Shown: positions 1-64,000 of the stretch, in pieces
Numbering within the stretch: position 1 is the first letter of the stretch
Layout of the letters: every line of letters begins with the position of its first letter
NCBI GenBank assembly: GCA_951406725.2
Contig: OX597825.1
Span: 12,090,001 to 12,154,000 of the forward strand
Length of the DNA: 64,000 bases
Source of the DNA: Octopus vulgaris
Taxonomy: Eukaryota
Reading direction: 5' to 3'
The notes under the pieces: model-generated
Told to the model about the DNA's origin: nothing
Seen by the model: only the letters and a program-made list of their open reading frames with translations
Databases searched by the model: none
Position numbers and translations under genes: made by a program

Positions 1-13
1 CCGAGTTCTTTTA

Positions 14-569
14 CCCCAGTTCGTGATTGATACTTATTTAATCGACCCCGAAAGGATGAAAGGCAAAGTCGACCTCGGCGGAATTTGAACTCAGAACGTA
101 ACCGCAGACGAAATACGGCTACACATTTCGCCCGGGTTGCTAACGTTTCTTATTTCTTTACTGCCCACAAGGGGCTACACACAGAGTACAAACAAGGACA
201 TACAAACCATTAAGTCGATTATATCGACTCCAGTGTGTAACTGGTACTTATTTAATCGAGCCCGAAAGGATGAAAGGCAAAGTCGACCTCGGCGGAATTT
301 GAAATCAGAACGTAACGGCAGTAGAAATACCTATTTCGTTACTACCCACAAGGGGCTGGCTAAACACAGAGTGGACAAACAAAGACAGACAAACGGATTA
401 AGTCGATTACATCGATCCCAGTGCGTAACTGGTACTTATTTAATCGACCCCGAAAGAATGAAAGGCAAAGTCGACCTCGGCGGAATTTGAACTGAGAACG
501 TAACCGCAGACGAAATACGGCTACGCATTTCGCCCGGCGTGCTAACGTTTCTGCCAGCTCACCGCCTTC
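14..569 (-). mobile_element. tRNA-derived SINE family A, one head plus about 3 tandem ~185-bp body units
   Basis: Reverse complement reads GGCGGTGAGCTGGCAGAAACGTTAGC...GAGTTCAAATTCCGCCGAGGTCGACTTTGCCTTTCATCCTTTCGGGGTCGAT (A/B-box-like head and body). The body repeats about 3 times; same family at 27270, 29441 and 30293. Confidence 0.9.
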
Positions 570-1684
570 TGCTACTTCGACCGTTAACTCGGTGGTCTCC
601 AAAGTTTTTCAGTATTTTCCCGCACTGCTTTCATTTGAATCAGTTCAGCTACGTTCGCCACAACCTCAATCAGTTCCACAATCTCTATCAATATTACTAG
701 TTTTATCACCAACGTCGTATTCACCATGCCCGCAGTTACCGTCAGCGTACATAGCGACGAGAGGAAGAATATTAAAAATTAGCAGAACAGAAAGAATGAG
801 GAAGAACTTAAAGAAATGAAAGTAAAACAGCAACATTAGGATGCGAAGAATATCAAATAAAATAAACGAAAAGAAAAGAAGTAAAAAAATGATGATGATG
901 ATGATGATGAAATGAAAGAGGAGGACAACATGAAGATGAACCATATTTTATGTCAGTTTTTATTTGTAATAATGTGTTTCGTTCTGAATGGCACACATGA
1001 TGGTTCATTGTATATCGGTAAATGTTTCGCTTTCAATCTGTTTGCTATCTAACATTACCTGTGGGAAGCGCCAGTTTGAAGGATTAAACTGTATCTTGTT
1101 GTTTTTTTTTAAAACTCAATAGAAGTTTTTTTAATAAAATTCATGTTAAAGGTTTTATTAAGATGTGAAGGTGATTTAGTTGTTTAGTGCCACCATTGGG
1201 AATACGAAACAAATATTGAGTGTGGATAGAAGAAAAATATTCATACGGATGTAAAATAATAAATTCCTGTACATTCACATTTATTGATAGAAAAATCCAT
1301 ACTGAATTAATAATATATATGAAAACACAGTTTTATGGTATAGGAAATACTTATATTCAGAAACAGAGTAGGTTAATAATTTCCTGTTTTATATATGTAT
1401 ATTTCTTGCATATTATATTCCCATTTGTTGAAAAGTCCATAAGTGTCGTTTGTTTACAGTTCAAAAAAAGGGGAAAAAAACACACAAAGTATTTTATCCA
1501 TTTCTTTGTTACTAAGGGACCTTTCAAAGTGAAAGCAAATGCAATGAAATGTCACATTGTCAGTTTCGTTTTCATTTATACGGATTTTCGCTTCTAACTT
1601 TCAACTCATAACTGAGGTTTTGAACAAAGTTATGCCACTCATTGCTTTAGAGAGATTCATAAATATATACTATATACTTCATGC

Positions 1685-1721
1685 ATACATACATACATAC
1701 ATACATACATACATACATACA

Positions 1722-1757
<36 letters not shown>

Positions 1758-1764
1758 TATATAT
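1685..1764. repeat. (CATA)n/(TA)n microsatellite
   Basis: Direct reading. Confidence 0.95.
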
Positions 1765-2136
1765 GTATTCAGTGATATCAGATCTGCATGAATAAAGTAA
1801 CAAACAAATAAAGTAAGAAACAAATATAGCAGAAAGGAACAGAAAAAAAAATCTGCTTGAAGTTCCAAATCCTTTGGTAACTCCATCGAATATTATAACA
1901 GGAAACACAAGCAAAATTTCAAAAAGTAAATGTGCGGTGGCGTGTGTATAAACGTTCGTAAACGGAAGAAAGATTGCTCGTGCAAAGAATGTATACAGCC
2001 ATGTTGTTTATTAAACAGATGAATAAATTGTAAATACTTTCTATATTCTGTTTTCCAAATTCTCGAAAACATGTAACAGCGGTACGTACAGACACATACG
2101 AAGAGGTATCGGAAGAGGCAATGACGTGTACTCGTA

Positions 2137-2565
2137 TGTGTGGTAAGAAGCTTGCTTCCAAACCAAATGGTGTCGGGTTCAGCCCCACTGCGTGGCACTT
2201 TCGGCAACTGTCGTCTACTACTGCATCGAACCGTCTAGTAAGTGGATTTGGTTGATGGAAACTGAAAGAAGCATGTCGTATATATACATATATATATGTA
2301 TATAAAGCAAATTTGTTATTTATTTACATTACACACACACACTCACATATATGTGTATATTTATGCATGTGTGAGCGTGTTTATGTCTGTTATTGTCTCC
2401 CACCATCGCTTGATAAAAGGTGTTGGTCTGTGTACATTCCTGTGAACTAGTGGGTCGGCAAAAGATATAGACATAATTCTTATCAGGTTTTAAAAAAATA
2501 GTCCTGGGGTGGATTTGTTCGACTGAAAAACCGTCATGGTGTCATATGACTGAAAAAAGTAAAAA
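2137..2565 (+). mobile_element. SINE family B (CORE-like), diverged copy
   Basis: Matches the family B layout (GTGTGGTAAG...GGAAACTGAAAGAAGC, microsatellite, tail ...ATGACTGAAA) seen at 7351, 37411 and 42545. Confidence 0.8.
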
Positions 2566-2604
2566 CATTCAAGATAATATATATATATATGTTTTCATAT
2601 ATAT

Positions 2605-2817
2605 ATGTATGTGTGTGTATGTGTTTGTCTCCCTAGCATTGCTTGATAACCGATGCTGGTGTGTTTACATCCCCGTCACTTAGCGGTTCGGCAAAAGAGT
2701 CCGATAGAATAAGTACTGGGCTTACAAAGAATAAGCCCCAGGGTCGATTTGCACGACTAAAGGTGGTGCTCCAGCATGGCCGCAGTCAAATTATTGAAAC
2801 AAATAAGAGTAAAGAGT
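2605..2817 (+). mobile_element. SINE family B 3' half
   Basis: CGATGCTGGTGTGTTTAC...GGTGCTCCAGCATGGCCGCAGTCAAA tail. Confidence 0.85.
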
Positions 2818-2825
2818 ATAATATA

Positions 2826-2906
<81 letters not shown>

Positions 2907-2929
2907 ATGTGTGTGTGTGTGTGTGTGTA

Positions 2930-2973
<44 letters not shown>

Positions 2974-2974
<1 letters not shown>

Positions 2975-3105
2975 CGTAACCATGTGTGAATCGTTGGCGA
3001 TTTTCTTCTTCGACTTCCGTTCTTTTGGACTTTCCTCTATTTCTGAAGAAGAGCTTTGTTTGCTCGAAATGTTAAATCCTCTTTCTTTCCTCTCCTAAAC
3101 GTCTC
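2974..3105 (+). mobile_element. Penelope pLTR-like fragment with decayed minimal hammerhead (3039-3077)
   Basis: ATTT-CTGAAGA-A-GAGC/GCTC-GAAAT-GTT-AAAT, adjacent to (TA)n. Related to 60250-60435 and probably 17558-17660. Confidence 0.55.
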
Positions 3106-3677
3106 AGAGAGAGAGAGAAAGAGAGAGATGGAGAGAGAGTGGAAGTGAGAGAAAGTGAGAGAGAGAAATATATAGGATGAAAAAAACAGAAGATTTGTTT
3201 TACAAGATTTTAGAGTCTATTAAAGCAATGCTAAGAATGATTTTACGCAATTTTGTACAAAAATAGGTTTTGCTCTGTCAATATATTTGAAATATTACTA
3301 ATATTCATATTACTAATCAAAAGAGAGTTGTAAGAGAGAAATTGGTAGGGAAAAAAATATTGCAAGGGGAGATAATTGTTCACTCATATATTTTGCAGTA
3401 CAGGGGAGGGTAATCTTTAATTTTAATTTTTTAGTTTTTTATGTTCTCTGCGAATCCGGTCTTATTTCAATTATGTGGAAAGAACAAAACCTAAGGTTTT
3501 GTTCTTCCGATGTACAAAATTGTATATTATCATATCAGCATAAGTCTAATATACTCTTAAATTTTGTACAACAAATCGTCCGTGTTTTTTTTTTTTTTAT
3601 CTTATCTCTTTCTCTATTTATATCCACCACGTGTATTTCCCCGCTGGAATATTTTCTACCTTTTACATATATATATG

Positions 3678-3734
<57 letters not shown>

Positions 3735-4250
3735 GGTTGATGTAATTGACTTAAACCCTTTGTCTGTCCTTGTTTGTCACCTCTATGTTTAGCCCCTTGT
3801 GGGCAGTATATATATATATATAGGTATATACGCACTATTACCTATGATTACGGAGATTAGTACATCGGCATATAGTTTTTTTATCTATATAAGCAAATAT
3901 ATAGCATCATTGGCTTAAATGTGTTCCACGCGCCTTTCTGCTGCATAACTATCTCGTCATTACATTTACATCGAGTTACTTTCGATTTGTCATAACCAAA
4001 AAATATTTATAATCAAGCAAAGCGAACCCAGGATTTACCCATCTATGAAAAACATTGTAATTTCTTAAGTACTCTATGGTGCTCTTTTCAGCGGGATGCA
4101 TTTATGCATCACCTTAGTTATAACTGAGTACTCGTACGATATGTATGCATGCATGCATGTATGTATGTATATATGTATGTATGGATATATATGGGCCAAT
4201 ATTTACTGGAAACAGCACTCGATAATATACGACACTATAGTAAAACTTCA

Positions 4251-4300
<50 letters not shown>

Positions 4301-4364
4301 ATATATATGTATGTATATATCTATCTATCTACTTATCTATCTATCTATATATATATATATATTT

Positions 4365-4775
4365 GTGCCATGGTGCAGAGTTCTATTGCCAGATATAAGG
4401 TCTTCTGGTAGTCACCCTTTTGTCCCAGGTCAGCCCTATCTCCTCCAGGCACTTGATGTAGGCTTCCGTGTGGGAAGATGGAGGCATAATGTCGCCATCA
4501 TTAATGATCACTCCAAAGAACAGGAAGTTGAGTGATTGTTTGATTTCTATCACTCTCGGTACACGTTTTGGTGACACGGCAAACCAACGGTTGTTCTGTT
4601 TGTTTACCATCTGATCCTGGTAGAAAATATTCTCGTCTGAGAAAAACCAAAGAATGTTCGGTTGGAGGAGATGCCGCGGTTTTCTTCTTGTTTTTGACGG
4701 CTTGGGATAAAAATCGACCCTTTCTCTATTGTGTGAGGAATACCGAATGAATTCATGCACTGCCTGGTTGATAAG
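4365..4775 (-). mobile_element. Tc1/mariner-superfamily (maT/DD37D-like) transposase remnant
   Basis: ORF 4383-4760 reads LWFFSDE...QNNRW...FGVI.NDGDIMPP...TEAYIKCLEE...RRPYIWQ* then NSAPWH: first catalytic Asp motif and a decayed second Asp motif. Confidence 0.85.
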
Positions 4776-4874
4776 ACACCGTAGGGATGAAAGGCGACCT
4801 CAGTAGAATTTGAAATCAGAAAGTAAGGACGGACGAAATGCAGCTAAGAACTTTGCCTGGCGTGCTAACGATTC

Positions 4875-5248
<374 letters not shown>

Positions 5249-5743
5249 TATATTTGGAGAATTCTATCAATATTACTCATTATTGACTTGGGGAACGTAG
5301 CCGATATAAAAGTATAGCGTTTCTATTCAAGATAACGCTTCGTGCATGTGAACACTTTTAAGACACCCGGAATAAAATGAAAGAAATTTTCTTGCAAAAA
5401 TTAAAACCAAGTTATAGATTTTTCTGTCTAGCTTTAACCACGGCGTTCACACACATTTCCCCGTGGAAAGAAGATACTTTAATTTATTGCATTTCAATTA
5501 TTATTGGCTGTCAAGTTCAAACCACCATGCACATACGTATTCAAGAAATATTGTTCAATATGTGGAGCTTCAAAAAGAACGTGTGGAACTTCCAACAGTA
5601 CTGCGCAAAAATTATCTAGTTAAATATATCGATTACATATCAATCTAGAGATACTTTTATAGAGTATTGATTCAACATATTGCAGTTCCCATTTTTATCA
5701 GTTTTGGAATATTTTCTGAGATCCAATTTTAAAAAGAATTAAA

Positions 5744-5783
5744 ATGTCTGATGACTTTCCAGGAAACTTCAGCACAGTCACAT
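5744..5783 (+). ncRNA. candidate type I hammerhead ribozyme
   Basis: Stem I ATGT/ACAT, core CTGATGA, stem II CT/AG, GAAA, stem III ACT/AGT, GTC cleavage triplet. Confidence 0.45.
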
Positions 5784-6100
5784 GACCACGAGCAACATTT
5801 ACTGTCCTTCGCCATGATCGCCATTAATACGATTTGCTCACATAAACGCCATTGTCACCAATAAGCAAGGCTTTCACAAGAAACACGTCTCTACTTCACC
5901 TACCAAAAGTAATATGTCTACCAAAAGAAACAACCAACACACTGCCAAAACCATCACCGCTATTGTCGACCACTCTTCCTCTCACATTCTCATATTCTCA
6001 CGTTCTCACCATCAACCTGGCTGTAAATGTTCTCTCTCTTTCACTATATCTATTGCCCTATTTCTGTTTATATCTGTCTGTCTGTCTGCCTGTCTGTCTG

Positions 6101-6174
<74 letters not shown>

Positions 6175-6226
6175 CACTCATTTAACATTATCCTCTATAA
6201 CTTCGCCGTCGTTGATCGCCAAATAT

Positions 6227-6287
<61 letters not shown>

Positions 6288-6310
6288 AGCTACTACTACC
6301 ACTACTACTA
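6227..6310. repeat. (CTA)n microsatellite
   Basis: Direct reading. Confidence 0.95.
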
Positions 6311-6319
6311 TTAATGTTA

Positions 6320-6562
6320 TTGAGTGCGAGGGCAGTGCATGCTATCAAAGTGACTCTGGAGGGAAAATATACGAAGCCCAGTATACCCATCATGACTACA
6401 CATGTGATAAGGGTACACAAGGTACATGCATCACAATCATATGTGCATGACTTGGTGATCTCATATCAAGATAAACAGCGCACGACATTGCAGTTGGGAC
6501 CGAATTAGTGTCTTCTTTAGTCCGAGTAGCCCATCCCGCTCAAAGGTCGCTGAATATAGGGT
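6320..6562. repeat. interspersed repeat fragment, probably a LINE 3' UTR
   Basis: GC-richer non-coding block abutting a trinucleotide tail; recalled as a common octopus repeat, but single copy in this window. Confidence 0.35.
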
Positions 6563-6566
6563 GTAT

Positions 6567-6622
6567 TCAACCAGGCCTTTCGCGACACACTTAAAGCCAG
6601 GAACTTTTTAGCACCCCTCGTA
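6567..6622. mobile_element. mariner terminal inverted repeat remnant with TA target dinucleotide
   Basis: TTAAAGCCAGGAACTTTTTAGCACCCCTCG-TA, the reverse complement of TA-CGAGGGGTGCTAAAAAGTTCC, a typical mariner TIR start. Confidence 0.6.
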
Positions 6623-7350
6623 TGTTCTTATCATCTTCAGCTGTGTAGCCGCAATTCAGCGCCATCTCTTGCCGCTATTTTTTTCCATTTCTCGTCCTAT
6701 GAGGTAAGAATATTAATGTTAACGATAAAGCAATGTGTTTTTAAAGCGAACGTCAGGTTCACACAAGAAAATATTTTTGGAAATGTTTAAAGGACTTCGC
6801 GTCTTTACTGGAGGCCCCTTGGTCTGATCCAATACACCAGGAATAAATAGAAAGTCGCTCACCTTTTTTCTTCTGAATATAAATGACTCAAGGATTTATA
6901 CCATCTGTAAATTTTGTTGTTGTTAGTTCTTTTTAAAATATTGCTATGATAAATGTCACTGATATTTATTCAGATAATCTGATGATATGCATACTAAATA
7001 TATTTATACAATTTTTGAAAAGACAGACGAAAATTCAGAATTACCATTTCTTGGAATTTCTTCCATGATATTTCAATATCTTCGTAACAATGTATTCCTA
7101 ATAATTTTTTCGATTTAATTTTGTACATAACCATGTTATTCTATGCATGATATTGATAGCATTATAATAACTACTTCAGGCTTCTTACATACATTGAACA
7201 TCGTTTGCATATATTATATCTCTTCGGTAATTTGCTTCAAAAATCATAATGAAAATCGCATGAAGTATTATATTATATTATTTCCATAACCTATTATGTT
7301 TCTGGTAAATTTTTGGAACATCATGTTTTAGAACATCATGTTTGGAACAT

Positions 7351-7478
7351 AGGCGCAGGAGTGGGTGTGTGGTAAGTAGTTTGCTTAGCAACCACATGGT
7401 TCCGGGTTCATTCCTTCTGTGTGACACCTATAGCCTTGTGAGTGGATTTGGTAGACGGAAACTGAAAGAAGCCTGTCG

Positions 7479-7514
<36 letters not shown>

Positions 7515-7747
7515 TATTTGTGTGTGTGTATATGTTTGTGTGTTTATGTTTGTCGACCCAGCATCGCTTGACTACCGATGCTGGTGTGTTTATGCCCCCG
7601 TAACTTAGCGGTTCGGCACAAGTGACCGATAGAATAAGTACTAGGCTTCCAAAGAGTAAGTCCTGGAGTCGATTTGCTCGTCTAAAGGCGGTGCTCCAGC
7701 ATGGCTGCAGTCAGATGACTGAAACAAGTAAAAGAGTAAAGAGTAAA
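7351..7747 (+). mobile_element. SINE family B with internal (TA)n(TG)n
   Basis: AGGAGTGG..GTGTGGTAAG head, B-box-like GGTTCA, internal microsatellite, tail ending AGTAAAAGAGTAAA. Confidence 0.9.
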
Positions 7748-8646
7748 TAGTACCATTCGAGGTAACGCTACGCACTTTTACTCGTTGTGTAGTATATCCA
7801 GTTGAATACTTTTTGTGTGACGTCTGTTTCTGTGTATTCTGTCTTTCTTTGTCTCTCGCTTGTCCTCCTCCCCATCTCTTTTCTCTTTCCTCTCTGAATA
7901 TTCACATTTCTTTCGTTCATTTCCTTTTTCGCCTCACCATTGACTCGATCAATCACGCTTCTCTCTGATCCTCCACTTCATTTTACACGGTTTGTTTTCT
8001 TAGCCTCCCGTTGTGACTTTTCCAGCTCTCAAGTCCTAATGTACAGTTTCCAGTTGTCCATTTCTACCGTAAATTTTTCTTTCCGTCATTCTACATTCGT
8101 TCATCTTTACAGCTGCACAAACTTTCTTCGTTGTACATGTTTTATCTATTGTCTCCATATCCACAGTTTATCGTGTTTCTTTACGTCTTTGTCTTGCACG
8201 TTCGTTTGTCCTTTCCCAGTGGGTCGTCGCCGCTGGCGCAACAAAATGTAAACAATGACATCGTCAAAAGTGCGGTATTTTTATGATCTTTTAAAGATCA
8301 TTTATTAATATTTACCTTTCCGGCGTTAAATTGTACTTTAGCGTCTGTCGCGTTGGTAGGCAGTAACAGTCTTGTGGAAGTAAACCAGATTCCGTCCTGA
8401 AATTTAATTTCAAATTAGTGTTGAGCTGTTACTCCACATTAAACCAGTCACGACAAACAAAATCGCAGGCCTCATTCCCCTCCTGGGAGGGGGTGAGAGC
8501 TACATGGTGTGGTTGAGGGTAGAATGCCACGGTTTCTTCTATGTGGATAGACTGGCCATTCCTATGTGGATAGTCTGGATAATTCTAACGAGGAATTAGC
8601 TACGAATTTTATGTTGTTCGCGTCAGATTATTGTAACATTATATAA

Positions 8647-8697
<51 letters not shown>

Positions 8698-8753
8698 TCA
8701 AAGACGTCTCTTAATGAAGTATTTGCGAGCAGAATTTAATAGCTATTATTAAA

Positions 8754-8802
<49 letters not shown>

Positions 8803-10659
8803 GACTTACTTGAATAATATCATTCGATGATTTCGTTTCTCTGATACTGAAGCAAGGCCGTTTATTATCAATGTCTGTTGCTTCGGCGGAGGTCATGTTA
8901 GAACGTAAATATCTATAAGGAAATATCATTATATTTTGACATTCTTCACACTAAATGGCACGGATATAAAGAGGAATTAACAATGTGGGAAAGGATGTTT
9001 CAGTCTTTTAAGGTGTTGAATTGCATTATAACTGTTCCAGATGACCGGATTAGCCCGCTTATCTTCCGTTACCAACGCTTTCTTAAATCGATTAAGAGAA
9101 CAATGTGCTCACTTCTCAGGAAGTGACCAATTTGAGAAAATTTTCCGTTGTATGCAGCAGCGCTACAACTTATAAATATTCCGCTAGTTTTGAAGTTTTC
9201 GGCTGCAGTTATGTTATTTGGTTCGAGGTGGAAGTTACCAGATTTACCTAGCGTTCGAATTATGTTAGAAAATTTTAAACTCATAAGAACAAAGAAAATA
9301 GAGATGTAACGCGATATTTTGAAATTAAAGAAAAGTTCTTCAAACGAATATTTCGCCAAATGCTCATTAAATCGTCGCTTTAAGAACGAAGTTCTCTCGA
9401 TTTCTGACAGGTAAATTAACGATATATAATATTACCATGAAAGAATGTAAATAATGAGCTCTGAATACGTCAATTCCTTTTCAAGAAATAGAAAGTAGTT
9501 GTTGAGAAACAGCTAAAGTTGATGTAATACGGACGTTGAATGAGCAATGAGACCTTGATTTTCATATGTTTATAAATTAAGAATTGAATTTGTTTAATGA
9601 AGTTTGAATTTTAAATGCGGCAATGATTATCGCTGAGGTAATTTTATCGAAGCAATTTTTTTTATCAAAAGCTCCTCGTATTTGGGTTCGACATATGTTA
9701 AGAATTTTCCAGATGCAAATTTGCATCGTATTATCTCATATGTTGCTTCAATGTATCCGTAAATTTCCCAAGTCCATTACTAATGAATTATTTTTCAAAT
9801 ATTCAAAAACCACTTAGTCGCTAACTAAGCCTCTACTTTATGCTAAAAGAACACAATTCTCTTGGATTTTTTTAAAGATTTAATGCTGCAAAACATAATT
9901 TGTCGAAATGTATATTTGATCATTGTAAAATACTTCTTTACACCTATATCATCTGTTGTGATGTTTAACAGAATATTTAAGATGAGTGTTTGCGGTGTGA
10001 AACGCGATAGAAGAAGAATAGATAAGATTCCAAATATATTGCAAAGAAGCCATAAAACTCTTTCCAATATTTATCGCAGATATGTCAGATCTATATATAT
10101 ACTTTATGAGGAATACTGAAGCAATATATTTAAGAATTGTTATTTATATCTGGGTATAAGGAAGAAAAAATGCATTCCAATGTAAACATTGATATTATTA
10201 CTCAATAACAGAAATATCCATTAAAATCATCGTAAAAATCTTTAGTGATTCTTTATTGTATAACGATGTTTACTGAATTCCCACCAACCAATGCAATTTT
10301 ATATTTTGGCTTTTCATTGCACAATAGAAAATTATTGTGATTCAAACATATTCGTGACAGCTTTCTAATCTTTGCCCTCTGAAATATTGCGTTGATTCAC
10401 AAATGGTAAAATATTACAAATATTGATATTTTAAGTAAATTAAAATGGTTAACAAATTCGTACTTGTTTGGTAAATGTTTTGAACTGGGACCGAATATCG
10501 AATCTTAAATATTTATGTCATGGAATTTTCATAATTGTTGTTTGTGAACATACAAACATGTTATAGTCACTTTTCCTTTAAATGTATGGGTATAGCAACT
10601 AATGTAGTACAAAAACGTTTCCTCTCACATCTTCACCGATTGATTGGGATCCATTCTTC

Positions 10660-10840
10660 AGTATCATCGCCTCAGAAGTTTGACGGAATTTTGAGGATTT
10701 ATAGCCATCAGGAACCGTCGATGCTTCCTAGGGCTAAACAGCGGTGGTGTAACCCCCTACTGTCACGTTCACGTTAGATTGACAGTATACAACCGTTCTA
10801 TCGCCCCACCACTGTACATATCTCTATGAGAGATTTAGAA
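10660..10840 (+). ncRNA. diverged structured-RNA remnant homologous to the 3' half of the 11248-11622 element
   Basis: Same order of stems and conserved motifs (AGCC..CGATG..TCCT.GGGCTAAA; ACAG..CTGT stem; CCCCTA; hairpin then TATAC; ATCTC-N5-GAGATTTA) with different stem sequences. Confidence 0.55.
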
Positions 10841-10893
10841 ATTTAATATTTCTAATAATAGATTGTCACAACGAAAAGTGGTTATAAGATATA

Positions 10894-11220
10894 AGGAGCA
10901 CTCCGTCGGTTGCGACGACGAGAGCCCCATCTAATACGATCAACGGAACAGCTTGCTCGTGAAATTAACGTGCAAGTGGCTGAGTACTCCACAAACACGT
11001 GTTCCCTTAACGTAGTTCTCGGGGAGATTCAGCGTGACACAGTGCGTGACAAGACTGGCCCTTTGAAATACAGGTACTACTCATTTTTAGCAGCTGAGTG
11101 GAGTGGAACAACGTGAAATAAAGTGTCTTGCTCAAGGTCTAAACGCGCCGCCGGGAATTGAACTTACGACCTTACGATCATGAGCCGAATGCCCCTAACC
11201 ACTAAGCCACACGCCTTCAC
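10894..11220 (-). mobile_element. tRNA-derived SINE family C, tail type X, 14-bp TSD
   Basis: Head GGCGTGTGGCTTAGTGGTTAGGG...AGTTCAATTCCC on minus. TSD GGTTATAAGATATA at 10880-10893 and 11221-11234. Confidence 0.92.
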
Positions 11221-11247
11221 GGTTATAAGATATACGAATATATTGTC

Positions 11248-11622
11248 TCGTTCAGAGATTTATTATTACTTGCAGACAGTTTTTCGAAATCAGTGACAGT
11301 AGTTACTAGAAAAACCCATAAGTATTTGCAAACAGGTCTTCCTTTTCCTCGTAAACCGGTGATCACCGTGCGTTGACAAGAGGCAAACACCTCGAAACTG
11401 CAGTCCGTGCGTATCACTTAGGCTTACGAGAGAGGGATGACGTCCCTTTGGAAATACCATAAGGGCACAGATAGTGTGCCTAAAGCCGGCTAGAGACGAT
11501 GATCTCCTGGGGCTAAAAGCTACAGTAACACCCACCCCTAGTGGTTAGCCATATTGAGATGGCTAGTATACTTTACGTTGTCGAGCGGTTACTGTTTACA
11601 TCTCGTTCAGAGATTTATTATT
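11248..11622 (+). mobile_element. retrozyme-like non-autonomous element: 355-nt monomer plus terminal redundancy, 12-bp TSD
   Basis: TSD GAATATATTGTC at 11236-11247 and 11623-11634. Direct repeat TCTCGTTCAGAGATTTATTATT at 11246 and 11601. Internal hammerhead and extensive predicted base pairing; no meaningful ORF. Confidence 0.75.
11359..11417 (+). ncRNA. type I hammerhead ribozyme, U3-A8 core variant
   Basis: Stem I CGTGCG/CGTGCG (two GU pairs) plus GTGAT/ATCAC, core TTGACAA 11373-11379, stem II GAGG/CCTC, GAAAC, palindromic TGCA, GTC; predicted cleavage after 11405. Confidence 0.75.
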
Positions 11623-12059
11623 GAATATATTGTCATTTGTTTTCAAATATACTGACATGGTCTTTAGTCGACGGGATTAATCTCCGTCAGCAGATATATC
11701 GCTATCCCAACCAGTTGTATCAACACTACAGCTTCAATAATCAATGAAGCAAACACTCCAACAGCAGCAACCAAACACACAAACACAAAATGTAGTGCTC
11801 GTGAGGAGGACCAACGAAGAATTGATGGCTCTCGTACTCTAATAGCCAGGAGGGACATCGAGAGAGAGAGAGAGGGGGAGTGATGTTCGCTAGTAGCTCC
11901 GTTCAAGTACCAGAAACAATAACGATGGTGCGGATACCTTTGAGAACATATAAAATCATTAGGGAGAGCTTCGTTTCCGACGTAGGAATCCCTAGTCTAA
12001 AAGCCAGGAGTAGGTTTTTAAGAGAGTTCCCAAATAAAATTTTGGGACTTCTAGAAAAT

Positions 12060-12201
<142 letters not shown>

Positions 12202-13172
12202 GATGTACGCACAACAGATTAAGCTGTTGGATAAATAAAATTTCCTTGCATCGGGCTACAAGTAACCTTAAATGCTAAGAATTCTCCTAACTATTCTAGC
12301 TGTCCCTAATATTCTAGCTGTTTCCTGGGGCCGTACTAAACTGGGTTTTGTGCCCATTTCTGCAATATATCTATTCAAATCTTTAGGAATATTTCCCAAT
12401 GCACCTATAACTACAGAGATACATTTTACTCACACTTTCCATAGACTCTGTAACACAATGTTTAGATCGTGATACTTTGCCATTTTCTCTTTGCCTCTCA
12501 TACTGACATTATTTTGGCTTGTAAAATCAATTATCTCACACTTTTTTTCTCCTTGTCTACTACTACTGAATCAAGCCTTCTAGTCCCAAGTGAAAGTCTC
12601 ACAACATCTTATATTTTTTACTTTCTAGTACTTTACTAAGTTTATGTTCATACCATTTATCATTATGGTCAAATCCTAGCTCAGTGGATTATTCTCACTA
12701 GGTTGTCATGTTTTTTCTTGTATTCTTTCTCTACCATCATGCTAAATTCACTTACTATACAAGTAACTCTTACCTTTTTTGACTTGCATAACCTACATTG
12801 GGAATCCACTTGGTTTTTTTTTTTTTTTTGTCTATCTTGGCTTTTATCCAATTAGATCTTGTGCTACTACTAATAAACTTTCTGTCTTCCTTTTCAGCCT
12901 TGCTTTCTGCAAACCATAACCATGTTTCACTATTACTATTTCCTGCAATTATCTTTGAGAATCTACCATGCACAGCCTTCACTTACCATTCAGATAATCT
13001 TTCTTCGTTTTTTCTAGCTTCTAACTTCATTTGGCTTTTCGGTTTCCTTATGTCCTACCGTGTTTTTAGCCGCTCTTAATAAACTTTTTTCACTATTACC
13101 TATACAGGAGACTACATCTACTCTAGTTCACACCACACAGTCTTCTAATGATATTAATCCCCTTCCAAGTAC
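12202..13172 (-). mobile_element. R4/Dong-clade non-LTR retrotransposon 3' end (zinc knuckle + restriction-like endonuclease), pseudogenised
   Basis: Minus-strand fragments VHGRF..TWLW, WIKAKIDK, IVSE..KEYKKKHDNL..IH*, KWYEHK, VVIGALGNIPKDL, ILGTARIVRRIL*, then a short 3' UTR and (TAA)n. Confidence 0.85.
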
Positions 13173-13189
13173 CTTTATTATTATTATTA

Positions 13190-13405
13190 TTCAGCGGCAA
13201 GCTGGTAGAATCGTTAGCACGTCGTGCAAAATATTTGACGGTATTTCGCCTGTCTTGGCATTCTGAGTTCAAATTCCACCGAGGTCGACCTTGCCTTTCA
13301 TCCTTTCGAGTGCCTATGAAATAAATACTAGTTGACCGCTGAGATCGATGTAAACGACTTAACAGCTCTTCCTAAACTGCTGGCCTTGTGCCAAAATTGG
13401 AAATC
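13190..13405 (+). mobile_element. SINE family A, alternative tail (CTGGCCTTGTGCCAAAATT)
   Basis: Family A head and body; tail shared with 26340-26550. Confidence 0.8.
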
Positions 13406-13479
13406 ATCATTATATCATTATTAATAATGTTATTATTATTAGTAGTAATAATGATAATAATAACAATAATAATAACAAA

Positions 13480-13539
<60 letters not shown>

Positions 13540-13540
13540 G
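13405..13540. repeat. (AAT)n/(ATT)n microsatellite
   Basis: Direct reading. Confidence 0.9.
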
Positions 13541-13928
13541 ATATCAACAGTATGCCAAAATTGAATATTGAAAAAGAGATCAGCAATAAGTCCATTTCTC
13601 CTTTCCGTGTAAAAGTATGTTTGTCAAAACTCTCTTCGTCCGTACAAACTTTACGATGAATTCATCTGTAATCGATAAACAGTTCATGAATGCAAGCAAA
13701 CCAACGGAAATTACATCGCATTGATAACGAAGAATGTTAGCTATCTGTGTGCATTATACTGCCTGTCCAAACATTTGCACTGAGGACAGTTCCATGTAGC
13801 GCTGCTAATGGTGTCTGAATGTGCAGATGGTTGACGTTGGCATTATTTACAGTCGATGGGAAACTTTAGAAGACTTTCAAGAAATGCTATATGCTTAAGC
13901 AAATGTTATTCGATATATAAATATATGA

Positions 13929-13984
<56 letters not shown>

Positions 13985-14006
13985 ACACATATGTATGTGT
14001 ATATAT

Positions 14007-14062
<56 letters not shown>

Positions 14063-14122
14063 GTATGTACTATGTATCTCTCTTTCTCTCTCTCTCTAGA
14101 TATATATATACCTATATATATC

Positions 14123-14153
<31 letters not shown>

Positions 14154-14190
14154 ATATATATATATATATATATGCATATTTATATAAATG

Positions 14191-14239
<49 letters not shown>

Positions 14240-14662
14240 ACATACATAAATATGTGTCTGTGTGTCTGTATGTATTTGTGTGTGAGCGTGAGCGTGTGTG
14301 TGTATATATGTATAGCGAAAGTTCCATATTTTTCTTTCTTATATTCCGCTTCAACATATTGCACGTATTCTATTGTTTTAATAAGTTTTCCTTACACGAG
14401 GTATTTTTTATTTTATTTTATTTTACTTTCTTGGAATGAGAAAGAATGTTGCCCTTCTTTCCTCCTCCGTGTTGTATTTTATTTTATAATTTACATTGTT
14501 TTTTATTATTTTATTTAATAACTTGAAAAAACAGATTCTTTTTTTCTTTTTCTGTATAACTTGTCCAGTGTAATGGAATATATGAGTTTTTATGTTTTCC
14601 ATCGCTGAATCGATGCACACATAAAAGAGCAGCAATAAGCGAATAGCTGCTGCTGGTTTTGG

Positions 14663-14695
<33 letters not shown>

Positions 14696-14713
14696 CACTA
14701 CTAATGCTACTGT

Positions 14714-14970
14714 GGAGGCGCGTGGCTTAGTGGTTAGGGTGTAGGCGTCATGATCATAAGATTGTGGTTTCGATTCCTGAATCGGGCGGCGCGTTGTGTT
14801 CTGGAGCAAAACACTTCATTTCACGTTCGTCCAGTCCACTCAGCTGGCAAAAATGAGTAACGCTGCGATGGACTGGCGTCCCGTCCAGCTGGGGAACACA
14901 TATGCCATTGAAACCGGGAAACCGGACCCATGAGCCTGGCTTAGCTTTAAAAGGGCGTATTTATTATTTT
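14714..14970 (+). mobile_element. SINE family C head with V-domain-like body and tail, inserted in (CTA)n
   Basis: GGAGGCGCGTGGCTTAGTGGTTAGGG...GGTTTCGATTCC head; body GCGATGGACTGGCGTCCCGTCCAG resembles V-SINE domains (recalled); (CTA)n on both sides. Confidence 0.85.
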
Positions 14971-14973
14971 TAA

Positions 14974-15038
<65 letters not shown>

Positions 15039-15474
15039 GAATAATAATAATAATTCTTTCAATTATTGGAACAAGGCCTAGAATTTCTCAGGATGTGACT
15101 GTTTTTATCCACTCCTTTGCACAACGGCTACATATATTATTGACCTCGATAAGAGGAAAGCAAGGTCGGCCTCGGCAGAATATGTTTTGTACGTTTCGTC
15201 CAAAGTGTTAACCACAGACCACAGACATTTTACTATGCGCGTCGTTTGCTATCTTTGTTCTTGTATAGCTTGTCCAGTTAGAGCAACTATTATTTCTTAT
15301 TTGGTTACCCCAAGAAAATATCAAAAATGGCTAATAGTTTCCTTAAATTCTGCTTTTTCTTACATTTATTCAAACCACGATGCATCTCCCTCAATACTTG
15401 ATTGTGATGTTCTTTCACTACTCCCGTTCATAATCGGTGATGCACATAATGTCAATTACTGAAGGATATTAAAA

Positions 15475-15854
15475 GGAAAGACCTGTATGCTGGAGAATTT
15501 TCCTGATAAAGCAAAACCCTTTTCGTCGGTTTTCCTGAGAATCAGTTCTTCCTAGCCTTTCGTATGCGCCTCAGCAATTTGGCATAGCACTTTCCATTGA
15601 ATGAGTGGCCCCTTTGAAGATAGTCAGTAAGCACAAAGCCTTTTTCATCGTCGAAAACTGAGGGCATCACACTCCTTCAATACGAAATTACCTTGGCCTT
15701 CTTTAGAGTCTCTTTGTCTTTGGCGTAAAGTATTGAATCCATCATTCATCCTGGCTCAGGAAATGCCCAAGTAAACCAGCCAGGTCTGCCTCAAACAATT
15801 TCAATTTTCCCCATGATGTTACCAGCCTGGTGCGCTTTTGAACAGGTGTCAGAA

Positions 15855-15855
<1 letters not shown>
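15475..15855 (-). mobile_element. mariner (DD34D-type) transposase remnant
   Basis: Minus translation LLTPVQKRTRL..LFEAD..FLSQDE*WIQYF.PKTKR and KKAKV..VMPSVFDDEKG..DYLQRG..YAKLL..VLLYQENSPAY, with stops and a deletion. Confidence 0.88.
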
Positions 15856-15907
<52 letters not shown>

Positions 15908-15934
15908 CACACACACACTCACACACACACACAT

Positions 15935-15987
<53 letters not shown>

Positions 15988-17204
15988 CACACATTGTATA
16001 TTATCGTAGCTATACCTAATTTGTGTAAGTATTCTTTGTTTATAAAAATCTATTTTATATGAAAAAGGAACATAGATCATACATTAAATGGTAGGATTAA
16101 CGTATTTCATTTACAATACACATTAACGTCTGCAATATCAATCACTTAGGTTGGCATTAGTTTAAAAGCTCTACAGACAATTTTCTGATATTATCTATTC
16201 AGTCGCCCAGAATAGCGATAATTTGTTTTACAAAGCATAATATATTTCCGTACTGTTCAGCAATCTAAATTCTAAATGATTAATTAAAACCATTTCAAAT
16301 ACGAGTAGCATATTTTTTTTTCTTTCTGTCAATGTATCTTTATTCGTTCTGAAAGTGTGTTTGCAAAGTCAATATTCCTAACAAGTTAGCATAGTGCTGT
16401 CATTGAAACCGGCATATGAGAGAATATTTATTTCTCTTGTGGATATAGTTGTAAAAGTTTACCAAAACTTCGTTTCAAGAATTCCTACGAACACAACTAT
16501 TACAATAAAACAAAAAGATGTACAAATTAAAATCTTTAGAAATTACATAATTTCCATCATTCAAGTTTAGATATAAATTCTATAAGTTTTCGAAGCTGGG
16601 CATGATAAAAACTCGGGCATACATTCACTAAATATAAATGAATGACAACTACAATGGATTCAATAAGCGATGCGATAGGCTATACACTAGCTATGATTTT
16701 ATTAAATTTTAGAAGATTGTCTTCGTAAGAAAATACCATGTCAATCATAGGCAGGTTTAAGACGAGCGTATAGAAACATAATTAATTGTAGTATTGTAGT
16801 ATAAAGGTATGAGGATTCCATGAATAGAAGTCTGTTTAAAATCAATCCTTAAGGGTTACAATACCAGTTGAACATAGCTGTCATTTACAGCAAAGGGCAG
16901 AGATTATATTCAGAATAAAGGAAACACAGCCTGAAATACATACAGATTGACTAAATCTACGCTTAATACTCAAACAAATGTCGGTCTTCATAAGTTTAGA
17001 ATCCCGACACACATGATACCAAGATTGTTTACATGTACCTTGGAATTTTTGATATTAGGGAGAAGAGAATTTCGATCGGATTTTTTGAGGATATAATGAC
17101 CCTGACGCATCTTCATGCATTGCGCTATTTACTGCTATCTTCGTTATTTTGGATTGAATTTTTTAATGTTGATATTTTATTATGATAAATTTGTTTCCTA
17201 ATGT

Positions 17205-17527
17205 TCTCTTTTACTCGTTTCAGTCATTTCACTGTGGCCATGCTGGAGCACTGCCTTTAGTCGAGCAAATCGACCCCAGAACTTATTCTTTGCAAGCCTA
17301 TTATTTATTCTATCAGGCTCTTTTGCCGAACCGCTAAGTTACGGGGACGTAAACACACCAGTATTAGTTGTCAAGCGATGTTGGGGGGATAAACACAGGC
17401 ACACAAACATATAAACACACATACACACACATATATATATACACATATATAAGACGGGTTTCTTTCAGTTTCCGTCTACGAAATCCACTCACAAGGCTTT
17501 GGTCGGCCCGCAGCTATAGTAGAAGAC
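17205..17527 (-). mobile_element. SINE family B, 5'-truncated
   Basis: Reverse complement of the family B body and tail. Confidence 0.88.
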
Positions 17528-17557
17528 AGCTGCGTATATATATATATATATATATAT

Positions 17558-17660
17558 AGCTAATCCAAAGAAGAAAACACAAAAAAACACAGCAACGGAG
17601 GACGTGGAACAAATATAGTATTGTTGGACGCTCAGGAAAGAAGAGAAGAAGGAGGGTTTA
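17558..17660 (-). mobile_element. Penelope pLTR-like fragment in (TA)n
   Basis: Minus strand TAAACCCTCCTTC...TTCCTGAGCGTCCAACAATAC resembles the sequence following the hammerheads at 3039 and 60298; (TA)n on both sides. Confidence 0.45.
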
Positions 17661-17664
17661 TATA

Positions 17665-17785
<121 letters not shown>

Positions 17786-18804
17786 AATTTGTGTATAAAT
17801 TAAAGGAATGTTATAGGTGTGTGTATGTATCTATCTATGTATGTATGAATGCCTCTGGTGTATCTCTGTATGTGCATATGTTTCTGCATGTTTTTACATC
17901 TTGTATGTTGAGTCAAATATATAGTGATGCCTTCTTTATATCAGCTTACAGTTGCAATAGTTAATCTTCTTCCAAATATTTACGTTAATGCGGCGAAAGA
18001 ATATTCTCACATACATGATTACGGTTTATAGTTAGTAAAATACATTGAATGATATTGCAACGAGTATACTTGTTAACGTTTCTTTCACTTCTATACTTTC
18101 AATTACTAACGTTTCACGTTCAAAATATCTCGAACATCTTATTACCATGACAACAGAAGGATACATAAAATTATTTTTTTATTGTATTTTCTTCATGATA
18201 TTTCTCTGAAAAACATCTTGGTTTAGAGGTTTGCTGCTTCAGTTACATTAAGCCCTGTTTATTTTCCAACCGTAAAATACTGGATAAGAGTGGCACTTAG
18301 CCCTAATTATTAGTATTTGTGCTGTTATATTAGTCTAGCTTCGGATCAGTACCGACCGACTAGGATTGAACTTTGAATGAAGTTGCTCTCATTACGACCA
18401 TCTCAACTGTTTAGACTGCAGTTCATCATTTGATAGAAGATATCCTTGATACTTTTAATGTACGGAGATAACCTGAGAGATTTTATTCCTATATTGTGCA
18501 TTTTCTTATTGCGTTTGAAGTAATTTATCGAGCGGAGCATAAAAAAACTTCCGTGGAGGAAATATATTCTTATGAGATATTAGTTTTATGTCATTTCTTA
18601 AAAAGGTTGATGTATGTTTCCGTTATGCTCCTGCTGGAACTGAAATTCCTTTTAGAGTATATTGCTTAAAAGCAGTTATAAAGTAACAATATGTATATCT
18701 TATATATTTCAAGTCGCAGATTTGGAAATAAAAAGACTCAGTATCCAGAAACATTTAATAATATCCTTTAAGAGCATATAGCTTAAAAGCAGTTATAAAG
18801 TAAT

Positions 18805-19221
18805 CTTTTATCTTTTATCTTTTACTTGTTTCAGTCATTTGACTGTGGCCATGTTGGAGCACCACCTTTAATCGAGCAAATCGACCCCAGGACTTATACT
18901 TTGTAAGCCTAGTACTTATTCTATCGGTTACTTTTGCCGAACCGCTAATTTACGGGGACGTAAACACACCAGCATCGATTGTCAAGCGATGTTGGGGGGA
19001 CAAACACAGACACACAAACGTATACACACACACAAATATATATATATATATATACATATATACGACAGGCTTCTTTCAGTTTCCGTCTAACAAATCCACT
19101 CACAAGGCTTTGGTCGGCTCGTGGTTATAGTAGAAGACACTTGCCCAAGGTGCCACGCAGTGGGACTGAACCCGAGACCATGTGGCTCGTAAGAAAGCTA
19201 CTTACCACACAGCCACTCCTG
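18805..19221 (-). mobile_element. SINE family B, full length
   Basis: Complete head to tail on minus; interrupts a local ~116-bp tandem duplication. Confidence 0.92.
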
Positions 19222-20454
19222 ATGAATATCTTACATATTTCAAGTCACAGACATGGAAATAAAAAGACTCAGTGTCCAGAAACACCTCATAGTACTGAAC
19301 TACTTTTGTCTAGTATTTTGTACTTTATACAGAGCTCACACACGAAAACATCCCCACAATTACCTATTAAATTAAACGATCACACAAACAGGCACCAATG
19401 CACAAGCTCGCAGATGATGCTTTACAGCTTAATACCTTAATATATAATGAAAACAAGCAGAGAGACAGACAGACAGGTACACATATTGCTTGTTTGTTCG
19501 TGTGCGTGTGTTTGTAAAATCAACCAAGGGACTATAACTGATTGGATACATAATGGAAGTTAATAAATTATAGCTGATTAAAAATTATTTCATTATGTTA
19601 ATGTTGAAAGAGTGATAGCAGGAGTAAAAAAACAAACAAGAGGAGAACAATCAGACAGGCAAAAGGCAAAAAGAAAATTTACGACATTAGAGGATCATTT
19701 TTTTCTGGTTGGGACAGCTCATGAATATTTCCTTGCTAAAATTTCTGCATCTCACAGGACTTATTTCAAATCAGGTTGCCTGCACTTTCTGCTGTGTTAC
19801 GGTTGCTTCTGGATACTTTTACGTAACAATTTCATTATTCAACGATTTTCTAATCACTACGCAAACAATATTAATTAATAAATGCTATGTAGCTCACTGC
19901 AAATTATCATTTAGCTTTCATACCGAGCCTGTTTCTGGTTTTTTCACTGTTCTTATCTCTTGTACACATCCATTTACTATAATTTAATATAGAATATATT
20001 TATTTTGCGAAGGGTCATACTAATTTATTATTTCAGTTCTGTTTGAAATATTTTGTAACAATCCCATATTAGAATAGCATCGACATATATAGATTTAATA
20101 GGCGGTCAAATATTTCTTACCTCACGAATGTTGCTAAATCTATTTCTCGTTCTCCATATTTGATATAAGAATAACATAGAATTTTAATCTTTTTCTCTTA
20201 TATTTAAAACACATGCAAATCCATCAATTCTACTTCTAAAGGTCATCAGTTAACTTCTAAACGTTATCAGTGCCTTCGAATGTTGAAAAAAAATGTAACC
20301 TAGCGCTTACGAAAATAAGTGAGGTGAAGATTTCCTACTACGTATATGCGGGATGATCTGTCAGCTATTTAGGTCTACCAAACTGTGAATATAACGATAT
20401 ATATTTAGCGAAAACTTTATAACTATTAATTTATTGCACGTACATATATGAATT

Positions 20455-20670
20455 AGTGAAGACACATGGCCTAGTGGTTAGGGCAACGGACTCTCGGTGG
20501 AGGGATTGTTGGTTCGTATCTCAGAGCAGGTGATGTATATTTTTATGAGCAAAACACCCAAGCTCCACTTGGCTTCGGCAGAAGGTAATGAAAAACTTCT
20601 GCTGATTCCTTCGCCTGAAGTTTCTCTCACTCTTGCATCTAGCAGCTCATCTGCGACAGTTCGGCATCAT
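20455..20670 (+). mobile_element. SINE family D, highly diverged
   Basis: TGGCCTAGTGGTTAGGGCAACGGACTC...GAGCAAAACACCCAAGCTCCAC. Confidence 0.65.
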
Positions 20671-20835
20671 GATGTAGGCCAAGGAAACTGAGAAAGAACA
20701 AACAACAACAGCATATATAAATTATCGACGACTCATTTTCAGTGAAAAGTATAAAATAAATATATAAACTACACACACACGCATATATACATATATATAT
20801 ATAAATGCGCGTGTGTATGTATGTATGTATATGTA

Positions 20836-20875
<40 letters not shown>

Positions 20876-21877
20876 CAGAGAGAGATAGGTAGACAGAAAT
20901 ATCGGTAGATATAAATATAGACATACACACACAGACACACACACACACATATACACACACATATATTGGCATATACGTGTGCGTTTGCGTGTGCCTGTGT
21001 GTGTGTGTGTGTGTGTGTTTGTGTGTGTGATTTGCCGTTTAGTTACACAATTCTACTTTACCTTTTCTCAATTCATGGCGTTTAAGTATTTTGAATTATA
21101 TACGTTTCTTTTCTTATATCTGTCTCTCAAAGTATCTAACTACAACATTCGGCTCTTCATCTTTTTCCTGCCTTCTCCTTTTCTTCTCTTTACGTACTCA
21201 CCTTATTTTTACTATATCTATTTCCTATATTGCCTACGCAGGTGTGTTCCATGCGTTTCCCTTGTTTCGAAAATAATTCCGTTTGTTCCTATGTCCGCAC
21301 AAATTGGAAATCTAACAATAATGCTGTCAGTATAGCATTAGAAAATAAAAACAAGAATATTCTTTGACACAAACTTTTATTAGTATGTAAAATAGTTTAC
21401 TTTCTTTTCGGCTTCTTCGGAGTGGTGGTTGCTATTCTATTGAAATTCAATAATCTTGTTTATATACCTTGTCAAATTGTTTTAATGAGTTCAGCTGTAA
21501 AACATAATGCAACTGTAAAATCACTGAATTAATTATGCAACACTACTAAATAATAAGTTAACATTTAAATAAAATAAGAATGCTGCACAAATTCAAATTT
21601 TATTTCCTAGCGGTTTCCTTAGATGTAAATTAGCTTCGTGGTAGTCATTAAATTTACTCTATAATAAGAATTTTTTAACCACATATCGTTCTTTGTTAAA
21701 TATTTTCTAATGCTTTATCGTTTTCTAAAATATATTTCTATTAACATGTGTCAAATAGTTTCAAATACTGTTTTTTTTCTTACACAATCTCTTTGAATGT
21801 GTCTTTAAGTTTATCAGGTTTTATGGATTTTTTTCTCATTTGATAAATATATTTCTCTCTCTCTCTCTCTCTCTATA

Positions 21878-21927
<50 letters not shown>

Positions 21928-21929
21928 AA

Positions 21930-22240
21930 AGTTGGCAGAATTGTTAGAACGTCGGGTGAAGTGCTTAGTGGTATTTCGGCAGAAACGTTAGCACGCCGGG
22001 CGAAATGCTTAACAGTATTTCGTCTGCCGCTACGTTCTGAGTTCAAATTCCGCCGAGGTCGACTTCGCCTTTCATCCTTTCGGGGTCGATAAATTAAGTA
22101 CCAGTTACGCACTGGCGTCGATATGATCGACTTAATCCGTTTGCCTGTCCTTGTTTGTCCTTTCTGTGTTTAGCCCCTTGTGGGTAATAAAGAAATAGGT
22201 ATTTTCCCTGTCGCTACGTTCAGGGTTCAAATTACGCCAT
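21930..22240 (+). mobile_element. SINE family A with duplicated head and partial second body unit
   Basis: Two GGCAGAA..GTTAG heads, one body, then AAAGAAATA-GGTATTT restart of a body. Confidence 0.85.
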
Positions 22241-22242
22241 GG

Positions 22243-22282
<40 letters not shown>

Positions 22283-22459
22283 ACACGCGTGTTGTCTCTG
22301 CGTGTGGCTAAGAAATTTGTCATGCATTTAATCGTATAGCCTTCCACAGCAGCCCTGGACCTACTGTGAGGGAATTTGGTAGAGAAGTTTGTTCACAGAG
22401 TGTTTGGTATAGCTCTCTTTGTCTCTCTTTGCCTTTCCATCTCTATTTATCTCCGTCTT

Positions 22460-22735
<276 letters not shown>

Positions 22736-23659
22736 CTTGTATAGTCGTGTGAGGAGGTGCGCCCTTCGCTTAAATAAGTACCAGATTTAATCTTAAGTAA
22801 TGTAGCTGACGTGCTGGATTAATCTCTTCAAATTAGTGCCCCAGCATCGTTACAGTCCAATGACTAAAACAAACAGAGTGATAGAACAATATGCATATTT
22901 CAGAATTTACACATACTTTCGAGCAACAACATTACACAGTCTTCATTTCGTTTTAAATTTTGGCAAGAGCGATATTCTTTGGATCTAAATATGTTAATAG
23001 GAGTTGTTTTTAATTTATTTACTACGATCTTATTTCCTTTTATCCGAAATTTAAAATCCCGTGGAACACGAATATGCACCTTCAATTTTGATTATCAAGA
23101 ATATCAAAAAGATTGTAATTAATCAATAAAAAACAACATGTGCTTCATTTACATTTTATAATTGTAATCCACGATTAAACTACATTTGTCGCAAGCTATA
23201 TAATTTTATTTTTTAGTAGAGTCTCATATTTAACATAATCATTAAGAAAGCTTTTCATCTGACATTTTACACAAAAGAAAGACCTGTTTCAAAATAGTAT
23301 TAATTGAATTGTTATGTTTAAAGCTTTGCGCAAGGTGTGCACATCCTTTCATGAAAAGAATTTTTATACGTTTCCCTATTTTATGATTATAATTATAATT
23401 ATAATTATTAACATTAAATGTCGATGGACGGAACAAATCATTTGAGTGGCAGACGAAAATCTAGCCTGGCGTTTATTTATGTTGCTTTACGATCTGACTC
23501 TAATGAATCATACTGAAGTTCATTACGCCGTTCACCGGAACGGAACTATCTAAATAATCACAAATAAAGTAACAGCTTTCTCAAAAATTTCCATTATACT
23601 AAAACTCAAAATATTCTTGGTTTTAAAGTGTTATTCGAAATTATCATTACCATCATCAA

Positions 23660-23922
23660 CCATTGTTGCTGTTGTTGTTGCTGTTGTTGTTGCTGTTGTT
23701 GTTGTTGTTGTTGTTGTTGTTCTTCTTCTTCTTCTTCTTCTTCTTCTTCTTCTTCTCCTCCTCCTCCTCCACCTTGTTGTTGCTCTTGTTGTTCTTGTTG
23801 GTGTTCTTCAATTTCGTCTTGTTCTTCTTCAATTTCTTTTTCTTCTTCTTGTTCTTGATCTTGTTGTTGTTGTTGTTATTGTTGTTGCTGTTCTTCTTCT
23901 TTTTCTTCTTCTTCTAATAATA

Positions 23923-23961
<39 letters not shown>

Positions 23962-23990
23962 TTTATTATTATTATTATTATTGCTGTTGC
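23660..23990. repeat. compound trinucleotide repeat (GTT/CTT/AAT/ATT)
   Basis: Direct reading. Confidence 0.95.
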
Positions 23991-24024
23991 TGTCTTTTGC
24001 TGTTTTCGGTATTGTTGCAACTAT

Positions 24025-24420
24025 TGCATGCTGTAAAAGTTAATGGAGATTAACTTATGACCACAATTCCATGAATTGTTCTTAAGATTCTTGCGGAATA
24101 CTGGATTGTTCTTTTCGGCACCTCTCAGTTCGACGATGCGAGTTCCAATTCCAGTATCCTTGAGCCTCCTGTGTAGCAGCTTCGGACTTTTGTAAATTAC
24201 ACACACATTAGCAGACAAATAATTGATGCTTTAGTCTTCCATCTTTGCGATTATATCCTGATATTTCCGAGTTGCTTAAATTTCTGGTTTGCCCGCCCGA
24301 TTTCTATATGGTATTTCAAAGCCTATAATCTTATACTGTGCTTTTATTTTCTGGTCGTTATCTATATTATTTTGCTTATTTGTCGTCTTAACAACACGTA
24401 CTAGATTTCTCTCCTGAAGT
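24025..24420 (-). mobile_element. second R4/Dong-type LINE 3' end remnant
   Basis: Minus translation YKIIGFEIPY..RKYQDI, PKLLHRRLKDTGIGTRIVEL, TIQYSARILRTI (RLE C-terminus), followed by a TAA-containing microsatellite. Confidence 0.7.
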
Positions 24421-24950
24421 TTTGTTTAATATCTAAACACGTTTTCATTGTTAGTATTTATTATTTTAGTGTTAAGCTACCCAAGATCCCAGTGCGTTGG
24501 CCCATTCACTTTCTTCTTGCCCAGTAGATATCACGTGATTGTCACTGATTTCGTCACTGTAGATATGTCAACTGTATCACCAATAGCTGTTTGTAACAAT
24601 AGCAAAAAAAAGAAAAACAAAAACAAAATTTACAAACATAACTGTATGATCAGTAACCGATAGCAAAAGCAGCAGTCGTAACGGAAACGGAAACTGAGCC
24701 ACGAAAAACTATTTCTTTTTATTGGATCATTCTACGTCACTCTTGCAGCCAAAAAGAAATCATTATTATAATCATTATTAAGGCGGCGAGCTGGCAGAAT
24801 CGTTAGAACTGACAGGAATTTTGTAATATGTCGAAGAGAATAATTAGATCATTTTTTAAATTGTTGCAAATCGTACTTGAAAACAGGGAAGAAATATGAA
24901 ACAATTACAGAAAATACATGAAATGAAGTTTCGACTAGGGTGCAATATTT

Positions 24951-25336
24951 ATTTCCCACTAGGGGCTAAATATAGAGGGGACAAACAAGGACAGACAAAG
25001 GGATTAAGTCGATTAAACGACCCATGAACGTACCTGGTACATATTTAATCGCTTCCGAAAGGATGAAAGGCAAATTCGACTTCGGCGGAATTTGAACCCA
25101 GAACGTAACGGCAGACGAAATACCTATTTCTTTACTACCCACAAGGGACTAAACACAGAGAGGACAAACAAGGACAGACAAAGGGATTAAGTCGATTATA
25201 TCGACCCCACTGCGTAATTGGTACTTAATTTATCAACCCCGAAAGTATGAAAGGCAAAGTCGACCTCGGCGGAATTTGAACTAAGAACGTAATGGCAGAC
25301 GAAATACTGCCAAGCATTTCGCCCGGCGTGCTAATT
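24951..25336 (-). mobile_element. SINE family A, head plus 2 body units
   Basis: Two tandem bodies on minus; possible TSD TGCAATATT near 24942 and 25345. Confidence 0.88.
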
Positions 25337-25597
25337 ATTCTTCCAGCTCGACGCCCTAGGAGGATGCAATATTGACATCATAAGCCACAATAGCAGTTGG
25401 CAGCAAGAAAAGAAGCATGGAATTCTGGCAGGATCATGGAAAAAAAAAACAAGCAAGCAAGGAAGAAAGAAAGAAATCCAAATCTAATGTAAATGTACCC
25501 GAGGCTATTTTTGATTGATTATATGTTTTTTTAAGATTCATTTTAGTTGCTAATGTAGTCCGGAATAATAGCAGCCTCATTAATAACATCAACTATA

Positions 25598-25660
<63 letters not shown>

Positions 25661-26339
25661 GTACGTTTGTTTGCTATTCATGATGTTATTCTCGCTGAAT
25701 CTTGAGTCCATGCTTCAGTTTATCCTTCAGTTATTTTGCTTCATTTAATTATTGATGAAATTAATTTCTATTTTAGTTGAGATTGAGAAAAAAAAGAAGA
25801 AGAAAAACGACTAGAAAAACTATTTCTAATTCAAACCCATTAAAAAAATTTCTTTATTACGAAATTCTATTTCTGTTCACAGCTAATTGCTGCTTGAAAT
25901 CCATTAATTTTTTTCTCGTTCTATTTTTTATTTTTTTTTGCATGTCAGTTAAGGTAAAACACCATTGGATACAGGGAACCTTATTGTGATCGTTTAATCA
26001 GCTAGAAAGAGCAGCCAAGTTATCTCTATATCAAACTCCAAAATAGGAATGTACTTAATCAAATGACAGAAACTGAGATGGATTTTGGGATAACTGGAAC
26101 GACTTGAGACGAATGGAGGGGCTTTAGTTAAATTGTTAAAACACAGCAACCAGGTATTCCTCATTCTTATAAAATCGTCTCAAAAACAACAACAATAATA
26201 CCTGCAGATCTGAGATTGTCATCAGAAGTGGATTAGTGCAGTTATCTCCCCTAGTGAATCTTTGAATTACTGCGATTTTCGTCCAAGGTAACGAAAAATG
26301 ATTATGGGAAAAATGAAACTGATATCAAAGAAGCATGAA

Positions 26340-26550
26340 GGTTCTGGCAAAATCGTAAGAACGCTGGGCAAAATTGCTTAGCGGCATTTTGTCCGCCGTT
26401 ACATTCTGATTTCAAATTCCACCAAGATTAAATTTCCCTTTCATCTTTTCGGTGCCGACGGAATAACTAGCAGTTGAATCCTGGCTCTTTATAATCGAAT
26501 TACTCCCTCCCACAAAATTGCTGGCCTTGTGCTAAAATTTGAAACCAATG
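26340..26550 (+). mobile_element. SINE family A diverged copy, alternative tail
   Basis: CTGGCAAAATCGT...TTCAAATTCCACC...CTGGCCTTGTGCTAAAATTTGAAACC. Confidence 0.7.
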
Positions 26551-27269
26551 TCAAAGAAGTTGTTTGTCTCATTGTTTATGCTGTACATGCTAAGACAGAC
26601 ATAATATTCTTATTATTAGTTATTATATTCATTACTGATTCGAAACGAATTTTCTGATTATTAAAAAGACTATGTTTGAACATATTCCGAATGGCATAGA
26701 GAAACGTAAAACAAATATATTGAGTGAAAATAGCGTCTCGTTCCTGACTCTTGGTTAATACAACGTCGACGCTACCTCGCGGAAACGTGTAAATATATTA
26801 ATATTCCTCTCCATCTAAACAAAACATCTGCGCATAGACATATTTAATGTGTAGTGGAAAATAATATTTAGGCTCTTATATTTAATGTGTATTTTGAGTA
26901 ATGAGGAATCCTCCATCGGTTTTGGCGATGAGCATTTCGTTGTTAGATTTTCTGGACCAGCTACTCACCAAAGTAACGTGTAAATGACTGAGTGAGCATT
27001 CTACCGATACTCACACTTCTAACGAAATTCTTTGGTCGTAAGCAGTGTGAAGCAATTTCAAACCATGTTCGGTCTATGAAATGCATATTTATCTACACAG
27101 TTTCACTCAATCCAAAGGCATTAAAATATCTTAGAGTGATCAGACGCTATTGTAACTAAAACCTTTAGAAAATACATCCTGTTTAAGATAGAACGTTATG
27201 TGATCAAACCCTTATAGTCTGAGACGTGATTGCGTTCACTTAATTTCCCTTTAATTAATTGCATTTCGG

Positions 27270-28294
27270 TCGGCGAGCTGGCAGAAACGTTAGCACACCG
27301 GGCGAAATGCTTAGCGGTATTTCATCTGCCGCTAGGTTCTGAGTTCAAATTCCGCCGAGGTCGAATTTGCCTTTCATCCTTTCGGGGTCGATAAATTAAG
27401 TTCTAATTGCGTACTGGAGTCGATATAACCGACGTAATCCCTTTGTCTGTCCTTGTTTGTCCTCTTTGTGTTTATTCCCTTGTGGGTAATAAAGAAATAG
27501 GTATTTCGTCTGCCGTTACGTTCTGAGTTCAAATTCCGCCGAGGTTGACTTTGCCTTTTATCCTTTCGGGGTCGATAAATTAAGTACCAGTTACGCACTG
27601 GGGTCGATGTAATCGATTTAATCCCTTTGTCTGTCCTTGTTTGTCCTCTCTCTGTTTAGCCCCTTGTGGGTAGTAAAGAAATATGTATTTCGTCTGCTGC
27701 TACGTTCTGAGTTCAAATTCCGCCGAGGTCAACTGTGCCTTTCATCCTTTCAGGGTAGATTAAATATGTACCAGTTACGCACTGGGGTCGATGTAATCGA
27801 CTTAATCCGTTTCTCTGACCTTGTTTGTCCCCTCTGTGTTTAGCCCCTTGCGGGTAGTAAATTAAGTTCTGTCCTTGTTTGTCCTCTCTCTGTTTAGCCC
27901 CTTGTGGGTAGTAAAGAAATAGGTATTTCGTCTGCTGCTACGTTCTGAGTTCAAATTCCGCCGAGGTCAACTGTGCCTTTCATCCTTTCGGGGTAGATTA
28001 AATATGTACCAGTTACGCACTGGGGTCGATGTAATCGACTTAATCCGTTTCTCTGACCTTGTTTGTCCCCTCTGTGTTTAGCCCCTTGCGGGTAGTAAAG
28101 AAATAGGTATTTCGTCTGCCGCTACGTTCTGAGTTCAAATTTCGCTGAGGTCGACTTTGCCTTTCATCCTTTCGGGGTCGATAAATTAAGTTCCAGTTAC
28201 GCACTAGGGTCGATGTAATCGACTTAATCCGTTTGTCTGTCCTTGTTTGTCCTGTCTGTGTTTAGCCCCTTGTGGGTAGTAAAGAAATAGGTAT
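27270..28294 (+). mobile_element. SINE family A array, one head plus about 5.3 body units
   Basis: Body restarts near 27316, 27500, 27684, 27921 and 28106; internal ~238-bp near-perfect duplication. Confidence 0.92.
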
Positions 28295-29440
28295 TATTCT
28301 CGTCACTCTATATCCGAAGTCCAAAGTCCCACATATTGAATTTGGCGTAAGCACACACATCTTTAATATCATAAGATATATTTGTTTCTTATGCATTGAT
28401 TATGCACTTGACATAAAGTAGGAAATATTGCGAAAAACTGAAGTTCCCCAATCCGTCGTTAAAGTGTAGATATAAGGTAAAGAGGTTTGTAGTCAAGATA
28501 TTATTCTCCTTTTTTTCATATTCTTGTCTCTCTTGTATTTCCTTAAGGTGTGCCTTGCGGTAGATTTGCCTGTCATTTACAGCAGTGTAAGCGATCACTC
28601 AGATATTCCCTCGTTGCTTCATAATTAATTAGTTGAGATAACTGATGTGTGATGCAACTCACACATATTTCAGTTTTCACCGGCAGCAAACACTTCAGCT
28701 ACAAGTATGGAAACTAGCGACTTTATCAGGATTTTGTTTCCAGGCAATACAATGTTTTAAATGACAAAGCTGTGCTAATAACATTGGTTTAATATAATAA
28801 ATGTTAGCATTTCGTCTGTAATTAATCTGCAGAAGAATTGTATTTTGTGGAGGCGAGATTTGACCAACTAAAATCGCTAATGAATTTTTATATCAATATA
28901 TGGCTCTAGACATCATACTTTATGTGATACGGAGCTCATTAAATTTTCGAGGAGAAAATGAAAATCATCTTGAATTAAATTTCTTTAAAATTTTTTATTG
29001 TGCTGGTTATCTCGATCAACATAAGGCACAAAAAACAGAGATCTCAATAAATAATGTGTTTTATTTTTAAATAGATAGGTGGTGGATTTTATTAACATCG
29101 TTGTAAATTATTCCCATAACTAAAATCATAATTTTAGTTATGGAAATAATAATAATTATTATTATCGACAGAAGCAGTATTAATATGAACAGGGAGTCTT
29201 TATGTCTCCCTTAACGTGGTTTTTTTTCTTATGACACCAAATACTGAGGCATTGGCTTCGAAAGATCCTCTTATATAGACGCATGAGGCATAAAAATACC
29301 TATCTACACCCACACGTATGTGGGCGGAACTGCCAGGTCACGTGATTTCACCGTTCTGAGTCTCTTCATCTCTTAGGTGATCGCTGTCCACTCGCCACAT
29401 ACCAGCCAAATGTCACTGCCAACGATATATTTAGAATTAC

Positions 29441-30042
29441 CAAGGCGGCGAGCTGACAGAATCGTTAACACGCCGGTCAAAATGCTTAGCGGTATTTCCA
29501 CTGCAGCTACGTTCTGAGTTCAAATTCCGCAGAGGTCGACTTTGCTTTTCATCCTTTCGTGGTCGATTAAATAAGTACCAGTTACGCACTGGAGTCGATA
29601 TAATCGACTTAATTCGTTTGTTTCTCCTTGTTTGTCCTCTCTGTGTTTAGCCCCTTGTGGATAGTAAAGAAATAGGTATTTCCACTGCCGCTACGTTCTG
29701 AGTTCAAATTCCGCAGAGGTCGACCTTGCCTTTCATCCTTTCGTGGTCGATTAAATAAGTACCAGTTACGCACTGAGATCGATATAATCGACTTAAACCG
29801 TTTGTCTGTCCTTGTTTGTACTCTCTGTGTTTAGCCCCTTGTGGGTAGTAAAGAAATAGGTATTTCGTCTGCCTTTACGTTCTGAGTTCAAATTCCGCAG
29901 AGGTTGACTTTGCCTTTCATCCTTTTGGGGTCGATTAAATAAGTACCAGTTACGTACTGGGGTCTTTGCAATCGATTTAATCCGTTTGGCTGTCCTTGTT
30001 TGTACTCTCTGTGTGTAGCCTCTTGTGGGTAGTAAAGAAATA
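29441..30042 (+). mobile_element. SINE family A trimer within one 17-bp TSD
   Basis: TSD GATATATTTAGAATTAC at 29424-29440 and 30043-30059; bodies start near 29491, 29676 and 29859. Confidence 0.93.
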
Positions 30043-30292
30043 GATATATTTAGAATTACACTCACTTTTCAGGCCTGACGTTGCACAAAGCCTGTGTTGT
30101 CGAAATATTATCACTTCGTTCGCATTTTTGATACAACAAATATTAATATAGAGTTCATTGCTTTCTAGAATGTTGTTTGCAGGGAAGAATTATAACTTCT
30201 AACGTAACGTTTATATTATCATATGTTGTATTCGCATACAGATGTTATAAACTGACTTGGTCTGGGCATATTACTGATATTTTCTCGATTTG

Positions 30293-30527
30293 AAAGGCGG
30301 CGAGCTGGCAGAAACGTTAGCACGCCGGGCGAAATGCGTAGCCATATTTCGTCTGCTGTTACGTTCTGAGTTCAAATTTCGCCGAGGTCGACTTTGCTTT
30401 TCATCATTTCGAGGTCGATAAATTAAGTACCAGTTACGCACTAGGGTCGATGTAATCGACTTAATCCGTTTGTCTGTCCTTGTTTGTCCCCTCTATGTTT
30501 AGACCCTTGTGGGTAGTAAAGAAATAT
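30293..30527 (+). mobile_element. SINE family A monomer, 16-bp TSD
   Basis: TSD ATATTTTCTCGATTTG at 30277-30292 and 30528-30543. Confidence 0.93.
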
Positions 30528-32075
30528 ATATTTTCTCGATTTGGAGTTGTTATTTGTACGTAGTGTAGAAACAGTTAGTTTACAAAAACGGGAGTATATG
30601 AAAAAGGAATGTTTAGTCTGATGCCCTATTGTTTTTCGTAATTCGTTGTCTTGATTTTCTCAATTATCAATTACTATATACTTTTCCGATATTATGAATT
30701 TTGGGGGCAAATCTCTGTTAAATTTATTTGTTTTCTTATTTATTGAAAATACTGTGAAATGTTCTGAAAGTAACGCTGACAGAGAAACATATAACGCCGA
30801 TACTTTAACAAAAATAAATAGCAGAAATATTCCAAACACGGACGAATATATTATTATGAACGTGTACGGAAATAAAATAACACACTTAGGAAAAAATTAG
30901 TGACATTAAACATGCATAATAAAATCAAATACAACTGAAAATATTATAAGCAAACAAACCAACCTGTCCACAATCACATTCAATGGGATTGCATAATACG
31001 GTGAATAAAATTATCAATCCCGTAAACACACATGAATATAAATATCCAATGGTAACCAATTAATTCTCTATCTTCATTCTTCTTTCGACATCAACTTTTT
31101 TTTTTAAATGCACATTTTTTTCTATTACTTTATCAAATCTTCATACATTCACATATTCAGATGTTTTTTTTTTCCTTTCCTTGTAAAGAAAATTTATAGA
31201 AAAGAGAAAGAAAGATAAAAACTGAAGCTAAGTGAAGGAGTGATAGTTTGTGAGAGAAATGTTAACTGAACAAAAGAGATATTGATTAGAAACTCAGAGT
31301 TCATTGAACATTTTATGTGCAAAACAAATACAGCTATATTTATAGAAACACAACAGTTGAGAAAATTATAAATTTATCCACGTAAAAATATATTTAGAGA
31401 TTTACTGAGGCAAAATTAATTAATTAACCTTAAAAAAATTATACAAAAACTACACTAATGAGAGTAAAATTATATACAATCAAATTTAGATACAAGAAAA
31501 TTGAATATGACAAGAAACTGCAACAATAAAATCAAATTAATAAAATTTCAATGAAGAAGGAGAAAAAAAAAACGAAACGAAACAATAAAATACTGAAATG
31601 TGGAAAAACATTTTGAAAGAGATCTAACAATGATGTTAATTATTTATGTGTATTTAATTATGATTGGTTGATGCTACGTTTGAATGCGCATTGGTTGTGT
31701 TATTTTGGTTATTAAGAAATAAATCATTAAGTATACAGAAAACATAACAATGGTAAAATAACTAAAGATGCAAGAATTATAAAAGCTGCAGTTCTGAAGA
31801 TGTCATTAGTATTATTGTTATCAGTAATTTAATGAAGAAACAGGCTTTGCTTTAGAACTAAAAAGAAAATGTGATGGTTCGTTGTGTGCCGTAGCACTGT
31901 GAGATTAAATCCCAGTCAGATCTGACGGCGAGTTAGTCTCACTTGATATGCTGGGATGTATCATTAAAGGAACTCCATTTCTGTCGTTTGTATTCGTGGC
32001 CGTATCTTTACTTTCATTAATCAAGGTTCCTCACCGTAGATAAAAGTAGACACGAATACCAAATTTCAAATGGAT

Positions 32076-32457
32076 GGAAGCACTCCGTCGGTTACGACGA
32101 CTAGGGTTCCGGTTGATCCGAATCAACGGAACAGCCTGCTCGTGGAATTAACGTGTAAGTGGCTGAGCACTCCACAGACACGTGCACCCTTAACGTAGTT
32201 TTCGGGGATATTCAGCGTGACACAGAGAGTGACAAGGCCGGCCCTTTGAAATACAGGTACAACAGAAACAGGAAGTAAGAGTGAGAGAAAGTTGTGGTGA
32301 AAGAGTACAGCAGGGATCACCACCATCCCCTGCCGGAGCCTCGTGGAACTTTAGGTGTTTTCGCTCAATAAACACTCACAACGCCCGGTCTGGGAATCGA
32401 TACCGCGATCCTATGACTGCGAGTCCGCTGCCCTAACCACTGGGCCATTGCGCCTCC
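32076..32457 (-). mobile_element. tRNA(Arg)-like SINE family D, tail type X, full length
   Basis: Minus head GGAGGCGCAATGGCCCAGTGGTTAGGGCAGCGGACTCGC...CGATTCCC; tail shared with 10894-11220 and 38147-38451. Confidence 0.92.
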
Positions 32458-32739
32458 ACAACCGAATTTCAAATAACGCTTGGCTTATACGAGTGGTGAA
32501 ATGTTCAGTTGAATTAAGAACAAGGATTCCAGGAGTTGATGTGGGAATGCGCCAACCTCAGCATTCGTTCACCAGAAGAAAGGAGGTACGTGCAAAAGCC
32601 AAAGCCTGTATCTTCAGTCCGTTTTAAAGTATAGAAATTTTTAAAAAGAAGCAAATTGGTGAACGGAAACAACAGCCGCGACAATTATAGTTACTAAGTC
32701 AAAAATAGAAACAAAGAGATCAGCAAAATCCTGCTGAAC

Positions 32740-33061
<322 letters not shown>

Positions 33062-34952
33062 AGCCATCGCTGCGGTATTTACCAAGAACAACAATAGAAA
33101 TAAAACGTTATGAAACGCAGCGTATTGCGACAATAAATGCAGTCCGTCACGGCCAGCACCACTGTTTCCCTCATTGCCATAGAAATAAGCAATGGCAGCA
33201 ATTACAAGGAAACAAGAACGAGAGAAATAACAAAGGAAGCGAAGTAGTTTGTAACAACAAAGACAACGGCCACATCGCCACCATTACAAATATACAACTA
33301 CTAAAAATCTAAAACTACCACCACCGGCACCATTACTTCTAATACAATCACACAAAGCCTCATCGCAAAGGTGTGACATCCGAGATGATGTTTGATATCC
33401 GGTTTGTTTTAACTTTCAGGGTTCAATATGAACAGGTGTCAGTGCTGACGTGACTTTTGGCTATGTATTTTCGGTAGATATGCACAAAATTGTCATGAAT
33501 CTGCAAAACCTTAGTTTATTCGGAGTTCTTCCTTTTACAGGTATTTAGAAAGAAAGGCTTTATGACTGTAGCCCACATCCTACACATGTGCGAGTAAAGG
33601 GGATTTGAAGGTCAAATGTCCTGAGGACCTGGAGAAGCTGAGAAGGTAAGAACAGTAACATTATCAAATGACGATTGAGCTCATGTATGAAGATTTGATA
33701 AAGTAATGCAAAAAATGCTCAGACCACAGCTGTCGTAAAATCGTTAACGTTGGTAGAGCATGCTTATTTCTAGCTTCCAAAAGCTGATTATGAAACAGAA
33801 TTACGTCGTTCTTCTGCTATAAACTACTGGACAACCACATCTCTTGACAAAGGTGAAGAAATAGAAAAGCAACAGGAGTGTAAGACTATTGTCGTCAGTG
33901 GGGAAATCACGAAAAAGAAAGAGAGAGAAAAAAACAAATCAAATAATAACTGAAAGATAACGTGTAGAAAAATATATAGTTTTCTATAGCGAAAAAACAC
34001 GCTATAAACCATGCGGAACACATCGTAATTTTATCCTATGTTCAAACATGACAAAAATTAGGTTTTAAAACCCCCTAAAGATCACACGCAATATGAGCGT
34101 TTTGTGAGTGAAAGGAACAGCTGGACACAGCTGTTAAACATATATAGTGTTACTTATCTATAAAAATCATTTAGAATTATCTTCACCAATCTCAGAGATA
34201 CTCATTTGAACCAGGAAAAACTGAGGAATTACATAAACGGATTGATGATAAAGGAAGAGTGTGGTGATGTTTATTTTGGTGATGTGATACATTCCACAGA
34301 AATTTATAAAGGCTTTTGTTATATAAATATTGTTTGGCAGATGTACTGGTCAATACATGCTGAAATTCTTTCATCGTTTATGAAGGTCATAAAGCACTCA
34401 ATATGTTTAAAACTGCGGATGGGTTGGGGATACAGAAGAACTGGTATTTCATTTGCTTCTAGAGTAATCTATGAATTTACGAAACCAACAAATATAAAAG
34501 TCATTGCGGCTCAAATGCTGTTTCGTAAGAGCCAAGATTGGTGAAAATGCAAAAACAATCTAACACGGAAGCTACTTAGGTTTTCCTAACCTCGGTGATG
34601 GTTCTCATTTGCTAGCATTCATAAGGAGGGTTGGGTCCTCAGTATAGTTCAGCTACCTGAGAAGGAAATTATACAGGTGAGTTACGTTACAACCACAAAC
34701 GCAAACACTACTAACAAGTTTTATGTGAATGAATAGGATGTGCTGGCAAAGAACGAGAAAAAGAAATTATTATTGTAACTATTGATGTTGTCACTAATGT
34801 TGTTATTATTATTACGATTATCATTATTCTTTTCATTCTTAATATTTTTATATCATTTTCAGTATTATCAACAAGTGATAGAATGTTATATAACATCTCA
34901 ATTGTATGTATGTATGCTTGCATGTATGTATGTGTGTATGTATGTATATGTA

Positions 34953-35135
<183 letters not shown>

Positions 35136-35648
35136 CCTATTGCAATTTATATATGTATTTCTCATTTCTACACATCAATGCAGCTAACGGTAGAAGATTT
35201 CCTTATCACGGTCAGAATAATTTGGCTTTTGGGAACTATAGCCAACATAGTAGCAATAATTTCCGCATTAGCAGTAACACCGAGAAAATTGCTCACATGT
35301 AAAATAGTGGTATTAACAACAAAATCAATAATAGTTATTTCGATATCAGTGATACATGCATACAAACGTGTTATTGATGATCCCACGAAAATATAAAGTA
35401 TTGGGGCAGTTATGAAAAAGGCGATAAAAATCATATTTTCACTTGCCGAACGAACGAACATGCGCACAAACGTATATTTATTATATATCTGCTACGTTGT
35501 ATGGAATTTAGAATGAAGGAGGCGAATATTGTTATAAATATGAGAGGGGAATGATGCATACCGTTCATAGGTACGGAAGCACTTGTGCAGCTGAAATTGC
35601 ACAAACACTTATATAACTACACAGGTGTAGACCACACGATTTATCAAC

Positions 35649-35696
<48 letters not shown>

Positions 35697-35714
35697 ATAT
35701 ATATATATGTATAA

Positions 35715-35864
<150 letters not shown>

Positions 35865-37410
35865 CATAATGTTCGTATCCTTGAAACGTTGGATTGTAAT
35901 AATGACCGCTTCAGCATACAGTATTCTTAATAAAACCAGTAAAGACACAACTACATCTGATCGCCTACTACGCACTCTCGTATTTCACGTACTTCTCTTT
36001 ACTTGTAGTGACTAGGTTATTCCATTCGTCATGTGCGAGTATGTACCATTATTACTATTTCCCTACAACATCTCCTGTTTTAAGTTTTTCTGAGAAAGTG
36101 TCATTTTATTTAGCAAAAATTACGCAGATACTTTAAATACTGCACAGATTAGAATATGGGTAACCACTCCGAATATGGGTAAAAATTTGCATAATATAAC
36201 ACATCTAATCTTATTAGACATTACTAAACAGTAAACCTTTAACATACCAATCCCAACAACCGGTCCGATCACTATAACTACCCCATATAGTTTTTATACC
36301 GGGATTAAGAATACCAAATTTAGTTTCGACTAAATGGATGACACCCACAGCGGCAGGCCTTTATTCACACATGTATTCCTTTGGTATTAATGAAAAAAAT
36401 TAACTAACTTCACTGGTTTCTCAATGTATTCGTTGCAGAAAATTGCGACATTATGGGTAATGGAGAAAGTACAGCATTTAACGTTAAATGCTGTGAGTGG
36501 AATAACACCGACTGTAATATTTATACCATGGAAAAGTGTTCCATAGATTGTGTACCAAAATCTCATTACTTAACTATCATCCGGAAAACCTTTCAAACAA
36601 CATGCTCCGAATAGTTTACTTGTATTAATTTTCTAAGTCAATCGTTTCCCGCCTCTGTTACCAATCGCCTATATCTCCACATGAATGCTTGTATCATTTT
36701 GTGCTTTAATGCATTATCTTTTGCATCCATAAATTCATAAAATATTTCACGTTCTCAATTCATCTCATAACTAATAGATTTTCAACTTCACTGTTATCAA
36801 TACTTACAAATGCATCCAGTGTAAATCAAGCATTTAAGTGTATGCCTTTCCATTAGCACTGTTGTGTTTTGCATTAACACTGATTCATTTTAACTATCCT
36901 TATTAAAAATTCATCTCTGCTTCATTCAAATACGAGATTCTGGACTGCATCAGCTAGAATACACTTCCAGTCAAAATATGTTTTCTTTGAGTAGTTTTCT
37001 TATTTGAGTATTGCATTCTAGTATAGCCAGTTATCACCCACATGTATATCATCACACACACATATAAATACAGAAATACATTTTTGCATATTTAGATATG
37101 TTAATGGAAGTAAAAGCAGTTGGGCGTGATATAAATATATTTACAAGAAGCTCAGGAAATACAGTATAAAAGTGCAGACGAAGAGAAGATAATACGTAAT
37201 ACGATTCTGGTTTCTGCGATCTGAGACGACTCAGGCCTTAGTTTTCATGCTTTCGTTTCTTTTTCCTTGCTCCATTTTTTAAAATCAACCTTCTTCGCCT
37301 TTTCTTTTCCGACGTTCTTTTTTTTATTTCCTCATTGTTCAGCGTAACTGTGATTGCTTGGAGTTACATCACGCATATTATAAATATGCCCATTTAAAAA
37401 AACAAAAGCA

Positions 37411-37566
37411 AGAGTGGCTGTGTGGTAAGTAGATTGCTTACCAGCCACATGGTTCTGGGTTCAGAACCATGAGCAGCACCTTGAGCAAGTGTCTTCTACT
37501 ATAGCCTCAAGCCAACCAAAGCCTTGTGAGTGGACTTGGTAAACGGAAACTGAAAGAAGCCCGTCG

Positions 37567-37651
<85 letters not shown>

Positions 37652-37852
37652 TTGTGTGTCTGTGTTTTCCCCAACATCGTTTGACAACCGATGCTAGTGT
37701 GTTTACGTCCCCGTAACTTAGCAGTTCGGCAAAGGAGACCGATAGAATAAGTACTAGGCTTATAAAGAATAAGTCCTGGGGTCGATTTGCTCGACTAAAG
37801 GCGATGCTCCAGGATGGCCACAGTCAAATAGCCGAAACAAGTAAAAGAGTAA
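37411..37852 (+). mobile_element. SINE family B, full length
   Basis: Head, internal (TA)n(TG)n and tail. Confidence 0.92.
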
Positions 37853-38146
37853 AAAAAAGAGAGAGCATGCTACATGCATACTTACATACACACACGCGCG
37901 AATGTGTTTGTACTGTACATCCCGCCTTTTTTTAGCCATTGAATGTACTGGTGTTATATTGATCTTCGTTTGGAAATGGTTTTAAAGTTGTTTTTGAAAA
38001 CTCCACGTAAATTTGTTAATCAGGGTAACTCATAATTTCTTTAAAACAGTATTCGCGCATACTTTGCTTTACAGAGATACGTTTTTACTTTTCTACAAAA
38101 ATACACTCACTTACAAACACAGAGGCACATGCATATACACACTTAT

Positions 38147-38451
38147 GTGAAGCCGCGTGGCTTAGTGGTTAGGGCATTTATCTCGGGATCGTAAGGTCAT
38201 GAGTCCAATTCCCAGCGACGTGTTATGTCCTTCAGCAAGACACTGTATTTCATGTTGCTCCAGTTCACTGAGCTGTATTTCAAATTGCCAGCCTGGTTAC
38301 ACTCTGTGGTACGCTGAATCTCCCTGCGAACTACGTTATGGGTACACAGGTCTGTAGAGTGCTCAGCCACTTGGACATTAACTTCACGTGCAAGCTATTC
38401 CGTTGATCGGATCTGCTGGGACCCTCGTTGTCGTAACCGACGGAGTGCTCC
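38147..38451 (+). mobile_element. SINE family C, tail type X
   Basis: GCGTGGCTTAGTGGTTAGGG head; ends GTCGTAACCGACGGAGTGCTCC. Confidence 0.88.
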
Positions 38452-38556
38452 TCGATTGCATACGTATACACGGAAACAGGCACACACACACACACATGCA
38501 CAAACACTCGCAAAGGCACACATATATGTATACATAATTTATGGAAGCAAAAGATA

Positions 38557-38597
<41 letters not shown>

Positions 38598-39303
38598 TTA
38601 GGTTTCATCTTCTTGATTTGTGCATTTATATTCTATGTATAAGAAAAGGCATTATGTGGTTAAATGTTCGAGATGTGATATGTTACGTGGATCACCTTAT
38701 ATATGATATTTGTTTTGCAACCATAGTTTATTATATTTGTCTCATTTACTTGAGCACTTCTATAGCAGTCTTATTAAACATTTTGTTCCTGATAAGAAAC
38801 AACCACTATTATTATTGATACATATATACGTGTACACTTCCATACATGATAGAGTTTTCTTTTCCCATATTTACTCAGCCAGTTAAACTTCATAAAGATT
38901 TCCTTCTGCCGTCAGTTATACTTGGTCGTCACCTATTAGCCTAAGTACCGTATATTTGTTCTAGCCGATACTTTTTACTTTTAGAGTTGGCAAACAAGAA
39001 GACACAATCAAGTTTTGAAAGTAAAAAAAGTAAAAATCTAGTGAGACGTATGAGATAACTAAATTCAACTTTTTGTGAAAATTTCGCACGTCTATTTTTC
39101 AGTTCCGTACTTGGAATTTCATTATAGTTACAAATTATTCAGTTTTCTTTGATTTGTGTATATCTGCTGGGTATAATTTAACAATGTTCCTCAGATGACA
39201 ATTCCCGTGCGAATACAAAAACATCATTAACTTATTAATCGCAGCTGCGGTGATGAAAGCATCGCATATGGGCTGAAGGTAAACAGAATACAGCAAAGGT
39301 AAA

Positions 39304-39353
<50 letters not shown>

Positions 39354-39574
39354 TATAATAAGAGTGTTGAATGATTACAACACCAGTCTGTTAGAAATAG
39401 TAACCCAAATAGTCCAGGAACTACTTAGATTAGTACTCCACTACATAAAGTTGTAGTCGAGGAAAATGGACATCAAGTATTTGAGTATGCTGGCCACTAA
39501 TAAATCATTAAATAATGACTTTATCCTAATTGCGTATACATATATACATTCACACATACATACAGACACACACA

Positions 39575-39935
39575 ATTCAGTGCCACTGCGAGGAACCTTG
39601 GGCAGGTGTCTTCTACAATACTCTGGAGCCGGCCAAAGCCTTGTGAGTAGATTTGGTAGACGGAAACTGAAAGAAACCCGTCATGAATATATATGCATAT
39701 ATCTATGTGTGTTTGTCTTTATGTCTGTGCTTGCCCCTCCCCCATCACCACCGTTTGAAAACCGGCTTTGCTGTGTTTACGTCCCCTTAACTTAGCGGTT
39801 CGTCAAAGGAACCGGTGGAATAAGTAATAGGCTTAAAAAAATATGTCCTAGCTCGAGTTGCTTCCACTAAAACCCTTCAAGGCATTGCCCCAGAACGGCC
39901 ACAGTCAAATGACTGAACAAGTAGAAAAATAAAAG
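39575..39935 (+). mobile_element. SINE family B, diverged and 5'-truncated
   Basis: CCTTGGGCAGGTGTCTTCTAC...GGAAACTGAAAGAA...CAAATGACTGAACAAG. Confidence 0.8.
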
Positions 39936-40068
39936 AATGTGTGTGTGTGTTTGTGTGTGCGTATGGTCAAATGTAGACAACAACAACAACAACAACAACA
40001 ACAATAATAATAATAATAACAATAATAATAATTATAATAATAATAATAATATATACATATATATATAC

Positions 40069-40102
<34 letters not shown>

Positions 40103-40211
40103 TTATATATATATATATATACATATATATACATATATATATATATACATATATACAGATATATACTTGCACATACACGTGCATACGTACATACACAAAC
40201 ACACACACATG

Positions 40212-40254
<43 letters not shown>

Positions 40255-41042
40255 AAGTTCGTTCTACCATATAAAATAGTTAATCATCTGGAATTATCAG
40301 GGTAATGGGGAAAAAGTCAATGTCTTTAATGAAAATTCTTTTCAAAAGATTATCGTTCAGTAAATTACACTAAATTACACAGATATATAGATTTAAATGT
40401 ATTCATGTTGTCATTATTTCCAATCTCCGTCTTTAAGAAGTTGAATTTGAGTGTATCTTTGAATAATTGCCTACGTCTACCTCTGTGTGTGTGTGTGTGT
40501 GTGTGTGTGGATGCAAGTGTGTCTTTGTGTGCGTCTGCGTTTGTGTTGTGCTTTTGTATTTCTGAAGTCTTGTTCTTGTACTAAATTTGCGAGAATCATT
40601 TTTATTTTATTTTTATATTTGTTTTGTTTATGTTTTATCGCAATCAATTTGTGAACAATAACGTCGTTCGTTACAGACATACGGCAGACCAATTACTAGT
40701 TCATTTCATTTCTGATGGTTAAATTAAGAGCAGAAGCAGTAACTTGGTACAAAACAATTACTGCAAAGGATTTTGTTTGAAAGAGAAGATTCTTTCTCTT
40801 TCCTTTTCTTGCCGATATGTACCGGCGATGGCTATATACGCCATTAACACACAATCCGAATGCCAAAACATGTGTTGAATAAATTCTTCCGTTTGGATGC
40901 GCAAGGGTGTACACACAGAACCACCTAAACTCATACACACACTCAGCCACATACACATAGCACAAACAAACAGTCACGCATACACAAATTCTTACCCACA
41001 TACGAACACAGAGACGCACATGTGTGAGTTGAAATATTGCTG

Positions 41043-41462
41043 TCTGGGAGATGTCTTATGGTAGTAGAATTGTATTTAACTGCTATTACTAAATTTCGGT
41101 ATGTGGTGAAGCAATTTTGCTAAACCCTAATTATAATTATGTTTATAATTATAATAATTTATTTATATATATATATATTCCATTATTAATAATATTCTTG
41201 GAGTCCCATGCTGATGAACGAAAATTGTTGGGTAAAGTATAATTCTATATTCTTTATACCGATCTAATTCCGAAACGCGCGTACATGGGTGACCAGATAT
41301 GGATTGATTTTCGTTATTTTTCCTCTCTGTCAGCGTGGATTGTTTTCAAGTATTTTGGTTTTTCTGGGAGTCCCCTTTTAAAGTAGAAGAAATAGCTAAG
41401 GTTTTTTGACTGCTATTTCTAAACTTCGGTATGCGGTAAAGCAAATCTTTGCTGAACCCTAA
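41043..41462 (+). mobile_element. hammerhead-bearing element with ~330-bp period terminal repeat (retrozyme or Penelope pLTR-like)
   Basis: Diverged direct repeat at 41079-41130 and 41409-41462 flanking a hammerhead. Confidence 0.6.
41205..41289 (+). ncRNA. type I hammerhead ribozyme with long stem II
   Basis: CCCATG/CATGGG stem I, CTGATGA, ~54-nt stem II region, GAAAC, palindromic GCGC, GTA. Confidence 0.75.
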
Positions 41463-41566
41463 TATATATATATATATATATGTAGGTCCCGGGTTGAGTC
41501 GGGGTTAACCACAGTAAATAAGGTACTCAATACATAGCAGAGTAAATTAATTTATTTTATAGAAGG

Positions 41567-41617
41567 AGCTTCCACAGGACTAGAACTGTTTCATTCAAAT
41601 GAAATCATCAGGAAGCT
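41567..41617 (-). ncRNA. hammerhead-like motif, probably inactive (GUG triplet)
   Basis: Minus: AGCTTC/GAAGCT stem I, CTGATGA, TTC/GAA stem II, GAAA, ACAG/CTGT stem III; inside the 41483-41810 block flanked by (TA)n. Confidence 0.6.
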
Positions 41618-41809
41618 TGGTGTCAAGAATAGTTTTGGCATTAATACATTTAGGCAGATTTAAAGGGATGGTGGTGGGGGACTTTTTGGGGTAGGCAGGG
41701 CACAAACTGTCTTTCTTAGGGGAGTGGTCAAAAGAATCAGTGATAAAGTAGGTAAATGAATAAATAGAATAATAGAATAGAGTTTTAGGTAAATAAGAAG
41801 ACTATCGCT

Positions 41810-41851
<42 letters not shown>

Positions 41852-41865
41852 CAGATAAACACACT

Positions 41866-41917
<52 letters not shown>

Positions 41918-42544
41918 CATATACACATACTCATACATACACACACACATATTTACATACACACATATATACATATATATACAAATACACATACACATAC
42001 ATGCCAATATGCAAGCACATGTGTGTGTGTGTATGTGTGTTGTGTGTTTAAGAGTTTTCAGTCGTGATGGGTTTCTCATTGTAGTGTGGTGGGATGAGAA
42101 ACGCCGCGCTTTTGCTCTCGAACTTGGGAAATCACAAAATGCATGAAATTACGTCACTCTAAAATGACATTATTGTCGTAAACATGTAACAACGTCCTTC
42201 GTTTGGTACGGAATTAAGATGATTGATTGACAATGAATAATTTTTCTTTTGCTTTTTAAATTGTAAACTTGTACGGCATTGTAAGTTTTTATTAACCCGT
42301 ATACGTACGTGTCATTTCGTAAGATAAATATGTATTTATACATAGACACATAAACAAACATCTACGCATGTATATACAAACGCATATATATAGTTGAATT
42401 CACGTGAATGTTTACTTCTCAATGTTCACGCAGTTTCGTTCTTCAAACGAGAATAGTTATATTTCGGTTTTGGTAGCACATGTACATTAGTCGTTGTAAA
42501 TGGTGTTCAAAGCTACATATAACACTAGTTAGTTTAACGTTTTG

Positions 42545-42935
42545 CAGGAGTGGCTGTGTGGTAAGTAGCTTGCTTACCGACCGCATGATTCCAGGTTCAG
42601 TCCCACTGTGTGGCACCTTGGGTAAGTGTCTTCTACTATAGCCTCGGCCCGACCGAAGCCCTGTGAGTAGATGTGGTAGACGGAAACCGAAAGAAGCCCG
42701 TCGTATGTATATATATATATGCATGTATATATATGTGTGTCTGTGTTTGTCCCCCAACATCGCTTCACAACCAACGCTGGTGTGTTTACGTCCCCATAAA
42801 TTAGCGGTTCGGCAATGCAGATAGAATAAATACTAGGCTTAAAAAGAATATTTTCTGGGGTCGATTTGCTCGACTAAAGGCGGTGCTCCAGCATGGCCGC
42901 AGTCAAATGACTGAAACAAGTAAAAGAGTAACAGA
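42545..42935 (+). mobile_element. SINE family B, full length
   Basis: CAGGAGTGGCTGTGTGGTAAG...GAAACAAGTAAAAGAG. Confidence 0.92.
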
Positions 42936-43446
42936 GCAAGTGTAAAGTGTTACTGATGATAATATTTTTACAAGGTCTTTGGTTATATTTTACCGTTGTT
43001 CGTTTATTACACTTCTTGTATTTTGGGTGAGTGAACGTGTCTCCAGTTCGTTCATTCGTTCTATATGCAACTATTTACAACTTTGTATTTTTGCCAATAT
43101 TCTGTTAACATGGAATGCAGTTTTAAGATTTGTTTTAGTATATTTTATAGTAGAATGGATGAATTTATTTTGGCAGTAATTACTATTTACGTTTGTGCTA
43201 GTGTAACACAAATAATGAACGAAAAGAAACATGAGGCGACACCTACAGCAGGGAAAGTGAAAACGCCGTTGAAAGCTAATTGTTACAGTTATTGTCCGTT
43301 GTTTACAGTGGCATGAAACACGAGCCACGAAATGAACGTTTTCTTGTAATAAGCCATATATGATGTTGTCTGTATCAGACACTTGTGTTTCACTTCTGCC
43401 ATACTATTAAACTTTCATACACAAACACACGTACACAGGAATACAT

Positions 43447-43531
<85 letters not shown>

Positions 43532-43649
43532 TGCATATATAAGCGTGTGCATCTAAATGAATACATATGTATATGTATTCACACACGCATACACATGCTA
43601 ACACACATATGTATATAAATATATACATACGTACACACACACACATATG

Positions 43650-43703
<54 letters not shown>

Positions 43704-43771
43704 CTTCGTCAGTGTCTTGCTTTTGTGATTTTCGCTAGTGCTTGTGCAGAGATCTCAGTGTCGTAAGATGC

Positions 43772-43985
43772 CTGGCGAGCTGGCAGAAATGTTAGCACGC
43801 CTGGCGAAATGCTTAGTGGTATTTCGTCGTCCCTACGTTATGAGTCCTGCCGAGGTTGACTTAGCCTTTCATCCTTTCGGGATTGATTAAATAAGTACCA
43901 GTTACACACTGGAGTTGATGTAATCAGCTTCATCCCTTTGTCTGTCCTTGATTGTCCTCTCTATGTTTAGCAACTTGTGGGCACC
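43772..43985 (+). mobile_element. SINE family A monomer, diverged
   Basis: GGCGAGCTGGCAGAAATGTTAGCACGCC head and body. Confidence 0.85.
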
Positions 43986-44039
43986 TAAATATTTCTGTAA
44001 AAGATTAGCATCAAGAGGATTCTTTAATGTTTGTGCTAC

Positions 44040-44290
44040 ATTTCTGTCTCCCTGTGCTACTGACGGCGGGCCTGGGAGCGCTAGTACAAACAGCAGAGTC
44101 ATTATGACAGTTAACTGAGTCAGTCCACTTACTATTAATGTTTCCTTGAAGAAGGACCCATTAGCTTCTACAGCTTGTCTTCAGTCTTTTAAGATGTCAT
44201 GTAAGAACTTCCCCCACTTTGCCAAGTCTGCTGAGTTATTTATCTTCTTGTAATCATGCTTTTGCAAAATCGAAATATATTACCGTTTAC
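44040..44290 (-). mobile_element. CR1/L2-type LINE reverse transcriptase remnant
   Basis: Minus translation IYFDFAKA* and RQAVEANGS..IVSGLTQLTVIMTLLFVLAL: decayed YLDFAKAFD and SGVPQGTVLGPLLF motifs. Confidence 0.75.
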
Positions 44291-44468
44291 CTTCGAGTGA
44301 TTCATAATTCGTCTTAACACTTAGTCATAACGCTACAGAAGCTAGGTGAGACAGCGTCTTCCTGATCGGAAGCCATTATCTTCAAGGACCTATATACATA
44401 TATATGTGTGTGTGTGTGGTGTGTGTGTATACGTGTATACATATATATATATATATATATATACATAC

Positions 44469-44502
<34 letters not shown>

Positions 44503-44715
44503 AAAAATGGCGGTGCTACTTATAATTCTAGCTGTAATAGGAAACGATTGTTCAAGGCCCCACGATGCCGTTCTGAATATATAACATTGTGGTTGTGAAG
44601 CAAACTTATTAACTGTCAACCAGGACAGCGCTTATACATATATGTACACACACAAACACAGAAGCAGACACACGTGTATATATATATCAGTATATATTTG
44701 CATATATATACATAT

Positions 44716-44763
<48 letters not shown>

Positions 44764-44879
44764 TTGTATATATAATAAGATAAGAGAACGGAAATTAATG
44801 AAGACCAAGAGGACGGAAATTTGCAGATCCATATTTTATTAAACAGTTGTTTAGCGAAGAACGATGTAAATAAATGTCT

Positions 44880-45130
44880 AATAAGATATGAATGGTCAAG
44901 TCTCCGTTCTCCTGATCTTCATTAATTTTATTATCGTCTCTACGGAAAGTATGCAATCTCGACAATGACATTCGGATTAACCAAGGGACGATAATAACCA
45001 GGTCTAGTGAGTTTTCACTAACTTGAGTATCTCAAACATTGGCTGTGGGCAGCGGACATTGAAAACCAATCTAAGACTTAACACAGTAACCACCAGGATT
45101 ATATACCCTTTCAAACCATTTTGGGAAAGT
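44880..45130 (+). mobile_element. possible decayed Tc1-like transposase C-terminus
   Basis: EWSSLRSPDLH resembles WPPxSPDLNP; otherwise heavily degraded. Confidence 0.3.
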
Positions 45131-45243
45131 ATATATATATATGTATATATATAATTTCAAACATATAAGGGATGGCCATAATAGGACATCCGACTCACTA
45201 GAAAGAGCAGTTGAACTCCAAACCACTAATAGTTTACCCTCTC

Positions 45244-45326
45244 CTTTCTGGACTATGCATAGTTTCGGCAATCTTTAGTAAATAAAATAAATTTATTTAC
45301 AACTGGCGTGCCTCTTCAGCAGAAAG
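45244..45326 (-). ncRNA. type I hammerhead ribozyme
   Basis: Minus: CTTTCTG/CAGAAAG stem I, CTGAAGA, GGCA/TGCC stem II with long AT hairpin, GAAAC, palindromic TATGCATA, GTC; inside a ~220-bp block flanked by (TA)n. Confidence 0.8.
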
Positions 45327-45367
45327 CCAAGAACTACCATATAGTCACGAAGCGATAGTAACCATAT

Positions 45368-45426
<59 letters not shown>

Positions 45427-46546
45427 ATGAAAAAATCCAAATATAAGTACGGCCAGTCTTTCCACAAATACCTGTTGGAGAACTGGAAACGCTACTTAGA
45501 TGATTGCCTCATCCTATGGTCCCACACACTCGACCAACTTATAGACTTCAAAAACCTTATCAACAGTGTAAATAACAACATTCAATTCACAATGGAATAT
45601 AGTCAGGACCAACTCCCTTTTCTTGACATCCTAATCATTAAAAAAGCGTCAACATTGAAACTGACATCCATTACAAACCCACTGACTCTAAACAATACCT
45701 TCTATTCACCTCCAATCAGCCAAAACACACAAAGACAAATATCCCCTTCAACCTAGCGAGAAGAATCTGCACTATTGTCTCAAATGACACAACACGAAAT
45801 AGAAGACTCCGGGAACTAAGGGCAATTCTTCTCGAAAGACATTACCCGGCATCACTAGTAGACAACGGAATAGAACGGGCCAAATCAATCAACATTCAAG
45901 ACCTTCGAAAACCCAAACACATCCACAGTACAGTCAATAGCCTCCCTTATCTCTCAACACACAACCCAAGGAATGCAGAAGCTTACACTATTATATACAA
46001 CAACATTCCACAACTAAATCAAGACCCACGCCTGAAAAAAATACTGGCAGCTCATAAAATAATAAAAAGTAAGAGACAACCTAAATCCCTAAAAACCTCC
46101 TCACCAACGCAAAATTACACAACACAAACCCACCGCCCACCATCAAAAAATGTGGTCGCCCCAACTGTAAGACCTGCATCCACCTCATTGAGGGATCGTC
46201 GTACAAGTTCCACTCGGGACACACATTCATCATAAAAAATAACTTCACGTGCGCATCAAAAAATTTACTCTACGTCATAAGGTGTGAAGGATGCCACGAA
46301 GACTACATAGGGCAAACGAGCCTTACCCTCAGAGACAGAATGACAGTTCACCGACAACAACTGAGGGACCCCTCCACAAGACAGATACCACTAAGTGGAC
46401 ACTTAGACCTTTGTGCACACAATAAGTCCCCCAAATTCTTAGTCTTCCCACTATACCAATGCTCGGACAACACCACAGACCAAACACGAATAAATAAGGA
46501 AAGTAATCTTATTCAAAAATACAGACCACAACTAAACATACTCTAA
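45427..46546 (+). pseudogene. Penelope-like retroelement ORF (RT C-terminal half, Cys linker, GIY-YIG endonuclease), 5'-truncated with two frameshifts
   Basis: WKRYLDDC, IQFTME, LPFLDILI; after a frameshift near 45645, ETDIHYKPTDSKQYL and NIPFNLARRICTIVS; after a frameshift near 46095, CGRPNCKTC, NLLYVIRCEGCHEDYIGQT, RMTVHRQQ and PQLN. Confidence 0.93.
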
Positions 46547-46689
46547 CATACCCCCTGGAAGCACATCCAGAGCAAGCACACAGGGACGCGCGCACGCTCA
46601 CAGCATATTGTGCGGGCGGGCACATGCGCGCATCGGCACGCATAGGACACACTAGCGGGCATTGACCGCACACATACGTGGCATGCACA

Positions 46690-46934
46690 CGCATGCATTA
46701 TATATATGTAGGTGATGTATGTGTGTGAGTGTTGTGTATGTGTGTGTGTGTGTGTGTGTGTGCACTGTGTGCGTGTGTGTGTATATGTGTGTGTGCGCGC
46801 GTTGTATGTGTGTGTGTGTGTGCACGTGTGTATATATGTGTGTGTGTGTGTGCACTGTGTGCGGGTGTGTGTGTATGTGTGTGTGTGTGTGTGTGAGCAT
46901 TGTGTACGTGTGTATGTATTTACATATGTATCTG

Positions 46935-46977
<43 letters not shown>

Positions 46978-47773
46978 TGTGTGTGTATATGCATGGTATG
47001 TGTGTATATGTTAGTACTTTGTTTGTGTGTATGTGCGGCATGTAGAGATATATTTGAGTGTGTACGCTATAGGTTTGTAATTTGTGTGTGTGGGGGGTGG
47101 TGAATTTTTTATATATATATATATGTGTGTGAAAAAATATATGTATGTGCATGTATGTATGTATGTATGTGTGTATATATATATATATATGTGTATATAT
47201 ATGTGTGTGTGTGTATGTGTGTGTGTGTATATTTATTTGCATGTTTATGTGTGTATAAACATGTACATTATTTGCATGCGCATTGTGTATATGTATATTG
47301 TATGTATGTGTATTGTATATGTACGTGTACAATTAAGTGTATATATTTGTGTGTATGTGTGCACTGTATATATGTATATTGTAGGTGTGCTATATGTGCA
47401 TGAATACATGTATATGCATTGCGTGTATATATATGTATGCATTGTGTGTGTATGTATGTTATGTGTGTGTGTGTGTATATATATATTATATGTATGCGTA
47501 TGTGTATGTGTATGCATTGTATGTATGTGTGTTGTGTGTATATGTGGTACATCTATGTATGTGTATGTAAACACTATTTATATGTATATGTGTATATATG
47601 TATATGCATTGTCTATATATATATATATTATATGTATGTATTACGTATGTATATTGCATGCATATATTGTGTATATGTATTACTTACATGCTGTATGTGT
47701 GTATTGTATGTGTGTATATATATGCTAGGTGTATTTGTGTGATATTTATATTATGTATGTATGTGTGCGTGTG

Positions 47774-47810
<37 letters not shown>

Positions 47811-48030
47811 GTGTGTGTATGTGTGTTATATATCTGTGTATGTTATATATAGATACATGTTATATTTGTGTGCTGTGTGTATATGTGATATATGTGGGTG
47901 CGTTGTGTGTGGGTGTGTGTGTTCTGTGTGTGTGTGTGTTGTTTGTATGTGGTGTGTGTTTGTATACTATGTGTGTGTGTGTGTGTGTTGTTGTGTGTGT
48001 GTGTTTTGTGTGTATATATATGTGTGTGAC
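46690..48030. repeat. degenerate (TG)/(TA)-rich low-complexity tract, about 1.3 kb
   Basis: Direct reading. Confidence 0.9.
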
Positions 48031-48388
48031 AAACAGACGCTGTCTGACCAGCAGGCACGGACACATCTATTCACACCCGCATACTAACCTCCTGATAACC
48101 CCAAAATCATTCATGCATAAAGGGGAAGTATACACCACATTGGCTACTTCTTCTGTTCTCTCAGTTCAGCCTTTCTGCTAATACTGACAGGTCAGTAAAA
48201 ACATACTTAAAATATTCTGAGATGTACAAAAAAGCCATTTTAATTTTTGCTGTCAAAACGCTGTATATATATACCAAAGATTGTATATATATACATGTAA
48301 TGTGACAATTTGCGACAACCAATAATTAACGCAACCAATTCCCAATAATATATTTGTTTTATCCTTTTCTGCCAAATTTTCCCAAATA

Positions 48389-48613
48389 ATGTGACAATTA
48401 TGTATAAAAAAACATTTTTGAATTCATAATATCCAATGTGACAATTATGTAAAAAACTTTTTTGAATGCATAATATTCAATGTGACAATTATGTAAAAAA
48501 CTTTTTTGAACCCATAATATCCAATGTGACAATTATGTAAAAAACTTTTTTGAATGCATAATATTCAATGTGACAATTATGTAAAAAACTTTTTTGAACC
48601 CATATTATTCAAT
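48389..48613 (+). repeat. 44-bp minisatellite, 5 copies
   Basis: ATGTGACAATTATGTAAAAAACTTTTTTGAA.. starts at 48389, 48436, 48480, 48524 and 48568. Confidence 0.92.
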
Positions 48614-48628
48614 GTTTCCTTAAATGTA

Positions 48629-48669
48629 ACTTTTGACAATCTTTTACCAAAGAGTGAAACCGGTTAAGT
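48629..48669 (+). ncRNA. candidate minimal hammerhead, U3-A8 variant
   Basis: ACTT/AAGT stem I, TTGACAA, TCTTT/AAAGA stem II plus 2 extra nt, GAAAC-CG-GTT. Confidence 0.5.
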
Positions 48670-48882
48670 AAATAAACATCGTTTAAATTGCATTTTCAAA
48701 CCTTTTTTCTTATATAATCCCACTCGTGCGATACCCCACAACTCAACTTTTTTATATATATATGTATATATATATACGCACATATACCTGTCTATATCTC
48801 TCTCTGTCTATATATATATATATGTGTGTATATGAATGTATAATACATATATCGGAGTATATACAACATATGTACACGTACA

Positions 48883-48932
<50 letters not shown>

Positions 48933-49609
48933 TACACACATAAACATACGCGCGCGCACATATATACGTAGATATACTCTTGTTCTGAATTTTGCTTCAC
49001 TAGCAAGCTATTTAAATTTCGTTCCCACTGCAATTTACTTTTGGTATGAATTTTCTACCAGAAATATTCTTTGATTAACGCTCAGTGAATAGAATGTGTT
49101 GGATGGAAACATCGCAAAATTCCCTTGCGTATGCTTTGTAATCGTGTACCTGTGTATATATACCTGTCACCAGTGCTTTTGATCAATGATGTAAATATTT
49201 GCAAGACAAATGAAGAACAGAAATTGTCTAACTTCAAACAATGTGTGTGTTATATTTTTATTGCATCGGAAAACTGTCAGTACAGTCTCGCTATCATTGC
49301 CTGAAATAGTTCGGAATTGCTGCTTCGTCGACGTTGTTATCCACCATGTACAATATAAAAAGAAATTTAAACAAACATACATGATGGATGTCTACTCGTG
49401 ATCGAGTAAGACCCTTTTCTAAATGAAACATGTATGTGCAAAAGATCAGGGAGTCAAAGAATTCCATGTTGTGAGTGGGTAAAATTTTGTACAGCACTGA
49501 TCCCACTTTCCATATGAAACCACAACAAAATGCCACAATATGGTTTAGACGACCAGAAACCATTTCTTTTTTATAAGAGATTGCCTTCTCTTGGAAATAT
49601 ATTTTCTTT

Positions 49610-49802
49610 CCTATTCTAGGCAGAAGGCCCTAATTTTCTTTTGCGGGGAAGAGTCGATTAGATCGACTCCAGTACACAAATGGTACTTATTTATCGACCC
49701 CGAAAGGATGAAAGGCAAAGTCGACCTCGGTGGAATTTGAACTCAGAAAGTAAAGACAGACGAAATACTGCTAAGCATTTTGCCCGTTTCTGCCTGCTCG
49801 CC
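49610..49802 (-). mobile_element. SINE family A
   Basis: Reverse complement of the family A head and body. Confidence 0.85.
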
Positions 49803-49979
49803 TGGAGATATCTACGAGGACTAGCGGTCCCTAACTTCCAGTAGTTCACATACTATTTAACCGATAGCTGTAACCCCCATAGCTGCTCCTATTCCGGGCG
49901 AGAGTAAATCTTGGAACGATAATGACTGGAAGTTGGTTCCACATTCTGCAAGACGTCTGATATTATTTGTAATAATCTG

Positions 49980-50105
49980 CCTTGCCGAACCGCTATGTCA
50001 TGAGGACGTAAACAAACCAAAATTGATTATAAAAAGGTGGTAGGGGACAAATGCAATTACAAACATACACAGGCACGCACACATACGCAAACACACACAT
50101 ACGCA

Positions 50106-50161
<56 letters not shown>

Positions 50162-50320
50162 TGCAAACACATACATACGATGGGTTACTTTACGTGTCAG
50201 CCTACGAAATCTACGCATAAAACTTAGGTCGACCCGGGGCTAATAAAGTAAAAGACACTTGCTAAAGTGCCGTGCGGTGGGCTGGAACACGAGACCAATT
50301 GGTTTGAAAGCAAATATCTT
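49980..50320 (-). mobile_element. SINE family B, diverged
   Basis: TTGCCGAACCGCTA, (CA)n, AAGACACTTG matches family B. Confidence 0.7.
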
Positions 50321-51043
50321 ATCTCATTCCATACATATAATCTAATTTTCCTCATAGCAACTAAGGCTAGAATTGGTGACACAGAAAAAATCTAACGACG
50401 CAGACACACGCGCACTGACAGGCACACATGGCCACGCACACATATACATACACGCATACGTATTCTCATAAATTTAAACGTCCAACGTTCAAACGAGATC
50501 ACAAAACGATATACAGACAGACAGACTTGTTTAGCAATTAACAATTGTGTCTCTCCAATGCGTTCGTTTAAACATGTTTGTATGTGTAATTTACTGCAGG
50601 CCAAAAGCAACATGATAATGTTTTGTCTGCGTTCTCTTGTAAATGATATAGAAATTCATTACTGAGTTTAATGAGTGTCAAGATAAACACAAGACCAAAA
50701 GCGATAGACATTAAAATCTTCATTAAAATGCAAAACAAAAAAAAAGCAACAGCAGAAAAAAAACAAAAAAAACCACCAACATAAATTTTGCGTAATGAAG
50801 ATTTTACCGACATTCATATCAATCTTGTATTTCGCTTGAAACCACGAAACAAAAATTCTTTACAAAATACAGCTTTTAAGCACAGAAAAAGACACACGTA
50901 TACACAAATATCAACATACATACGCACTCAAACAAACACTATTATGTGAGTATTTACATAGGCACACGCATGTCGACATATGCATATTCTTTTATTCTTT
51001 TATTTGGTTCAATCACATGACTGTGGCCATGATGGAGCACCGC

Positions 51044-51089
<46 letters not shown>

Positions 51090-51703
51090 TAAGTGTGCCG
51101 ACGCACCTAGATTCCTAGAAATGAGAGTTAAATACTCTCAATACTGTAGGAATAGTGCAGATGCAAATTTGCTGATGGTGGATGCAACCGCCCCACGCCC
51201 CATGCCGATTGGGAAATTCTCAGACTAGACGTAACAAGTTCAGCAAAATTTAGATTCAAATAAATATGGTACTTGAGGTAGATGCACCAGAATTTTGTAT
51301 GGTGTTATCCATATAAATCCATGGGGTGATTATAATCTAAATAAGCAACAAGAATACCTTCGGTAATTTGGTATGATCGTTTCACACTACATCATACTAT
51401 TAAACATTGTATTACAACAGTTTTAAAATGTTGAGCAATCATCAGCCATTTATAGAGGTTTTCTATCAATACATATACTTATTTTCATGTTAATTGATAA
51501 CATTATAAAGAGGGTAGATATATAGACAGAGATGTTGATTTGAAAGTTAAGAACATTGAGGTATTAGAATCCACACACACACACACACATATATATATAT
51601 ACACATCTACAATACACACTATATACACACGCAGGTACACACACACATCCACACATATCTATGTCTATTTATGCAAATAAATGCAAACATGTGTGGTTGT
51701 GTA

Positions 51704-51929
51704 TACTCTTTACTCTTTTACTTGTTTCAGTCATTTGACTGCGGCCATGCTGGAGCACCACCTTTTTTTTTAATCGAGCAACTCGACCCCGGGACTTATT
51801 CTTTGTAAGCTCGGTACTTATTCTATCGGTCTCTTTTGCCGAACCGCTAAGTGACGAGGACATAAATACACTAGCATCGGTTGGGGGACAAACACAGACA
51901 CACAAACACACACGCACACATACACACAC

Positions 51930-51970
<41 letters not shown>

Positions 51971-52128
51971 TACGACGGGCTTCTTTCAGTTTCCGTCTAC
52001 CAAATCCACTCACAAGGCTTTGGTCGGCCCGAGGCTATAGCAGAAGACACTTGCCCAAGGTGCCACGCAGTGGTACTGAACCCGGAACCATGTGGTTGGT
52101 AAGCAAGCTACTTACCACACAGCCACTC

Positions 52129-52131
<3 letters not shown>
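51704..52131 (-). mobile_element. SINE family B, full length
   Basis: Complete copy on minus. Confidence 0.92.
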
Positions 52132-52174
<43 letters not shown>

Positions 52175-52246
52175 GTCTATTCTTCTGTGTATGTGCATAT
52201 GCATATATATCTAAAACCTAATCTACCCTTCTATCTACACACATAC

Positions 52247-52327
<81 letters not shown>

Positions 52328-52980
52328 CATCTATCTATCTGTCTATCTATCTATCAGCCTGTCTGACTGTCTATCTGCCGGTCATCTTATGAATATGGAT
52401 TTTAGAAATACTCACACCTTGTAGATGACCTGCCATGCAAACCATATCTCTTATGTAATATCCTGGAACTGAAGCTAAAACTTGTCCTGATCCACAGAAA
52501 ATGCTTTACACACGAGGATGTCTATATACTCAACTGTCAGCTTAAAATGGTAAATGAAAATATTTATATTGTCAGATTTGAAGTCGTGAAGATATATAGC
52601 GAAATTCCTAATATTTGTGGAAACGAAGCATTAGAACATCGGTTAGATTAATTTTCTTTTCCAATACCAGAAAGCATAGATAGAAATTTTATTGCAGATA
52701 ACCTCTATTTCACAAAATAACAATTTCTTATAGGGTGCAACAGGATATTGACAAAAGTGAGAAATTTCCTCCAACACATACCGACGTTGATAAGGCATAC
52801 TATGAACCGAAAATCTATGGAAAATCCCCCGGAAGATTTGAAACTTGAGCCGTCTTTTGATGGAGAGCTGGAAACCTCTTGACAATTTATTTGCTTTAAG
52901 AATGTGGCACATTAGATTAAAGAATTCGAAAATATTGTAAAGAACGCGCATACATTTTTAACCCACTGATTCAAGGAAAT

Positions 52981-53292
52981 GTGGATTTGCAATGGCCCAG
53001 TGGTTAGGGGAGCGGACTCGCGGTCGGAGGACCGCGGTTTCGATTCCCAGAACGGGCGTCGTGAGTGTTTATTGAGCGAAAACACCTAAAGCTCCACGAG
53101 GCTTGGGCAGGGAGTGGTGACGATCCCTGCTGTACTCTTTCGCCGTAACTTTCTCTCACTCTATCTTCTGTTTGCCTGTTCGGTTAGCCAGCGGGGTGGC
53201 GTCATTAAAGGCTAAAAAAAAAAAAACAATGCGAAGCGCATTGTGACCAGCGATGTGTAGCAACATCTGATGACCTGGTCGGTCACGTGATT
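52981..53292 (+). mobile_element. SINE family D, tail type Y
   Basis: GCAATGGCCCAGTGGTTAGGG...GGTTTCGATTCCC head; tail CTGGTCGGTCACGTGAT. Confidence 0.9.
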
Positions 53293-53894
53293 TATGGAAA
53301 TCATTTTTTAGATTCCGTCACTCGAAAGTCACACGAAGCAAAATTCCATTTAACTTAGCATAATGAATCTTTACACTTGAGACAAAGTCGCTACAATTTT
53401 AAGCACTGCTGGAGACCTCCAAGATGAGAGCAAGGTTCGTGGAAAGTGTAATACCGTATCCCGACATAAATATAAATATATACGTAAACGCATTCAACTG
53501 TCAGAAGCAAATTTCAGCTATTGTATTCTGAAACGTCTAATCATTATATTACTGACAGGCTTGCATATTTTGTAGATGAAATTATAATATGTTATTATAA
53601 AACTGAAGTAGATCAATGAAAGAGAAACAAAAAAATTGCACTCTCATAACCACCAACCTATCGGCGGTTGAATACTCGTTTTGTATACGTGATTATATAT
53701 GAGCGTTTTTTCCCAAGAAGCATCGATTTATGAACGAGGAAACGTATATAGATTTATGCATTCTCATTTAATATACATAACATCCATGCTTCATTCACTT
53801 AAGCTATGTCAACATATTTTTATCAATGTTGCTTTGAAGATCTAATCCTCTATATTTCATCGATTCTAAACCCTTGCATACAAACACACACAGA

Positions 53895-53915
53895 ATATAT
53901 ATATATATATGTATG

Positions 53916-54013
<98 letters not shown>

Positions 54014-54117
54014 CATATATATATATGTATGTATATATATATGAATATATATATATATACATATGTACATATACGCATATGTATATATATATACATATAT
54101 ATATACATATATATATA

Positions 54118-54151
<34 letters not shown>

Positions 54152-54177
54152 TATATATATACATACATATATATATG

Positions 54178-54227
<50 letters not shown>

Positions 54228-54320
54228 CATATGCGTATATGTATATATCTATATCTATCTATCTATCGATCTATCTATCTATCTATATATATATATATAT
54301 ATATATATGTATGCATGTAT
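53895..54320. repeat. long interrupted (TA)n tract, one of many in the window
   Basis: Direct reading. Confidence 0.95.
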
Positions 54321-54968
54321 TTATATAACGCAATAAGCATTTCCGCAGTGCTGTCTCTGTAGAAGTTTATTTCATAAGGTCAAGCTTACGCCAGTTTAAT
54401 ATAGAAATTATGCACAAATTAAGATCGCTTTTTTGTTCTTATAAACCTTTTTCCGTTTTGATGTACGAATAGCAAATCAAGCGGACTCAGAGAACAATTT
54501 GAAATTGTTGGATGGTGATAATTCGGGTTTATATTTGGTATGTGGTATGTGCTGTCAGACGTTTGGTGCATAAGCATCTGCTTTGAATTCCTATCACTGC
54601 TACATATCTTTTATGTATATAAAGCATTTAGATATGTTGTATCTGTTAACAGAATCACCCGTTGGGATTGTATTAAAACAAAAACCCATCCAATATCTTG
54701 ATTCTGCTTAATGCAAATTACTTGGAAGAAAATAGATTATTTTGTTTCAAAATGAATTAAACGTAACATATGCATACTCTGTTTCGGGTTTTACGTGCAT
54801 TTCCCCCATTTTTGTGTATTAAAGAATATTCGAAATAAAAAAAAACAGTGAAGTTTTTGGATATTTCAAAAACATATTTGTCACACAAAACTATTATCGA
54901 AGGGGAACCGCCGTTCTGAAAACTGTTTAGATTAAAATATAACACAGAATATACATACATACATGCAT

Positions 54969-55112
54969 GGTCGGGCCGTCAGCGACTAAACCGGCAACCC
55001 CACCTAGCTTGCTTGGTCAGGAGGGTGTTTATTGGACATCCTGCGGGATGAAAAACAAAACCCATGAAAGGGCGGAGGAACTCTTGAGAGTCAACGGCCA
55101 TCCAATAAATGT
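54969..55112 (+). mobile_element. possible RTE-type LINE 5' UTR fragment
   Basis: GC-rich structured island starting with an HDV-like P4/J4-2 arrangement; family assignment is from recall only. Confidence 0.35.
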
Positions 55113-55371
55113 TTAATTATAGATTTACTGTATATCAGTCTTTTTCTCACTAATTTTTATATATTGTATATTTCATAGCTTGCTCATTATATAAATGTTT
55201 ATATACTTCACATCATATATTTTATGTATATTTTGTATATCAATCTTTTGTTTTATATATCGTATATTTCTCTCTCTCTTTTTTCTCCTTATATCAATCT
55301 TATCCAGCTTAAGGTTGTATCATGCGCGGGGACATATAAATAATCGGACATACATCCATACGTATATACGG

Positions 55372-55407
<36 letters not shown>

Positions 55408-56076
55408 ATACGTGCACACGCGCGTGTGTGTATATGCGCACGAATGTACGTACAAATACAATATACAACGTACTATTTCATGTGCTACTAAAAAAAAGAA
55501 CTATTACATTGATATGAAAAAGCTACATCAGTCCAGTTTTTAACCCTACAAATATCGATAGAGACGCGAAGATGCAAAATATCCGAACATTGATAGAAGA
55601 TTAGACATCGTATCTATGTCTCTAAGGGAACGTTATAATAATGGACGACAGGAAAAAAAATCTCCACGAAGCCTAAACGTAGATTTATTTTCCCATCGAA
55701 ATCTGTGATCGGATTATTCAGTCAGAATTTTAAGTAACTTTAGTAATACTAAGAAATCTTCTAACGTCCATAGCATTAAACCTACAATGCCATTAGCTGA
55801 TTTAATAATATTGATAATAAGGTTATTTTTTAATCTGCTTCAGTTTGTCGACATATCTTTCCGATCAATAATCTACATATTCTTATTATACAGTGCCCTA
55901 AAATTCGCTAAGAAATACGTTATCATATATGCAAGGAAAACTACGTTTTGTCTCAAATTCTGCTTGTCGGAAGAAATCTAATATAACTGTTTTCTTGTTG
56001 CTTTTAGCTAAGAATGCGAGAGTAAGGTAGCGTGATATGAAAATAAGCTTGTAGGAAAACATATTTGCTACGTATT

Positions 56077-56483
56077 TTTACTCGTTTCTATGTACTTTTA
56101 CTCGTTTCAGTCAATTGACTGCGGTTATGCTGGAGCACCGCCTTTAGTCGAGGAAATCGACCCCAGGACTTATTCTTTGTAAGCCTAGTACTTATTCTAT
56201 CGGTCTCTTTTACCGAACCGCTAAGTTACGGGGACGTAAACACTTCAGCGTCGATTTTCAAGCAATTGTGGAGAGGGGGGGGAACACAGATACACAAACA
56301 TATACACACACATACATTTATATGTACTTATATAAGACGAGCTCCTTTCAGTTTCCGTCTACCAAATCCACTCACAAGCCTTTTGTCGGCCCGAGGCTAT
56401 AGTAGAAGACACTTGCCCAAGGTTGCCACGCAGTGGGAATGAACCCGGAACCATGTGGTTGGTAAGCAAGCTACGTACGCCTG
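56077..56483 (-). mobile_element. SINE family B, full length
   Basis: Complete copy on minus. Confidence 0.9.
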
Positions 56484-59145
56484 TGTACTATAATTTTATT
56501 AAGGTTAGACCTTCTATTTACTAACATTTGTTCAGGTAAGACGTGCAAACTGAAGTACACAAACGAGGGACCTTATCCTCACATTCATTCGTTTTTGTTT
56601 AAAAATAACATTTAGCTACTAATATTATTATGGTAAATTTCTTTGATTATCTTCGAATGATTTACCAATATACAGAACTCTTGTAGGAGGCCAAAAGACG
56701 TTGTTATATTTATGTCGAACAATGTCCTGCACACCGAGAATTTTAAACAAAATCCTCGTCAAAAAGATTAACTGTATGATATAAAATGTCTCCTCATATA
56801 GAGAATGGTTAGTAAAGCTTCTATTTTAATTTCTTCCCATCCAAAACTCGTATAATATTATACGATTTACACAACACTTATTAGTACGGTATCATAATGT
56901 TACAGAAACTATTCCCTAATTAATAAACACATAAATACGTGCAAAAGTGAATGTATATATATGGATGTAAAACTGATTGAACAGGTGAAGGGAAATGTAT
57001 AGTTCTTAAGTATGCTGCGCTGATGTTTACCCAATGGGACTTACACCTGAAACTAGATTCACACATTTGTATGCTACACTGAATAAATTAACATAAAAGC
57101 TTGTAGATATGATAGCAACGTGAATTCTATTGATCCTGCTATCGTGGTTTTCCAGTGTATGTTGGTAAAATACGTTGTAGTTAAAACTATTGATAGTAAT
57201 TGCCGAATCGTTTACATATACATAGAGTAAATTGTCACTGCCATATCTTATCAGGGAGCTTTGTATACACGATCGTTTTGCAGTGCCATACATGGTATAT
57301 TTACTCTGTGGTTTGTAGCCGATAGGTTTTTGGCACATATCTCCCGATGATTTTATAGTTGCTTCTATCAAGATGATTCGATACAGAGATAATGAAATTG
57401 GAGATTGCAATTGTCAGTTTAATATTGGGATTTATTTTCGGGATGAATTTCTGAAATCTATTCACAAATACACTATAGAATGTAAAATATGCAATTATTT
57501 TGGTCCGACTATTAAATTTAGATGGAATTTAGTCGAGGTTTTCTTATTTGCCCTGCTTATTGTTTTCGCAGCTGGCTTTTTATATTTATTTCAAAATATT
57601 CTACTTCCAGATGTGTAGGAGTAAAGAGCTCATAATTAATCTCTATTATTTCGGATTATTTCGAATCCTTTTGTTGTGGTCGTTAGACACAATAAACATA
57701 AGTTCTTGTGTGTAACAACATAACTTAATTTCAATACATAAAGCACTAAATATGCATTCACATTTCTTCTAGTTTTCTATATTAATGTAATGCACCGCTT
57801 TAAATTTATGAGATCTGCTGTTAAGTTGTAGAGTTTTACAGCTTCTGCCACAACAGAGTGTTTATTAGCCAGTACAGTGTTTGTAATTATATCGCAGAAT
57901 TGTGACAGCTATTTCGAGAAATCGAGAAATTAACGCCAACCGAACATAACTGATTCCTTTTGATCTGGAGTCACTTAGTGCCCACTCCCATAGTGCAATG
58001 GCTTCTGTATTGTATTTTTTTTTATCGTATTTAATCTGACAATAATTCATGAACAGCGGTACTGTTAAAGAAAGCAATTCTCTTTTTGTCACGTGTGAGG
58101 TATGTACTTCAGCGGAAAGGAATTTGTTTATTATTTTTTTTACTTAATACATTATCAATATAGAAATGCAGATAGTTGGAAAGAACGTGGTTGACGAATG
58201 GCCAAACAAGAGAGAATTTGAATAACAGTTTGTAAAATCTGTGCTTTGGAGTAATGCATATGCTCGTATATTCCCCTACAGACTATATCAAGTACAAAAT
58301 ATTTTTGATGTACATATCTAACTTTATATTCTACACACACATTGACTCAAATATACAGTTACACACATACACTCACAAGCACACATTCCTTACAAGTGTT
58401 AGCGGACAGCATATTTTGAACGTGTCTCTATTGTGTTGCAATTGTATGTGTAAATGATAGAATCCTGCATATTACCGGATATCCCCATATTGCATTCTAC
58501 TGTAATATATATCCAACTTATAGTCGTAACGTAATTATCTGCCTATGCTAACGTATACGATTCTTTATTATCTATTTATAAACAGAAGAATAACAGCATG
58601 TAGCTTCAAGACTGTGAAACAGAAATAGTAGTATCATGATATGGATTGTAATGGATGGGTTTATCCGTTTCGTGTTAGTAGGTCAATAGCCTAAAAACCT
58701 ATGGAAAGAGCGCGATATCGGTGGCCGAGAGACACAAAGCGTTTCCATGGTAATTAATAAATGCTCAGCTGTATAATTTGCGAGGAGAATTTCTGTTGTC
58801 CTTTAGTGTAGTTTTAATCTTCAAGAAGAAATGTCATATAAATTCAAGGAAAATATATTTCTAAGCAGCGATATGATTCAACAAATTTTTATTATAAAAA
58901 CAATATTTTTTTCTCAAAGCATACTGTGAACGAAAAGTTCAAAAATATTTTACTGGAGAATGTCGATAGTTCGAAAGCTAATCACAGATAATCATTGCAA
59001 AAATTCCTGCTTATAAGTTTAGTCTCTGTCTAGCTTATATGAGAGGTTAAGGTGTGATTTGAAGAAGATATAAGTGGTCCATAGTTTCTAGCATAAAGTG
59101 GAGCATGCATGATTCTCCTCCTTGTCAGTTATTCATTTACGTCTA

Positions 59146-59305
59146 CAGGCGCAGGAATGGCTGTGTTGTAACTAGCTTGCTTACAAACCACATGGTTCCG
59201 TCCCCGTATCCCCGTAACTTAATGGTTCGGTAAAAGAGACCGATAGAATGAGTACTAGGCTTCCAAAGAATAAGTCCAGGGGTCAATTTGTTCGATTAAA
59301 GGCGT
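59146..59305 (+). mobile_element. SINE family B with internal deletion
   Basis: Head joined directly to the TCCCCGTAACTT tail section. Confidence 0.8.
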
Positions 59306-59397
59306 TACTCAAATGTCTCAAACAAATAAGTGAATAAAATAATAGACCCATATACGTGGACACTAGCGTTCACAAATATATATATATATATATATAT

Positions 59398-59807
59398 TCT
59401 CTCTTTTGCTCTTTTACTTGTTTCAGCCATTTGACTGCGGCCATGCTGGAGAACAGCCTTTAATCGAGCAAATCGACCCCGGGACTTATTCTTTGTAAGC
59501 CCAGTACTTATTCTATCGGTCGCTTTTGCCGAACCGCTAGGTGACGGGGACGTAAACACACCAGCATCGGTTGTCAAGCAATGCTAGGGGGACAAACACA
59601 GACACAAACACACATACATATATATATATACATATATACATATATACGACAGGCTTCTTTCAGTTTCCGTCTACCAAATCCACTCAGAAGACATTGGTCG
59701 GCCCGGGGCTATAGCAGAAGACACTTGCCCAAGATGCCACGCAGTGGGACTGAACCCGGAACCATGTGGTTGGTTAGCAAGCTACTTACCACACAGCCAG
59801 TCCTGCG

Positions 59808-59810
<3 letters not shown>
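59398..59810 (-). mobile_element. SINE family B, full length
   Basis: Complete copy on minus. Confidence 0.92.
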
Positions 59811-59893
<83 letters not shown>

Positions 59894-60249
59894 TATATAT
59901 ATATACTTAATCATGTCGAAGGGAAATGGAAATTAATAGAAATTTTCACCTCCTGTGGCCTAGTGTGTAAACATTTAGTCCAAAGACTATGTATTACTCA
60001 TAAAATACAGTGTGTATTTAAACATATGAGGATTCAACACGCTAGAAAGGACAGCTAGAAAACTAGATGGTAAAACTTTTTATTTTTTCATTTCTTTCCT
60101 ATCGGGATTTTATCCCTAATTTTGTGGTTATTCCACGAGTGGATTCCTTATTTGTTTAAATGTACAACTTATCGTTTCGAGTTCGTGTACGTATGTATGT
60201 ATGTATGTATGTATGTATGTATGTATGTATGTATGTATATATGTGTGCA

Positions 60250-60435
60250 CGCATTTTTTTTCACTCCTTGTTTCTCTCCGTGTTTCTTTTCTGTGTATCT
60301 TTCTGTTGAAGAGCGTAGGCTCGAAACGTAAAAGACTTGTTTTATATATATTCCTGAGCGCCATACTAATACATTTGTGTGTTTGTATTCCACCTGCCTT
60401 CGTCTTTTGTTTATTTTCATAAAGCTTCCCGTTAT
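60250..60435 (+). mobile_element. Penelope pLTR-like fragment with minimal hammerhead variant (60298-60335)
   Basis: TCTTT/AAAGA stem I, CTGTTGA-A, GAGC/GCTC, GAAAC-GTA; microsatellites on both sides. Confidence 0.6.
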
Positions 60436-60895
60436 GTATATATGTATGTATGTATGTATGTATATGTATGTGTGTGTGTGTTGTGTACATGCACTATAAT
60501 CCTTGAGACGCTTAATTCTACTATAATTTCTACTATAATGTATAACAAATTTTGATATTGTAATGTAAAAGCCTCCAAACTCCTTTATGGAGAACTTCCA
60601 AATATTGCATGGCTTTATTCAGTTAGATAGTATGAATTATTGACTGTTGTGAATAAAGGCGTAGTCGTATTCTTTACTGTCCCTTTCCAATGAAGAACTG
60701 CCAATAAATATGGAATACTTCAATTCCTATGTTTCACAGAAATTGTGTAACATGTGACTATTTTTGCAAATATAGAAAATTTCGGAGCAAGATTCCTTTA
60801 TGTCTGGTGAGATTAATCTCTTGTTTATAAACGAATCAGACATCGCGCATATACAAATCTATAAACACCAATCCCATACGCACACGTACAACACG

Positions 60896-60942
<47 letters not shown>

Positions 60943-61940
60943 ATATATATATCGGAGTGCGTATGTGGAGAGAGAGAGAGAGAGAGTGATGAAGATAAAT
61001 ATATGTATACATATGCATATACACAGGAACATAGTGTGTGTGTGCGGGTGTACATAATTAATCGTTTAGTTTAGCATCGAACTAATTAGGATTTGGTTTG
61101 CGATTCAAATAATAGCATATCAGGATACACCCAGAAACACATATATTGGGTGTGTACGTTTGCATCACTATGTGCGGTGTGCATAGTGTTTGTGTGAACA
61201 TATTTGTATGTATTTGCGTGCACGTGTACTTAAGTATAAAACTTTATTCAAAATAGTTTATGCATCAACTCCATAAGCCATTGTAATAAGCAGGTGCCCT
61301 TTTATTTGAGAAACGAAATATCACATTTGACCAAATTTACTTAAGTCTGATGCTCTGTTTATAAAGATTATTTAGAGTAATGTAATAAAGCAATGAAACA
61401 TGTTTCTAGTTACAGAAAACCAGCTATATCTTTTATAAAGACTAGTAATTTGTCTGGCAGATACTTTCAAATATAGAGGTTATCTTTGCCATAGGAAGTA
61501 TGAACATATGAATAACTTTTTTCCATTTATGTTGTTTCATTTATTTTTGTTTGATCTACTGTTCATTGTTTTAGATTTTGTCTTTTTTGCCAGAATTTAC
61601 ACATACTTTTTAGGTGACTGTCTCTTATGTTACTTCGAATAATACAATTTTTATCTTTATTTTAAGTTAATAGACATACGCTTCGTATTTTCTTTACTCG
61701 AAATGCTAGAACAACTATCACTGGTGGTTCCATCTATTTTTCTTCATTTCTACTTCGTGGCTGTAATATAATCTCTCATACTATAATTCTAGGAATTCTA
61801 GTTTCGATATTTTACATGCCAAAATATTATTTTCTATGAATATGGGTTCGTACACCAACCAATGAAGAATAAAATATAATGTACCTGAACAATATGTGTA
61901 TGAGTTGAAGGGGTGACATAATGCGTAAGAGTATCTGAAG

Positions 61941-61977
<37 letters not shown>

Positions 61978-62109
61978 GGAAGTGAAAGGGATCCTAGTGG
62001 AAAGGATTGGGAACGATGGCAAGAGAGAAACAGTGATGACATAATGTGCGATAAGGAGTCCAGAGCTCAAAATATCGGCGTACACGTGCATCTTGAAGAT
62101 AAACTTTTA

Positions 62110-62374
62110 ATATTTACGTTTACACCGGAGTAAACACATAAATGTGAAACAAGGTGGAAAAAAGAGTACTCAAATACCAGTGGTAGAGTAATATGCTTTA
62201 TTTAAAGCAACAGAAAATTCAACAAAACCTGTTACTCTGAGTTTCCCGTTGCCGTTCATCGGACAGTTTTTGCTAGAATCTAGCAAAAACTGTCCGTTGA
62301 ACGGAAACGGGAAACTCAGAGTAACAGGTTTTGTTGAATTTTCTGCTGCTTTAAATAAAGTATATTTACGTTTA
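62110..62374. mobile_element. palindromic Penelope-like insertion: 88-bp inverted repeat, 13-bp TSD
   Basis: Arms 62190-62277 and 62279-62366 with about 4 mismatches; TSD ATATTTACGTTTA at 62110-62122 and 62362-62374; each arm holds a hammerhead-like motif. Confidence 0.75.
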
Positions 62375-62687
62375 TGTAGATGTAAAATTGCATCTAATGA
62401 GAGCCATGGAATACAGGTTTGCACATCTATCATGAAAGGATAGTAAGACATCTAGATAATAATGTAATTCTATATATATTGTAAACTTAATTTGCACACG
62501 CAAATTCATACACACCAATATTTGGAGCTTCAGGATTTATACCCCACACCCTTTCCCTCTTGTTCGTAGTTTCCGCCTTGCAACCGTATTTCAGTCTCTC
62601 AGTTTCTCTCCATGTCTCTCCACCCCTACTTAATATCTTCATTTCTCGTTCTGTCTTTCTTTCACTCCTCAGTTTCTCTAGTTTTAG

Positions 62688-63027
62688 TCGTTGTAGAAGA
62701 GTAGTAGACTTCGTAGAATTGGTAGTGGATGAAGTAGATGAAGGAACGAATGTGAAAGGAATGGTAAACACAAAACAGCATAAACGACTCAATAACAAAA
62801 TACATATTCATAAATCTAAATTTTTGTACAATCGAAAAGGGAACATTATTTTGAAGACTCTCATTGATAAAAGAGACAAAGAAGAGTTGGAAAATTCCTC
62901 CTTGAAGAATGAAAGAGAGAATCTGGTATTGTATGATAAATTCCATAAGAATAACAAAGAATCGGATGGTTCGCAGACAAATAATACATGGACAGATTTT
63001 GATTGGTTTCTTCAGATAGCAGCATAG
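62688..63027 (+). CDS. candidate terminal coding exon or transposon ORF fragment, product unknown
   Basis: Long polypyrimidine tract plus AG, then about 112 open purine-rich non-repetitive codons ending ...[12 protein letters not shown]; no recognised domain. Confidence 0.25.
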
Positions 63028-63160
63028 AAACACACATATATAAATGCATTCACAAACGTGCTTATTCTTAGAGGCATACGCAAATACATAAATAGCTATA
63101 ATATATGTGTATGTGCATATGTACGTATGTACGTAAGAGAAATCTCTATGTGTGTGATTC

Positions 63161-63230
<70 letters not shown>

Positions 63231-63242
63231 CATATATATATG

Positions 63243-63345
<103 letters not shown>

Positions 63346-63811
63346 GTGTATGGAACCACCAGTGATAGTTGTTCTAGCATTTCAAGTAAAGAAAATACGA
63401 AGCATATATATATATATATATACATACATATATATACAGAAACACACACATAGAGATTTATCTTCCTGTGTGTGTGTATCTAAATATTTATTGTAAGACG
63501 TGGTATTCATTATTTATTTGTATATTAATGGGAAAGTTAGTTTTACGTTAAATTTCACATACTACTTGTGAATTTGTATGTATTAATGATGCATGCACAT
63601 TTATATCTCACGTTTCTCACACATTTCCTTGTCTGTGTTTTTACAGCCAGGATATTTGTCATGAATAATATATCGTTTAGTTAAACACTTAATCGCTTGG
63701 ATATTAATTGACAAATTCACTAAACGCCATATTTATATGTATGCATATATATATATATATATATATACATATATACATAACCTACATATAGGCGTGTCTG
63801 TGTATATATAA

Positions 63812-63912
<101 letters not shown>

Positions 63913-64000
63913 GTGTGTATGTATATGTATGTGTGTGTGTGTGTTTGTGTGAATAACTTTTGTACACATATTAATAGTAGCTTTGTTCATTGTTAAATGC

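Follow-up and report, generated by a model that had tools for sequence, protein, structure and literature searches.

The window analysed here is a 64,000-nucleotide stretch of the Octopus vulgaris genome, in which a short repeat insertion occupies positions 11236–11634. A 12-bp target-site duplication (TSD), GAATATATTGTC, is present at both flanks (11236–11247 and 11623–11634) and encloses 375 bp, made up of one full 355-nt unit (11248–11602, plus strand) and a further 20 nt. The first 20 nt of the insert (11248–11267) recur exactly at 11603–11622, 355 nt on. This anatomy confirms the original prediction for the locus in its duplication, insert length and recurrence. The match grows to 22 nt when the final two TSD bases are included, that is, the last 2 nt of the left TSD also match the unit and the 5′ junction has a 2-nt microhomology. 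The unit as drawn starts at the 5′ truncation point of this copy, which differs from the family majority base at 14 of 355 positions.

The insert was also described as lacking a meaningful open reading frame (ORF) and a tRNA head, and this holds. The longest ATG ORF overlapping it is 56 amino acids, and ARAGORN finds no tRNA gene within it, a weak test that also missed the head of a neighbouring SINE. The unit is short, low in GC and non-coding, without LTR, PBS or tRNA head, and its multimers are head-to-tail units. We rejected a tRNA-derived SINE on the basis of that (weak) tRNA search, the closed unit and the two fixed ends, sites A and B, that the element has instead. The neighbour itself is an abundant SINE-like repeat of ~330 bp (10880–11234) with its own 14-bp TSD (10880–10893 and 11221–11234), ending 1 nt to the left of the TSD described above and having a minus-strand head that looks tRNA-derived by eye; the two are independent insertions in one AT-rich spot. 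Organisms A and B each have a single contig that spans the 3′ junction of the 375-bp insert with 1–2 differences, and thus both carry the insertion. The empty site expected in related genomes was absent from the joints listed in four runs. The copy is an aged passenger without sign of host function.

A type I hammerhead motif lies at 11367–11411 on the plus strand. Its stem I pairs 11367–11372 with 11406–11411 and is followed by the core TTGACAA (11373–11379), a 4-bp stem II (11380–11393), GAAA (11394–11397) and the self-complementary loop III CTGCAG; GUC cleavage is predicted after 11405, which is unit position 158. The motif had been called a complete hammerhead, and all core positions are indeed present, but the core departs from the textbook CUGANGA, U3 and A8 replacing C3 and G8, and helix III is reduced to one pair. 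U3:A8 covariation has been reported in Schistosoma Penelope-like element (PLE) ribozymes (PMC4209133, in excerpt), and Rfam returned no ribozyme for this sequence at gathering score or at E ≤ 10. With a one-pair helix III, cleavage is predicted to need a dimer, and a self-complementary loop III is the layout for dimeric cleavage according to the same excerpt (PMC4209133). This copy, having a single ribozyme with a weak helix III, is therefore likely to be a dead end.

The hammerhead sits on a long rod, an extended stem I predicted at 11323–11456 (plus strand) that spans the cut site. Both hammerhead and rod had been proposed, and the pairings named at that time are those of the minimum-free-energy fold (z −3.3; 1 of 200 shuffles equally good). 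The rod is predicted to hold both ends of an excised monomer together. As a linear RNA the whole unit folds with z −2.8 from either strand; strandedness is therefore assigned from the hammerhead and from the polarity of the copies, not from folding energy. Natural units folded as circles give z values of −3.4 to −5.8 (40 shuffles). Between the rod and site A, a run of short predicted hairpins (11464–11568, plus strand) is kept in all four families described below and may be the region recognized by the reverse transcriptase (RT).

The unit is not single-copy, in line with expectation: the full unit has 3,380 first-look candidates in the genome (identity 86–100% among the matches listed), a 70-nt 3′ piece 1,629 and a 100-nt 5′ piece 921, and an exact 16-mer at the cut site has 847 genome matches against 0 for its control. 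From the fetched loci we retained 73 distinct insertions of this family (family 1), after removing loci that overlapped on one insertion, as well as clusters that came within 80 nt of the edge of a locus or fell below 85% identity. The sampled copies are top-scoring matches, not a random draw, and are biased to copies like this one; the full-unit search is additionally biased to long copies. Family 1 copies differ from the majority base by ~3.5%. Sister families are family 2 (72% identical to the unit; 2,648 candidates), family 3 (61% identity over 171 nt; 360-nt unit; 2,887 candidates) and family 4 (72–75% identity; 353-nt unit; copies ~99% alike; 2,149 candidates). All four keep the closed-unit layout, with units of 353–360 nt and more than 2,000 candidates each. 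A literature search found no description of family 1, which Repbase, Dfam or supplements may hold; the available part of PMC6962438 reports Rfam hammerheads from a squid but does not analyse them.

Tandem multimers, another anticipated property, were found as dimers and as one 10.2-unit array (L087, G000:C4:13620759–13624379) that is flanked by a TSD and terminates at site A. The units of this array differ by 0–4 substitutions and fall into mosaic types, and no clear case was found of dispersed copies descending from it (best 3 of 6 shared sites). The positions at which its units differ are concentrated in the tail, the segment between sites A and B, and immediately upstream of it. Family 4 (L242–L283) is very young, with copies ~0.4% from the majority and nearly all in TA runs, and is rich in insertions of 2–6 units.

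Among the 115 terminal arms of the 73 family 1 insertions, 51 end at site A (unit 326–335), 53 at site B (17–30 nt into the next turn; four of these were scored from matches stopping at the unit boundary) and 11 elsewhere. The two sites are ~45 nt apart, and 5′ ends are variable. In the copy at this locus site A is internal (11573–11582, plus strand; mode 332, or 11579), whereas the 20-nt repeat of the unit start (11603–11622, plus strand) ends at site B, the fixed tailed 3′ end and the presumed start of reverse transcription. The interval 11580–11622 (plus strand) is a PLE-type 'tail' as defined in excerpts of PMC11167929 and PMC8557442, and the copy is a single arm started at site B. Forty-two insertions are two-armed, of which 33 combine A with B, 1 is B+B, none is A+A and 8 have an odd end; the 5′ ends are inside in all 42. 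The A+B combination accounts for 22 of 22 two-armed insertions in family 4 and for 9 of 15 in family 3, the latter count being indicative only as it was scored without clustering. In the unranked list of 847 16-mer matches, the first 100 include 10 pairs lying close together on opposite strands, and all 10 have the same orientation.

The target is a (TA)n run in 30 of the 73 insertions. Copies were expected to have individual TSDs, and an exact TSD of 11–13 bp is found at 23 of the 43 non-(TA)n insertions, compared with 7 of 1,860 random position pairs, so these flanking repeats are not due to chance; no TSD was detected in 17 of the 43. Copies were further expected to start at circularly permuted positions, which holds for the 5′ ends only, as the 3′ ends are fixed at two sites. 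In a length-unbiased sample of 55 arms, lengths range from 23 to 505 nt, 3 arms are longer than one unit, and 5′ ends pile up neither at the cut site nor at the length of one unit. The 20-nt overlap in the present copy is therefore just a stopping point, and the idea of copying 'once around' a template does not survive as a rule.

Fixed A and B ends, a tail at one end and inverted arms constitute the PLE 'tail' signature. In PLEs the tail is a stretch of 30–40 bp found at one end only of inverted insertions (PMC8557442, PMC3846280), and it covers the interval from one internal RT start site to the other, both strands being nicked in AT-rich DNA (PMC11167929), as far as the available parts of these papers describe it. 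Movement of a retrozyme by PLE enzymes, as originally suggested, is what the insertion anatomy points to, and the copies are not attached to a Penelope ORF. The repeat family is very probably a metazoan non-LTR retrozyme mobilized by a PLE. By the sequence criteria of such elements given in an excerpt of PMC7229834, family 1 has the unit, the hammerhead, the copies and TSDs longer than 4 bp, and our verdict is that it is a new member of the group. The class itself is known, and transposable-element curators would call the family a non-autonomous Penelope.

Described metazoan non-LTR retrozymes likewise have a non-coding unit of 150–450 bp with GC below 50%, a type I hammerhead with a weak helix III and palindromic loop, copies from monomers to multimers, TSDs longer than 4 bp and co-occurring PLEs (excerpts of PMC7229834, PMC7761336 and 10.64898/2026.07.22.740005); mussel units, at 350–390 bp, are comparable to the 355 nt found here. 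By comparison with these excerpted descriptions, family 1 differs in its U3:A8 core, in copies that are mostly sub-unit and often two-armed and not arrays, and in its fixed A and B ends, the helper there being only proposed; it also has no pLTR homologue among the PLE loci sampled here. Neptune-type PLEs with an endonuclease (EN+) share the two RT start sites, the optional tail at one end, head-to-head inverted arms, 5′ truncation and AT/TA target bias (excerpts of PMC11167929, PMC8557442 and PMC3846280), and EN+ PLEs also have a hammerhead upstream of the 3′ end, with a U3–A8 variant known (PMC4209133, in excerpt). Family 1 differs from the EN+ PLEs described there in having no ORF, a closed 355-nt unit, a ~50-bp rod round the ribozyme and a tail of 43–48 nt as against 30–40 in print, and its units lack sequence homology to the sampled pLTRs. 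Chlamys MRC1 and Chlamys-N4 are likewise non-autonomous PLE passengers, often head-to-tail multicopy, but, unlike family 1, they are from green algae, mostly lack a canonical hammerhead and have a 3′ end similar to that of their helper (excerpts of PMC8557442 and PMC9977147).

These features can be arranged into a possible cycle. Copies with two or more units would be transcribed, and paired hammerheads, acting through the self-complementary loop III, would release a monomer whose ends the rod would keep together for ligation. As read from the 73 insertions, a PLE enzyme would then nick AT-rich DNA with a ~12-bp stagger and start cDNA at A or B, often using both sites, one per arm, so that two-armed insertions arise head to head. 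Copying would run scar-free across both the cut site and the boundary between units, as seen in the genomic DNA, and stop at variable points. The arm at our locus would have set out from site B and covered 375 nt, one turn and a further 20 nt, before it ended, leaving a 5′-truncated copy that was likely inserted by a borrowed PLE reverse transcriptase/endonuclease from a probably circular monomer.

The cut site is passed by 24 of the 55 arms in the length-unbiased sample, and none of 86 and none of 81 read-through segments carries an indel there, against a background of 4–5% per window. The lack of indels argues against jumps between cut linear monomers, and fits both a circle and an uncut multimer. 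Derived bases are held in common at 0.9% (tandem) and 1.2% (inverted) of sites within an insertion versus 0.3% between insertions, an excess of three to four times that is also seen without CpG sites; sharing in family 1 is partial and involves roughly one-quarter to one-third of the derived sites. In family 4 we examined 38 insertions comprising 140 segments, after setting aside indels, a duplicated locus, a stretch that aligned poorly and all segments shorter than 40 nt. Ten variants recur within insertions, 7 of them are in every covering segment and 8 occur on both arms, whereas 5,000 shuffles gave means of 1.9, 0.2 and 0.9 and none reached the observed values. Two of these variants have 6 genome occurrences each, 3 and 4 of which fall in one insertion; their remaining occurrences are single and in sub-unit copies. 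Most substitutions in these data are single. The simplest reading is that one monomer was copied repeatedly, by both arms, although the shared variants could also derive from a lost homogeneous source array, from multimeric transcripts or from later gene conversion. On this sequence evidence we consider a monomeric RNA circle a probable template overall, and a rather more probable one if the element is a PLE-mobilized retrozyme at all. Assembled contigs of three runs that we guess to be RNA cover the unit; level, strand and circularity are not readable from such contigs, which we did not count as evidence.

The main competitor is the same PLE-dependent element copied from an uncut linear multimer, with a hammerhead that may act rarely or late. 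We regard this as unlikely but as the alternative to be taken most seriously, and its probability lies within that given above to a PLE-mobilized retrozyme. Uncut linear RNA is the main insertion substrate of an anole PLE in vitro (PMC11167929, in excerpt), genomic tandem copies exist, and scar-free read-through fits this template just as well. Against it, the two rare family 4 variants fill all units of one insertion, with no multimeric source elsewhere in the assembly, and two-ribozyme tandems at unit spacing are rare (1 pair in the first 100 of the 847 16-mer matches listed).

Conservation of the RNA motif bears on the same alternative, from both sides. Stems I and II covary within and between families, and a two-sided change is seen at 18 of 45 consensus pairs, a count over 16 related sequences without tree control. 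Loop III reads CTGCAG, CTCGAG or CATG across families and is always self-complementary, and compensatory change has preserved both the ~50-bp rod spanning the cut site and the palindrome of the loop over 61–80% identity, which tells against a template that need not be cut. We count these sequence patterns in favour of the RNA hammerhead and rod being under selection. The 3:8 pair is C-G in families 2 and 4 and U-A in family 3; in 52 family 1 copies it is U-A in 39, C-G in 8 and mismatched in 5. Seven of the 8 C-G copies (7 of 52 in total) carry U4C together with a C:A mismatch at the base of stem II. The spread of this core-mutant subfamily favours the linear multimer, as it may have occurred despite a weakened ribozyme, with cleavage dispensable; 8 of 9 Xenopus retrozyme dimers were without cleavage in vitro (10.64898/2026.07.22.740005, in excerpt). 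The subfamily with C3:G8 but U4C is found at L063, L064, L066, L069, L072, L129 and L143.

Far less probable is that the copies are ordinary stumps, that is, solo or partial-tandem pLTRs of an autonomous PLE. Their ends, inversions, TSDs and target bias are as in PLE insertions, U3:A8 hammerheads occur in PLE pLTRs both here and in print (PMC4209133, in excerpt), and our sampling covered part of the PLE families of the genome. However, upstream of the ribozyme the copies enter their own tail and never coding sequence; no PLE ORF is joined to the repeat in the 73 insertions; and a PLE protein match near the element (0.7–1.5 kb) was found at only 2 of 71 loci, both ~0.5–0.6 kb beyond the 3′ end and separate. 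The fetched PLE loci, obtained by GIY-YIG and PLE protein searches and representing a subset of PLE families, contain no pLTR homology to the units, and all four unit families keep their closed layout. The pLTR-stump reading is thus largely refuted. It is highly improbable that the family is a satellite or another repeat that spread as DNA, whether by unequal crossing-over or through extrachromosomal circles, and that carries the hammerhead as a relic. The dispersed copies bear the marks of retrotransposition, with 3′ ends at fixed sites, 5′ ends that vary, A paired with B and TSDs of 12 bp; DNA circles would not yield polar, fixed ends, and these end statistics refute the satellite reading for the dispersed copies. 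Single arrays may still have grown by such means, as the one 10-unit array, with its near-identical and partly mosaic units, and the satellite-type expansion proposed in an excerpt of 10.64898/2026.07.22.740005 suggest.

Candidate helpers are present in the genome, where several young PLE families encode RT and GIY-YIG with a CxxC linker. Three young PLE families have tailed and tailless ends in TA runs, with tails of 26–35 nt, shorter than the 43–48 nt (~59 nt in family 3) of the retrozymes, a difference that weighs against the PLE reading. Two young PLE families carry U3:A8 hammerheads, one of which has core and loop III letters in common with family 3. If the element is a PLE-mobilized retrozyme, its helper is probably of Neptune type, a label that refers here to the CxxC linker (PMC8557442, in excerpt) and not to a tree.

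At G000:C17:47.71 Mb (L317/L251, 47711400–47714100) a family 4 arm is joined 5′-to-5′ to a young PLE through 7 unassigned bases, with no TA spacer. The PLE is 5′-truncated, is 97–99% identical to its relatives (2,981 candidates) and ends at its tailed site, and both outer ends of the joint structure abut TA runs. This single case, in which the end of the retrozyme arm coincides with neither site A nor site B, is a candidate composite two-armed insertion; sequential insertion with a deletion is a possible explanation instead. A more far-reaching reading, which we rate as somewhat less likely than not, is that the four families directly record rolling-circle reverse transcription, in which a dimeric Neptune-type PLE enzyme would prime both target strands, copying one RNA circle made by the ribozyme from two fixed sites and recognizing it by structure and not by pLTR sequence, with the G000:C17:47.71 Mb insertion maybe a composite that names the helper.

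Excerpts of earlier work take PLEs as candidate retrozyme helpers (PMC7229834) and describe retrozyme repeats without a motif revealing the helper (PMC7761336). Both sources propose mobilization by PLEs and rolling cDNA but give no evidence from insertion sites, and PLE mobilization is supported by co-occurrence and a pLTR phylogeny for vertebrates in a set without a mollusc (10.64898/2026.07.22.740005). Within that partial view, the literature search found no description of A/B ends in retrozymes. Here the helper class can be read from insertion ends. In the 99%-identical family 4 the start sites of reverse transcription can be placed exactly, a candidate helper is available and the sharing of variants offers a test for the circle, which brings the mobilization step within reach of the in vitro PLE assay that already exists.

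Several apparent links between copies and PLEs were rejected. The sister copy at L088 lies ~600 bp beyond a self-contained PLE, the PLE at L127 is separate and on the opposite strand, and at L155 and L328 a TA run separates copy from PLE. Also listed among the rejected links is L118, where a copy lies ~45 nt from an RT fragment of unknown age. The L127 locus further contains, at 468–2311 beside a family 3 copy, a tandem ~594-bp repeat with internal inverted arms. At L318 (G000:C4:107.847 Mb), ~0.6 kb beyond a family 1 copy, there is a divergent PLE-like RT, 22–35% identical to the sampled families, that represents an unsampled PLE family. Within the window, an open frame on the minus strand (9069–9431) has a short stretch that by eye resembles a decayed GIY-YIG motif. 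A frameshifted PLE fragment with RT, CxxC linker and GIY-YIG lies at 45370–46546 (plus strand) and downstream and belongs to a young family with intact 776-aa ORFs; its 3′ UTR is made up of more than 1 kb of conserved microsatellite-like sequence.
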